Shown here piece by piece: positions 1 to 64,000 of a DNA stretch of 64,000 bases. Position numbers and translations under genes: made by a program. Numbering within the stretch: position 1 is the stretch's first letter; each line of letters begins with the position of its first letter. A model generated the notes under the pieces. That model was not told the DNA's origin. It searched no databases and saw only the letters and a program-made list of their open reading frames with translations. This DNA comes from Selaginella moellendorffii (Eukaryota; Plantae; Lycopodiophyta), in NCBI RefSeq assembly GCF_000143415.4, contig NW_003314383.1, positions 186,001-250,000 of the forward strand, in the 5' to 3' direction.

Positions 1-350
1 CAATGGTCAAAGTGGCCAATGAGCATAACAATTTAGATCAAAAACTTTAATTTGGAAAGTTGAGAGTGGGAGTGGAACTCCCAAAGAAGTGTTTGAGAAA
101 CAAGTGCAAAATTATCAATAATGAGTCTTTAAAAAAAGATATAAAAAGGACTAATGTCATAACACATAGAAGCATTAAGACCGAGTTTGAGACTAAATTT
201 AAGACTGAGTTTAAGGTTGAGTTTGAAACTGTGTTCGAGACCAAGTCCGAGATGGAGTTTGAGGCTGAGTCTGAGAATAGGCCAAGATGGAGTCCAATTT
301 TGAGATTGAAACTAAGCATGAGACCAAAATTGAGACCATAACTGGTTCAT
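1..350 (+). mobile_element. Degenerate LTR fragment (family B, same family as 58949-61140), truncated by window start
   Basis: 1-130 aligns by eye to about 59003-59150 (TGAGAGTGGGAGTGGAACTCCC vs TGAGAGCGGGAGTGGAACTCCC), followed by the same decayed GAGACC/GAGTCC hexamer array. Confidence 0.7.
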
Positions 351-1164
351 ATTCAATTTTGAGACTAAGATAAAAAAAAAAGGGCAAACTGACTTGGTCA
401 AGGTGACTAAGTGGGAAGGACACCCAAGTGAAATGATATATAACAATATAATAATATTGTGAGTCCAAGAAAATAATCTCCAAGAAAGAAAGAACCTATA
501 AAAGGGTTGTAAAATTGGGCCATAAATAGTGTAAACAATAGAAATGTTATAGAAACTTACTAAAGGTGAACACCCTTTGGATTTGAGTGTTTGTTATGAA
601 GCAAAAAGGATATCTCAAGGAGGAAGTAACAATCTTGGGTTGTTTGGTGTAATAATTGAAAGATAAGAGTAAAAGATTAGTGAGAAAAAATGGGCCTTAA
701 AAATTATTGAAGGGGATCTAAATGATAACTTTTGCTAATGGATTGTGGGAAAAGTAATAGGTTTCTAAGGTATGGGATTTCAAATGCTCCAATTTAACAA
801 AAGGTAAAAGCTATAGAAAGCTAGCAACAATATAGTCAAATGATAAGGCCAAAAATAACCCTAATACAAATTATAGATAAGTGGAATTTAATGCTTAAAT
901 TAGCATGAAATAAAATAGATGATGGTGATATCCTCAAGTAAAGAACTCTTTAGGATGGAAAAGTGGAATTTGCATTACATGTGCAATGGAAAGTGTTATA
1001 AATATCTAAAAAATCAATATGAGAAGTCAAAAGTTATAAGTTATATTGATATGGTTTGACACTCCAGAATGAGTAGTAAAATTAAGATAAAGAAGGTGTC
1101 TTTAAAGGGTTTAGTAGGATCTAAACCAACAAAGTGAGAGAACCATTATAAGTGATTTATTGAG

Positions 1165-1453
1165 ATGCTTTATTTCGTTAAAGTGGGACTTATTCAGTAA
1201 AGTGGGACATTAATTAGCATGTGTCCACATGCCATTTCCTAGTACTTAATTAATATTTATTAATATTTCTATCAGTTTTTTAATTTTTTTTTTTTATATT
1301 TCACAATATTATAACACAAAATCATATGAAAAGTTTTTAATTTATAAATTATAAAGTTAAAACTTCAATTTTTTATTGTTGTTATAAAAATGGCATGTGG
1401 CCACACACCATAAGTGGGATAATGAAAAGTCCCACTTTAACGAAATAAAGCAT
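1165..1453. mobile_element. MITE / non-autonomous TIR element, 289 bp
   Basis: Perfect 27-bp terminal inverted repeat ATGCTTTATTTCGTTAAAGTGGGACTT (1165-1191, reverse complement at 1427-1453); TGAG on both flanks (1161-1164, 1454-1457); subterminal inverted repeat CCACATGCCATTT; AT-rich core. Confidence 0.85.
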
Positions 1454-1641
1454 TGAGTCTTTAAGTTGGAGGGTCTATCCTTTTTAAAAGATGTGGAAGG
1501 CATGATGAACATTCAATGATAAACTATTGATGAATAGTAGTTTGGTGCAAAAGATAAAAATGGTAATTCATAATGAGGTTACTTTAAAAAATAACTTATC
1601 ATTTGATAAAGATATTGAACTTTGTTTATAGGTGGTAGAGT

Positions 1642-2275
1642 TGTAAGACACAATTCCTTAAATCCTAAAGTAGAGCTAAAAGCATGCTATATAGCAATGA
1701 CTGAAACAAAAATCCAACAAGCATAACATGTTTAGACAACTTGGAAAGTCAAGAACAAGAGTGGAACTCTCAAACAAGCACGAGGCAATTGATAGTCAGG
1801 TGATCGAAAGGGAGACAAGAAGGATTGACACATGGAAGTGTCGAGACCAAGTTTGAGACCAAGTCCAAAGCCAAGTCTAAATCTGAGGCCAAGTTCGAGA
1901 TGGAGGCTGAGACTAAATCTGAGATGGAGTTTGAGTTTGAGACCAAGACTAAAACTAGGTTCAAGACTGACACTTAGACCAACTCCAAATCTAAGTTCAA
2001 GTTTGAGTCTGAGTTTGAGTTCGAGAGTGAAAGCCTACAACCATCATTTAGGAGGTTTATAAGTCCCCATAGGATAGTAAAAGGAAAACTCCAATAAAAC
2101 TAGTGGGGTCAGAAAAGAATAGTGTGACCAAGGAAGATTACACTGATATGGTGGGTGATGATATAACTATTAGGAGTCTAAAGTTAGAATAAATATAGAT
2201 GGAGAAATAGGATAGTTTAGTGAAGTATTCAAGAGTTAATTCTAACTCCTTTAGGAGGTCAATTTGGGGAATTTA
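1642..2275 (+). mobile_element. Degenerate LTR fragment (family B)
   Basis: Starts TGTAAGACACAA after a purine-rich tract, matching TGTGAGACACAA at 58949; colinear similarity through the hexamer array and on to about 59900. Confidence 0.7.
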
Positions 2276-2279
2276 CTAG

Positions 2280-3645
2280 CCTTCAATAATAATTTTAAAG
2301 CCATCCCAATGTTACACTTGATCCAAGTGCTTTACATATTTAGTCTCATATCAAACATTCAAAGGTACCTATAATATATTAGCCTCTAAAACTAAAATTA
2401 TATCCATTCCCTTTATTGTATTAGTAGTCTAAGACCAATACTATAATCTTGTCTTTTCAAGATTGGGGCATTTATCCATGTGTGGTTATCTCATAACTAC
2501 ATTTTAGCATCCTTAGAATGTATAATCATATCTTTAATTACCAAACAAGAGAATCATTCCTCTTCCTTTTAAAAGTTTAGGACTTTTGGATGACATTTCA
2601 AAACACTGCGGCCTAATGTAAACTTTGTGGGTACTCCCTCCACTTTCTGCCACTAGGGTGCCCCAACCATCTAGCTAGGGCAAAGTTCCAATGAACCATA
2701 TAAGATATCCAAGTAAGTAATGCTATCCACATTTAGATTAAGAGTATTAACCATTTAGGATTTATGGAGGTCGTGAGTGAAACTCCTTTAAGTGGTCAAA
2801 TGTGTGGCTAATTGACTAATATAGAATGGATAATTTAGTCATCTATAGAGTGATAGTAAAAAAATTTATTTATTATTGTTGCAAAGTTTTTTCATTCCCC
2901 TATTATAGAGTTTTAATAATTTTAAGGAGAATAAAAAACACTAAACTTGACATTAGATTTAGAGAATAATAAAAGTCAAAATTGATCAATATGCCAAGAG
3001 AAGAAAAAATGACTATAGATGAAGAAGAAACACTAAAAATACAAGAAGGTAAAAAATAAATAGTTAGGAAACAAGAAAAAGATAAATAAAAATAATTATA
3101 TATAAGAAAAAAATGGCTGGATTTAAATATAAAAGGAAAGAGCCTATAAATAAGAGTGCACCCTTTTTCTAATCTATTAAAGGTCTTTAATTAAATATGA
3201 ATTAGTTAAACACTTGGATCTTGGGTTCTATACTACGAAGTTCACATTAAAGAGGTTATATATGGTATTAGAGAGGTTTAAAAGGTTAGCTACATGTTGA
3301 AATTTATATCTAGCCAAAAAAAATTTCAGATACTAAAAATAGTAATAATAATTTACAATATATGATTATTATTATCAAATTAGCATTATTAATATTATTA
3401 TATTAATAGTGAGGGTAACGATGCATGAATTGTAGCCTCCAACAACATAACAATGGCAAGACATGGTAGAAACAAAAAATACAATGAAGATTGACAGAAG
3501 AATCTAATGAAACACAATAACAGATTTAGATCAGAAAATAAGAATGAAAGCATAATCCATAAATCAAAGCAAAGAACTTACTAGCACCTTTCCCTTCAGT
3601 GACAATTTATATAGTGCCCCTCTCATCCACCAATGCGAGTGCTAT
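2280..3645. mobile_element. Mixed, highly decayed retrotransposon/LTR remnants
   Basis: AT-rich and CpG-depleted; PBS-like TGGTATTAGAG near 3263; 3130-3180 repeated near 6310-6360; 3600-3645 (minus) matches LTR family A at about 57350-57400. Confidence 0.45.
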
Positions 3646-3732
3646 TAATTGGGATAAAAATGCTTATATACATGAATGTATGGACCATATTTAAACTCAA
3701 TGATATAGATTTTATTATTCATGTTAAAAGAT

Positions 3733-4157
3733 TTAGTTCCACCTAATCTTGTATTAAAGAAAAGCATCCATTGCCTTAAAAACATTTTGATCCATATATT
3801 TGAGGATCCCACAGCCATAATAGTGTTCTCTAGAAAGTGGGAAATACTATTCAGGATGCCCACTGAAGTGACAGTTCAGATTCCTGTACATTAAAACAAG
3901 AATCCTCCATTGACGGGAGCATTGGCTGCTAGTTCTATCTTGGATGTTCTTTGCAATCTCCTCCCGTACAGCTTTATGAGACAATCTTCTGGCCTTTGCA
4001 AGTGTTCCTGGACCTTACGTATCAAGGCCATATGCTCCTCTTTGCTCCATCCTCCATGACACTTGATCGGCTCCTCTGGTCCCTATCAGAATACATTCAA
4101 ATTCATGCTACAAATATTTAATCAAAGGAATACCTTGTGCAGGCGTTCCATTTCCAT
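3733..4157 (-). pseudogene. Trihelix (Myb/SANT-like, SH4/ASR3-type) domain pseudogene, copy A
   Basis: Spliced and frameshift-corrected translation MEMERLHK|GPEEPIKCHGGWSKEEHMALI...EEIAKNIQDRTSSQCSRQWRILVLMYRNL...YFPLSRE...MDQNVFKAMDAFL matches the trihelix pattern W-x3-E-x3-LI ... RT-x2-QC-x3-W; contains a frameshift and in-frame stops. Confidence 0.7.
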
Positions 4158-4229
4158 TGCACCCAGCCAGAACCACGTTTTTATAAACCCAGCTATTATT
4201 AATAAGAAACACAAAAGTTTATACTTACA

Positions 4230-5432
4230 CATATACATATAGAAGCCATCTTTTCTTTGATTCATGGCCGCGAAGGTGTATGCCCTAATGTCTAAGAATT
4301 CAGATCTCTTACAGTTAAGACTGGTTAAGAAGACCAATTCCTCGTCCAAGTGGCCACAATACTCCCAAGTTCTTCTCCACCAAATGAAACACTAACAGAG
4401 GATACATGCAGTTGGAGACAACGATCACATCACCTGCTAGATGGGCCATCCACTCTTCACCATGAATGTCAATTTCACCAAGTGGCCACTCACCACCAAG
4501 TATTTCCCAGATGAGAGTATGGCTGAGTGTGAGCCATTTACCAAGCTCTTCATCCTTCTCTAGCATGCTTAGAGCCTCTTTGTATCCCATATCTGTCACC
4601 TTCCCTATGAACAAGCAAAATCCTTCTTCCTCTTGAAAACATCGAACAGGCACCCAGCTTCCGGAGCCAGAATTGTACTAGAGAATGTAGGCCACATCCT
4701 CTTCATCAGTGATGTTGAGCACTACAATCCGATAGATCCCTATCTCAAGATCCACATCCATTGCCTTGATCAAGAAAACCTTCTCAGTACACTGAAGCAC
4801 CTTCCAAGAGTTTGTGAGCGGATTGCCCACAGCCAGAGACCGTGAGTGCCTTCCGTCTCCGGCCACCCAGCAAGCGTGCCACAAACGAGCCCATTTGCCA
4901 TGACATGGCTCTCAAACATTGGAGGGAACTCCAAGCGGGCCGAGAGGCAGCGATTATGGCTTGAGTGGTCGGCTGGAGAAAGGGCGCTAGAGGACTGTGG
5001 ATTGGGCGCCACGGGAGAGAATCATCCGGACCACCCAGGGAATGCCATGATGCTGTTCCTTCCCGTGGCGATCTAGAAACGAGCGAGAGGAAAGAATGTG
5101 GTACTAGGCACTCGCATTCGCAGGAGGATGTCCATAAGCAATTCCTGCTCCTTATCAAGGAAACCATTCATTGCCTCAAAAATCTCTTGGTCCATATGCA
5201 CAAGGATCACCCATGACCATTCACCAAATTGCTGCTCTTCAGAGAATGGGAAATAGTCTGCAATGTACTGTATGTGACAACTAGACCTTCCATCTTGTCC
5301 TGCCATTGAACATAGAACAACAAGCTTCTCCTTTCTTCCTGGCACAGCCAGTATGCATGGTGCTAAGGCTATATAGTCTGCTTTCGTCTGCTTGATTGGC
5401 TGCTCTAGTCCTTGTCATCGCCTTGTTCCCAC
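4230..5432 (-). pseudogene. F-box / F-box-associated domain pseudogene with an N-terminal trihelix remnant
   Basis: ELLMDILLRMRV (F-box-like); MANGLVCG...LAVGNPLTNSWKVL (F-box-associated motif NGL-x-C...V-x-NPLT-x2-W-x2-L); several stops and frameshifts across ORFs 5073-5345, 4770-5012, 4678-4884, 4315-4653. Confidence 0.65.
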
Positions 5433-5449
5433 TTTCTATTGCAACATGA

Positions 5450-7580
5450 AGAAATTAAAAGAATTTAATTTAGGGTCGACTATAGTACACATAATTATTA
5501 AATATGTCTCTTGGATAAATCTATTATTTAGTTTTCAAGTTTTAAGTTGAATATAAAGTTGAAATATATGTTATGAAATATTTTTTCTTAGTGAGAATAA
5601 ATCTAATTATGAGTGCTAGGGATATAGGAATAGGTATATTAATTGAGGTTTAGACCCGTGCTTATATACAAAAATGGATGGATTACATTCACTCTGAAAT
5701 ATATAGTCTATATGTTTTAGTATTATAATTAGTGTACTACTTAGACAGGGTAATAAATGTATATACATCCATATATTTATAAACATTATACCATCCTCCT
5801 CTCTAGAAGATGAAAAAGTGATGACAATAAATTAAATGAAATATCTAGAGCTTTTGTTGGATGATTACAAACTACTATAAGAATCTGAAACTCTTACAAA
5901 ATTACTAAAAAAATTGTTGACAACTATAACTGAAACAAAACCTAGAGTCATGGCATAAGCATCAGTCAATTATAGAATCCCGATGAACTAATTACAACTC
6001 TATATGCAATTGCTAAATGCTTAAATCAATATCAAAATCATAATTTTGAACCAAAATAAGGGACTTTAAGAGCCATTGCAATCTATAAAGCACCATTGCA
6101 AAAAATAATATATCCCATCTCTAAGTTTATTTGTTGACAATCCTCCAATACCATCATTAACTTAGACTTATGACCATAAGTAAAATTTACCTCTTCGTAT
6201 TTGTTTAGCATTGTATATAGGAAATTGAACTCACTCCATTTATCCTCTATATCCTTTTTATTATAAGTAACTAAAAAGAATGATTTGAAAAATAATCTAT
6301 AGGATTCAAATATAAAAGGAAAGGGTTTATGAATAAAAGTGCACCCCCTTTTCTAACTAACCTTTTCAACATATAACTCACATTGATTAATGGAAAAATT
6401 AATAAAAATGTCTACACTTCTAAAGGAACAAATAGATAAAACAAAGACTTTCAATAACACTCATAATTAAAGACATACACTCAATTTGAAACTCTAGCCA
6501 AAGTGATTTAACCCTTGGAACAAGGGAATATTCAACACCAAAATTGATCAAAAACACTACTAATGAATAAAAGTAAGATTCTCAACTTCATGCACATATG
6601 TAACATCTAAACTAATATGAGGACATAAAACATTTAACTCAACACTGGACTAAAAATGAGAATTATAAGAGTCATAAATGATTAGTGTGCAAAGAGAAGA
6701 AAACACTATAGATAAGAAAGAAATTGAAAATGTGGCTCAAGCTGATAAATAAAAAAAGGTTAGGAAAGAGTAAAAGGTAAAGAGAAATAATCAAATGACA
6801 AATTGAAGGATTAACACCTACCTCGTGAAATCTCCACTTCATCTCCAAAGTTATCTTCATAATAATTAAGTTTGTCAAAATGATTTGGAATCCACTTGGG
6901 TTTATACACATCGTCTTCCCATAAATTTGATCCTTGAATATTTTCCAAAAATTAGACTGCATCATCCATAACTCACTAATCGATATCACACTTATGCTTC
7001 ATCTTAACCAAAGATGGTAGAACAGGACAAACCATATAATCATATCCCACAAAAGTTGGAGATGGTAGCACACCAAAGATGAATATAGCACCAATATAAT
7101 CACACTTCACAGCATAAAAAGTTTAATCCAACAGAATAGTATTAATAGCCTTAAGTGATGTACTTTTTAATTGATGATAGGATGGCATAGTAGAAGAAGA
7201 GAATGCAATGAAAATCAAAAGAAAGAATAAATCTAACCACAGTAATAGCTAAAGTTCTAGATTTTGCAAAAAACTAATATACATCTAAATCTAAAAGAGA
7301 ATGAAGGAATAAGAACAAAAAGCACAATCCCAAATACTAAAGTAAAACATTGTTAAAAAATTTTGCTCTTTAGGGACAAATTGTAATGCTTCTCATCTCC
7401 ATTAATGTGAGTGCATGAAATATGGAAATGAAATACAAAAATGTGCATATCAATTAGCTCAAAAACTTTAGCTTATATACAAAAGTGAGTGGTCCAAATT
7501 AAAATTAATCTTACAGCTACCAAAATTTTACTATATTAATATTAGTATACAGCATCATAGCTGTACACTTGGGCCTCGCA
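5450..7580 (-). mobile_element. Decayed Ty3/gypsy remnants ending in an LTR family A copy (about 7370-7580)
   Basis: 7380-7580 is the reverse complement of 57183-57390 (TGCGAGGCCCAAGTGTACAGCTATGATG vs TGTGAGGTCCAAATGTATACCTACGATA); the rest is AT-rich with no intact ORF. Confidence 0.5.
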
Positions 7581-7633
7581 TAACAATTTTAAAATAATAT
7601 AACATAGTATAACAATTATTATTATTTAGTAAC

Positions 7634-7656
7634 AGAGAGAGAGAGAGAGAGAGAGA
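7634..7656. repeat. (AG)n microsatellite
   Basis: Direct reading. Confidence 0.95.
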
Positions 7657-8552
7657 AACCAATTAGATCCATTGGTATAGCTTTGTAAACCAAACTCATC
7701 AATTAAAAGAGTGATGATGTTAATGTATGTGTATAAACAAAAGAGAATCCATTGTGTTCCACTGTAATTCTTGCAAGAAATTGAAGTATGAGATGATGTG
7801 TAAGTAAGAAATTATAAAATAAAGAAGACAATGTAATAATATACTTATAATTTTGCAATTTTCCTTCCTCCAAGTGAATTCTTAAGAGGTCACCAACTAA
7901 GGTTTTTGTGAGGCATCATCCAATGAAGATCTCCAGAAAGACTATGTTACTGTTGAATATTGTTGGAGAAAAAATAACAATTTCAAATATTTAAAAACAA
8001 AAACTAAACTGTCAGAATTTACTAAAAATCCTAGACATGTTAATCTAATTGCATATTAACTGTTAGATGGTAGACTATATTAAAACATTATTCCCATTAT
8101 CCTACAGATTATTCGTGGTAAAAAGCGTCTGCCACGTGGAGATTCGGATTAACTGTTTCCTTGCTGCGAAGAGCCCTAAAAACGTTATGGCGGGGCGGTG
8201 GTTCTTCCTTCTTCCATCGGTAACCGCTCTCCGCGATTGCTGCGCGCCATAGAAAAATTGTTTAGATTGTGATTGTCTCTCAATGCAGCATTCGAGTTCT
8301 TCTCTCCAGGGTTTCTATCAGTGATGTTATTGTCGCCCCGTATTTCTCATTTTCACGCAGCGGCATTCTAATCGCTAAAGCATCAAGAAATCTCAGCTCG
8401 TTTGAGTAGTTGCTGACTAAATTTCTTCTTTTCTTTCTTTTCTTCAGCGAATTTTAGGAAGCTCCGAAGAACACACCCGGGTCGTGTAAGAATTTTTCAT
8501 CTCTTGACATGATGGTGATAGTTGTTTATTTTTTTCAGAGGCGGTGCTGGCT

Positions 8553-10450
8553 ATGGCTGAAATCACTTCATCTTACAGTGTTGTGGACACCGACCATGAA
8601 TTCGCATTTCCGCAAGCCTCGAAACAAGAAAGCAAGGCTCTTGATGCTCCAGAAAAGGATCAAAGTAGCTGCCTGAATGCTTCACCAGACGAAATCCTTG
8701 AGCTTCTTAAAGGAGACCACTCTTGCGAGGCAACCAAACTCATCGAGGAGTCTGGAATGATCGAAGTGGATGAAGCTCCCTCGGAAGATCGAATGCATGC
8801 CTCGACGATGGTGTACAGCTTCATTGGTGATCCGGGTGCCTCTTTTCTGGGAAACGTTGACACCAAAGAGCGTGACTGGGTTTCTATCCCAGCTCCGGTT
8901 AAACCAGAAGATCAAGCTGCTTCTATCGTCTACGATCAAGACACTCTCGCAAAATCGCCAGAAAACACAGGATGGATTTCCGTGGACGTGCCTGGCCATC
9001 AGAAACAATCCGACGATACGTGCTCGGTACCGTGCTCGCTGGTGGAATGGATAACTGTGGACATGCCTCCGAAAACTGGACAAGCTGACGCATCGACGAA
9101 GCGAGGCATGCAGTATAGCGAGCATGTTTGCGTCAGCTTCTCGGAGAGAACTCAACAAAACTCCGGGGGTCACAAGTACTACTCGGCTGCCAGTTCGCAA
9201 GCTTGCGGCATTGGACCGGTTCCAAGGACACGCAAAAGGCGAACGATTTCTGGGAAGATCAGAGCAAGAATAGAAGCACTTGAGAATTCATTCCGACAGG
9301 TAAAACAGTTCGAACAGGTTTCATTTACCTTTGTAACATTGCTGTACGCACAGGAGCTAGACCGCTTGAATTCCCCGCTCACGAAAGTGAAAAACAGAAG
9401 AATTCACGAGGGTCTGAGACGTGGAGCTGCCGCAGCTGTTGCCATTGACGAGGGAGGAGTGCCAAACTTTAAGGAAGTGCAGCAAAGAATAAAGCGGCTG
9501 AGTTTGTGCGAGGAGAAGCCACCGAGGCCAATCCATCAGCTCGGTCGATTCGAAAGCCAGGCAGCGACGTTCCCAGCGACGTTCCGGTCTCAAGTGCCGG
9601 AAACTGTCATTAGCGAGTGCCAAAGCTCGCAAGCTAACAGTGACGGGTCCTCCATGGTCCCGGAAACAAGTAACGAAGTGAAAAACGTTTCCGAGCAGCT
9701 ATTGCCTGAACTAAACCGTGGAGTGGAGCCCGATGATGAGCCAGTGAAACCGGATAATTTCGAGGATGAAGAATGGGAGCTCGCAGGAAAAAACGGTGCA
9801 CAGCCAGACCAAGAAAAAGAGGTAATTATATGTTTACTTTTCTCTCGCTGAAGTCTTCGTGCCTTCTTCACAGTTTGAACTTGAAGGAGTTCCAGTGGAA
9901 TTGACAGAGGGAATTCCCAAGTGCAAGAATCAAACTTCTGTGGGTGGATTGGTTAAGCAGGTAAACCGGCCACCTGAGAGCTTTTCGTATGTGTTCCAGT
10001 TTATTCAGTCCGTGTTTACTAGCTTACAGGTTATCAGTGGAGCAGCGCTACTGGCAGGACTCATATTTTTGTGGCCAAGGGGTAACAACTTGATCTGGAG
10101 GTGCGCGGGTGGATTAGAGTTTCTTTTTGCAAATTTGCCTCTTTCTTTCCACAGTTTCTTCGTGTTTATATTTTGCTTGCTACTCCCGGGGACTTGATCT
10201 TTCTGACCATTGTGTTTTGTTCTTTGCTCGCGTCCCTGTTGTTCGTAAAGGGCTCCTCAGAAAAGGAAGAGGCAAGCATAAGAGACTTTCGTTATCTCAA
10301 GTTTAATCGTATTAACGTGACAATGTGTGTAGGTACAACGTGGTGACGAAGGCAAGCTCGTATCAGGAAATTGCTTCTTACAGTGACTACAAGAAATCGC
10401 CAGGAAACCGGTTTAATCTGGAAGTAAGAACCCAAGCTAAATTGCTCTAA
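8553..10450 (+). CDS. Unknown acidic, probably disordered protein with a near C-terminal transmembrane helix. Exons approximately 8553-9299, 9354-9821, 9874-9960, 10030-10081, then uncertain 3' exons
   Basis: 435-aa ORF; phase-consistent GT-AG introns; hydrophobic exon VISGAALLAGLIFLWPR; upstream 5'UTR intron signals (8310-8538); 3' end tentative. Confidence 0.7.
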
Positions 10451-11118
10451 TCTGAGTTTATCTTCGTGCAAGTGTTTCAAGGGATGAAAGTAGCACAATT
10501 CATTGGACTTTCATAACAAATAGAATTACTATCAGTTTAGTTCACGGGGAGATCTCTTTCCACATTAGCTCAAATCACAATGCTCAATTACAGAAAAACG
10601 CTGTAGCGTGGGCTTACTGTTAAGTGTTGCTAGATCCAATTCAGACTTGTGAAACTCCAAAGATTCTTGCTGTAAGGACAAAAGTTCGGGAGAAGGGAAT
10701 TGTCTTCAAATAACAGGGTAAATGTTTCAAGCACTAATAGTTTCTCAATCTTATTGTCGGGGAAGCCCGCAAAGGTTCTAGCCATTAATTAGTCTGTAAG
10801 TCAAGGAGCTTTAGAATCAACTTTGACACGAACGCAAGTAATTACAGATCTAAAACGCAGCTTTCGCATGCCCGTGGGAATCCTTTGGTCCTCTTTTAGC
10901 AGCCGATAGTAGAAGTATTTTGATTTTCCAGAAAAGCTGGGGACCAAATAGATTGGGTTGAATTGGACACGGCAAAAGATACAAAGTGGTGTTCCTTAAG
11001 TCTCTAATCTCGTAGCTTCACGACGAGTATCAACGTGTTCCAAAAGCGTGATTGGTTCCATGGGGGAATGTGCGTTAAGGCTTTGATATTAATCTTTTTC
11101 TCTTGATGTTATGTAATT

Positions 11119-11203
11119 GTGAGCGTGCCGGAGTGGTTATCGGGCATGACTAGAAATCATGTGGGCTCTGCCCGCGCAGGTTCGAATCATCCTGCCGCTC
11201 ACG
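11119..11203 (+). tRNA. tRNA-Ser(AGA) with a 3-nt duplication in the T arm (possible pseudo-tRNA)
   Basis: Acceptor stem GTGAGCG/CGCTCAC; D arm GCCGGAGTGGTTATCGGGC; anticodon arm CATGA-CT-AGA-AA-TCATG; long variable arm; T arm reads GGTTCGAATCATCCTGC instead of GGTTCGAATCCTGC. Confidence 0.85.
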
Positions 11204-11318
11204 TTTACATCTTGGAATTTTATGCTTTTCGTTGAATACTAAAAAGCCTTAAAGCACGTGAATCTCGTGAATAAAAGCATGCACGCTCGTTGAAAAGAAA
11301 GATTTAGTTTTGGCTAGG

Positions 11319-11746
11319 TTTAGTTCCGCCTAATCTTGTATTGAATGAAAGCATCCACTACCTCAAAAATATCTCTGTTCATATGTTTGAGGATCCCATA
11401 GCCATAATATTGTTCTCTAGAAAGTGGGAAATACTGTTCAGGGTGCTTACTGAAGTGACACTTCAGATTCCTGTACATTAAAACAAGAATCCTCCATTGA
11501 TGGGAGCATTCTATCTTGGATGTTCTCTGCAATCTCCTCCTATACAGCTTTATGAGACAAGTTGCTCTGCAAGTGTTCCTGGCAACATATCAAGGCCATA
11601 TGCTCTTTTTTGCTCCATCCTCCACGACGCTTGATCGGCTCCTCTGGTCCCTATCAGAATATATTCAAGTTCATGCTACAAATATTTAATTGAAGGAATA
11701 CCTTGTCATCGTCGCCTAGTGTGCGTGTTCCATTTCCATTGCACCC
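11319..11746 (-). pseudogene. Trihelix-domain pseudogene, copy B (duplicate of 3733-4164)
   Basis: Colinear high similarity to 3732-4164 including the intron; internal deletions and an early TAG. Confidence 0.75.
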
Positions 11747-11849
11747 CATCCTAAATAAAAGAGCAAAACGTAAAGCAGATTATATAGTACGGACATTAGC
11801 GCTTAAATTCGAACCAAAGTTTGATAATTTTCGGGTTTAGGGTTTTGCC

Positions 11850-12540
11850 ATGGGAGGAAGCAAGGTATGGCGACCGCATTCGTTTTCCTTCTAGAGCCAT
11901 TGCCTTCGCGCATTTTCTTTGCAGCGTTCTGGGGATTTGCTGGCTCTGGAGCGCATCACTCCTCTGGGTAAGCGTTTATTTTTTTCACGGATCGATCGCC
12001 TCAAGGTCAAATGCGCTCTTTTGATTTTGACCAGAAAAGAGATTGCGTGTATGTAATGAAGGGGAAAATCCAACGGAACAATCTTCTGATCGTCTGTCAG
12101 TCTTGAGCAGGGTCAAAGAATTTTTACCTTTGATAGACACGGCAAATCGCAAGCTTTCTTCGGATGATCAGGTTTTTGTTCGTGTGATTTCTTCTTTGGG
12201 ATTTACCTTTCAAATCCAGGAGAAAGGCTCAGCGAAACTAGACATAGAGCACTTGACGAATGGAGAAGAAGCTCCTCACATTCGAATGGTACGTGAACTT
12301 TGGGAACTTCCACTGACCGGATTTGCAATATCCAGGACCTGGCACTCGGAGTCACGGAACTTTACACGCCGGAAGCCATTTTAGCAGCACAGCAAGCAGT
12401 GGGCGGCCGCGTCCAAGATCAACCGGAGCTTCTAAGCAACTCAAGTGATTCCGCCGAGCAAGACACTGGAGAAGAAGAATCCGAAGAATCCGAAGAAGAA
12501 GAAGAAGAAGAAGAAGAAGGACCAGAAGAAGTAGAAGAAC

Positions 12541-12574
<34 letters not shown>

Positions 12575-12617
12575 AAAACGAGACGATGAAGGAGAAGATG
12601 AAGAAGAAAATCAATGA
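11850..12617 (+). CDS. NOPCHAP1 / DUF4598 (C12orf45-like) protein with a Glu-rich tail, 5 exons
   Basis: Spliced MGGSK|RSGDLLALE...|...SVLSRVKEFLPLIDTANRKL...|...LDIEHL...PHIRM|DLALGVTEL matches the DUF4598 motifs FLP-x4-AN and M-D-L-x-LGV; telo-box TTAGGGTTT at 11837-11845. Confidence 0.8.
12470..12610 (+). repeat. GAA-rich trinucleotide tract encoding poly-Glu
   Basis: Direct reading. Confidence 0.9.
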
Positions 12618-13246
12618 ATGAAGACCTCAACAAGAACTGACGACTCTTCAAGCAAACATACGTGATCTATTCACAAGGAATGTTTTTACAGAGAAGATTT
12701 GAGATGGCCACCTTTGATCCTCCACCCTGACAATCGCGATGTAGATCGAGGAGCTTGGCTTTCCCGGGCGGTTTAGAGTTATATGCCGCTGTGTGGCCAT
12801 TGGTGGATGACCAAAGCTTCTACGCTAGTGGAGAGAAGTTCGCGATGCTGCTCTAGAACCTCGTCACTTTGCGGCCTCCATGGAATCGGAGTCGTCGTTA
12901 ATGGCAATGAAGGCAGCGTATCAACACCATCGAGCTTTATAGCTTTGGCACACCTGCAAAACTTGCGTGCCAAGAGAAATTTGAGACGGTGTCACAGCTT
13001 GATCAAGACTTACATGAGAAGGTCGCGCGAGGATATTATTCCATGAGGGAGAACCGATCTCGAAGTCCAGCATTGGCTTGCTTTTTATTTTTCGTAACGC
13101 AATCGCAAATAGTAGTGAAGTCTTCCTGCAAGCAACACGAGTTAGAACGGGAAACTTTCAAGAATGGAGCTCAGAGCTAGACTGTTCTTGGGAAGTACCA
13201 AAGTGATCCACAAAAGCCATACCTTTTGCTGATTACGAAGATGTTG

Positions 13247-14317
13247 TCACGCGATCCACGTCTCAACGGCGTCACAGCACACGAGGCACGGGATGCTCCA
13301 GGTCTGAGCACACTTGTCGACGCTCTCCTTGCACAAGTCGCACAGCACCAGATGCCCGCACGGAATGGCAAACCATCGAGCCGAAGCTGCGCAATCCTTG
13401 CAGAGCTTGCACGTCACCCCACTGCATTGGTTCAGAGATGGCGGGATGTTCTCGACGTTGTCCAGGAATATGTTGCGGCTGAACAAGGAGTCCTGGAAGG
13501 TGTCGCTTGGCTGCAGAGCTGGAGAAGGCCGTGGCTCTGGCAACTTCTTCGCCTGCTCGAGCCTCGTAGCCTCTGTGGTGGCCGGCGGGACACTCTTGAG
13601 GACTACGTGTGTCGCTGGTCCCAAACCCACTGGCTCGACTTTCGGCTCACAGATTTCCGGCCACGCACGAATGAAGTCGCTCAGTTTCTCGAAACCAAGT
13701 GCTGTGTGGTCGATCTCCAGCCCACAGGTTGCCCGGAAGTCGCCTTTGAGCGAGCAGAGTGGATAAGATTCCCCTTCCTCGAGGCGCTTGGAAACCTCGG
13801 TCAGAAAACCAGGCAGCCAGTCTCGGAACCTCTGAGCCCAGGGAGGAAGCGATGGAGAATTCACCAGGCTTGCCGGAGGAGCGTCTTCCTTCTTCGAGAT
13901 GTCATCGGCTTGCGGGAGTAAGTCTTTGGCAACACGAGCGTCCAGCACGTCGATCATAGTCTGCCAGGCATGAAAAAGAATGAAGCTTTGGAGAATTTTC
14001 AGCAGCGTACCCTCTTTCCATAGATGTACCCGCTCTTCGTCCGGGTCGCTTCAAGGAAAGAGTTCTTGTTCCTGAATGTCACGATGCCAAACCTCCCTCG
14101 CTGGCCGTCGGCCGAATGGAATGGAAGCACGACCGCGTCCAAGACCGGGCCGAAATTCTCCTCGAGGAAGCAAAACAGGGCCTCTGCAGACAAATGCGCG
14201 AGATTACGAGGCGATCGATGGAAATATCTGCGTAGAAGAGAGGGATTTCGATCGCGAGCGCGAGCGCTTACCCGAATCGACGAACTCAGGCAAGCCGGAG
14301 AAGAGAACCTTCTTCAT
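13247..14317 (-). CDS. RRM + OST-HTH/LOTUS + C-terminal RING (C3HC4-type) protein, 3 exons
   Basis: MKKVLFSGLP (RNP2) and RGRFGIVTF (RNP1); YPLCSLKGDFRATCGLEIDHTALGFEKLSDFIRAWPEIC (LOTUS); CKLC...PCGHLVLCDLC...CLVC (RING). Confidence 0.85.
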
Positions 14318-14636
14318 TCTGCGTGAATCGGAGCCCGCCAGCGCTGCGCATTCACTCGAGATGGATCCTGACCTCGACAGCTGCTGGATGAGCGAATTAC
14401 CCGCGCATTTGGCCCGATCGCTCGGGCGCCTAAGGCCTAGCATCACTCTGTTCTAGGGTTTTAACGTCCCTCCATTTGTTATATACCTCATCTGGTGGTC
14501 ATTCCGGATGGAAAGTCCAGAAGATTATAGCCCTACATTTTAAAAAGCCCGCCACTGACCTTTATCTTCTAAAAGTCATCCCCGCCGTCCGTTGCCATTG
14601 AAAGCATCCAGATCGTCCAGTTCCTATGGATGAGCT

Positions 14637-16032
14637 ATGGCGGTCTTTAGTGCGTTCCTTCCCATTCCGCCACTTTGCTCGCGACGACGATCATGTCAAA
14701 TATTTCGAGAAAGGCGCCATGGAGCAGCTCGAGCATCCAAGAATTCCTGCATTGTAGGGGCGCTCGTCATCGATGGCCCTTGCGCCAATCCCCAAACCCT
14801 CGAGGATTCGATCGATCAGGTATTCTCTCGAGGTTCGCTCTGCGACTTACCGCCGCGGTTCAGGCTAGAGAAGCAATCCAAAGAGCTGTGGACGATGGCA
14901 AGAAAACGCAGCAGCTAGAGCTTCTACTCCCGGTGAACCAGCGAGAATTTAATTTTCTCGACACGGAGCCGAGGTACTTTCTATGTTCTATAATTCCAGA
15001 GCTACCTATAGATTTTTCGCTCGAGCAGGGACTATCCTTGTGGTGTTGGAGAGGAATTCCAGGCTTGCAGCAAAATGGTCACCGCAATTTTTCGTGGAAT
15101 GCAAGAAGGTGGCCAAGCACTGGATTCACGAAGAATTGGCGAAGTTGAGAACGAGATGGATCCAGTCGGATTGATCTATCCTTCGTCGAAGACCATTGCA
15201 GCCGTGGTCTTTCCTATAGCCGAGACACTCAACCAGGTAAGTTCCTCTCTCTCGAATCCTTGGTTTTGGATTATAAAGCTTTCTCATGGCAGATTAGATC
15301 TTTGGTCAAGAGCGATCCAACAAGGCCACTTCTTCTGGTAAATCCACAGTGGAAAGCATCGGGCCAAGTTGTTTCGGACTTTGGATTTGGACCATGGAAA
15401 AGGTTGGTTTTTGAGATGTTTTTCATCGACTTTTGATAATCATATTTACAGGAAAGCTGAGGAATTCTTGGAAAATTTCGAGAGAGTCTACAGCCTCATT
15501 GAGCAACGAATCGGAGAAGCCTCAAACGTTACATCCTCTTCCACTGGAGGAGTGGTCCGGCTTCTAAAATGTTATTCCTATGACTGGCACGTAAGTTTGA
15601 GCTTTAGGACTACGAGAAAAAAAATCGTCCTCATGGTTTTTGGTGGGTGGAAACAGGTATACTTGATGTCCTGGGATGGAAACAGCGAGCTCCTTGGAAA
15701 GTTTCCAAACCAGCCGACGTATAAAGAGCTTGAAAGCCTCGTTTCACAGGTATCGCTGCTCGAAATCGTTCTTCTCATGTTAACGTTGATGTGTCCAGGC
15801 ACGAAAGGCGATGCCATGGAAAGCACCTCCAAGGATGCTTGGTGGCTCAGAGCCAGCACCACCTCCACTGCCGAAATCTCTTTCAGCGCCACTCACAGCC
15901 GATGAGATTGATGCTATGGAGGCAGCGGCAGTGAGGCGTGCATTGATCGCCCTGGGCCAGCCATCATCCGGAAGAATCTCTACTCTGAGAGAAAGATTGA
16001 AAGAAGCTCAGCTCCAAAGACCGTCAGCCTAA
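14637..16032 (+). CDS. Plastid DUF1995-domain protein with a C-terminal SAP motif, multi-exon
   Basis: Transit-like N-terminus; PQTLEDSIDQ|AREAIQRAVDDGKKTQQLELLLP; GGVVRLLKCYSYDWH; final exon MEAAAVRRALIALGQPSSGRISTLRERLK (SAP-like). Confidence 0.75.
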
Positions 16033-16059
16033 AACCTTTGCGTTTTTTTAACACGTACA

Positions 16060-18953
16060 CTATATATCAGCTCTCGAGGAAGATAACAGTGGAAGACCAA
16101 GCGCAACGATGGAGTAAGGCGGCAGTGAGAGTTCCATGTCGGTTGCCGCGCTAAGGAACAAGCTCGTTATAGGCACCACCTGTAAAAAATTCTCTATTGC
16201 TCGATCGTGAATAGAATGGACTTGGCTTACCTTATGAGGATTCTGGAACGAGTTTTCATCCATGAGGCTTTCGCTAGAAAGAACTGTGATGGTCGAAGCA
16301 AAAATATCGATCTCGTTGGACAAAACTCCCTCCAGAGACACTCGAATCTCTACTGGAAACTGTCCATAGTTCACAGCCTGCTCGACGTAATCACTCGTTA
16401 GCATGCTATGCGAAAAGAATTCTTTACCTTTAACACGAGGCTGGTTCCATCTTCTATGCGTACAGCAGATAAAACTACGGGTACCGCGCTTGTGTTTAAA
16501 CTCTCGACCGCGAACGGTAAAAGTTTTGCCCCGTTTGACATCTTAAAGAAGTGCTGCATCCAATAGCTTGGTGTTCCATACTGTTGCCATGAATCGAAAA
16601 CTATAGCATCGGGATTCCATCTAGACAAGATACCAAAGCTTGTCAGTAAAAATTTGAGAACTTAGAAAATAGTTTCCATACCGCCTGTTGTTTGTGTTGA
16701 CAAACAATGGAGCATAGCTTGCCATTTCGACTATGTCACTGCCAAGGTGCTTCGTTCATTAGCAGGACAAGACAAAGAGAAGAATGCTTTGATCAAACCT
16801 GTTGAGCTCTATACCAATCAGGAATGCTGCTTCCGCAAGAGCAGCAAGAAAGCTTCCCTGTCCTGCGTCGCTCTTGACAACTGCATACTCGCTCACAAAA
16901 ACCTGTAGAATACACATTGCAATAAATATACCGGTGCTTGTAATCACATCTGATACCTTCGGACCATCCCTGGAAACGTGATTGAATTTATGAACCATCG
17001 AGAACAAAGTGTTTGCAGACGTATAGATCTGAAAGAGAGAGCGTAAAAAAAATTTCGAGATAAAAACAGGCTTTACGTACATGGAAATCGAACAGATCAG
17101 CCGGGTGACCAAGAGGTTTTAGTGTTCCATCGCAGTTAGATATCAGATTGATATCTGGATATGCTTCCTTTATCGCATAGTAGAACTTTAGATAGTTCGC
17201 TGCAGCCAAAGTCTGAATAAGTTAAACAATAGAGTATCCAAATAAGTAGCTCACCGTGGTAGTACTGCCTCTCGCAGTCTTCATTACCAATAGCCATGTA
17301 GAAAAGAGGGAAAGGTTCGGGATGTCCCATAGCCTCGCGAACTCGACCCCATTTACTAGTCATAGGTCCCCTTGCAAACTCAATACCGTCAAGAATGTCC
17401 TGATAGTGTAAAAGTATTTTACGTATTTCACGAGACAACCAGGTTTTCTTAAGTGATCCAAACCTGAATGAAAGGATCAAGAAGCTCCGGTAAAACCTCG
17501 TCCGAGTGACTGATCCCTGCAAGAACAAAACATGCAACAACTCAAAATACTACTCCAAGCTTCCAAAAATGTACCGTTATTGAAAACCCAGACAGGCAAG
17601 GTCTCCAGGTCCTCTGAAAGCTAAAAGCTTCATCACTTGAGTAACTACGTCGCGAAGCTTGAAAAAAAGGGAGTACCTGGAGAAGCTCAAAAAACCCGAG
17701 CCCGTCATCCGACCAATAATTCCACTTATCACCAAAATGACCAGGCCTTTCCTCCCAGGGGCCGACTGTATCTCTCCATCTCCACGCGTTTCGCAGGCTT
17801 CCACCTTCAACATAACATCCGCCTGGAAAGAGTTGTGCTTAACTTGAAAAGCCTGATAGATTTCGTCACCTGGAAAACGAACGAATCCTGGCTTTAAATC
17901 TTCAAGCATGAGCGCAAGCTCCTTTCGGAATCCATGTCCCTGCGCAGAAGATATTGGAAACGTATGTTCCGATGCACGAGTTACCTTGTACGTCTCTTCA
18001 GGCATCGCTGAAACCTGGTCGAGCCATAACACTCTTTTGTGCATGCTTGTCAGAGCAAGTCGAGCGTAGTGATCGGTGTCAAAAGCTTCCAAAACCATCT
18101 CGTGTTTGCTCCATTCCTCTGCCTCTGAAGCGTCCAATCTTTCCAGAGTGTGCATTAGAACGAGAGGAAGAGCTAGGTAATAAAAAAAGAGACTTACATG
18201 AGATCACTTTGAGCCAAAGTTGTTGTTCCATCTCTTGACGTAAACGCAATGGAAAGATTGACTTTGTCGAGAGATCGTATCCAGAGAGAAACTTTGTATG
18301 TGTTCCCAGCTCGAATGTCCTAAAAACAAAACATGATCAGCTCCAAGCTTTGCATGCAAGAAACTGCGACGATCACCATTCCCCAAAAGCCTGGATTGGC
18401 GATTCCCACCCCACCTTCCACCTCTCGAAGTACTTCCATCCTCAAAGCAACTGGGTTTCGCTCAAAGCAAGAGGATCGTTCCGACTCCAGCCACACCTGG
18501 GAGTCGTCACCAATCGCGTACCATGGCGCTAAGTTGGATGGAGTGTTTTGGCCCCCAGACTCAAATCCTATAGAGAAAAATCGTATCAAATTCCATGGAC
18601 AAGAAGATAGAAAAGAATCACAAAACCAGGCATCGCTCTTCGAGAAAAGGTAAAGAAATCCATCTCGGGAGACGAATTTGAAAGAAAGAATTACCTCTGT
18701 TACTGACGAGCTCGGCCCAGAGACCTCCTCCCCCTGCATGGTTGATTTCCTGGGCGATCGATCGAAATTTCAGACAAAATCGATGAAAAAATGCAGCTCA
18801 AACCTCGAAGAACACTCCAAACAGCGTGGATGGAATCCTCCGGCCAGCGCTTCCAGCATCCACTCGCATGGCGAGATCGGCGGCATCGATCGCTCGCGGC
18901 GCCACGAAAGCGAAGACGAAGAACACCGCTAGCAGCATAATAGAGGAGCTCAT
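16060..18953 (-). CDS. Alpha-L-arabinofuranosidase, GH51 (ASD1-like), many exons
   Basis: Signal peptide; IPSTLFGVFFE|EINHAG; LKPGFVRFPG; AIGNEDC; FVSEYAV; RWNPDAIVF; GTPSYWMQHFF; LPPYSIVAL. Confidence 0.93.
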
Positions 18954-18994
18954 TATTTACTCTCTTTTTTTTAGGGTTCTTGGCCTTAGGGATT

Positions 18995-21888
18995 ATGGCC
19001 AAAAAAGCGAAGAGGAGGACGCAGCAGCGATTTCGTCCACCGCGGCCGGATCAGCAGCCCTCTGGTGAGTGTAGCGATGAATCTCCATCTCCAGCAGTGG
19101 AATCAGCTCCTGGCGAGCATAGGAATGGCGATGGATTGGAGCTAGAACAGGCGGTCAAGTGCCGGCATTTCACCCGCGGGGTGGATGTCGAGAAGCTCGG
19201 GGAGAAGCTGCGAGAGGCCGCCTCGCAGCACTGCCTGGATTGCTCTAAGAAGCAGCCAAAGGATGGGAAGAAGAAGCCGGTGAATCGAAAGAAGAACCAG
19301 CAAGAGAACGAGGACTCCTCCTCGCTGTGGTTTTGCCTGGCCTGTGCTCACGTCGGGTGTGCTAAGTCTGTGGAGGAGACTTCGTCGGCAGTCCAGCTCC
19401 CTCTCGGACATGGTCATGCTATCGAGCACTTTAGGAGGAACAGGCATCCTTTCGTTCTCCAATGCGGGGATGCGAGTTCTATATGGTGCTTGGATTGTCA
19501 GGGAAGTATCGCGACGCAGGCTTCGATCATAGATGGTTTTCCTGGTCTCGGAGCCAGGGGAAAGCTTCTGCAGCAGGCAGTGAGGCTGATCCAGGAGAGT
19601 TCGATGAGTGAAAGTGATGGTGCTGGGAAAGGAAAGGAGGAGAACGAGAGCGTGAGTGCTACTCGTTCCGCTACTTCTACTTCAGTGGAGTGCTCGTCAC
19701 CGAAGAATGGGATCGTCCGGGGTCTCGTCAACTTGGGGAATACGTGCTTCTTCAACTCGGTCATGCAAAACTTGCTCGCGGTGAGGTACTTGAAGGACTA
19801 CTTTCTCAATCCTGTCGCTGGTGGTGCTTCCGAGGGACCTCTCACGTCTGCGCTGAGGAGGTTCTTCCTCGAGATCAATGGTGACAATCTGGAAGCGTTC
19901 TCGGGGAATGCCAAGAAGCGGCATCGCGACTATACTACGTATAATCCGAAGGGTTTGTTTGGAGCGCTGTGTTCGAAGTCTTCTCGGTTTTCTGGCTATC
20001 ACCAACAGGATAGCCACGAGTTGCTGCGATGCCTTCTCGACGGTCTTCAGGTCGAGGGGAAACATAAAGAGTCGGAGGAGAAGAACTCAACCAACGGAAA
20101 AGAAGATCATACGTTCGTCGACCATCTCTTCGGCGGACAGTTTGCGAGCACGGTTACCTGCTGTGAGTGCGGCCATTCTTCGTCAGTTTTGGAACCTTTT
20201 CTTGACGTTTCTTTGCCAATCCCTTTGTCACACAGCTCCAAGGGAACAACAAGCACTTTCAAGGTAGCAAGCAAGGTGCAAACAAACAACGCATGCTCGA
20301 AGAGGGAGGCCAAAGCGAAGAAGGCACTTGAAAGGAAAAGGAAAGTATTGCAGCCGAAAGCTTCTTTCCAGATCAAGTGCGAGAAAAACATCGGTGAAAA
20401 GATCAGCGAGACGGCCGTTGAGAAACAAGCAGAAACAGGAAGTGTGATGGATGACCTTTCGTGGCTGGACTACGTAGGGGACGACTTCGTAGATGTCACT
20501 TCTCAACAGCAGTTTTCCGACCACGATGAGAATCGGCTAGAGGTTACGGTGGCCGAAGAAGGTGGCTCGGAACTCCGTGATGAAGGGAAGGCAGTGGCAG
20601 AAGTCGATGCAACTACATCAGGTCCTCTGGGAGGTGAAGGAAAGGAAGCAGACAATGCCGATAGCATTGTAGGTGAAGGTGTTACAACTATAGCAGCTCT
20701 ACCCGGGAAAGAGGAAGAAGACCTTTCGAAAGTGGGGAAAGAGGAAGACGACCTTTCGAAAGTGGCCGATGTGACTATAACAGGTGTGGAAGATAGTGTA
20801 GATAATTCAGAGGGGCTCCCTTCTGCGGGCCCTCCTGCAGTGATTTTACTGCCATACTGGGAAGGTGACAATCAAGCATCATCGAACGTACAGGACGGCT
20901 GGGAGATGCTTGCGCCTAGCGAGGTTGATGGTATAGCAGATCTTTTTTTCGAGGAGGAGGCCAGCACTTCGGTCACTGTGTTAGGCTGCGCGGAGCGTCC
21001 TGGGACAAGCAGTACGAACGCCGCAAGTGTGGAGGAAACGGAAGAGATTGAAGACATCATCGAGAAGAGCATCACGGCAAAGTCTCTGGAGGGATGCCTC
21101 CAGGCTTTTACCAAGCTGGAAGTTCTCTCCGGTGAGAATGCGTGGGGCTGCGACAACTGCACACGGAGGTCCTGTGACTCGGCGGATTCAACGATTGTTG
21201 ATGGGGATGAGGACGGTCCTACTTGTGACGCTGAAGCTCGAGGAACGGAACCGACGTCATCTCAAGCAGGTCCATGCAGCATGGAGGAGAAAGGCGAGGA
21301 CGAAGACGGGAATGATACGTCTTGTGGCAAGCCAAAAACGAAACAGGCACACAAGGGAGGAAGCAGCAGCAGAAGCAGCAGCAGCACCAAAGTTTTGGTA
21401 AAGAGAAAGGCGACAAAGCGGCTAGTTATACGAAAGGCGCCTCCGGTGTTGACGGTTCACCTGAAGCGATTCGCCCAAGACATGCGTGGACGACTGAGCA
21501 AGCTCACGGGTCACGTAGCATTCGACGAGCTCCTCAACTTGAGCCCGTTTCTCAGCGCCTCCAGGTAAGCGCCTTTGTTTTTTCTTCCTCCCTTTTCGTT
21601 TTTCTATTCCATGGCTTTCTGGTTCTTTTGCTGGAATGTCGTGTGTAACTAATGATGCCTTTTGTCCGCTTGTTTTGCAGGGATGGCGGCTTATATCGCC
21701 TGGTTGGAGTCGTGGAGCACTCGGGCACCATGAAAGGCGGGCATTACGTCGCGTTTGTCCGTGGAGGAAGCGCCGGGGATGGCAAGGAGAATTTTTGGTA
21801 CTATATCAGCGACTCGGACGTGCGAAGAACAACGCTGGATCAAGTTTTGAGAAGCGAGGCCTACCTCCTTTTCTACGAGAGAGTTTGA
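18995..21888 (+). CDS. Ubiquitin-specific protease with zf-UBP (UBP1/UBP2, USP16/45-like); intron about 21565-21680
   Basis: Cys box [16 protein letters not shown]; QQDSHELL; VLTVHLKRF; His box GVVEHSG...GGHYVAFVR...AYLLFYER; N-terminal zf-UBP. Confidence 0.95.
20705..20764 (+). repeat. 30-bp in-frame tandem duplication inside UBP ([10 protein letters not shown] / [10 protein letters not shown])
   Basis: GGGAAAGAGGAAGAAGACCTTTCGAAAGTG is followed by GGGAAAGAGGAAGACGACCTTTCGAAAGTG. Confidence 0.85.
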
Positions 21889-22369
21889 CAGAGCCCGAGT
21901 AAGCTGGTTTCATTTTTCTCTTCTAAAATTCTTTCTGCGGATTCGCAAACCAAGTGTACAGTGGCAACAGACAAACAGCAGCATTCTCGCTGGTGGTCGA
22001 TCGATTTCAACTATTTTCTTAGCTCGATGCGGGATCCAACTGGATAGTGTAAAGCAGATCTGCGTTTCCCGTGGAGGATCAGATTTCCGATGAGATTTCC
22101 GATGTGGAGATGGAAGCTGCCGTATCCGGAGACAAGCAAAAACAAAAGACAAAGGATTCTAGAAAGAGCGTTGGACGATCTCCCGACCATTTGAAAACGC
22201 ACAGGCATATCTCTTGTCTGGCATCTTCTCGCGAGTGAAACATGGCTATGATCTTCGAATTACACGTTTTGCTTATAATGATCTCCACAAAAAAGGAAGT
22301 TTTACAACAAAAAAAAAAACCGAATAAAAAATGTATAGCAAACCTTTTTTAATTTACGCCACTAATTTT

Positions 22370-23667
22370 TCAGCTCTTGTGTTGGAAGAAATAACCTGGG
22401 AAATTTACCATGTTGATCCTGTCCGAGTAAATTACTTGGTTCTTGCAAGAACCTTGGACTCCATCCTCGATCGGGCTGGGGGTTTGGAAAATCCCCTGCG
22501 AATGCGGCCTCGAGTTGGGGAAATTCTTGAGATAGAACATTTGCTCGGGAGAGATTGTGGGCTTTTGATCCAGGATATGTTGTTGGTGGTGGCGGTGATC
22601 ACTTGTTCTAGAGCTGTTGTTATAGAGGCTGAGAGTGGGAAGATCATTGTACCGAGTATCCAGGAGGCAATTATCCACTACAGGATCACTGGAGTTTAGA
22701 GCTGAGGAAGCGTTGTGGAATTTGAGCTGATCAATCAAAGGCGCTCCACTGTTTGCAGTGAAGCTCGTGGCGGATCCAATTCCTCTCGCTCCAAGGGATC
22801 CATTGGCTTGAGCCTGATCGCCTTGCTGCTCGTTCGAGAGCATGGCGGTGAAAGAGCCCAGCCTCGGCAAGCAAATCTTGGAATCGTCAATGTCGGGCAG
22901 GGACGCCAGGACCTCCTCCAGGCACGACTCATCGTCCGCGTCCATTTTCACGTTCTCGCGGCTTGGCGCTTCTTGTGAGGCCGCGGGGCTCTTCCAATCG
23001 CTCGATTGCTTCTTGTAGATCCGGCAGAGAACCCAGTCGTCCAGCTGACCAAAAGAAAGAGGAAGAAAAACCCATCAAAACCCATCCCGCGATTGCCGAA
23101 AAGAACTCTCCCTCGCGAGAGATTGATCCAAGAACACAGATCCATATAATATAACATAGAACGCTCAAGAACACACAAGGCTCTATCACTTACCCGGAGA
23201 GATCCCTTCTTGCGCAAGCTCAATCGATTGCTGGCGCCGCTGGCGTCGGCCAATCGATACTCGTGCATGATCCAGCTCGTCTTCAATCCCTTGGGCGCTC
23301 GTCCCCTGTAGAACACCAGCGCCTTCTTCACGCCCACTTTGCATCCATCGCTGGAGATGGGCTTGTCGGTGCCAGTGGCCTTCCAGTAGCCCGACCCGGC
23401 TGCGCGGTTGGGCCGAGCTCCATTCGGGTACTTTCGATCGCGGGGGCTGAAGAAGTACCACTCGCGCTCGCCAAACAAGGCCTTGTCCGGGAGATCCCAC
23501 GGATCAAACTTGTAGAGATCCACCTCCGCGATGATTGGCACTGCGAATGGCCGCGACGCCGCCCGGCGCGCGAGGTAATGCACGACCAGCTCCTCGTCCG
23601 TGGGGTGGAATCGAAAGCCCGGCGGGAGCTGCAGTGAATTCACAGCCTTCTTCGAATTGTGCTCCAT
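22370..23667 (-). CDS. NAC transcription factor (ATAF/NAP stress-NAC-like); exons 23667-23194 and 23044-22370
   Basis: [58 protein letters not shown]|[12 protein letters not shown]. Confidence 0.95.
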
Positions 23668-23919
23668 CCAATTCGCTCGATCCCTTCGCAAAGAAGGGAG
23701 AATCCTCTCTCTTTGCTCACTCTTTCTTCCTCGCTCGCTACTTACCACTCCTCTTTCTTTGGATGGAAATTTCGCGGGCTTCCAAAATGCTTCCTAGGGA
23801 GCCTAGCTCGCAATTTAAACACTCCAGCTCCCTGGATTAAAATTTTTATCCAAAGTTACCTTGCTTATTTTTTTTGGTGGCCATCGTTTTCCCCCCGCTG
23901 GGTCATTCGCATTGGCTCC

Positions 23920-24210
23920 ATCCGATGAGTCAGCACATACAGCTGTTCGGCTAAAAGTAAAGGGAGAATGTACGTGAATATGCCACACTCGCCTGGCCTT
24001 TTTCTACAAGGTAACAGTAAAAACATGTGTCAGTCAAATGCATGCGCATGGCTCGCCGTACGCACAATCACCGCTCGCACGGTGTGGAAAATGTGCGGGG
24101 AATTATGCGGACCGGATCTTTTTTTGCTGGCGTCACTGAGGTGACGGCGGGGTGAGGTCATTTGGCGTGCCGACGACCAGCGGCCAAAATGGCAACACGC
24201 GTCCCAGATT
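23920..24210 (-). promoter_or_regulatory. Stress-type cis-element cluster upstream of NAC
   Basis: TACGTG 23971-23976, CGTCA/TGACG 24131-24146, GCCGAC (DRE core) 24169-24174 and ACGCGT 24197-24202 in a GC-rich island; short motifs, so function is inferred. Confidence 0.4.
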
Positions 24211-24579
24211 GGCGGTGAGGCCTAGATAAAGTATTTTGGGAAAAAGCTTGGACATGCCATGTTAGCTTGAGCTTAATCAGTTTTAGCAATAGTTTGTGAA
24301 TCAAAATAATTAAATATATTCCAATCTAAAGGCAGACTTTCTCTGTAAACTTTCTTTAATTCGTTAATTTACTTGTTTTGGTTTGTTATTGATATCCAAT
24401 CTAAACTTTCATAAATTTTCTCTAATTCTAATGTAATCAGTATTTGATGTTAATTTGTCTACTTTTTAAAGGATGCATAAATAAATTGCTACACTTTGCA
24501 TGTAGCAATACTTGGTTTTCTTAAAAGTAATTTTATTATTACTAATTAATCCAGTTGATCAAATAAAGTTTATAATTAT

Positions 24580-24815
24580 AAGCATGTTTGTAATTTATAA
24601 ACACAAGATTAATCTTATTGCATATCAACCATTAGATTATAGAATAAAAAATAATATACTAGAAAGGGTTTAAGAAAGTTTGTAAATTATAAACATGTTT
24701 ATAAATTATAGATACAAGATTAATTTAAATGAATAACAACCATTAGATGGTAGAATATCCTAAAATATCCAAGTATATTCTAGATATATCCATTACCTGT
24801 TTAAGCAAACCAAAA
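24580..24815. repeat. Dispersed AT-rich repeat family with related copies at about 49640-49750, 50085-50290 and 51170-51290
   Basis: Shared core such as AGAATATCCTAAAATATCCAAGTATATT and AACCATTAGAT; some copies are inverted. Confidence 0.55.
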
Positions 24816-25989
24816 AGACATCTAAAAACTAGAGATTATCAACTTGTATCTATTACAAGCAATTTATAATCTGAATTTTGGGGGGAGGTACACCTCCCAA
24901 GAGAGAGAGGTTTACTTGGGGTGGGTGGCCTAGCAAAAAATTTTGCACACTTGTAAAATATATGAAAAAAAAACTAAATTATTATAACATATACGTGTGA
25001 CTTACAAAATAATGTTTTAACCACAACTTTTTTCTTATACATTTAGTGCCAACCACATATACATAACAAAGTCCATATTAACACCATATTAGGTATACAA
25101 TTTTTTGTGTTACATCTCCACATCAAATTTTTTTTACACATCAGCAAGGTTTAAAGTTTGGGTTAAGGCTTGTTTTTTAGTGTACAAGCTAGATTTTAAG
25201 CACCTTTTGGATACTATGGACTGAGTTCATTATTGGGGCACTTCCTTAGTGAGGATAGTAAAAAGTACTTTGAGACCAATTGGGTTTGCAATGAATGAAG
25301 AAATTTCTGTATCCAATGCCAAAAACCACTACATTTAATGGCCCAAACACCTAAAGAAATGTTTTGCCTTCACACTCTAATTTATTAAACTCACCACCAT
25401 ACTTTATTCAATCACCCTCACTGCCACACTCCAATTGCATTTGCTACCATGCTCCAATCTATTATACTCACCATTGTGTTAGATTAAGGCGCCACACTGC
25501 AAATAAATTGTGAGAAATGGGAAGTGCAATTAATTAATTGAATCACGGTGCTTATATTAGGGGGCACTACACTGTGATAAATGAGCCACAACTGAGATAA
25601 ATGAGTTACAACAGTGAAAAATAAAAAGAGAGAGATGATCACAATTTATGAGAATGAGAAAAAAAAAATACTAAAATTGCACTAATCTTATGTTTTCTAA
25701 GATGATGTGGCATAATGCTTATATAGCAATTTGAAGTATCATACCCCATGCATACATGGCATACCCCAAGATAATATCACATGTGTAAATATATAATGCT
25801 TTCATGTGCAATCACATATTTGTTGCCATATGTATCCAACAAACAAAAACTGTTGCTTCACCTATATATTTCAAAATGATAAGTAAATAATACATAAATA
25901 AATACATTATTTAATCAATTATTGTGGTAGATTAATTGAGGTAAAGACCAATACTTATGTATAGAATTAGATGGACTATACAAAAGCCC

Positions 25990-27148
25990 CATGAAGAACT
26001 GTAACTGGATACTGTAATCTGAAGGCTGCCCGTTTGAATTGAGCGACTTGGGGCTTAAGAACGGATGGGGATCCATAAAGGTGATGGCATACACAAAGAC
26101 GGTGAGCAGCGAATCTGTTGGAGGCAGAAGGTTTTCAATAGAAGTGAACTAGCTTTCAACCAGCTGGATAGGAGCAGACTCGAGATGAAACGAACTGATT
26201 TCAGCCCTGATTCCATCATCAATGGCTTCCAGAATAGTATCCAAAGTATCCACAGGAGCTAAACCATTCATGGTTTCTATGCAAGCCATATTGACATGCT
26301 TGACCTCGTCAGAATAACAACCAATCTTTGGAATGAGCCCATCGTGGACCCGTGTTGTTGAAGACAATGTAAGACTGAAGACGTTTGCTATGCACAGCCT
26401 TTAGCCACTGCTTGACAGTCCTAATGGATATTCGCTGAACCAGCTCGCCAGACGTGAGCTTTACTATATTGCTCGATATCTTCCCCATGGCGTTCCTTTT
26501 GACTCCCTTCCAGTTTGAAGAGGAAGTTCCGATCCCGAGCAAACTCTGCCAACATTCTTCCAACCTGCTCCTTGTTCACCTGCCAGTCTTCCTTCTCAAT
26601 CTGCCTGGAAAGCGGTGAAGGTCTGTCACGGTTCGTGTGGCTGGTTCCCCCAATTTATGACTACCTATCAAAGAGCTTAGCCTTGGCAAGCCGCACAGGG
26701 AGAAGCTAGCCAGCCTGTAAGCTCCCAATGGACTCCGTGCAATACACTCCTGCTTGGCTTCTCTCAATCTGGCCAGAAGATTGTAGACTGACATCCCACT
26801 GTACGCTGTTCAGAATATGTGACCACACAATCTCGTGTTCCATGAGCTCGGAAAAGATCTGTTACCAAAGCTGCACCAGTCTACCTGTGCCCTGTTCTTC
26901 GTACTCTGCTCACACATCTCGGCGTTGTAAAAGTCGTTTGCAGCATCTCTCTCATCTTTGAGTTTGTTGTTGGCAGCATCCACCATTGCCTCGTTGAGAG
27001 CTGTGAGCACCACCAGATATCCTAACTCCTTCAGTCTACAACTTATTGCTGCGAGGAGAGTGCTCTTGCCAGACTGGGAAGATGCCATTTTCCCGCTACC
27101 ATCTCCTTTACCAAATCCTCCAAAGTCTAGCCAAGTGGGATGAGGCAT
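25990..27148 (-). pseudogene. P-loop ATPase pseudogene (AAA_35 / Crinkler-associated ATPase-like)
   Basis: Walker A-like QSGKSTLLAAISCRLKELGYLVV; LLARLREAK...YRLASFSLCG; in another frame NKEQVGRMLAEFARD...EDIEQYSKAH; multiple stops and frameshifts. Confidence 0.5.
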
Positions 27149-27490
27149 GCCCCGAAAAGAAGGTCCTAGGGCACAACTTAGTCAATGGAGCCTGAAAGTC
27201 AAAGTCAATGCTATTGAGAAACTATTTTGACGGAAGATATGGATCGTGTTCTCCAGCACCCGAGGAACCCAATGATTCAAGTCATTGGGGAGCGATACCC
27301 AATAGGAGATTCCTTATTTCTAGCAAACTGGCCAAGCCCTTTCCTCCTTATCGAGGCAATGGTGGATGCTGAGCACTTCCTTCCCTGAAGAAACCACTTT
27401 ATCTCCCATCACCTTGATTTAGGGCTGTACAAACAAAGGTTTGAACCTTTAAAGTTTTTCTGGAAAAATCAGCAAATATAAGAAATATTG

Positions 27491-28013
27491 ATGCTCAAAC
27501 ATTTCAACCTAATCACTATGGTTTCCTTGTTTGTTGCGTCCCCTACTGGCTTCACACATCCTGGAAAACCTGCTATACGCTTTCGAACACGGGCAGTGGA
27601 AGTGGAAAGAATTGCCGCTACAGTAACAGAGGACCCCCAACTTACATGGCAAATTGGCGTGGGGGCGATTGGTACCATTTTGCTTTGCCCCGTTGCTTCT
27701 GCTCAGTTTGGATTGTCCTGCAGCTGGGGTGACTCCATTTGTTGTGGCTGGGATCGAATTCAGCAAGAGGATTGTGAGTGATTTCTAGACAAATATTTCA
27801 TTGTGGGTTTCTGGAATTTCAGGCAGCTCAAAGGAGATGTAAAGTTTGTAAAGGCTCTGGGCTTGTCCGGCGAGAGCAGTATTACTTTAGATGCAACTCT
27901 TGCGGTCAGTGCTTGAGTTCCAATGGGTTGATTCTTTCTTATTTTTTTCATTTTATCCCCTTTTAGGAGGTTTTTTACCTTGGCAATCCTGGAAACGATT
28001 CTTTTCTGGGTAA
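27491..28013 (+). CDS. Small plastid membrane protein with a DnaJ-type zinc finger, 4 exons (start may be 27518)
   Basis: Spliced LTWQIGVGAI|AGVTPFVVAGIEFSKRI|AAQRRCKVCKGSGLV...FRCNSC|GGFLPWQSWKRFFSG*. Confidence 0.85.
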
Positions 28014-28135
28014 GACATAGATAGAAGAACTTCCTCAAAACTTTCTTCATAGTTTTTCACGAGAAACATTGTTTCGATCACTCCTAAACAAAACTTTCGC
28101 GTTTTCTCTGTTTTTTTTTTTTCTTCTTTTTCTCC

Positions 28136-29279
28136 TCAGCTAGAATCAGCTAGAATGTTGTTGATATGGGTCTCGGAGAGAGTTCTCGACCACAAGCCAG
28201 AGCCAATGTGTCCAACAGACATTGGACACAGCCAATACTTTGTCTTTGGTCCCAAAACCTGGGAACGAATAAAAGATAGAACGACGAAAAAAAGAGAGAA
28301 AAGAACGCAGGCACGAAACATGAAGCTTACATTGATTAGATTCGCAAGAAGCCCCAGATCATACGGATGCCTGTAGATTTGGCCAGCCTTCACTGCGATC
28401 CAGCCTTCCCTCTTCCCTTGATGAAACTAAATGACGAGAGAAAAACTTGCAAAACGCTGGAATGCATGAGTAAGAATGAAGCGAACCTCGATCGTAGTCT
28501 TGTTTTGAACGAGGAGATATGCATACCAAGCTTGCATTGATCCAAAGATCAAAACTCCCACCACCAGGCAAACGCCGTACATGACCTGCGAGAAGAAACG
28601 CACGAGACGAGTGAACTTTGCTTCCATCGCGTCACGAATGTGTGTGTACCTTCCAGAACTGATACGTCGACGAATTGTTTAGAGTTGATCCTCCAAAGAT
28701 GGCCAGAGAGTATGAGCACCCCAAGAAGAGGTAGAAGACGAGGAGGAGAAACGCTTTGTAGTTTCGGTGGCCAACGCAGTTATTCAGCCAAGAACAGTGA
28801 TGATCCTGTCGAAGAACAGCGCATTCTTAACGCCAAAGTCGAAAAGGTCGAGAAGAAAAGAGCTCAAAAGTACCATTCGCAGAATGCAACGCTTGCAAAT
28901 CCGGCAGTGATGAGCTCGAGCCGGTTTGTAGAGGCCACATTTCTCGCAAAACCTTCTCTCTTTTCCCTGGAAGAAGAAGAACAAAGAGAAAGTTCAAGAA
29001 AACAATCCGAGTGAAAAAATCTCTAACCTTCGAGACAGTGCTCTGATCGGTCTCTAGATCGGGAGAGTAATTCGCTGGCACCTGTCCGGGATCACGAAGA
29101 ACAGCCAGCCCGTGAGAGATGAGGATCATCACGTTGAGCAGCGTGAAGAGCAGTGCATGTAGCAAAGCTGGCACGCCGATCCAAGGCTGGAGCGCCAAGA
29201 CCACGACGATGTAATAATTCGAGAGCAGCAGGACGAGGAATGCCAGGATCGGGAGCGTCAAGCATCTCGAGAGGCCCAT
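28136..29279 (-). CDS. DHHC protein S-acyltransferase (PAT15/16-like)
   Basis: DPGQVP; [26 protein letters not shown]|[16 protein letters not shown]; NKTTIE; HPYDLG. Confidence 0.95.
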
Positions 29280-29568
29280 CGGCGCACTACATCATCGGCC
29301 GCCGGCAGGCGCCCGGGATCACGGCGACCTGCGCAAGCGCGATGGACCGATTGTAAGCTGCGGCAAGGAGGAGGAAATCTATCTCTCGATTCTTACATTC
29401 TCGTGTCGGTGGATCCGTCGTCGAGGAGGAAGAATAAGAACCCTAATTTCTTAATCTCTATAAAACCTAGCTAAGAAGATCATCCAAATGGAAAGCATTT
29501 TCGCGCGCGAAGGTATTTCTTTTGGATTTGAGCTGCTAGTTTTAGGGTTTATGGATTCTAAGCGACGA

Positions 29569-30309
29569 TCAAGAGGCTTCCGGAGGCGGGGGATGCGTCA
29601 CCGAGGCAATTTGTGCTCGTTTCTTCGTTTTCGCGATCTTTCTAAGCAGCGAGTCCGGATCGACATGGCCTGTTACTACAACACGCTGCTTCTCCATGTC
29701 TGTGTCTACCTTTTCAACTCCTGGAGTGGAAGAAACGATCAAGGCTCTTGCTTACAAATCCAGATTGGAGAATTCTCTTACCTCGCAATTCGCATAGCGC
29801 TGCTAGAACTCTTCGTTGGCATCCGGGACAATGCAAAGCCACCTTGAGCTCGATGATCTGACAAGCAAAATGAGAATATCTTTCTCTGAATTTGAGCTCG
29901 ATCGTAGGATCAGAGATGTGTTCTTTAGCGTACCGAAGGCATTGGATTGTCCGGCTGTGGTGGCGGTGGCGGAGGATCAGAGGGCCAGACCTGGACGAGC
30001 TTCTTAAACTTTGCAACTTTCTTGAGCAGGTTTTCTTGCTCATAGTGCCCCGTGACGGTCATCTTTTGCTCCTCGAGATCCACCACGATGTTCTTCACTC
30101 CTGGAAGGAAACATCATCAAATTCAAGCTCTTACAATCTCTCGATGACGAGCCCCACCTGGAACTTTGCACAGCTCGTTTGTTATCTTGTATCGCCCGCG
30201 ATTGGACTTGGTGAGGATCTTGAGCGTCATCGTCTAAACGAGCAAAGCAAGAGAGAGACCATGTCTGGTGTGTTCTCGCTCGGTATAACTTTACCTTCAA
30301 CTCCGCCAT
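29569..30309 (-). CDS. Tandem heavy-metal-associated (HMA) domain protein, HPP type (no CaaX), 5 exons
   Basis: MAELK|TMTLKILTKSNRGRYKITNELCKVPG|VKNIVVDLEEQKMTVTG...|IIELKVALHCPGCQRRVLAALCELRG|VEKVDTDMEKQRVVVTGHVDP...PPPPEAS*. Confidence 0.85.
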
Positions 30310-30513
30310 TTCAATGCTTGTCAATGCTTCTAATGTCGCAAACTTTGCCAAAAGATGGAGCTCTTTTATGGATGTCGTGGTTCGAGCATGGGATTTAATC
30401 ATTGTTGGTTTGCAAGCAAAGATTGGATCTCGCCATGGTTTTAAAGCGAAGGTTAGCATCACCACTGTAGCGGTAAGAATGTGAAAGGTAAAGTGGTTTT
30501 GCTACCGGTGTCT

Positions 30514-30585
30514 GGTCCTATGGTCTAGTGGTTAGGACACTGGACTCTGAATCCAGTAGCCCGAGTTCAAGTCTCGGTAGGACCT
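30514..30585 (+). tRNA. tRNA-Gln(CTG)
   Basis: 72-nt cloverleaf; acceptor GGTCCTA/TAGGACC; anticodon CTG 30547-30549; GTTCAAGTC T loop; followed by an oligo-T Pol III terminator. Confidence 0.95.
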
Positions 30586-30653
30586 TTTCTCTTTTTCTCT
30601 TTCCCTCCAGTTTTTTTATTTGCTTTTCATTGCTACTTAGTTTGCCCTAAGCT

Positions 30654-32246
30654 ATGGAGGCCAGGGAGCTCCTGGAATGCGCGGCTACGTTTGGAATCAG
30701 CGATTCCTCCCAAGGATCTTCGCAGTTTGGGGATACGCTGGAGATTGCCGTGTTCCCGGATCAAGGCGGGTAAGTTTTTAGATGGGAAATTTATGGTGAT
30801 CGAATTGTATTGTATGTAGGAGAGGTCTGGGTGTGGCTCGGAATGTGGAGCAGGGTGAGATGATTCTCAGAGTTCCATTTGCTGCTTTGATTGGCGTCCA
30901 TTGCGCGAGGGAAGATCCCGAGTTTGGAAAAGTGCTGGTGGATTTCGCGCATTTGTCTTCTGTGCAGGTAAAGTTCTTTGTTTTCCATTAGAACTTGATA
31001 GATTTGTGCGTAGAAGAAGATTCTTTCCAGCATTTTCTCCAGCATTATCTCGTTTTCTTGTTTGAAGATCTTGACGGCGTATCTCTTGAGCGAAGTTGCC
31101 AAGTCTTGCTCCTCTCGGTGGTTTTCATATCTTCGCCATAATCCTCAAGTTCATCACAGTCTACCTCATTTTTCCGCAATGGAAGCTGAAGAACTACAGG
31201 TCTTTTTCTTTCACTTGTCATCTTGTTTTTAACTAACATTGTCATAGGTGGAGGATGCGATCTCGATGGCAAAATCGTCTCTCGAAGACACTCAGAGACA
31301 GTGGAGGGAGACGTCCTCATTGCTTTCACGTCTTCGCCTCCCACGTAAGTTTACTACTTTCAAGGCCTGGCTTTGGGCCGCTGCTACCGTGAGTTGCCTT
31401 CAGATTTTCACAAATGATCTCTTATCTAGTTTGTTCTTGCGATTCAGATATCATCCAGAACGCTACACGTCCCATGGGATGACGCAGGCGTGCTATGTCC
31501 CATCGGCGACCTCTTCAACTACGACGCACCGATAGAAAGAACTATGTCTTCGAGAAATGAGGACGACGAGCTCGAGTTTACGAACAGGCTCACTGATGGT
31601 GGCTATGAAACTTCCATCAGTTCCTACTGTTTCTATGCGCGGAGGAGCTACAAAAAGGGCCAGCAGGTCTGTTTCTCTTTGGACTCTTGTCAAGAGGCTC
31701 ATTTGGCGTTTCCAGGCTCTCATTTGCTACGGGCAATACACGAACTTGGAGCTTCTCGAACACTACGGGTTTTTGCTACCGGATAATCCTTGTGACGTGA
31801 TTTACATTCCACTGCCAAGCCCGGAGGAATTCGGGCTTAAAAGTACCGGAGACAAAAGCGAAAGACAACACAACCTCGCAGCTTATTGTATAGAGGCAAG
31901 CGGGAAGCCTTCGTTTTCGTTGCTACAGCAACTAAGACTTCGTGCCGTTCCAGCTTCTCTACGAAAGTCACACGGCTACATGGCGTCTCAAGGCTTGCCA
32001 ATTTCCAGAGAGAGCGACCAGCTTGTTTTCCTCTGGCTGCAAAAGAAGTGCCAAAAGCTTCTGGAGAAACTTCCAACGACGATAGAGCAAGACGAGAGAG
32101 CTCTGGAACAGCTGGAAAAGAGTACAAGCTCTGGTTCATGCGGAGTCGAGAGGCACAAGCTCGCCATCAAGTGGAGGCTGGGATACAAAACCATCCTGCA
32201 ACGTTGTCTCACTTACAGCAAAGGCGAATCACTCGGCTTCGAGTAA
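30654..32246 (+). CDS. SET-domain lysine methyltransferase, Rubisco-LSMT class (SDG40/SETD4-like), multi-exon
   Basis: FPDQGG|RGLGVARNV; FKAWLWAAAT|ISSRTLHVPWDDAGVLCPIGDLFNY; RLTDGGY; YGQYTNLELLEHYGF; PTTIEQD. Confidence 0.9.
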
Positions 32247-34116
32247 CCACCGATACTTTGCAAGAGTTTCTTCTTCCAGCGGCTCCAGGAACTCGCTCTT
32301 GCCAAGGATGTCTTTCGGCGGCAATCCAGAGACGAGATTTGTATCCAGCCGGGGACCAGCAGGCTCTGAAGATCCGTTGTCAGCGACGTCTGCGAATCTC
32401 AATGGCGAAGCTCCACAAAACGCTTCCTGGTGGAAGGCCAAACTTCGCGCTGGCTGGAGGCAAAACTCTAGCCATTGAGAAACCAGTGGAGAGGGTCCTC
32501 TTATGCGTCCACCGGCTTTATCACTTTTGATTTTAATCGCAGCAGGGATTGCCTGCACGTAGAGAGGACAGTGTCACGAATGAATCATCACTGGAAGAAT
32601 ATCAAAACTTACCCATACATCGGCCCAAAGACTAGTCCCGGACGCAGGAGCTATAACACCAACGTTGGATTGCCGCTTAGCAAATGGTAGAACGTCGTTC
32701 GACCATCCCACCGCGATCCAGACATCTCCCGCTCCTAAAGCTCTCAAATAGTTGATGTTATCGAACACTCTCACCTGCGGAGAAGTGCACAGTGAGAAGC
32801 ACAATCAAGCGGGCTGGTCACTTGCCTGTTTTCTTAATCTCAAAAATCTCTCCTTGACAGCTTCTTGTCCACCGTGAACTTCAGCATCGAGATTTCTTGC
32901 ATTGTAAGACGCTCCGAGGGACTTTAGCACCAGACCGACGACCTCTCGAGTGGATTCTATCATGGAAATTCTTCCGGCAAGCTCTGGCTTCCAAAGATCG
33001 TCCCAGTCCTGAGGAAAACAGAAAGTTTTACAGGAAAAAGTTTTACGCAACTGTTTGTACCTTGATATCTTGTAGACCAGCTTTTGCAAGTTTGTCTTTC
33101 CTATAAGCTATCACCATGCAACCACACCGATATGGCGCACCCCAAACTTGTCCAGTTTCGTCTGGACGCCCTTGTGCATCCCGTCTAAGGATGGCCTGTA
33201 AAAATCAAAGTTTTGTAATGTAGTGAAAGACTCTGAAAAAAAGAAGAAAAAGTACCTGCCATTTCGGGTCAAGATGCTGAAACCACTCGAGCTCCTGGGG
33301 TTTCCCAACAGAAGCGATCAGCTTGTTTCTTATGGCGACACCAAGCCACGAATCTCCGAGCGTGACAACGTCAGCCGCCATGGTCGACTTACTCGTAAGT
33401 TGTCCACTGTTTTTAGCAGACACAAGCTGGGTGTAAATTGTGTCGAGAGATCCAAGAAACTCTGCACCGAGTTTCATTTGTTTCCCTTGAGACACCATAA
33501 AATCCTGCCACCAAAAGGTTCTCTCAAATACGTGCATGAAAGACACAAAAGCGATACCTTGATCCAAACAGGAGGAACCGATCCTCGAAGGCCGACTATC
33601 CTCAGTGGAAAGCTTATAGAATATGGAACCGTCTTCCACTGCTCGTAAGCACGTCGCATCTCTTCACTCATATTCTCAGCTCCATCTTCCTAGACATTGA
33701 AGACCACTGGTTTTAGAAGCGAGAGAAGTAATAATCGAAAACATCTAGGACTATGAGATACCTGAAGCTCGAACATCTAGTACATTCTTGTTTTCGTGCT
33801 CGAGCTCCTGACTTTCAGCAGCCGCAAAAGAAATCCTGGTAGAAGTTTGCAGCTCTCCAGAAATCCGAGCAAAACAAGCATGGCCTCGATGTTCGCCAGC
33901 CAAAGAAGCAGCGAGACCAGCGCTCAAGAGGGACATAGCACACAAGAGTTTACCACATTCTCCCTTGATAGCAGCGAGAAGCTGCTCTTTCTTCTTGCTG
34001 CCAGAGCCATCGACACTCTCCAAGCTACAAGCGCGCGGACGAAATGTCGCTCGCGGACTTAGCACAATGCCTCCGCATCGAAGAAAAGGAAAGGCGACGG
34101 CAGTGGCGCCCTCCAT
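32229..34116 (-). CDS. Plastid spermidine/putrescine-binding (PotD/PotF-like) protein, ENF2-like
   Basis: LRIVGLRGSVPPVWIK; ADVVTLGDSWL; DWDDLWKPELAGRISM; GDVWIAVGWSNDV; PASGTSLWADVW; SEFLEPL. Confidence 0.85.
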
Positions 34117-34178
34117 TCTCTTCTACAATACCCAAGTAGGGCATACCCAGGAACGAAGAACCCTAAAAATCAATCGCC

Positions 34179-34509
34179 ATGCTTTCTTCCCCCGGTGAGT
34201 GCCAATCCTTCTCGACCCAATTCCTGCTCTCACAATCGATCCAATGCAGCGGCAAAGAAGCCTGACGAGCAGCCGGCGCCACCGGCGAGCAAGTACGATC
34301 TCCCTCTCGGCACGCAATTCGAATACATTCCCACCAAGAAGATCGAGCTCAACAGGATTCGAGCGAAATACGGCGCCGCGGAGCTCCAGAGGATGCTCGA
34401 CTCGGTGGAAGCCAAGCCGCCGCCGCCGCGAATCGCCGAGTTCCTGGCAATCAAGGGCTTCCTGGACGTGGATTTAGCAGACCCGGATCTAGCGCCCCTG
34501 CTCGAGTAG
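34179..34509 (+). CDS. Small protein of unknown function (about 91 aa); exons 34179-34194 and 34250-34509
   Basis: ATG after a telo-box; phase-1 GTGAGT...TGCAG intron; GC-rich coding-like sequence ending GFLDVDLADPDLAPLLE*. Confidence 0.7.
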
Positions 34510-35381
34510 CACCAAGAACCCTAAATCGCAGAGTACTTTACCTAACAAAAGTATTTACCTTTATTAAGAGTCTTAGGGCTTCCTAATTCTTACCGCCAAA
34601 AGTTACCGTGGTAATGTCGGTGTTACGTGGTAAATGAATAAAATACGTAAAGGTGAAAATCCTGCTGCCCTGCTGGGCAGCCAAAAAGATTCTGCCCGCT
34701 GCGCTGCCCTGCTGCCGTGTCGTGGGCTCGATTTTAATCCCCTTCCAAAATATTTCTTTTCTCCATTTTTTAATGTATCCCAAAAAGATAACTAGCCACC
34801 AAAAAAAAGGACTGGTTAGTTTTTTTGCCAAGTACTTTGTTGGGACGTCGACGTCACCAATGTGATGTGGTCATGGGCTACAACAATTTCCCACGACCCA
34901 TTGGCCGCGTGCGCCCGACGCGTGGCGGGATCTCAGCGGATCCGCGACGTGGCCAGTATCTTTGTCTAGGGGCCGTCGGATGCGCGGGAGCGACGGCTGG
35001 GATTCGCGAGCCCCGACTTTTGTTTTTCTTCGTCTCTCTCTTCGCGCGGCTGAACTGGTCGCCCTTGCAGCGCTTTGGTAATTCGTACGGGTCCTTGCGG
35101 CCGAGAAAGAATGGCCCATCCCATGCAACACACATTAAAGGTGGTTTGTTGGTTCGTAGCTTCGTTCGTTCGTCTCATTGTTGCCTTCTTTCTGGTGGGA
35201 TAGCGCTTTTTCTCCTTGAAGAGCTCTCGTTGCTTCCAAATCTACTGTCGAGAGAGATGTGTGAGCTCCAAACCTTCTCCTCTTTTCTAGTTGATGAAAT
35301 CTAGAGTGTTTGATTGCTGGTTACCTTTGAGCGAGTCTCCACTGCTAACACCATAGTCCCAGTCGAAAAGAGCGTTCTGTA

Positions 35382-36404
35382 ATGCAGAGAGAGCTCCACG
35401 GAAGAAGCTGTGCTGGTCCTGCGGCTGCCAAGAGTGTTAGTAGTACTAGAGCCGCTCACAAACGCATCAAGGCCCCTGATGGCTTGCTGGATTGGATAAC
35501 GGAGAAGAGGGGTCGTTGATCCAGGCTTCAGCTGGCGGACAAGGAATGCTCCGCCGGCACACCCAGCGCTGGAAGTGGCGATGGCGATGACTCCTCCACC
35601 GGAGCGGGCGATCAGGATATTTCTTCGTCGTTTCACAAAGGTGGACGAGCTCGAGGACGCGGAGGCTCTTCGTCCAGGTCCAAGCCCTCGGACAGGCATC
35701 CAGTTTACATCGGTGTACGCCGACGCAGCTGGGGGAAGTGGGTGTCCGAGATCCGGGAGCCGAAGAAGAAGAACCGGATATGGCTCGGTTCCTTTCCAAC
35801 ACCGGAGATGGCTGCTCGGGCTCACGATGTTGCTGCTCTCTGCCTTCGAGGAGAGGACGCTCACTTGAATTTTCCGGATTCAGTCCACACTTTGCCTCGT
35901 CCTGAGCGTTTGTCGCCGAAATGTATCCAGGAAGCAGCTACATCAGCAGCAATGTCTTTCCAGGATAGACTTCTTCCATACACTGCTCCACAGCAGCAGC
36001 AGCAGCAGCAGGAACAGCAGGAGAAACCGGACCAAACTGAGCGGCACGAAGAGCAGCAACAGCACCAGCAGCAAAACTCCCAGCAGCCGGCTAAAGTCGT
36101 CAAGTTGGAAGTTTCTTCTTCTCCAGGTTCTCGCAGTAAACTCTCCTCTGATCATCACCGTCACTCATCTCAAATGCAAACGGCGGCTTCTGATGCTACT
36201 GCAGCTGCTGCGGGGGCTTCTCCTCAGACATTTGAGTACGTTGACGAGGATTTCATCTTCAACATGCCCACCATTCTATCCAGTATGGCTGAAGCACTGG
36301 CCGTTCCACTGCCACCACCACCGCAAGATGATCGCGACGACAACGAAGAAAATGCTGAGGACGGCACCATCTGGGATCCATCTACTTGGGATCGCTACTC
36401 TTGA
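35382..36404 (+). CDS. AP2/ERF transcription factor, DREB A-4 (TINY-like), with an in-frame TGA at 35517-35519 upstream of the AP2 domain
   Basis: [52 protein letters not shown]...LNFP; SPKCIQEAA; LSSMAEAL; poly-Q; true start unresolved. Confidence 0.85.
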
Positions 36405-37898
36405 TTCTGATTCTTTCTTTCTTCCTGGAATCCTCAAGCTGTTTGTTGCAAAACCTGTATTAACGCTTTGCTTGTATGTCTTAAACAGCGAGCTTTCCAT
36501 CTGTTAAGACGATTTGGTACTGCTGTTACTGGCCCTGCTGCAGTGCTGCAAGTGGCAAACAAGATAAATCATCCAGCTTTTCTTTTTGGAAGTTGATCTT
36601 ACTTGTTTTATATGCCGCCTTCAAGGATTTGGAGATCAAGCGCAAAAGTAAATTAAGTGTGCTAGTCGTCAATGATCGCGACATTCCAAGTTTCTTCCTC
36701 TCTAAACCCGTTCACAATCCTTGGCATTCCACACCTTCAGTTTTCCAAACATCATCTAACAAATATAAATAAAATGAAAAGCATTACCTTGGTTATGATC
36801 TTCTGACAAAGACCGACGCCGTTTGGTCGTCCAAAAAACAACAATGGCTAGGCATGCAAGATGCATTGCACTAGGCACACCTTGGATTTGCTTAATAACA
36901 TCTCGCGTCATCGTTTTAAGTACCAATGTTCCTGCTAACTCTAACACGACGAGTCAGTCCACATCCATTAGTACTTGTGAGCCAAATCAAATCTCCATAG
37001 ACTTCCATGCTTACTGGAGATAGCAGGCGAGCCGAGGCGAGACGAGACAACTCGCGAGGTGTTCTTCGTTGACAGAGACAACCACAGGCGCTTTGATTTT
37101 CTTCCGCATCTGTTTTGTTGATGAGTCCTCCTGATAAGCTTTCTCTCCACTAGCCACGGCCGGATATCTCCTGAGGCAGCGAATGAAACTGCCTAGCTAA
37201 CAGGAGTTGACGGCATTGGCTGCCCCTTGCTGCAATCCTGGCACTCGCTACTTTTTTCTCTCCTGCTTTTTCTTTTCCTCAGCTCCCAGGTCTGGACATC
37301 TGCACAGCCAGACCAGTCATCGACTTCCCATATAGCACGGATAAAAGAGTAATCCAATTCTGGAAGCTCGGTTCCCGGAGCATCCCAGCACCAAAGAGAT
37401 ACCAAACATCAGGCATGAGCGAACTACCACACACGCATTCATCAGCTTTGCCAAAGATAATTTCCAGCACCCGTTCCGTACACGGAAAGCAAAGCCCTTG
37501 CGAGCAGCATGAGCCAATCAATACCCTGAACTTACAGCTTGCAAGAAGAAAGGCATAGAAAATCAGATCTGCTGTCATTGACAACAAAAGCTATGTACCT
37601 CCGCACTGTGAAGGCACGTTAATGCAACTGAAGCAAGAAAGGGGCCTTTAACTCGGTAGGTTTCATGCTACAAATCCAAAGACAAATCAAGAGAAGCACA
37701 CATGCTTAAACAAACACAGCCATCCATAGAAGCAGCCACTTCAGGGAACAGCGAAAATTAGAAAACAAAGGATAAGTCGGTGCGCAGCCTTAAAGAATTT
37801 GGACTCGACGATTCAAGCACTAGGAGATCCAACGAAGAATTCAAATGCATCCCCCCCGAAAATGATTAAAAAGAAAAGATCTGTACCTCCACAAACAA

Positions 37899-39435
37899 CT
37901 AGGCATTGGCCACCTTGTCCATCTCAGTCACACTCTGCGCTGCCAGAGTGTTGTGAAGCTTAACAAACTGACTGAATGATAGTTGATGAGGCCTTGCCTG
38001 GAAGAATCCAGCGAATGAGCTAGGAGCAAAGGAAAAATGATAAAACATCTTACAGTCTCAATGACGCCGATGGAACAAAGAGCATTTTCAACCTCGGAAC
38101 TACTGTAGAGATGCCGCAGGGATGTTCGCAGCATTTTTCGTTTCCCGGTGAAGGCTGAATTCACCTGAAATTTACAACCATCTAGTTATATTTCCATGGA
38201 TACTTGCGAGATCAACTAACCAGAGTAAAGAACCTCTTGACAGATTTGACTTCAGGGTATTGAGAACTATCTTTCAAGGAAAAGGACACAACCGCACCGT
38301 TAACCTGCTAGAAGACACACGCATTAAAATATGCGCACGGCGCGTACGCTTGATAACACTTACAGGGGGAGGAGGAAAAAAGTTCAAGCGATCCACTTTG
38401 AATTTGTACTCCATCTCTGCAAACAAGTAAAGGTTTTGAAGGAAGCATAAAAAACAAAAGGCTCACCTGAGAAAAATCGAATGAATATGCTGATGGGCCG
38501 ATATTCATCTCCTTTTGGAGAATCGTCAATAAACCTTGCAGCAGCCTCATCCTACAGGATCGCTCGCTTTAGTGCTCTGGAAAGACATACATAAGCTCCC
38601 ACCATACTTGTAAAAGCAGCACTACGTTAGAAAACAAGTCTCCCATAGGTAGCAGCTTTTTCACAACATCCGTTGTGATGTTAAAAGGCAGATTGGAGAC
38701 AACCTGAAACAAAGATGTATTCAGGGAACAAAAAGAAAGAGAAGTCAAAGAAATGGAATAAAAGAAAGACACACCCCACCTTAACAAGTTTAGATGGACT
38801 TTTGATGGTTTCCATCCAGTTGCTTAGATGTAATCTTATATGCCACTTCAAAATATCGTCCTGGAACAACTGAAAGGAGAGAAAAATGAGAGAGAAAAGA
38901 AAGAGACTACCTTCACTCTAGGATTATCTTTGAAGCGTTCGGAAACCAAAGAGACCATGTCTGGATCCTACACAAGATAGATAAACTGATAGAAGGAAGA
39001 AAGATTTCGCGAACCTTTTCTACAGCTATAACGTAAGCTCCGGCACACAAGAGGGAATCCGTAAGAGCTCCAGTGCCCGGCCCAATTTCCAGCACCAAAT
39101 CACCCGGTTGGATCTCGGCAGCTCTCACGATTTCGTCATTGATATTCGAATTTACCATGTAATTCTGGGCGGGCGACAAGCAAATCCATCATCGACTCAA
39201 ACTCAAGAAGAAGAAGAAGAAATGCTACCTGTCCAAGCCATCGCTTCGGCCTCCTATTCTTCGATTTGAGCGCCTCAAGAGTTCGCCGATAATTCTCGCT
39301 GCTATTGGAGGAGGAAGAGGAAGAAGAACTCGTCGCTCCACAGGAAATGCTGCATTTCGCGCCGCGGCAAGGCACAAGCTCGTCACATTTCGACGCAAAA
39401 CTCGCGATGGCGATGGCGCCATGCGATCGAATCAT
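37899..39435 (-). CDS. PFC1: Plastid 16S rRNA adenine dimethyltransferase (KsgA/RsmA family)
   Basis: PKRWLGQ|NYMVN; VLEIGPGTGALT; VVSNLPFNITTDVVKKLLPMG; AFTGKRKMLR; transit peptide. Confidence 0.9.
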
Positions 39436-39489
39436 CGCATTTGCCCAATAAACCCTAAAACCCTCTCAAGAACCCTAAAAATCTGAGAG
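39436..39489. promoter_or_regulatory. 54-bp divergent spacer with telo-boxes
   Basis: AAACCCTAA at 39450-39458 and AACCCTAA at 39471-39478 between the two ATGs. Confidence 0.6.
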
Positions 39490-41584
39490 ATGATGCTAAA
39501 TCTCGCTTGCTCCTTCCGATTCAAGAGCGTCACAGCAACGGCGGCATTCTCCACGGACTCGCCAGCCCATGTCCCGTGCGTTCTCACGATTGCTGGCTCG
39601 GACTCCGGGGCTGGAGCGGGAATTCAAGCCGATATCAAGGCCTGCGCTGCTCGTGGCGTCTATTGCTGCTCCGCGATCACGTCTGTCACCGCGCAGAACA
39701 CGATCGGCGTCCAGGTTTGCTCCTTCGCTGGATTGGATCTCTCCTTTAGCTCAAGGATTTTTCATTAGTCCAGGGAATAAGTACTCTACCAGCGGCATTT
39801 GTGGAGCAGCAAATAAACTCGGTGCTCGATGATATTCACGTTGATGTGGTAAGTTCTTTCCTCCTTTTGTCTCGTGCTTCACGAATCTTTCCAGGTGAAA
39901 ACGGGAATGCTGGCTTCTCCCGAGATCATCCAGAGTGTGTGCTCTAGGATCAAACACTACTCGATTGGATGTATGTTCTTGTTTAGTTTCCTCCAAAGCG
40001 CTCACGAACTTTGCGAAAGTTTTGCAGCTTTGGTGGTGGATCCTGTCATGGTGTCAACGAGTGGGCATGAGCTTTCAGGTCCTAGCATTTTGGATCGATT
40101 GAGGTATGGATTTTCCAGCTCGTCTTTCGCGATTTTCATACGTCTTTTTTGTGTTTGTTTCCCTCGCAGGAAAGCTCTGCTTCCTTTGGCGACTATCGTC
40201 ACACCAAATATGTCGGAAGCCTCGGTTCTAGCTGATGGTAAACCTGTGAATACTGTGCTTGACATGAGAGAAGTTGCGGCAGAGATTCACCGAATGGGAC
40301 CAAGGTGAGAGCAAAAATATTTTATTACTGGATTTGAGGGTGGTTTCTTTCGACAGGTATGTTCTTGTCAAAGGGGGACATCTGAAGAACTCGCACGATC
40401 TTGTGGACGTTCTTTACGATGGTAAATCTTACATTGGTTGTTCTGTGACTTTTCTTTCTTTCTTTTAATCGACAGGTTCTGGATGGCACGAGTTGCGGGG
40501 AAGTCGCATAAAAACACGGAGTACTCATGGAACTGGATGCACATTGGCTGCCTCAATAGCGGCTGAGCTCGCTAAAGGTTTAGACGTTCTTCCGGCTGTC
40601 ATGGTAAACACTTGCGTCAATGATCAATTCTTTTCATTATCACTGATCTAACGTTGTCGTGTCAGGCTGCGAAGGAGTACGTTGCAAAAGCTCTCGAGCA
40701 TAGCAGCAGCATAAAAATTGGTGGGGGAGCTCAGGGCCCAATGAATCATTTTTTTCAGCTTGCTGACTGGGGAAAGCTCTCCTCTCGCCAATGTCGCTTC
40801 GACCCCAGGAAGCTCTTCCTATATGCAGTTACAGATTCTGGTATGAACAAACGCTGGGACAGATCGACACCTGCAGCAGTCGAACAAGCTATACAAGGTG
40901 GTGCTACCATAATCCAGATCAGGTACTTGTACTCATTTTGATTTTCATATTTGTCGTGACGATTCTTTCCAGAGAGAAAGAGGCTGAAACGTTGGAATTC
41001 ATCGAAGTATGTATACTATACTCTTTGCGCGCACTTCTGTGTCTTTGTTTTTAAAGTTTTGTGATCAGATTGCCGAGGCTTCTCTTGCTATTGGTCGAAA
41101 ATATGGCGTGCCTGTACTGATCAACGACCGTGTGGACGTGGCTGTCGCGTGCAATGCAGACGGTGTTCATCTCGGACAGACAGACATGCCAGTCCGACTT
41201 GCACGCTCAATTCTTGGTCCCGGCAAGATCATCGGCACGTCCTGCAAGACAGTCGAACAAGCAGTAAAAGCTTACGAAGATGGTGCTGATTACATTGGCT
41301 GCGGAGGAGTCTATCCAACGACCACGAAGAAGAAAAACAAAACTATAGGCTTGGACGGCTTGCGTCTTCTCTGCGAAGCAAGCCCACTTCCGGTGGTGGC
41401 CATTGGTGGTATATCAGCGGCAAACGTGGAAGAAGTCATGAACTCACGTCCGGCGATGCTACATGGCGTGGCCGTCGTCTCAACGCTGTTTGATCAGTCG
41501 GATGTTGGCCAGGCTACGCGTGATCTCCGTGCCAGCATGACAGCAGCACTCTCAGAGTCCACAGCAGGAAAAGTCTTCTCTTAG
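39490..41584 (+). CDS. TH1: Bifunctional HMP(-P) kinase / thiamine-phosphate synthase (ThiD-ThiE)
   Basis: [20 protein letters not shown]; VKTGML; [11 protein letters not shown]; LVKGGH; THGTGCTLA; LYAVTD; INDRVDVA; GVHLGQTDM; VVAIGGI. Confidence 0.95.
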
Positions 41585-42222
41585 ACAGGCCGTCAGCGAC
41601 ACGCATTAAGATGGAGATAGCGAAGATATGGAACAGGAGGGTGACTGCACGAAAAGATCTCTAGATCGGGCAAGTATCTGTGCTCGCGGCACTCTAGAGA
41701 GATTAAGTTGGTGGAGGTACCCCGTGCTCGCCTACAATAATCATCTAGATATTCACGGGATAGTGGGGGATCGACCAAGTCTTTCGAGTTTTAAGTACTC
41801 CATGGGGAACAGGGGAGGGACAGCTTAAAGAATGCGGAGAATTTGGTGATTGTTGCTGCATCATGCAACTTGGGCAGGATTTTAGCGCTATAGAAAACTC
41901 ATGCCGGGGGAGACAACGAGACAAGAGTTTTGAATTCCCGAGAGCAAGCTACAGGGAGGGAGCTAGAAACATAGGAGATCTGGAGGTGTTGGTGGTGGTA
42001 TTTTTGCGTGGTCAGCATGCCAAGAATCCCGGAAAGATGGTAGCAGTATCGTAACCATAAAATCGAGGTAGTTTTTTACGGGGCAGAGAAAACAGGTGGC
42101 CATCTCCTCAAGGCAGAAAAGAGAGATTTTAAGGCAGATTCAGGAAGTCCAAGGAAAGAGATCAAGAAACCGAGAAAAAGTCTCGTGGAAAAAGTCGGAG
42201 AACAGGGGATTGGAAGACTGGG

Positions 42223-43008
42223 ATGGAAGAAGAGCAGTGGTACTGGAAGGCGCTCTGGCTGAACATCATCTTAGCTTTCTCCACCGCTGCGTCGCTGACG
42301 AGAATCACAGCACCATACGGTCGCCACACTCAAGCAGGAGCGTCTTCTTCCTTGGACGTCTGGGGGCCGAGCATGCCAGCCCGAGATGGATGGGTTCTCA
42401 TGGAAAGCCCGGCTCTCTGGTTCACTCTCCTCGTCTTCTCGGCCGGGAAGCACGCCAGCGAAACCGTCCCGCTCGTCCTCCTCCGACTTTTCCAGCTCCA
42501 CTACACGCACAGGGCTCTCATCTATCCGTTTCGCATGCGCTCAAGGGGCAAGACGATCTCCATCGCCATCGTCGCTCTCTCCTTCGTCTTCAACATCTAC
42601 AACGGATATCTCCAGGCGCGGTGGCTGTCCGAGTTTGGAATTTATCCCGACACTTGGCTCCGGAGTCCGCAGTTCGTCTCTGGAAGCTTGCTCTTTGCGG
42701 CCGGGATGGTGACCAACGTCTGGGCCGACTCGGTTCTTATTTCCTTGCGCAAGCCCGGCGAGGAGCGAGGGGGATATAAGTTGCCACAGGGGTGGCTCTT
42801 CTCGCTCGTTGCATGCCCGAATTACTCCGGAGAGATCCTCGAGTGGCTCGGCTGGGCTCTTCTCACTTGGTCCCCCGCCGGCCTCGTCTTCTTCATCTTC
42901 ACAGCCGCGAATCTCATCCCGCGAGCTGTGGCTCACCGCCGCTGGTATGTTTCAAAGTTTCCGGAGTTTCCAGCCTCTCGGCGAGCAGTGATCCCGTTCG
43001 TTCTCTAA
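42223..43008 (+). CDS. DET2: Steroid 5-alpha-reductase, intronless, 261 aa
   Basis: APYGRH; GWVLMESPALW; HYTHRALIYP; NGYLQARW; LRKPGE...GYKLPQGWLF...CPNYSGEILEWLG; NLIPRAVAHRRWY. Confidence 0.92.
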   Translation: MEEEQWYWKALWLNIILAFSTAASLTRITAPYGRHTQAGASSSLDVWGPSMPARDGWVLMESPALWFTLLVFSAGKHASETVPLVLLRLFQLHYTHRALIYPFRMRSRGKTISIAIVALSFVFNIYNGYLQARWLSEFGIYPDTWLRSPQFVSGSLLFAAGMVTNVWADSVLISLRKPGEERGGYKLPQGWLFSLVACPNYSGEILEWLGWALLTWSPAGLVFFIFTAANLIPRAVAHRRWYVSKFPEFPASRRAVIPFVL

Positions 43009-43446
43009 CAAACAAGAATTCGATTCTCCGCAACCACAGGCAGGACAAACAGGGATGGAGATAGAGATGACAACGAAGAATCAAACAAAGTTTGAAGAAT
43101 CGATCGAAGGCTTTACTAGTTATCGCTCACTGCTGTTGATTCAAAGTCATGGTCGCGACTTTAATGGCGATGGAGACTTTGCGATGAACATGGGACTTTA
43201 AATGGATCAACTGTCTTGATCAGGGAAGCATTTATGATATAACTTTGGTACTTCTCTCTTTCTTCCTCACTCCCTCCAAGCTTTTGTTTTCTTTGTGTTT
43301 GTCGTTCGTTCCTCTCGAAAGATTTGTATTGTACATTGGTCTGGTTGGAGGAAGGAAAAGTTTTGGTTTCTCTCACTCTCTCGCTCTTTATTGTTCTCTC
43401 AAAGCATCCCTTTCTTCTGCTCGTAATTCTGGAGTGTGGCTTTGTT

Positions 43447-44316
43447 TCATAGCGACGAATACTGGATTTGGGAGCTAGTGATTTGTCGAGGAGTGTGCTC
43501 GCTGTACTCGAGGATGGCTGACGGGGCCAGAGCTCCAGTTGCTATGAGATGGACTGTGGAGAACAGTGGGAACGATTCTTCCCACTTTCGAGCTCGCAAA
43601 ACTTCATAAACTTCTCTCGCGGTTGAAACTCCCTGGAAGCGAAGAAAAGGATGACAATTCTACGAGCTTCAAGCTTTCGTTGAGTTGTTTTTACCTGGAG
43701 TTTCTGACCCTGGAGAAGCTCGGTTTCCAAGTCGTCGAAGGAGCTGAAATGTCAAGGTAAGCTTCTTCTATTCTTTTCTTTTTTCTCTGCTTATGGAAAA
43801 ACGTACCGCTTTCCTTTGTTCCTGGCGAATGCATCGGCCACTCTTCTGTTGCGACCTCCAACTGGACAAGCACAAAAGTCACGAGAAGATTAAAACCGGC
43901 TAAAACAAGATTACGATGGAGAAAAAACGATGGAAAACTTACGGCATGTTGTGATAAGGTCGGCAACGCCGCAGCTCTCGAAGAAGGTGGTGTCTCGAAC
44001 CGAGGGAAACAGCAGCTTTGAGAAGAATCGCATCTCTTTCAGCCCGATTCGCATGATTGCGGCCTGCAAGAATTTCCAATACAAGAGAAAACGTGGGGAA
44101 TATATTCATGGCAAGAACGCAGTCACCTTTGTGTTGTTGCCCATGTCCAAGCCATCCACCAGACCTGCGGTTACATCAAAGAGTATAACTTTAATATATG
44201 CGAAAGAGTGAATAGCTTTACCAGCGGCAACAGCAACGACGTTTTTCAGTGTTCCACACAACTCCACGCCTTCCACATCTTGTACCTGTAAGTAGGATCA
44301 AAACAGGAAAGCTTGT

Positions 44317-44357
<41 letters not shown>

Positions 44358-45473
44358 AAAAAAAAAGGATTATGAAAACACTCACAGGAGTCACCAGGAA
44401 ATAAGGCCTGCGAAAAATTCGCACCCATTTATCTGCAGCTCGCTTATCATGCCTGAAGCCAACAGTTGCTTCGCTAAACTTCTCCACGGCTACCTGGCGA
44501 GTTCTCTCATGTTTGAGACAGAGGGTTCACCAAACTTTGAAAGATTCTACCTCGTTGGCAATATTTGCACCCATGAGAACAGCGCAGTCAATTCCAAGAA
44601 GCTCCGTGATCAAGTTGGAGATCATGCATGGCCCGTCTTTCTTGACCTGGATGAGAAAAAAACGAAGAAAAAGCCAAAGAAAAAGGATTTTGTAAGAAAG
44701 AGCTAAGAGCTAGTCTAGAAGTGAAACACAGCTAGTTAGTCTATAGAAAAGAGAAAATAGTACCTCCATTCCTTTTATCAGCGAGATGGCAATAGCATTC
44801 TGGCGTATGTTTCCTTTCAATCTATTGCAAATTCCCTCGATAAACTGGTGAGGAGTTACGAACACCAACATCGTTGCATCAGCCACTGTTTTGTTTCTTG
44901 GTTAGAACATATTTCCTTTAGAACACACGAGAAAACGAAAAAAGGAGAGGAGCATCGCTTACCAGCATTCAAAAGGTCTGGCACTGCAACTACATTGGAT
45001 CCAAGCTTAACTCCAGGCAAGTATTTCACATTTTCCTGCAAAGACCAATGGTTTTCCATAGCTTTCTCGTTGAAAGAAAGAAAGAACACGACTTCCTATG
45101 AACGAACCTTTTCCCTGTTGATAACCTGCGAAAGCTTCTCCCCGCTTGGAAGAGTTTCTTCGTAGACCCACATCCTCACCTCATCTAAAGCACAAAAACT
45201 CTAAGAAAGAAAGTTCTAAAGAGGGACTCGATCGATCGATACTTTACCATCGAAGAGATCAGAGCAGCAAGTGTTGGAAGCGATGAGCTTGGCCGCAACG
45301 CTCCCCCAATTCCCACTCCCAATCACCGCAACCCGATCTCTCGCAGCAGTAGCGATGGACTCCGAGGACGCGGAGGTAGCATCATCCTCCACCACGGCAG
45401 CAGCAGCATCGAGCGGCGTGATCTTCTGGATCTCTGGCGAGGACGGTGCCACCTCCAATCCGGGAGGCGCCAT
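43447..45473 (-). CDS. NAD-dependent glycerol-3-phosphate dehydrogenase (GPD1-type), multi-exon
   Basis: VAVIGSGNWGSVAAK; ENVKYLPG; FVTPHQF; SLIKGM; LMGANIANE; ELCGTLKNVVA; ESCGVADLITTC|FGGRNRRVA; GQKLQ|G. Confidence 0.95.
44324..44353. repeat. (AG)n microsatellite in a GPDH intron
   Basis: Direct reading. Confidence 0.9.
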
Positions 45474-46846
45474 GGTAGGATCTAGAGATGGAGAAGAGAG
45501 GCAAGAAAGGGGGTTAAAATAAAAGGCTTGAATCTCGAGAGGAAGAAGCCATGGCCACACTTACTCGCAGCACAGTGGAGGGTGGTGGTGGCGATACCCC
45601 TGGTGGCGGGAGATTGTCCGCTTGTGCCATGCAATGCATGCCACCCTCCGCCCACGGCCCGCCATTCATATATTTCCCACTCCAAGGAACGGCTCAAAAG
45701 GTCTTTTCCATATTCACTTAATTAGTGCTAACTTTTAATTATAAATTTTATATGCTCAATGGTCTTTTATTTTGATCATAAAAAAGATAGCGATATCGCG
45801 TTCTTTGAACATCACTGGAGTGAAAGAACGTGAAGTTTACACGGAAAAGAAAAAAAAACAGGAAAAAGAAATAATAAGCAACCTGTCACCAATGGCTATA
45901 ACCCGGAGACCTCTTTCCAGAGGTGATGGGATTACGAACGTTCCTGTTTGATTGGCACGTTATTTATGAGATACATTCCAATAGCGACGTACCAAAACCT
46001 TTGGAACAACCTCTCATCCTCGATGGAAAGTTTTGCTATACACGGAACAAGAGAAACAAGCTTGGAAAAACTTACAAGTCACAGCAAGGCCGAAGCTTTG
46101 GATTTGCAGAGCCACATCACTGCGTGCTCAACGCAAATCATTGCAGCTTCGGCATGCACCGACTGATCCGGCCTTCGTCGTCAGCTGCTCCAGAACTGGA
46201 GAGTTCTTGATTCCCCTGAGCAGTTCCCCCGGCTCCAATGGCGCCACAATGAGTGCCGCAACGTGATCCATGGGCTTAGCTGGGTCAAAGTCCAGTCGCT
46301 TACAATTCCTAAAGTCATAGTGGGACGTATTCCACTTCACGGTAGGCTTGAACAACGGCGTTCATCAACTGCTGCGAGTGACAATTGCCTCCTACCAAAA
46401 ACTCGGCTGGCAGTCACCAGATCCTAAAAGAAATTTGAGTATATGTGCTGGAAACAAGGAAAGCATTACCTCTTTCAGGAAATATAGTCCGTCAAGCACA
46501 CTCGCTTCAAGAGTCCCCAGATCGCCTGGAGAGCGACCAGGAGGTCCAAGTCCACCTCCTTGACACTGCCCAGCTACCTCAAGATGCAGCGCTGCTTCTC
46601 GAGTGTGCTGGAGAAGAGATCCCCCACGTAGAGGATGCGATCCACGACACCGATATCAGTGAGAGTGAAGCTCCCAGACCCATAAACGTTTCTGAGACAT
46701 TTGTGCTCTCTACATTCCGCGACCACCTCGCGGGCCAAATCCTTGCAGCACCTCGCAAGTTTGTCATCCCTGGAGCGCAGCGCCTCCTTGCAACTTTGAG
46801 CATCTTATGCTTCATTATATTGATATAATTGATATATATTGTATTA

Positions 46847-48556
46847 ATGGAAAATAAGAACCTTGGCTTACAAGAATGTGTGCAACTGGTGAAATCTTGC
46901 AAGACTGTACACGAAGAAGCTGAGCGAGTCTATCTAACAGTGCGTAACTCCGGCCATCTCTCCAGTCCCGATGGGACGTTTCTCTCCAATTTGTTGCTCC
47001 ATATGTTTGTGAGCTGCGGGAGCCTCCAGCGTGCCCACCACATCTTTGACACCACGCATCCAAAGACTGCTTTCACTTGGGTCCTCTTGATCAATGGCTA
47101 TGCGCGAAGTGGACGCGTCGACAGCGCGAAAGAGCTCTTTGATCGGATCCCTCACAGAAACCTTGTGGCTTGGAATTCGATGCTCTCCGCATATGCCCAA
47201 AACGGGTATGTTAGAGATGCCACGGAGATATTCCACCAGATGCCCGAGTGGAGTGTCATCCCGTGGACTGAAATCCTAGCTGCGTTTTCCCGAGACGGGA
47301 ACACCCGCGAAGCCAGGTATTGGTTTGAAATTGCTGTGGAGAGAGACATTGTTTGCTGGAACGCGCTTCTTTCAGCATTTGCCTTGAAAGGACAACTTGA
47401 AGAGGCCAAACGAGTGTTTTACGCCATGCCACAGTGGAACTATTTCTCCTGGAATTTGATGCTCAGTGCGTACGTGAAGAACAATCTTATTCATGATGCA
47501 CTGGAGCTTTTCCTTCGTTTGGATGAGCAAGACACTGTCACTAGAAACACCATGCTTTCAGGATTTGGACAAAGTGGCGATATTGATCGAGCTAAGAAAC
47601 TGTTTGATCAAATGCCCGAGTGGAGTTTAGTGTCGTGGAATTCCATGCTCGCTGCTTATGCCCACGTTGGAGATTTGAGCTCCACTTTAAAAGTGTTTGA
47701 AACTATGAACTGTCGAGATCTCTTTTCATGGACTACACTTCTGGCTGCGTGGTCACAAACCTGGAACTTGGAAGAATCTAAGAAGATCTTTGACGCCATG
47801 CCCGAAAGAAACTTGGTCTCTTGGAATACACTCTTGTACGCGTATGCCCATTTTGGGCATATCTATGAAATGGAGGCTTTCCTGAGCGAAATGCCAGAAA
47901 AATCTTTAGTTTCATGGAACATTCTTCTTGCTGGTTACGGCCAGCGCAAGGAATTCAAAGCTGCCAGCAGCGTTTTTAACAACATGGTCCAAAGAGATAG
48001 CATCTCATGGAATCAGATGCTAGGAGCATTTGCACAAAAAGGATATCTACTTGAGGCTGTCCGGTTTCTAGATCGGATGCCCAAACTGGGCATGGCTTCT
48101 TGGAACACTTTGTTGGTAGCATTTGCACACAATGGCCACCACTGCACTGCTTTAGATCTCTTCTCCGTTATGCTTCTAAATGGTTTTGAAGTGGATGAGA
48201 TTTCTCTCATTTGCGTGCTAATTGCATGTAGTCGTGCCGGACGTTCCCAAAGAGCAAGAGTGTTCTTCCACTCGATCCAAACGGACTTTTGCTTTGCTCT
48301 AACGAGGCAGATCTTCAGCTGCATGGTTGATCTTCTTGGACGAGCTGGGCGCTTGAGAGACGCCGAGGATCTCGTCCAGCATATGCCTTTCCAGCCTGAA
48401 GTCACCGATTGGAGATGCATTCTAAGTGCTTGTAAAAGCCACAAGGACGATCAGTCGACAGCTCGAGCCGTAGAGAGAGTTCTTGGATTAGATCCTGTCA
48501 ATAATGCCGCGTTTGTGCTCCTCTCAAATTCAAAGATAAGAGAAAATCTCTGTTAA
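46847..48556 (+). CDS. PLS-class pentatricopeptide repeat protein ending in the E domain (no DYW), intronless
   Basis: About 31-aa repeats (VSWNSMLAAYA, FDAMPERNL); CMVDLLGRAGRLRDAEDLV...MPFQP...W...LSACK; ends AFVLLSNSKIRENLC*. Confidence 0.92.
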   Translation: MENKNLGLQECVQLVKSCKTVHEEAERVYLTVRNSGHLSSPDGTFLSNLLLHMFVSCGSLQRAHHIFDTTHPKTAFTWVLLINGYARSGRVDSAKELFDRIPHRNLVAWNSMLSAYAQNGYVRDATEIFHQMPEWSVIPWTEILAAFSRDGNTREARYWFEIAVERDIVCWNALLSAFALKGQLEEAKRVFYAMPQWNYFSWNLMLSAYVKNNLIHDALELFLRLDEQDTVTRNTMLSGFGQSGDIDRAKKLFDQMPEWSLVSWNSMLAAYAHVGDLSSTLKVFETMNCRDLFSWTTLLAAWSQTWNLEESKKIFDAMPERNLVSWNTLLYAYAHFGHIYEMEAFLSEMPEKSLVSWNILLAGYGQRKEFKAASSVFNNMVQRDSISWNQMLGAFAQKGYLLEAVRFLDRMPKLGMASWNTLLVAFAHNGHHCTALDLFSVMLLNGFEVDEISLICVLIACSRAGRSQRARVFFHSIQTDFCFALTRQIFSCMVDLLGRAGRLRDAEDLVQHMPFQPEVTDWRCILSACKSHKDDQSTARAVERVLGLDPVNNAAFVLLSNSKIRENLC

Positions 48557-48685
48557 ATCAAACTCCCTAGTTTTAGGATCACCAACTTTGATCCGCTAGC
48601 CTCATGTCATAGGCACTCGTTTCTAGTATTTAACATTGTTTCTAGAGCTTCTTTTCCTATCTCTCAATATAACCTTCCATTCTCT

Positions 48686-49556
48686 ATGGCTCACACTTTT
48701 CTCTTTGCTATTTCTCTCTTTGCTGTTCTTGCTAGCGTTGTTCTAGCTACCAACACCAACACCTCATGTTTCCCAGGTAAGAATCTACAAGCGATTTTAC
48801 AGCCAATCACAGGCTTTATGTTTGCAAGGCGATGCCACCGTCCAAATGTATAACGGCGACCTCAAACTCATGAGAGATCTCGAAGTTGGAGACAAGGTAT
48901 TCTATTGCTCTTAAGTTTCTCGAAAGCCCATCTAAACGTTCCAGATCTACAGGTTGCAGTGAGCAAAAACGTGTTCTCCGATGTCTATGCATTCGGCCAC
49001 AAGGACGCCGATGTGATCTCCGAGTTCATCCAGGTCCACACCGCCTCAGACATGATCGAGCTTAGCGAGGGCCACTTCATCCCAGTCGACGCCAAGGGAA
49101 AGCTTGTGTACAAGCGAGCCAAGGATCTCCAGGTTGGAGAAACTCTCTGGGGATCATCTCAAATCACTGGTAACATCATACTTCTTTTGAGACTTTGCTC
49201 TTACTTTGACAACTATAGAACTTTCCAAGGTGGAGAAGCTGGGCCTCTACAACCCATTCACTCTCTCCGGCAACATCATGGTTAACAACGTGGAGGCTTC
49301 CTCTCACAGCGAGTGGTTCCTGGACTCCCTCTTTGATGCCATTGGCGCAACTGAGTACCTCCCATATGCATACCAGGCCGTGCTCGCTCCACTTCGTGCC
49401 ATCTACAACATCGTCGGGAAGGAAATCTATGGAAAGGGTTATGCTGCCGTCAATTCTTGTGTCAACGTTGCTGAATTTGGAATGAAGCACGGAGGAAGCA
49501 TCGCTCTTGCTGTTGGAATCGCTGGAGTTGCAACAGCAATGCTGACGAAGGCTTGA
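48686..49556 (+). CDS. Secreted Hedgehog-type Hint (Hog) domain protein, copy 1, 237 aa. Exons 48686-48776, 48829-48896, 48953-49169, 49219-49556
   Basis: Four phase-consistent exons (714 nt) give a signal peptide, then TNTNTS-CFPGDATVQMYNGDLKLMRDLEVGDKV (Hint block A), FSDVYAFGH, IELSEGHFI (block B), AKDLQVGETL, GLYNPFTLSGNIMVNNVEASSH (Hint C-end), an SRR-like helical region and a hydrophobic tail. Confidence 0.92.
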
Positions 49557-49952
49557 TGAAAAACCAGAAGTAGAATAAATAACATCTTTTATGCTTTGAT
49601 TATTCCCCTTCTTTATTTATATCCAACTCTATTCTGAATGGTTTATTATTTGTTTAGTGGATATACCTAAAATATACTTGGATATTTTAGAATTTTTTAC
49701 CATCAAATGGTTATTATTCCTTTAGAATAATCTAGTGTTTATAATTTATGATTATAGCATATTCTAGCTTATTTAGCTTTTATACCATTAGGTTAAACTT
49801 ATTTTTATTAAAAACATGATGGTATGTGGTTATGCTCCAACTACTCTGTTTAGGAAAAACATTTTCTTGTAATACATAAATCATAATAATTTGCTATAAT
49901 ACAAACTAAGCAAACATGCAATATGGTCACAGTTTATTATTATTTATCAACC

Positions 49953-50075
49953 AAGGCTTGATGAACCATAAGTAAAATAAAATCTAAATTTCACAAAATG
50001 GAAAAAAAAAAAAGAAAACTGTATTCCATTATTTTGATTATTCCCCTTCTTTGTTTATATCTAACTCCCGATTTT
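49953..50075 (+). repeat. Remnant 3' end/3'UTR of a third Hog copy
   Basis: AAGGCTTGATGAA and TTTGATTATTCCCCTTCTTT match the stop and 3'UTR of copies 1 and 2. Confidence 0.6.
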
Positions 50076-50532
50076 ATATTCTAAATGGTTCATTTCTGGT
50101 TTTCTTAAGCAAACATCTTGGTAGTAAATATACTTAGAATATAGTTGAATATTCTATAATAGTTTACAGTTTAAAAGTTAATATTTATTTATAATAATAT
50201 CGTCATTAAATTTAAACATGATTATAAATTATAAAATTTTCCTAAACACCTTCTAGGTCTAACTTTTATGCCATTATATTAATCTTGTGTTTATTAAAAA
50301 TATTCTTAAACACAACAATTTGTTATTTGTTCTAAAACCACTTTTATAATGCTTTTGTATTATTAATATTAGTATATTTAAATATAAATATAAGTTGGCC
50401 TTTACATAAGTATATTTTAAATAATTAATTTAATATATTTTAAATAATATATTAAATTAAGTGATTAGTTTCAAAATTTGCAAGATTAGTTCCATGAATA
50501 TAATGAAAAATAAAATAAAATAAATATAGTAT

Positions 50533-51110
50533 TGTGAGGTACAGCTATAGATGTGAGGTCCAAATGTATAGCTATAAATACAAGGTCTAGATATATGGCT
50601 ATAATATTATATATTAATATTATTATAGTATGGTTTTAATAGCCATCATATTAATTTCAATTTGGACCACTTGGTTTTTTATATAAACTAAAGTTTTTAG
50701 GCTAATTGGATATACATGTTTTTATATTCCATACACTCATATTAATGGAGTTGAAGGGTAATCTTGATTGTCCTTAAGGAGTGCTTAAATTTATATTTTT
50801 GGTTTAGATCATTGATTTAATCATTTTACAATGATTCCCAATTATCATTCTTGAGATGATAACTACTGTTTATGTGAGTTCCCCACATATCTTCAAAAGA
50901 AAGTATTATAATGGTACAATGGTTTGAGTATAACTTCTCATGTGAATTAAAGCCTCCTCTCAAACATCTTTAAGCATTCATTTAGAAATGCTAACAATTA
51001 TGACAACACCTTTCAAAGTCAATTATGCAATTTAGTGTTTGTGTCCAAAGCCTCTTACTTTATGCAGAGCTTATATAAACAAAAATCAGAAATGTTTTCA
51101 GTAATGCTTG
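50533..51110 (+). mobile_element. Truncated, decayed copy of LTR family A plus a gag fragment
   Basis: TGTGAGGTCCAAATGTATA at 50552 matches 57183; 50860-51100 matches 57760-58000. Confidence 0.65.
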
Positions 51111-51666
51111 ATTTGTTTAATAGTAGTGCTTATTATTTATTAATCATACTGATCAATAGAAATTTTATAATTATAAACATGTTTATCATTTCTAAACATG
51201 AGATTAAACTTATTACACATTAACCATTAAATGTTCTAAAGGTAAATGATAGAATATCTTAGAATATCTAAGCATATTTTACCAAACCTAAATGGACATG
51301 TGTCAAATATCTGTATTATCTCACTCGAGCAAATGATAAGCCAAGTTGTGCCAACTTTCTATTAGCCAAACAAACATCCACACAAGTTTTACTGAAACCA
51401 TGCAAATTGAACCTACCCAAGGCCTATAATGGTTGTGAGCCTTCAGCCATTATTACTTTATTGTTGTAAATAGAATTGTAACAAAAAGAGTGTAAAGAAT
51501 AAATGACATTTCTATGTTGTACTTATTGATCTACATATAGGAGGAGCTTGAACTAAGACATGTCTCATTTTATAGCTATTAAAAATTAAATATAATGCTT
51601 AATTTAAATGTATACTAATCATTAAATTATAAAATATATTAAAATATCCAAGAATATACTGATTTT

Positions 51667-53401
51667 TTAACACCATATCACATTACCATTCAAATCTAAC
51701 AATTTTGTGGAGATGTTTTTCATATCTCCAATAACTTTTGATAGTGCATAAGCAGCAAAGAAATATCTAACTTCCAACCAATTTTCAGGTTCTGGACATA
51801 TCACATTTAGATCATCACTGAAGTTAAACCCAATTTTTGCTATAAAATGTCGATTCCTAAACATAAATATTTAGATACTAAAATATAAAAATAAAAACTC
51901 ACAACGAATGATGATGAAAAATTGCCAAATAATCATCCAATCCAGCCACCCTTGAACCTGTAGAAAACATTTTAAAAAATTATTTAAAAAAATATAAAAG
52001 TTATTTACTGACCTAACTCAGAATACTTAAGGCTCATCCCAAGCGCTATAGGTCTTATTTGTTGAAGTTCAAATTCAGTAGTTTTAAGAATCCTAGCTGT
52101 TTGTAAAGCTTCCAGCACTTCCTAAACATAATAAAAGAATAAAATTAAAAAATTCAAGTGATATAATATAATACCATGATAGGAATGTTGTACATTGATT
52201 TCCTACTTTGGATGAACGTAGACAGTTTAGTCCCAGGGTCCTTTCCTAAATGCTGCTCTGAAAGTACAAAAACATTTTAGATTAAAAGCTAAAAATATTT
52301 TCTTGCCGAGAAAGATCCTAAACATCGCCTGTGTTGCCCATCTCATCACGTTGTTAGCTACAATTTGGGTTTTCACAACGCATCATTGCAAGGCCGCCAC
52401 ACTTGGTTTTTGAGCACGGAATGTATTTTGCATATGGAATTAAACGTCACGAGTAATAAGGAAGAATGATTTACTTGCGACTTGAGCAACATCATCTCTG
52501 TTATTCCCTCTGAATGCATTATGTCACATACGGCCGCGTCCTTGGCCACCCTGCCCTGGACACCAAGCTTGTCCCAAAGACGATTGTCAAAGACTGCCTT
52601 GGCAGGGACAAGCTTGGTGCCAGCCACACACGGCAGCACGTCGCGTAGAGCATCTTCGGCGAAAAAGAGGCCCATCTTTCTATTGATGCCAATACCGCGG
52701 AGATCCACCACGACGCACTTTCTGATCCCGATCGCGTCCACAGCGTTCAGCTCCTTGACAGGATCCTCTCCACGGTCATGAGACGCCTGGACGAACTTCC
52801 TGGCCGACAGTGTCATGGGGAAGTCGTCGTAGTTGACGACCCAGTCCAGAGAGCCATACTGCAATGCCTTGGTGGGAACCGCGAGAAGGATGTAGCCAGT
52901 GGAGACCCGATTCTGCCAGATGGATTCTTTATAGACGAGGACTTGTTTAGCATCAAGCTCTTCTAAAGTTCCATCGATCACGAATTCCGCTGGAGGACCC
53001 CGACACCGCAGGCCGAGCTCGATCGTGGAAATGCAGCCCACGGCTTCGATGCTCCTGATCTGGCATGGCTCCAGCGGCGTCATTGAAGGCTCCATTTCGT
53101 TGTCGTATAAGTAGGCTGGAATGCTCCAAGGCGCTCCCCAGTAAAGGGCATTTGCATGTGTACGACGCTGCTTGGGGCAGATGTTTCCATGAGCGTAGCT
53201 CAGGTGATCAAGCAACGTCGTGTCGGGGCAGCCGCATGCAGTCAACTGCCGGTTGTAGCAGATATCGCAGAAGAGGAACAAGGAGGTGGTGGTGTTATCA
53301 TAGACGAGCTTGAGAGGAGGAGCAGGAGCACGAGGCCGAGCTCGAGCCCGAGCTAGAGTTTCCGCGAGCGTGCTGCATCCGCAGGCAACTCCTGCGTCCA
53401 C
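51667..53401 (-). pseudogene. Unknown multi-exon gene with a BED-like zinc finger, probably disabled at exon 2. Exons about 53401-52475, 52427-52307, 52257-52175, 52121-52013, 51957-51903, 51856-51667
   Basis: Long GC-rich first exon plus five phase-matching small exons with 46-55-nt introns; CDIC-x17-HLSYAH motif; exon 2 acceptor reads CAA rather than CAG and the exon has an in-frame TGA (52385-52383); start codon not identified. Confidence 0.6.
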
Positions 53402-53784
53402 AAGCTAAATGTTAGCTTGGCTCTTGCGCTCTTCTACTCACTCAGCTCCAAAAAGCCGCCGCCAGAACATGCCGCCCAACCAGGAGCAAGAGTTTATCCG
53501 CGAGTGTGCTGGGCAGATCCACCGCGCTCACACCACCCTAGACACTTTTAGGGCAAGGTTCTTAGAATATTCCTTGAAACTCCATAACTCGCATTATTTT
53601 GCTTAATGAACATTTAATTTCTTTCGTGAGAGCTTTCTTGTCAATGAATAATTCTTGCTATCAAAGTTTTAGGATCAACTTGATCAGTTAGCCTTATGTC
53701 ATAGGCACTCAGTTTCTAGGATTTAACATCGCTTCTAGAGCTTCTTTTCCTATCTTTCTAGGCTTTCATAGTGTAGAGTTCTCT

Positions 53785-54639
53785 ATGGCTCACACTTTTT
53801 TCTTTGCTACTTCTCTCTTCGCTGTTCTTGCTAGCGTTGTTCTAGCGACCAACACCTCATGTTTCCCAGGTAAGAATCTGCAAGCGATTTTACAGCCAAT
53901 CACAGGCTTTATGTTTGCAAAGGCGATGCCACCGTCCAAATGTATAACGGCGACCTCAAACTCATGAGAGATCTCGAAGTTGGAGACAAGGTATTGTATT
54001 GCTCTTAAGTTTCTCGAAAGCCCATCTAAACGTTCCAGATCTACAGGTTGCAGTGAGCAAAAACGTGTTCTCCGATGTCTATGCATTCGGCCACAAGGAC
54101 GCTGATGTGAGCTCCGAGTTCATCCAGGTCCACACCGCCTCAGACATGATCGAGCTTAGCAAGGGCCACTTCATCCCAGTCGACGCCAAGGGAAAGCTTG
54201 TGTACAAGGGAGCCAAGGATCTCCAGGTTGGAGAAACTCTCTGGGGATCATCTGAAATCACTGGTAGCATCATACTTCTTTTGAGACATTGCTCTTACTT
54301 TGACAACTATAGAACTTTCCAAGGTGGAGAAGCTGGGCCTCTACAACCCATTCACTCTCTCCGGCAACATCATGGTTAACAACGTGGACACAGCGAGTGG
54401 TTCCTGGACTCTCTCTTTGATGCCATTGGCGCAACTGAGTACCTCCCATATGCATACCAGGCCGTGCTCGCTCCACTTCGCGCCACAACATCGTCGGGAA
54501 GGAAATCTATGGAAAGGGTTATGCTGCCGTCAATTCTTGTGTCAACATTGCTGAATTTGGAATTAAGCACGGAGGAAGCATCGCTCTTGCTGTTGGAATC
54601 GCTGGAGTTGCAACAGCAATGCTGACCACGAAGGCTTGA
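53785..54639 (+). pseudogene. Hog-domain gene copy 2, frameshifted. Exons 53785-53869, 53923-53990, 54047-54263, 54313-54639
   Basis: Near-identical to copy 1 including introns and upstream DNA; a 10-nt deletion at 54388/54389 removes the codons for ASS of the Hint C-end; 4-nt deletion at 54485/54486; premature stop 54552-54554. Confidence 0.88.
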
Positions 54640-57182
54640 TGAAAAACCAGAAGTAGAAAAAAATGTAAATTTCATTAACATATTTTATGATTATTCCCCT
54701 TCTTTTTTAATATATTCTCAATGGTTTATTGTTTGTTTAGTGGATACTAGAAATTGCCCAGCAAAAAGCTGGCGAGTTGGCAAGGTGAAGTTCTCAAAAA
54801 AATTTAAATCTGAGCCAAAAGACAAATACATTGGCCAAGAGTTTTATGACAGCTTGAAGCATAGCTCTAGTTCTCCTGTAGTGTTTTATATAAAATAATT
54901 GTAGTTGTAGAAAGAAACATAAAGAATTTCTCACTGGGAACTACTCTAGTGACTATGGCTGGGACAACATTGCCATCGTATGTTCTTCTCGCATGTTGAA
55001 ACCCAGCACAAAACCTAAAAATAGAATTTCCTCTGCAAGAACAAAAAGATCTTACCTATTCTTAGCTAGGGCATCCTACAAAGATGAGTGGAAAATTCTT
55101 GTGCAGCATATGAGAGATCCAAGCAGGCTCTCCAATTCTATAAGCACTAGCCATAGCAGTCCATTGCTAATCCAGCCCTAAAGAAAAATAGGATGGATAA
55201 GACCCTATACACAGCATATGCAAGCTCTGTATATCCAACACTGCAAAGGATGATCACTTGACATACCATCCATAAACTCTATGCTTGAGCAATGCAAGCT
55301 TTTGGGCCTCCATCTCTAGCATTTGGCATTGCTTCTTCTTCTGCAAACTTTAAGGCTAAAGAGTTGCAGTAAAGAAGAGAAATCTGGAGCAAGCAAAACT
55401 TGGTGTCAAGGAGGAGTTGTGATAAAGAAAATTTCCTTGGCTGCAAGGGTAGAGTAGAGGGGGCTGCGGTAAAAGGATAGTTTTTCCCTCCTTGGCTACA
55501 ACTTCCTAGTATTGCCCAGCAAATGCTGGATGAGTGCAAAAATTAGTAATTTTATACAATTTTTTTCTTCTGATATTTTTATATGTATATATATATATTA
55601 GCATAGACTATATATTTAGAACACTGATATATTCCCAAAGTGTAAAAAAAGAATTACTAAGTAAATATTATTGATAAAGATATTATATACAGTATTAATT
55701 GGGAATATGGATATATTTAGAGTACTAAGATTTTAGGAAACTTAATACTCAACCCAGAAAAAATTATAGTTATAAGAATAAATATATTTAGTACACTTCC
55801 AGAAAAAAACAATAAAATAAGAATTACCAAAAATAAATTTTATTAATTAGATGTTACATGGAAAGTATGTTTTTATTTGGGATATAAACAAATTTAGAAT
55901 TCTAAAACTTTGAGAAAACTAATATATTACTATCAGACTCATAGAAATGTAAAGAAGAACTACTAAGTTTAATTATCACTAATTTAGGGAAGCAGTATTT
56001 AATTATTATGTGTTTACTTGGAATATGAATAAATATATAACTAAGATTTAAGAACATTAATATATTACTCAGACCCAAACATAGCCTAAAATAAAAAAAT
56101 TGTATGTAACCCTTAAACTCAAACATCTAGAAATAGAATCAAAATAAATTAATTTAATTTTAAGTAATATAGATTTAGTAAAGAATTACTTTGCCATGTG
56201 TTTTTCTTAGAATATAGAACAATAAAAATTTAAGAACACTAATCTACTACCCAGACCAAAGTAAAACTAAGAAAAGAAATACAAAAAATAATTGTTATTA
56301 ATATTTAAACTATAAATTCAAAACCTGATATTCTATGTTCATAAGATTTATGAAGGTGTTTAATTTGTTTGTATTAAGATTAAGCTAACCCACACCTTGA
56401 GCATGCTGTAATTGCCCGATCAATACATTAGTACAGCTTAGTGGTGACTCTATCTATCAACTAAACATATACATAAAGAAGAAAATTGTAAGACAGGGCA
56501 AGTGCCATCTTAATTATACTAACTGATTGAGGCAAATTTAAGTCAAAATGAATTTTAATCATAGTATCCAAGCTAGGAAATGATATTCTTGGCCTAATGG
56601 TTTTGCCACCTAAGCAACATCTCCTATACAATCACCAGCAGACTCAACAGCCATGCCCAACAGGAACCCCAAGAGCTGTTGTTCTCGTGCCCACACAATC
56701 CTTTGCAAGAGTTTTCGAGGAGCAAAAAAAATTTGATAAGCAATGCAAGAGGGCCATAGACCCATAGCAGGCAACATCTTTTGTTACCTACTATCCATGG
56801 TTTATGCCCCAGCAATTCTCTACCCCAGCACCCAGCCTCCGCCCGCAATCGGAGGAAGGTAGAATAGTGAAAGAGTTTGTGCTTACCTCGACTTTGATCA
56901 ACCATGGTGGACTTAATGCTCCCAGCCTTCTACTGCTGGAACTCTTATGTGAGCGAGTAGAAGCAGTGGGAGATAAAATCCTGGCTCCACAATCCATGCA
57001 GCTTGTCCTTCTCCCAAAGCTTGGTTCTGTAGCATGTAGAGAGGCAGCAACACAGCCTAGCAATGTAGAGCAAGCAATACAAGAGCCTGTTAAACAGGCA
57101 TCATCTACATAAAAGAGGAGCTTGAACCAAGATGTATCTCATTTTATAAATTTAATGCTTAATATAAATTTATATTTATCAA

Positions 57183-57505
57183 TGTGAGGTCCAAATGTAT
57201 ACCTACGATACCGTATACTAATATTAATATAGTGGGATTTTGGTAGCTATTGGATTGGTTTCAATCAGAACCACTCACTTATATATATAAGCTAAGGTTT
57301 TTGGGTTAATTGATATGTATATTTTTTATATTCCCTTTCCATGTTTTATGCACTCACATTGGTGAAGATAAGGGGCATTTTTGATTGTCCTTGAGGAGTG
57401 CTTGGATTTGGGATTTTAGTTTAAATATAGCTTTTGCATTGTTTAGCTCCTTCTAGCTTTTTTTTCATTTATCCTCTTTTGCTCTTTCCTTTTCATTCAT
57501 TTTCA
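57183..57505 (+). mobile_element. LTR of a Ty3/gypsy element (family A)
   Basis: TG...CA ends followed by PBS-like TGGCAGAGC (57506-57514); related copies at about 7370-7580 and 50550-50790. Confidence 0.55.
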
Positions 57506-58948
57506 TGGCAGAGCAATAGTCTTTTCCTCCTTTGACTCTAGAGTAATAGTTGGTGCAATTGCTTGATGTTATGTGATTGCAATTGAATAACCAAACTCAG
57601 TTGATGGCAACATTCATAGCATGTGGTATAACTCTTCCTACTTTTAGTGCCAATCCTCACATTCAGTCAGAGTTTTTCATGGGAATCCTGGGCATAATGT
57701 GTACCATTAGTTTGATCACTTCACAATGATTGCCACATATCATTCTTAGGATGATGTTTGACATTTGCGTGAGTTTCCCACATGTCTTCAAAGGACGGCG
57801 CTGCAGTGGTACAATGGTTTGAGCATAGCCAATCATGGGGATTGGAGTGTTCTCCCAAATGTCTTCAAACACATATTTGGACATGTTGACGATTGTGATA
57901 ATGCCTTCCAACAATTGCATCGTCTTTGTTAAAGGCCATCTGAGTCAATGATGCAATTTAGTGTTTGTTCTGAAGCCTCTTGCTTCATGCAGAGCCAAAT
58001 ATGTCAGAGTGGATCAAGCTAGGAATATTGTGGCCAGCACTTCGTCAAAATCTTGTCGAACTTATGGATGCCCTTGCTCCAGCCACTCTTGATGATGCTT
58101 TTCATTTGGCACAATGTTATGAGATGTCATCTCTTCCACTTCTGGTTACATGTCCTTCAACTCCACTTTTTGTGGGTGATGGTCTTGTTCTAATGGAGGT
58201 TAATGTTGTTGCTACTCGAGTCCAAGGACAAAGGCGAGGACGTGGTTGTGGCCGTGATATTCACTACTGGGCATATGATGAAGTTGGTTACACTTATCAA
58301 CGTTATTAGCCTTTTCTGGATTGGTGACCTCCATTTCCTGGATGGAGACTTTGTGTTGCAAATGTGACTTTGGGTATCGAAAGTTATCTGTCAGCTAGTC
58401 CTTATGGACACTCTTTCCTTACTGCCACGATGGCAGGAGGTTGGTATTGCTGGACCTATTATCAGTCTCCATCTAAGCTAGTTGAGAAACTGGTCTTCGC
58501 ATGTGCACTTGACCAGATGAGCATAAGAAAGGAATTCCTAAGTGTCTATTTAATCAAGCATATTTAACCTGGTTAGAGAAACTCATTCGTTGACTTGCAC
58601 TTGCTAGTGTTGGGAACCCTTGTGATATTGAGATTAGTCCCTCAATATTCGCTAGATGATAGCTTACCATGTTTACCAAACACCCTCGCTATCATGCCCT
58701 TTGTGTTAGTCTCAATTCAGTCCTAAATGTTATTTATTGAAAGTGTCCAGATTTGCTCATTTGGCATATCTATGGAATGTAGAGATTGGCCTAAACACAA
58801 TGGTGTTCATTCCGTGTCCAAATTCGCAATCTAGCGCTATTTCATATTTAGTAAGTTTTGAGTTTGTCCCAGAGACTAACTCCTGATATTAAGGGAGGCT
58901 TGGGGTGAAAGCCCAAAGCGTGTGTTCCTGAAGGGGCGGGGGGGGGGG
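57506..58948 (+). mobile_element. Decayed gypsy internal region (gag-like, then integrase-end-like) ending in a polypurine tract
   Basis: ORF 57980-58309 LRQNLVELMDALAPATLDDAFHLAQCYE is gag-like; PPT GAAGGGGCGGGGGGGGGGG at 58930-58948. Confidence 0.55.
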
Positions 58949-61140
58949 TGTGAGACACAAAATCCCTAGGTGCCAAAGTGGAGCTGGAAGGGTGCCATGT
59001 GGTAATGGCTGAAGCGAAAGCCAAACGAGCGTAACATGTTTGGACTAAAAGCTCCGCTTTGAAAGGGTGAGAGCGGGAGTGGAACTCCCAACAAACTGCT
59101 CGAGGAATGAGCACGAAGCGAGCAATAAGCGAGGCTCTAAAAAGGGACCCAAAAGGACCAACACATGACATGTGGAAGTGTCTGAGATGGAGTTCGAGAT
59201 GGACCGAGACAGAGTCCGAGATGGAGTCTGAGATGGACCTGAGATGGAGTCTGAGATGGAGTTCGAGATGGACCAAGACAGAGTCCAAGATGGAGTCCGA
59301 GATGGACCCGAGATGGAGTTCGAGATGGAGTCCGAGATGGACCGAGATGGAGTCCAAGATGGAGTCCGAGATGGACCCGAGATGGAATCCAAGATGGAGT
59401 CCGAGAAGGACCCGAGATAGAGTCCGAGGTCGAGACCGAGACCGAGACCGATACTGAGACCGAGACCGAGACCGAGACTGAGACCGAGACCGAGACCGAG
59501 ATTGGGACCGAGACCGAGACCGAGATCGGGACCAAGACCGAGACCGAGGCTGAGGCCGAGGCCGAGTCCAAGTCCGAGTCCGAGTCCGAGTCTGAGTCCG
59601 AGTCTGAGTTCGAGTCTGAGTTCGAGTCCGAGTTTGAGTCTGAGAGGGTGAAAGCCCAAAGTGTTCGTCTCCTAGACCCTGGGGGGTTTAGTGAGCTCCA
59701 AAAGTATAGTAAGGGGGAGGACTACAGTGGAGCCAGTTTGGCCAGGAAAGGCTAGTTTGGCCCAGGAAGGCTGTACCCAGTGTTGGGTGATGAGCTGCCC
59801 ATTGGGAAGTCCAAGACTAGAGTGAACACAGACCGACAAGTGGGGTAGCTTGGTGAAGTGTTCAAGAGCCAGCTCTAGTTCCCCCAGGAGATCGACTGGC
59901 CGATGCTCCCAGTACAAGTGTGGGTGGCACTACCTACTTGGATACTAGGCGTGGCTCAACAAAACCTCGCTCTAAGCCCATGGCCAGAGCACCCAAAGGC
60001 GGAAGGCGGGGAGAGTACCCACGAGGCTTGCGTAAGGCCATGGTGTTCCGAAATGTTGTCCCAAGGGCCCAGATTGTGGAAAGGAAGAGAAGTAGTCCTC
60101 TGGTGTGGTGACTGAGGATACAGTCGTGCAGTGAGGAAGTCCCAGAGGACTGTGGGACTTAGTGGTCGGGCCTGTGGGCCTTGATCCAGTGGCAGTGTTG
60201 GTGAACACGGCCAAAGACAGAAAGGGACTTGGTGGGGACTAGAAAGGAGATATTGGGGAAGGCTATTCCCCATGTCTGCCGGCATCCTAAGGATGCTAAG
60301 GAGTGGATCTGGGATGACCACTCATGGACAGATGGCCCAGAGACGGAATTGCAATGCAGGTGGTGTTGGACCACCGATGTGACCAAGGTGGTTGGGCATG
60401 GCCTAGCGTAACGGGCTGGTATGTTGGTGGTGCCTTGGGGTGTCGGTCATAGGACTGGACACGTGGAGCACTTGGACCAAGTGCAAAGGTTGAGTGGCAT
60501 GGATGCCATTCTCGGGGCTAGAAGCCCCAAGTCCTGAGTGGGACTTATGGAGGTTGTGAATGAGACTCCTCCAAGTGGTCGGAGGTGCGGTTAAGTGACT
60601 AAAGTAAAATGGAAAAATTAGTCGCTTACAGGGGGCTGTAGGGGGTTCCAAATGTATAGTAGGGATAGTGGGTAGGTTGGGCATGGCCAACTAACCTGAG
60701 GCATAGTCTAGCTCCTACTTGCGTGCCTGTCTTTGTTCTGCGTTCGGCTTGGGTCTAAGCCTAAGTTCCATTCCATGCTAGCTGGTGGAATACCCATGCC
60801 CTTGTGTTAGGCCACCGGTATGCCAAAATAGTGCTAGACTTCGTTTGGCTCTGTTTTGCGTGCTGGTCCTAGTAAAGGGATGTTAGTTGCTCTAAGACTG
60901 TTCCAAGTCACTCTATGCTTTTGTTCCTTTGCTCCTTGGGCTATATGCTCGGGAGTTGCTCCGTGGTCCGGTTCCATCACTCCTTGGCTCCATGCTTGGG
61001 AGTTTGGCATTGTTCCTTTGTTCAGTGGCCCAAGGCCTTGAACCTCGGGTTCCACACCATTGTCCTTTGGACACGTGGCATGTGACACATGGCATATGAC
61101 ACATGGCACATGGAGGGTTTAGGTTCCGCTTCGTGGTGTT
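58949..61140 (+). mobile_element. Long LTR of family B (3' boundary approximate)
   Basis: TG start directly after the PPT; homologous to 1-350 and 1642-2275 but retains CpG. Confidence 0.6.
59183..59645 (+). repeat. Compound hexamer array: GAGATG-GAGTCC units, then (GAGACC)n, GAGGCC, (GAGTCC/T)n
   Basis: Direct reading; explains the low-complexity ORFs on both strands. Confidence 0.92.
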
Positions 61141-61179
61141 ATCTTATGATAAATCACCATAGGATAAAGGCTAAAAACC

Positions 61180-62245
61180 ACATGTGCTACACCTTGGCAT
61201 CAACAACTTCTTATTAATGTTGCTGCAGTGGAAGGTTTGGACACCGAGATGCATCCAAAAAATGAGGAGTTACGCGAGTAATAGAGGGATCTTGCGCAAA
61301 TAAATTAGTGACCCCTCCATCTTTCTTTCGAGAGTATCATCAAGGGGTCCACTCGCACTAGTTCATCCAGTGTTTATTTTCCAAACTCATTTTTATAATA
61401 AGAGGTCTCATATTATTCTCTCCATGTTGGTTAATATAGGTTTAAGTTTATTTTCTACTGCTTGACTTTTTGCCACATATTCCCTTCTACACTTGTGTTG
61501 TGTAGTGGAGCCAATTTTCATTCTTTATGGCAATAGCCATACACATACATGTGCATGAAATGAGGCAAACCTAGTTGTGCATGTGGGCAATCTCAAGTTT
61601 GGGTTGCAGTCATTGTGGGTAGTGCTGAGTCAAGCTTTGATCTCATCCTTAGTATAAATTGGTTGTAGCGCAATCATACCAAGTATGACGTTGAAGTTTG
61701 TCCCCTTGTCTCATACTTCCTTATATTCTATTCATTCCTCTCATTTCAATTCCTCTTTGTCCCTATACTTTTACTTTTGTTTGCATTATTTTTGTCTCCC
61801 CACTACTTTCTCTTATGTTTTTATCTTGTTTTGCTCTTCTCTTTTCCGATCCCTTTAACAGTCTTTGTGTTGCAACGGTTGATTGGTATGCAACACTTAT
61901 GAAGGAGTAGGCCGATCTCTTTGAATTTGACCTATCGTCTAGGGCCAAGATTGCCACACATAATCCAATTCCAATCGGGGATGCTCGTCCAATCAAGGTC
62001 CCTGTTCGTTGTCGATCACCCAAAGAAATCAAGATTTTACATGCAAACATCAAGGAGATGTTGGAAAAGGGTGTTATTCGAAAGTTGTGGAGTCCTTGGG
62101 CATATGAACTTCATCTTGTGATGAAACTTGATGGGAGTGTTTGTTTTTGCATTGACTATTGTTTGTTAAACGAAGTGATGATCCTGGATATGTACCTTCT
62201 TCCTCATTGTCAACCGTATATATGGTTATATTTTCACACTTGAGG
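61180..62245 (+). mobile_element. Ty3/gypsy protease and reverse-transcriptase remnant
   Basis: FDLILSINWL near 61636; IPIGDARPIKVP...IKEMLEKGVIRKLWSPWA...KLDGSVCFCIDYCLLNEV...DMYLLP; stops and frameshifts. Confidence 0.85.
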
Positions 62246-62597
62246 TTGCTTTTGTGAGTACTGATGTATTTCTAAGCTAGAAAAAGGTGAAAAATGAAGA
62301 AGCTCGCTGAAGAAGCTTCCTAGGAGTATTTTGTCTAGAGAGAGAAAAAGTGTTGGATTTCAAAAGTGAGAATTTGAAGAAGTTTTTTTCTATGAAGTCG
62401 AAGATCTTATCAAGGGAAGTTTTTCGGTGGTGAAATCAAGTTGATCGGAGTTGTGGATGAAGAATTATTAGCTAGAAAAGTCTCAGCCATTGGTTGGTGT
62501 TTAAGTTTTTGGTAGTTTGAAAATTAGGTATGGCCATTCAGTTATTTTACAGTTTTCTCTCTCTGGTTCTTGAGTTCATTCTGCTCAAAGATGGGGG

Positions 62598-62697
62598 NNN
62601 NNNNNNNNNNNNNNNNNNNNNNNNNNNNNNNNNNNNNNNNNNNNNNNNNNNNNNNNNNNNNNNNNNNNNNNNNNNNNNNNNNNNNNNNNNNNNNNNN
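62598..62697. other. Assembly gap (100 N)
   Basis: Run of N. Confidence 1.
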
Positions 62698-62978
62698 TAA
62701 CCGGGCCTAAGGAAAAGGCCAGTCATCTGCAGGCATCTGCAGTAAGCATCCTTGCCACAGTTGGTTCTCAGTCTAGCGGATTTAATTTTCTAGATTTTTC
62801 TACTAGGAGGGCAGAGCAGAATCGAGGCCGTTCTGAATGAGCAGCGAGGAGACTGTTATAAAACTCGCCTAAAACCAGCCCTGAAACTAGTCCGAGGACT
62901 TCAGACTCAAGTTTGAATTGGCAGGAGTGGGGGCCATTTGAACCAGTCTCGCCCACACCTCAAGCAGTAAATCCTCAA

Positions 62979-64000
62979 ATGGCACAGCCTGCCAACGCGA
63001 GGATGAAGTATCCAACATTACACAGACTGACAATCCAAACACTCACATAACTGCTTTTGAAAATGTTAGCACAGCAAATCAGGAGCAAGCAGATGCTATG
63101 AGAGTCCATCTGTTTCCGGTGACGTTGCTGGGAGCAGCAGCAGAGTGGTATGGTCAAGCGAATGCAGTAGCAGCCTTTGCAGCCTGGGTGGACCTCAAAA
63201 CGGCATTTCTCAATGCTTTCTGTCCTATGGGATTCAAGTAGCATATCAGCGACGAGCTAAATTCAATTCAATTGTTACCTGGAGAGACATTGCAAAATTA
63301 CGTTCTTCGTTACAAGAGGCTGCTTGCAAGGAAAGATCCACAGCCTCCTGCCGACGACCAAGTCCGTTGGCTCTTGAATGGGTTGCTATTTGAGATCGGG
63401 TTTCACGTGAAGGTGTAGAGACCGGCAGATTTGAATGCAGCAGTGGAGCACGCAGCAACATGGAAACAGGCCTGGATGTCATCGCGAAATGTTGCAACTG
63501 CAGCTCCAGTAGCAACATATGGTAACTTGTTCTCACCAAATATTGCACAGTACCAGACTGGTGTGCTTGGAGCCGTAGCAGCTCCACCTTTGATTCTGGT
63601 CCAGCTGTCAGTTCTCCAGTTACCTGCAGTAAACACGACTGGATTTGAGAGCCAACTCACGAAAGTGAAAGAAGATGTGGTGGAGACACTTACCAAGAAG
63701 AAGGCAGAACTCCAAGTGAGTCTGGTTCAAGGTTTGGGAGCTCCAACTCGGCCGGTGCATGAGAGAGCTGAGATCTGGTGCATTAAGTGTCAAGGATATG
63801 GCCACTATCCTAGTGAGTGTCTGAATCTGGTTCCGGCAAAAGCTCCTTGTCCGTATTGTGGGAAGTTCGGCTACAAGCCTGAGAAGTGCTTTTTTCATCC
63901 AGCTCGTGTGACGCCCAAGTTCCAGCAGCAACCTATAGTTGCAAGCTATTACGTTCAACCACAATTTCCACAACAGCACGTTCAACCACAATTTCGCCAT
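62979..64000 (+). mobile_element. Ty3/gypsy gag pseudogene running off the window end
   Basis: FPVTLLGAAAEWY...WVDLKTAFLNAF...QLLPGETLQNYVLRY; zinc knuckles CIKCQGYGHYPSEC and CPYCGKFGYKPEKC; in-frame stops. Confidence 0.85.

What the first reader, a model, noticed from the sequence alone, without database searches (positions are those of the whole stretch)
48686..49556. Hedgehog-type Hint (Hog) autoprocessing gene in a land plant
Seen: a four-exon gene, fragmented in the ORF track, encoding signal peptide + CFPG-initiated Hint domain + SRR-like helices + hydrophobic tail (GSIALAVGIAGVATAMLTKA). Its host-type 49-56-nt introns argue against contamination. Known: Hedgehog Hint domains cleave before the first Cys via a thioester and transfer the N-terminal part to cholesterol, and seed plants lack hedgehog. 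As I recall, sequence surveys have noted Hog domains in red algae, protists and a moss or spikemoss (needs verifying), but I know of no function in plants. Inference: a plant secretory-pathway sterol- or lipid-ligation system.
Basis: partly seen in the sequence, partly recalled or inferred. Interest (0 to 1): 0.88.

Follow-up and report, generated by a model that had tools for sequence, protein, structure and literature searches.

The report
Known Selaginella short Hog gene
This is a real, expressed spikemoss gene for a hedgehog-type self-cleaving (Hog) domain with almost no cargo, but a near-identical sister gene from the same species was published in 2008 and the gene is already annotated, so only its function is still open.

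Summary
A four-exon gene (48686-49556, + strand; GT-AG introns of 52, 56 and 49 nt) encodes a 237-aa protein. It has a signal peptide, a six-residue stretch (TNTNTS), a Hint domain starting at CFPG, a helical region like the sterol-recognition region, and a hydrophobic tail.

- **Domain:** Pfam Hint scores 83 bits (E 3e-23). The AlphaFold2 model (pLDDT 88) matches Drosophila hedgehog C-domain structures 6TYY and 1AT0 best.
- **Expression:** RNA contigs from four studies show all three splice joints.
- **Constraint:** dN/dS among paralogues is 0.10-0.21.

It is not new. The protein is letter-for-letter Selaginella moellendorffii SELMODRAFT_448521 (XP_002991660.1, UniProt D8T7X4), already annotated as Hint-containing. 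Bürglin 2008 (PMC2362128) published "pSm Hog", a near-identical paralogue with the same short-cargo build.

Points not found in the papers searched:
- The gene heads a roughly 5-kb tandem array; copy B (53785-54639) is frameshifted.
- Across the 91 complete Hog modules collected here, His replaces hedgehog's general base D46, the C143 position varies, and His replaces Y144.
- Many relatives carry a comparable C-terminal hydrophobic stretch.

Self-cleavage is likely. Sterol or lipid transfer is inferred only. First-stage notes also flag paralogues elsewhere in this genome.

The parts
48686..49556 (+). Whole coding region of the Hog gene SELMODRAFT_448521. Exons are 48686-48776, 48829-48896, 48953-49169 and 49219-49556; the stop codon is at 49554-49556.
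   Evidence: Spliced translation of 237 aa is identical to P0179. Splice joints are seen in RNA contigs.
48659..49702 (+). Approximate transcript extent, with 3' ends near 49627 and 49702.
   Evidence: The furthest RNA contig ends are X7 record 11 starting at 48659, X1 record 8 ending at 49627 and X5 record 10 ending at 49702. Contig ends are not mapped transcript ends.
48686..48748 (+). Predicted signal peptide, residues 1-21 (MAHTFLFAISLFAVLASVVLA). Cleavage after V-L-A is an inference.
   Evidence: Hydrophobic N-terminus (Kyte-Doolittle 3.0 over 10 residues). All Selaginella paralogues share this build. No signal-peptide predictor was available.
48749..48766 (+). Mini-cargo T22-N-T-N-T-S27, which contains the N-x-S/T sequon N25-T-S.
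   Evidence: Read from the sequence. Paralogues carry TNTNNS, TNNNNS, TNTS, TNTTG or TNNQNNTG at the same place.
48767..48769 (+). Cys28, equivalent to C1 of hedgehog HhC. It is the predicted nucleophile, and the scissile bond is S27|C28.
   Evidence: Aligned with C1 of 1AT0 and 6TYY. Invariant in alignment A2.
48767..49316 (+). Hint domain, residues 28-158 (spliced across introns 1-3).
   Evidence: Pfam PF01079 at 83 bits. Foldseek best hits are 6TYY and 1AT0 with target TM-score 0.82 and rmsd 2.6-2.9 A.
48998..49000 (+). His69, at the position of the hedgehog general base D46 (D303).
   Evidence: HMMER alignment to 6TYY, the D46H mutant, and to 1AT0. His in 90 of 90 full-length family members.
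49064..49075 (+). S91-E-G-H94, the equivalent of the TxxH motif (block B).
   Evidence: Alignment. The first position is T or S in 91/91 members and His94 is in 91/91.
49296..49310 (+). Motif J as A152-S-S-H-S156. S154 sits at the hedgehog C143 position and H155 at the Y144 position.
   Evidence: Alignment. Position 154 is variable (S32/A21/C15/V12/T11) and H155 is His in 86/91.
49317..49466 (+). Helical adduct/sterol-recognition-like region, residues 159-208, with the conserved pattern W158-F-L-D161 ... L-P-x-x-Y-Q ... P-x-R.
   Evidence: AF2 helices with pLDDT 90-93. Predicted hedgehog models align up to query residue 190-207. Conserved columns.
49497..49544 (+). C-terminal hydrophobic stretch S219-L234, followed by T-K-A. 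It is a probable membrane anchor; a GPI signal is not excluded.
   Evidence: Kyte-Doolittle 2.0 over 17 residues, and many relatives carry a comparable hydrophobic stretch near the C-terminus, often with basic residues after it. AF2 helix 209-236.
53785..54639 (+). Tandem copy B, frameshifted. It has a 6-nt in-frame deletion in exon 1, a 10-nt deletion removing codons A152-S154, and a 4-nt deletion further on.
   Evidence: RefSeq models it as P0167 (XP_024521177.1) with a shifted C-terminus.

Best explanation
**Identity.** This is SELMODRAFT_448521, the first unit of a tandem array of 'short Hog' genes in Selaginella moellendorffii. It belongs to the archaeplastid Hog family that Bürglin described in 2008.

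**Most likely mechanism.**
1. The precursor enters the ER and the signal peptide is removed after Ala21 (inferred).
2. The Hint domain makes an N-to-S acyl shift. Cys28 attacks the Ser27 carbonyl, helped by S91-x-x-H94, and forms a thioester. This is inferred from conserved residues and fold.
3. A hydroxyl nucleophile resolves the thioester. It would be held by the helical region 159-208 at the membrane surface and activated by His69. The nucleophile is most plausibly a membrane sterol or another lipid. This is inference only.

**Products.** One product would be a very small, probably N-glycosylated peptide (TNTNTS) carrying the adduct. The other would be a membrane-tethered Hog domain.

**My odds.** Identity as a Hog gene about 0.97; self-cleavage at S27|C28 about 0.7; sterol or lipid adduct about 0.35-0.4.
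For: - **Domain and fold:** Pfam Hint at 83 bits. Best solved-structure matches are hedgehog HhC 6TYY and 1AT0. The 30 AlphaFold Swiss-Prot hits listed are all hedgehog or warthog proteins, and the alignment reaches into the SRR.
- **Conserved residues:** C28, F29, H69, H94, H155, S156 and D161 are invariant over 53 diverse relatives. Over 91 full-length modules C1 is 91/91, His69 90/90 and (T/S)xxH 91/91.
- **His at the general-base position:** The D303H (D46H) swap keeps activity and widens sterol tolerance in Drosophila HhC (PMC9163320). D46H processes in cells (PMC12054796).
- **Purifying selection:** dN/dS is 0.10-0.21 overall and 0.11 in the Hint domain.
- **Expression:** Spliced transcripts appear in four studies, and word depth is far above the neighbouring PPR gene in the same runs.
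- **Paralogues:** Selaginella paralogues have the same Hog module behind Pro-rich or small Cys-rich cargo. This fits a cargo-processing module.
Against: - No experiment exists on any plant Hog; the paper searches found none.
- The position of hedgehog C143 is Ser here and is A or V in about a third of relatives. C143 is required in SHh, where it forms a branched thioester. The hedgehog mechanism therefore cannot carry over unchanged.
- The residue before the Cys is Ser, not the hedgehog Gly.
- Pfam's match stops at profile position 163 of 213, so the SRR likeness rests on predicted structures and a weak HMMER stretch.
- A six-residue cargo has no obvious use.
- dN/dS in the signal-peptide and cargo part is relaxed (0.46-1.06 on few sites).
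- Depth comparisons are weak by the tool's own warning.
Confidence: 0.6

Rival explanations
1. The Hog domain is a self-cleaving module without lipid transfer. The thioester is resolved by water or a small soluble nucleophile. In cargo-bearing paralogues, the Hog domain would then only release a peptide from a membrane-tethered precursor. In this mini-cargo copy, the membrane-anchored Hog domain itself, perhaps with its new N-terminal Cys, would be the functional product.
For: - The C143-equivalent is not conserved.
- The hedgehog SRR is not matched by Pfam.
- The C-terminal anchor gives a release-from-membrane logic.
- The cargo is tiny and weakly constrained.
- 'Hog only' and 'Short-hog' genes are tabulated in nematodes (PMC2362128). 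Short Hint proteins of 220-240 aa form clusters in rotifers and haptophytes.
Against: - Region 159-208 is strongly conserved (W158, D161, P174, Y177, Q178, P183, R185). It is confidently folded and under constraint (dN/dS 0.24). That is unexpected if it had no substrate-handling role.
- The invariant His at the general-base position suggests activation of an incoming nucleophile.
Confidence: 0.27
2. The array copies are decaying, catalytically dead remnants. They are transcribed but have no processing function.
For: Copy B in this window is frameshifted. The cargo is reduced to six residues. The residue before the Cys is Ser rather than Gly.
Against: - dN/dS is 0.10-0.21 between paralogues, with no non-synonymous change in the Hint or ARR parts between copy A and P0160.
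- All family-invariant residues are present.
- The reading frame is intact on both haplotypes.
- Transcripts are spliced and abundant.
Confidence: 0.08
3. The gene is contaminant or recently transferred foreign DNA in the assembly.
For: Hog domains are best known from animals, and RefSeq names such as 'warthog protein 6' look animal.
Against: - The same gene order (rRNA methylase, ThiD/E, Steroid_dh, G3P dehydrogenase, PPR, Hog) is found on two haplotype scaffolds.
- There are many paralogue models on at least nine scaffolds.
- Selaginella copies form one clade beside moss and clubmoss sequences.
- Related proteins occur in Ceratodon, Diphasiastrum, Riccia, a green alga and red algae.
- RNA from four studies holds the spliced form.
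Confidence: 0.01

Closest known systems
pSm Hog of Selaginella moellendorffii (Bürglin 2008, BMC Genomics 9:127; ESTs DN839649 and DN837769)
   Same: Same species and same gene family, with the same build: signal peptide, a few residues (ATNTS), CFPG Hog domain and the ...GIAGVATAMLATKA tail. It matches the 236-aa paralogue type P0178/P0180/P0182 at its N-terminus, and a spot check of other stretches fits that type as well. Motif J with Ser in place of Cys was already noted there.
   Different: The window gene is a different array member: TNTNTS instead of TNTS, 237 rather than 236 aa, and a few substitutions. In the parts read, the paper does not describe the tandem array, the membrane tail, the His at the D46 position, or expression.
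Hedgehog C-terminal autoprocessing domain (HhC; PDB 1AT0, 6TYY; Pfam PF01079)
   Same: The Hint fold (target TM-score 0.82). The Cys in the C-F-P motif at the start. (T/S)xxH. The G-x-Y-x-P-x-T-x-x-G and V-N-x-V-x-A-S motifs. A helical extension that overlays the first SRR helices in predicted models. The secretory context.
   Different: - No Hedge (HH_signal) cargo.
- His instead of Asp at D46.
- Ser instead of Cys at C143, and His instead of Tyr at Y144.
- Ser instead of Gly before the Cys.
- About 24% sequence identity.
- Adduct unknown.
Nematode hedgehog-related Hog proteins (warthog, groundhog, quahog, 'Hog only', 'Short-hog')
   Same: A Hog module with an adduct-recognition region of unknown specificity, and lineage-specific gene expansion. 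'Hog only' and 'Short-hog' classes are tabulated. C. elegans warthog models are among the best structural hits.
   Different: There is no Wart or Ground domain, so the RefSeq name 'warthog protein 6' reflects best-hit naming only. The plant copies group apart from animals: Bürglin placed the root between the red alga/plant sequences and the rest.
Inteins and bacterial intein-like (BIL) domains
   Same: The Hint fold and the first acyl-shift chemistry. They are second-tier structural hits (6Y75, 6RIZ, 2LWY).
   Different: Judged by eye from the sequence, there is no C-extein and no intein-like His-Asn followed by a nucleophile at the end of the Hint core. Hedgehog-type motifs and Pfam PF01079, not the intein families, are matched.

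Membership tests
Hog domain (Hedgehog-type Hint plus SRR/ARR; Pfam PF01079) | Sequence match to the Hint profile above the curated cut-off | tested here: met
   83 bits against a cut-off of 29.7, E 3e-23, residues 24-158 on profile positions 9-163 of 213.
Hog domain (Hedgehog-type Hint plus SRR/ARR; Pfam PF01079) | Hint fold nearest to hedgehog HhC rather than to inteins | tested here: met
   Foldseek against the PDB: 6TYY E 2e-11 and 1AT0 E 8e-11, target TM-score 0.82. BIL domains and inteins start at E 2e-7.
Hog domain (Hedgehog-type Hint plus SRR/ARR; Pfam PF01079) | N-terminal nucleophilic Cys (C1) at the domain start | tested here: met
   C28 aligns with C1 and is invariant in the family.
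Hog domain (Hedgehog-type Hint plus SRR/ARR; Pfam PF01079) | TxxH motif (T69, H72) | tested here: met
   S91-E-G-H94, with Ser for Thr. The family has T53/S38 at the first position and His in 91/91.
Hog domain (Hedgehog-type Hint plus SRR/ARR; Pfam PF01079) | Helical sterol/adduct-recognition region after the Hint core | tested here: inconclusive
   Confident helices at 161-207. Predicted hedgehog models align to query residue 190-207. Bürglin reports motif K in moss and red-alga Hogs. Pfam's SRR part, profile positions 164-213, is not matched, and no solved SRR structure exists.
Animal Hedgehog autoprocessing mechanism (cholesterolysis) | Asp general base D46 (D303) | tested here: not met
   His69 here, and His in 90/90 relatives. 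The D46H swap is active in Drosophila and human Hh, so function may be kept.
Animal Hedgehog autoprocessing mechanism (cholesterolysis) | Cys143 of the SCYA motif (branched thioester intermediate) | tested here: not met
   Ser154 here. The family has S32/A21/C15/V12/T11. C143A and C143D block SHh processing.
Animal Hedgehog autoprocessing mechanism (cholesterolysis) | Covalent sterol ester on the N-terminal product | not testable with these tools
   This needs biochemistry or mass spectrometry.
Hedgehog ligand proteins (Hh proper) | N-terminal Hedge signalling domain (PF01085) | tested here: not met
   Only six residues lie between the signal peptide and Cys28, and Pfam finds Hint alone.
Inteins | Insertion in a host protein with a C-extein and a terminal Asn plus downstream nucleophile | tested here: not met
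   Read by eye from the sequence: there is no host protein on either side, and the Hint core ends ...VNNVEASSHS and runs into helices and a hydrophobic tail.

The most novel reading that the evidence does not exclude
The mini-cargo array could be a dedicated factory for a so far unknown class of plant membrane molecule. That molecule would be an N-glycosylated hexapeptide esterified to a phytosterol, made by a Hog clade that works without the hedgehog C143 branched intermediate and uses a His/His active site (His69, His155). The Pro-rich and Cys-rich paralogues would then be sterol-anchored counterparts of GPI-anchored arabinogalactan peptides and of secreted Cys-rich peptide signals.
Probability: 0.15. 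Interest if true: 0.8.

Novelty: already known. Interest (0 to 1): 0.3.

Why it matters
Protein sterylation by a Hog domain has been shown only for animal hedgehog. What the many non-animal Hog domains attach, if anything, has been open since at least 2008.

This Selaginella gene is a compact natural test case. It encodes 237 aa with a six-residue cargo. It carries a natural version of the engineered D46H general-base swap and has no Cys at position 143. It could therefore test two things. One is whether plants esterify peptides to phytosterols. The other is whether the recently proposed C143 branched intermediate is dispensable in other Hog clades.

As a genome-scan finding it is not a discovery. 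The gene is annotated and its sister copy is published.

Tried and rejected
- **Full protein by reference.** Searching the whole spliced protein by reference was not possible, so I searched the exons apart. I recovered the full protein as P0179 through an exon-4 search.
- **Local alignment.** A first all-against-all MAFFT L-INS-i run timed out. I replaced it with hmmalign to a seed profile.
- **Contamination or HGT.** Rejected on synteny in two haplotypes, family size and phylogeny.
- **Intein reading.** Rejected: no exteins, and hedgehog-type motifs are present.
- **GPI-signal reading of the tail.** Considered and not excluded. No predictor was available. Basic residues after the hydrophobic stretch in many relatives favour a transmembrane anchor.
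- **AFDB cluster search.** It gave no organism names, so it did not help with taxonomic range.
- **The co-amplified minus-strand ORF (52373-53401).** It has no Pfam hit and no meaningful atlas hit.
- **Paper searches.** Searches for functional work on plant Hog proteins found nothing beyond Bürglin 2008. The JACS 2019 D46H paper is not held. PMC13738340 says nothing on phytosterols.
- **Active-site geometry.** I could not measure it because model coordinates are not exposed.

Full report
**1. What is in the sequence**

The stretch 48686-49556 holds a four-exon gene on the + strand. The exons are 48686-48776, 48829-48896, 48953-49169 and 49219-49556. The introns are 52, 56 and 49 nt, all GT-AG. 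The spliced reading frame is 714 nt and encodes 237 aa.

The product begins with a hydrophobic N-terminus, MAHTFLFAISLFAVLASVVLA. Six residues follow (TNTNTS), then Cys28 in the motif CFPG. The protein ends with ...KHGGSIALAVGIAGVATAMLTKA.

**2. It is transcribed and spliced as predicted**

RNA-type runs from several studies hold 50-60% of the sampled words of the genomic stretch, as expected for the exons alone. I laid contigs of four runs from four studies on 48400-49900. Each of the three joints was found exactly, each in three of the four runs (skips of 52, 56 and 49 nt with GT..AG ends).

Contig ends lie near 48659 on the 5' side and near 49627 and 49702 on the 3' side. Word depth over the exons is hundreds to tens of thousands. 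The PPR gene just upstream shows 8-20 in the same runs. The tool warns that such depth comparisons are weak.

Loose ends at 49429 and 49544 continue into sequence that fits other paralogues: ...AEGYAAMDS... and ...ATKA-stop. Other family members are therefore expressed too.

**3. Identity**

- Exon by exon, Pfam Hint (PF01079) is hit collinearly: 15, 17 and 26 bits on profile positions 17-38, 47-91 and 133-163.
- An exhaustive exon-4 search found 454 relatives at E <= 0.001.
- Cluster look-ups named the nearest ones as Selaginella moellendorffii proteins.
- One of them, P0179, is identical to my spliced model. It is EFJ07231.1 / XP_002991660.1 / SELMODRAFT_448521 / UniProt D8T7X4, named 'warthog protein 6' or 'Hint domain-containing protein'.
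- It lies on scaffold GL377687.1 of GCA_000143415.2 at about 234.7 kb.
- The full protein scores 83 bits (E 3e-23) on Pfam Hint, against a cut-off of 29.7.

**4. Fold**

I built an alignment of 53 diverse relatives (A2). With it, AlphaFold2 gives a confident model with mean pLDDT 88 and pTM 0.83. It has a beta-rich core at 34-153 and helices at 161-166, 170-180, 182-191, 193-207 and 209-236.

The best solved-structure matches are the Drosophila hedgehog C-domain. 6TYY scores E 2e-11 and 1AT0 scores E 8e-11, with target TM-score 0.82 and rmsd 2.6-2.9 A. Bacterial intein-like domains and inteins follow at E 2e-7 or weaker.

Against AlphaFold Swiss-Prot, all 30 hits listed are hedgehog or C. elegans warthog proteins. 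The aligned query range runs to residue 190-207. That is 30-50 residues beyond the Hint core and into the region where hedgehog has its sterol-recognition region. Both sides there are predictions, and Pfam's own match stops at profile position 163 of 213. 'SRR-like' is therefore supported but not proven.

**5. Already published**

Bürglin (BMC Genomics 2008, PMC2362128) reported Hog domains in Physcomitrella patens, Selaginella moellendorffii and S. lepidophylla, as well as in red algae and many protists. He found none in Arabidopsis or other higher plants.

His supplementary table gives 'pSm Hog' from ESTs DN839649 and DN837769. The sequence reads ...MAHTFFFATSLFAVLASVVLATNTS CFPGDATVQMYNGDLKLMRDLEVGDK... 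and ends ...GIAGVATAMLATKA. This is the same short-cargo family. Its N-terminus matches the 236-aa paralogue type P0178/P0180/P0182. In my notes I took it to be that same type after a spot check of other stretches; I did not align the whole sequence.

He also noted that moss and red-alga Hogs keep motifs J and K, with the motif-J Cys changed to Ser, Thr or Asp. I found no paper with functional work on a plant Hog.

**6. Catalytic residues**

HMMER aligns Cys28 with C1 of hedgehog HhC. It aligns S91-E-G-H94 with T69-x-x-H72 and His69 with the general base D46. It aligns A152-S-S-H-S156 with A-S-C143-Y-A.

The mutant structure 6TYY (D46H) scores better than wild-type 1AT0 because the plant protein carries that His naturally.

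| Position (hedgehog numbering) | Residue here | 91 relatives with a complete Hog module |
|---|---|---|
| C1 | Cys28 | 91/91 by selection |
| D46 | His69 | His 90/90 |
| T69 | Ser91 | T 53, S 38 |
| H72 | His94 | His 91/91 |
| S142 | Ser153 | Ser 88/91 |
| C143 | Ser154 | S 32, A 21, C 15, V 12, T 11 |
| Y144 | His155 | His 86/91 |

D161 is also Asp in 89 of the 89 modules that have a residue there.

The review PMC9163320 reports that D303H (D46H) keeps structure and activity and widens sterol tolerance. PMC12054796 shows that D46H processes in cells. It also shows that C143A and C143D do not, and proposes a branched thioester on C143.

My reading is this. Step 1 chemistry is very likely kept. 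The general base is a natural His. A C143-type intermediate cannot be general in this clade, because a third of members have Ala or Val there.

**7. Selection and family**

I recovered the CDS of four paralogues from their loci; they have the same three intron positions. Nei-Gojobori dN/dS is 0.10-0.21 for all pairs. Against the 73%-identical paralogue P0162 the values by region are as follows.

| Region | dN/dS against P0162 |
|---|---|
| Hint domain | 0.11 |
| Helical region | 0.24 |
| Tail | 0.20 |
| Signal peptide plus cargo | 0.46 |

A maximum-likelihood tree of Hog modules puts all Selaginella copies in one clade (support 100/100) beside Ceratodon and Diphasiastrum sequences. Within Selaginella there are four groups:
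- the S|C mini-cargo array copies;
- a G|C mini-cargo pair (TNTTG, TNNQNNTG);
- a Pro-rich cargo group (for example ...PPPPATPPPGTPPPPATPATPG|CFPG);
- a small Cys-rich cargo group.

The module is thus used behind very different short secreted peptides in one species.

Named relatives also come from Riccia fluitans, the green alga Sanguina aurantia and red algae. No fern or seed plant appeared among the named hits. Most hits are unnamed, so absence is not shown.

**8. Genomic setting**

A second copy lies at 53785-54639 and is 95% identical over the aligned unit. It has a 6-nt in-frame deletion in exon 1. A 10-nt deletion removes exactly codons A152-S154, and a further 4-nt deletion leaves the frame shifted. 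RefSeq models it as a 203-aa 'isoform X3' with a nonsense tail (P0167).

The other haplotype scaffold, GL377679.1, has the same gene order and an intact 236-aa gene at the second position. Further along GL377687.1 the Hog genes recur about every 5.1 kb. Each recurs together with a minus-strand ORF of about 340 aa that is 92-94% identical between units and has no Pfam or atlas match.

**9. How it most likely works**

*Shown:* the gene structure, splicing, Hog fold, conserved residues and purifying selection.

*Inferred:*
- signal-peptide cleavage after Ala21;
- an acyl shift at S27|C28;
- resolution of the thioester by a nucleophile held by the conserved helical region next to the membrane, to which the C-terminal hydrophobic stretch tethers the protein. 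Many relatives have a comparable stretch, often followed by basic residues.

A sterol is the most economical guess for the nucleophile, by analogy with hedgehog and because of the natural His at the general-base position. Nothing here tests it.

The products would be a tiny TNTNTS peptide with an N-x-S/T sequon, and a membrane-bound Hog domain. The main rival is cleavage without lipid transfer, with the anchored Hog domain or the released peptide as the point of the system. A dead-remnant reading is unlikely given the constraint.

**10. Verdict**

Novelty is 'already known'. The residual interest lies in the open question of what non-animal Hog domains attach, for which this minimal gene is a convenient test object.

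First-stage notes also flag paralogues on other pieces of this genome and the cargo and catalytic-residue points on this same stretch.

Noticed in passing
window 53785-54639 (+): Tandem copy B of the Hog gene is frameshifted. A 10-nt deletion removes codons A152-S154 of motif J, and a 4-nt deletion follows. RefSeq still models it as 'warthog protein 6 isoform X3' (P0167). The other haplotype has an intact 236-aa gene at the same position (P0178).
   Followed up: yes
window 52373-53401 (-); L002 8565-9563, 13649-14647, 18574-19571: A roughly 340-aa minus-strand ORF with no Pfam or atlas match is co-amplified with the Hog gene in every ~5.1-kb array unit (92-94% identical copies). It is transcribed divergently from the next Hog copy, with about 380 nt between the starts. 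Its function is unknown.
   Followed up: partly
window about 42223-43008 (+); L001 3538-4323: A 261-aa gene with Pfam Steroid_dh (PF02544, the 3-oxo-5-alpha-steroid 4-dehydrogenase family) lies about 6 kb upstream of the Hog gene and is syntenic on both haplotypes. This is probably coincidence, but it is a sterol/polyprenol-type reductase next to a putative sterol-using module.
   Followed up: no
window 46829-48556 (+): A PPR gene (9 PPR repeats, Pfam 287 bits) ends only 130 nt before the Hog start codon. One RNA contig (X1 record 1, depth 19.5) runs from the PPR 3' end to 48699, across the Hog 5' end.
   Followed up: partly
window 49595-49817, 50033-50303, 24594-24816 (-): The AT-rich 3' flank of copy A is repeated about 440 nt downstream and, inverted, at 24.6-24.8 kb (65-85% identity). 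It may be a small dispersed repeat.
   Followed up: no
P0003, P0163, P0164 (other S. moellendorffii scaffolds): Paralogues carry a 30-70-residue Pro-rich, (A/T/S)-P-type cargo directly before G|CFPG. This resembles hydroxyproline-rich or arabinogalactan peptide motifs. If the Hog module adds a lipid, these would be lipid-anchored HRGP-like peptides.
   Followed up: partly
window 62598-62697: There is a 100-N assembly gap.
   Followed up: no
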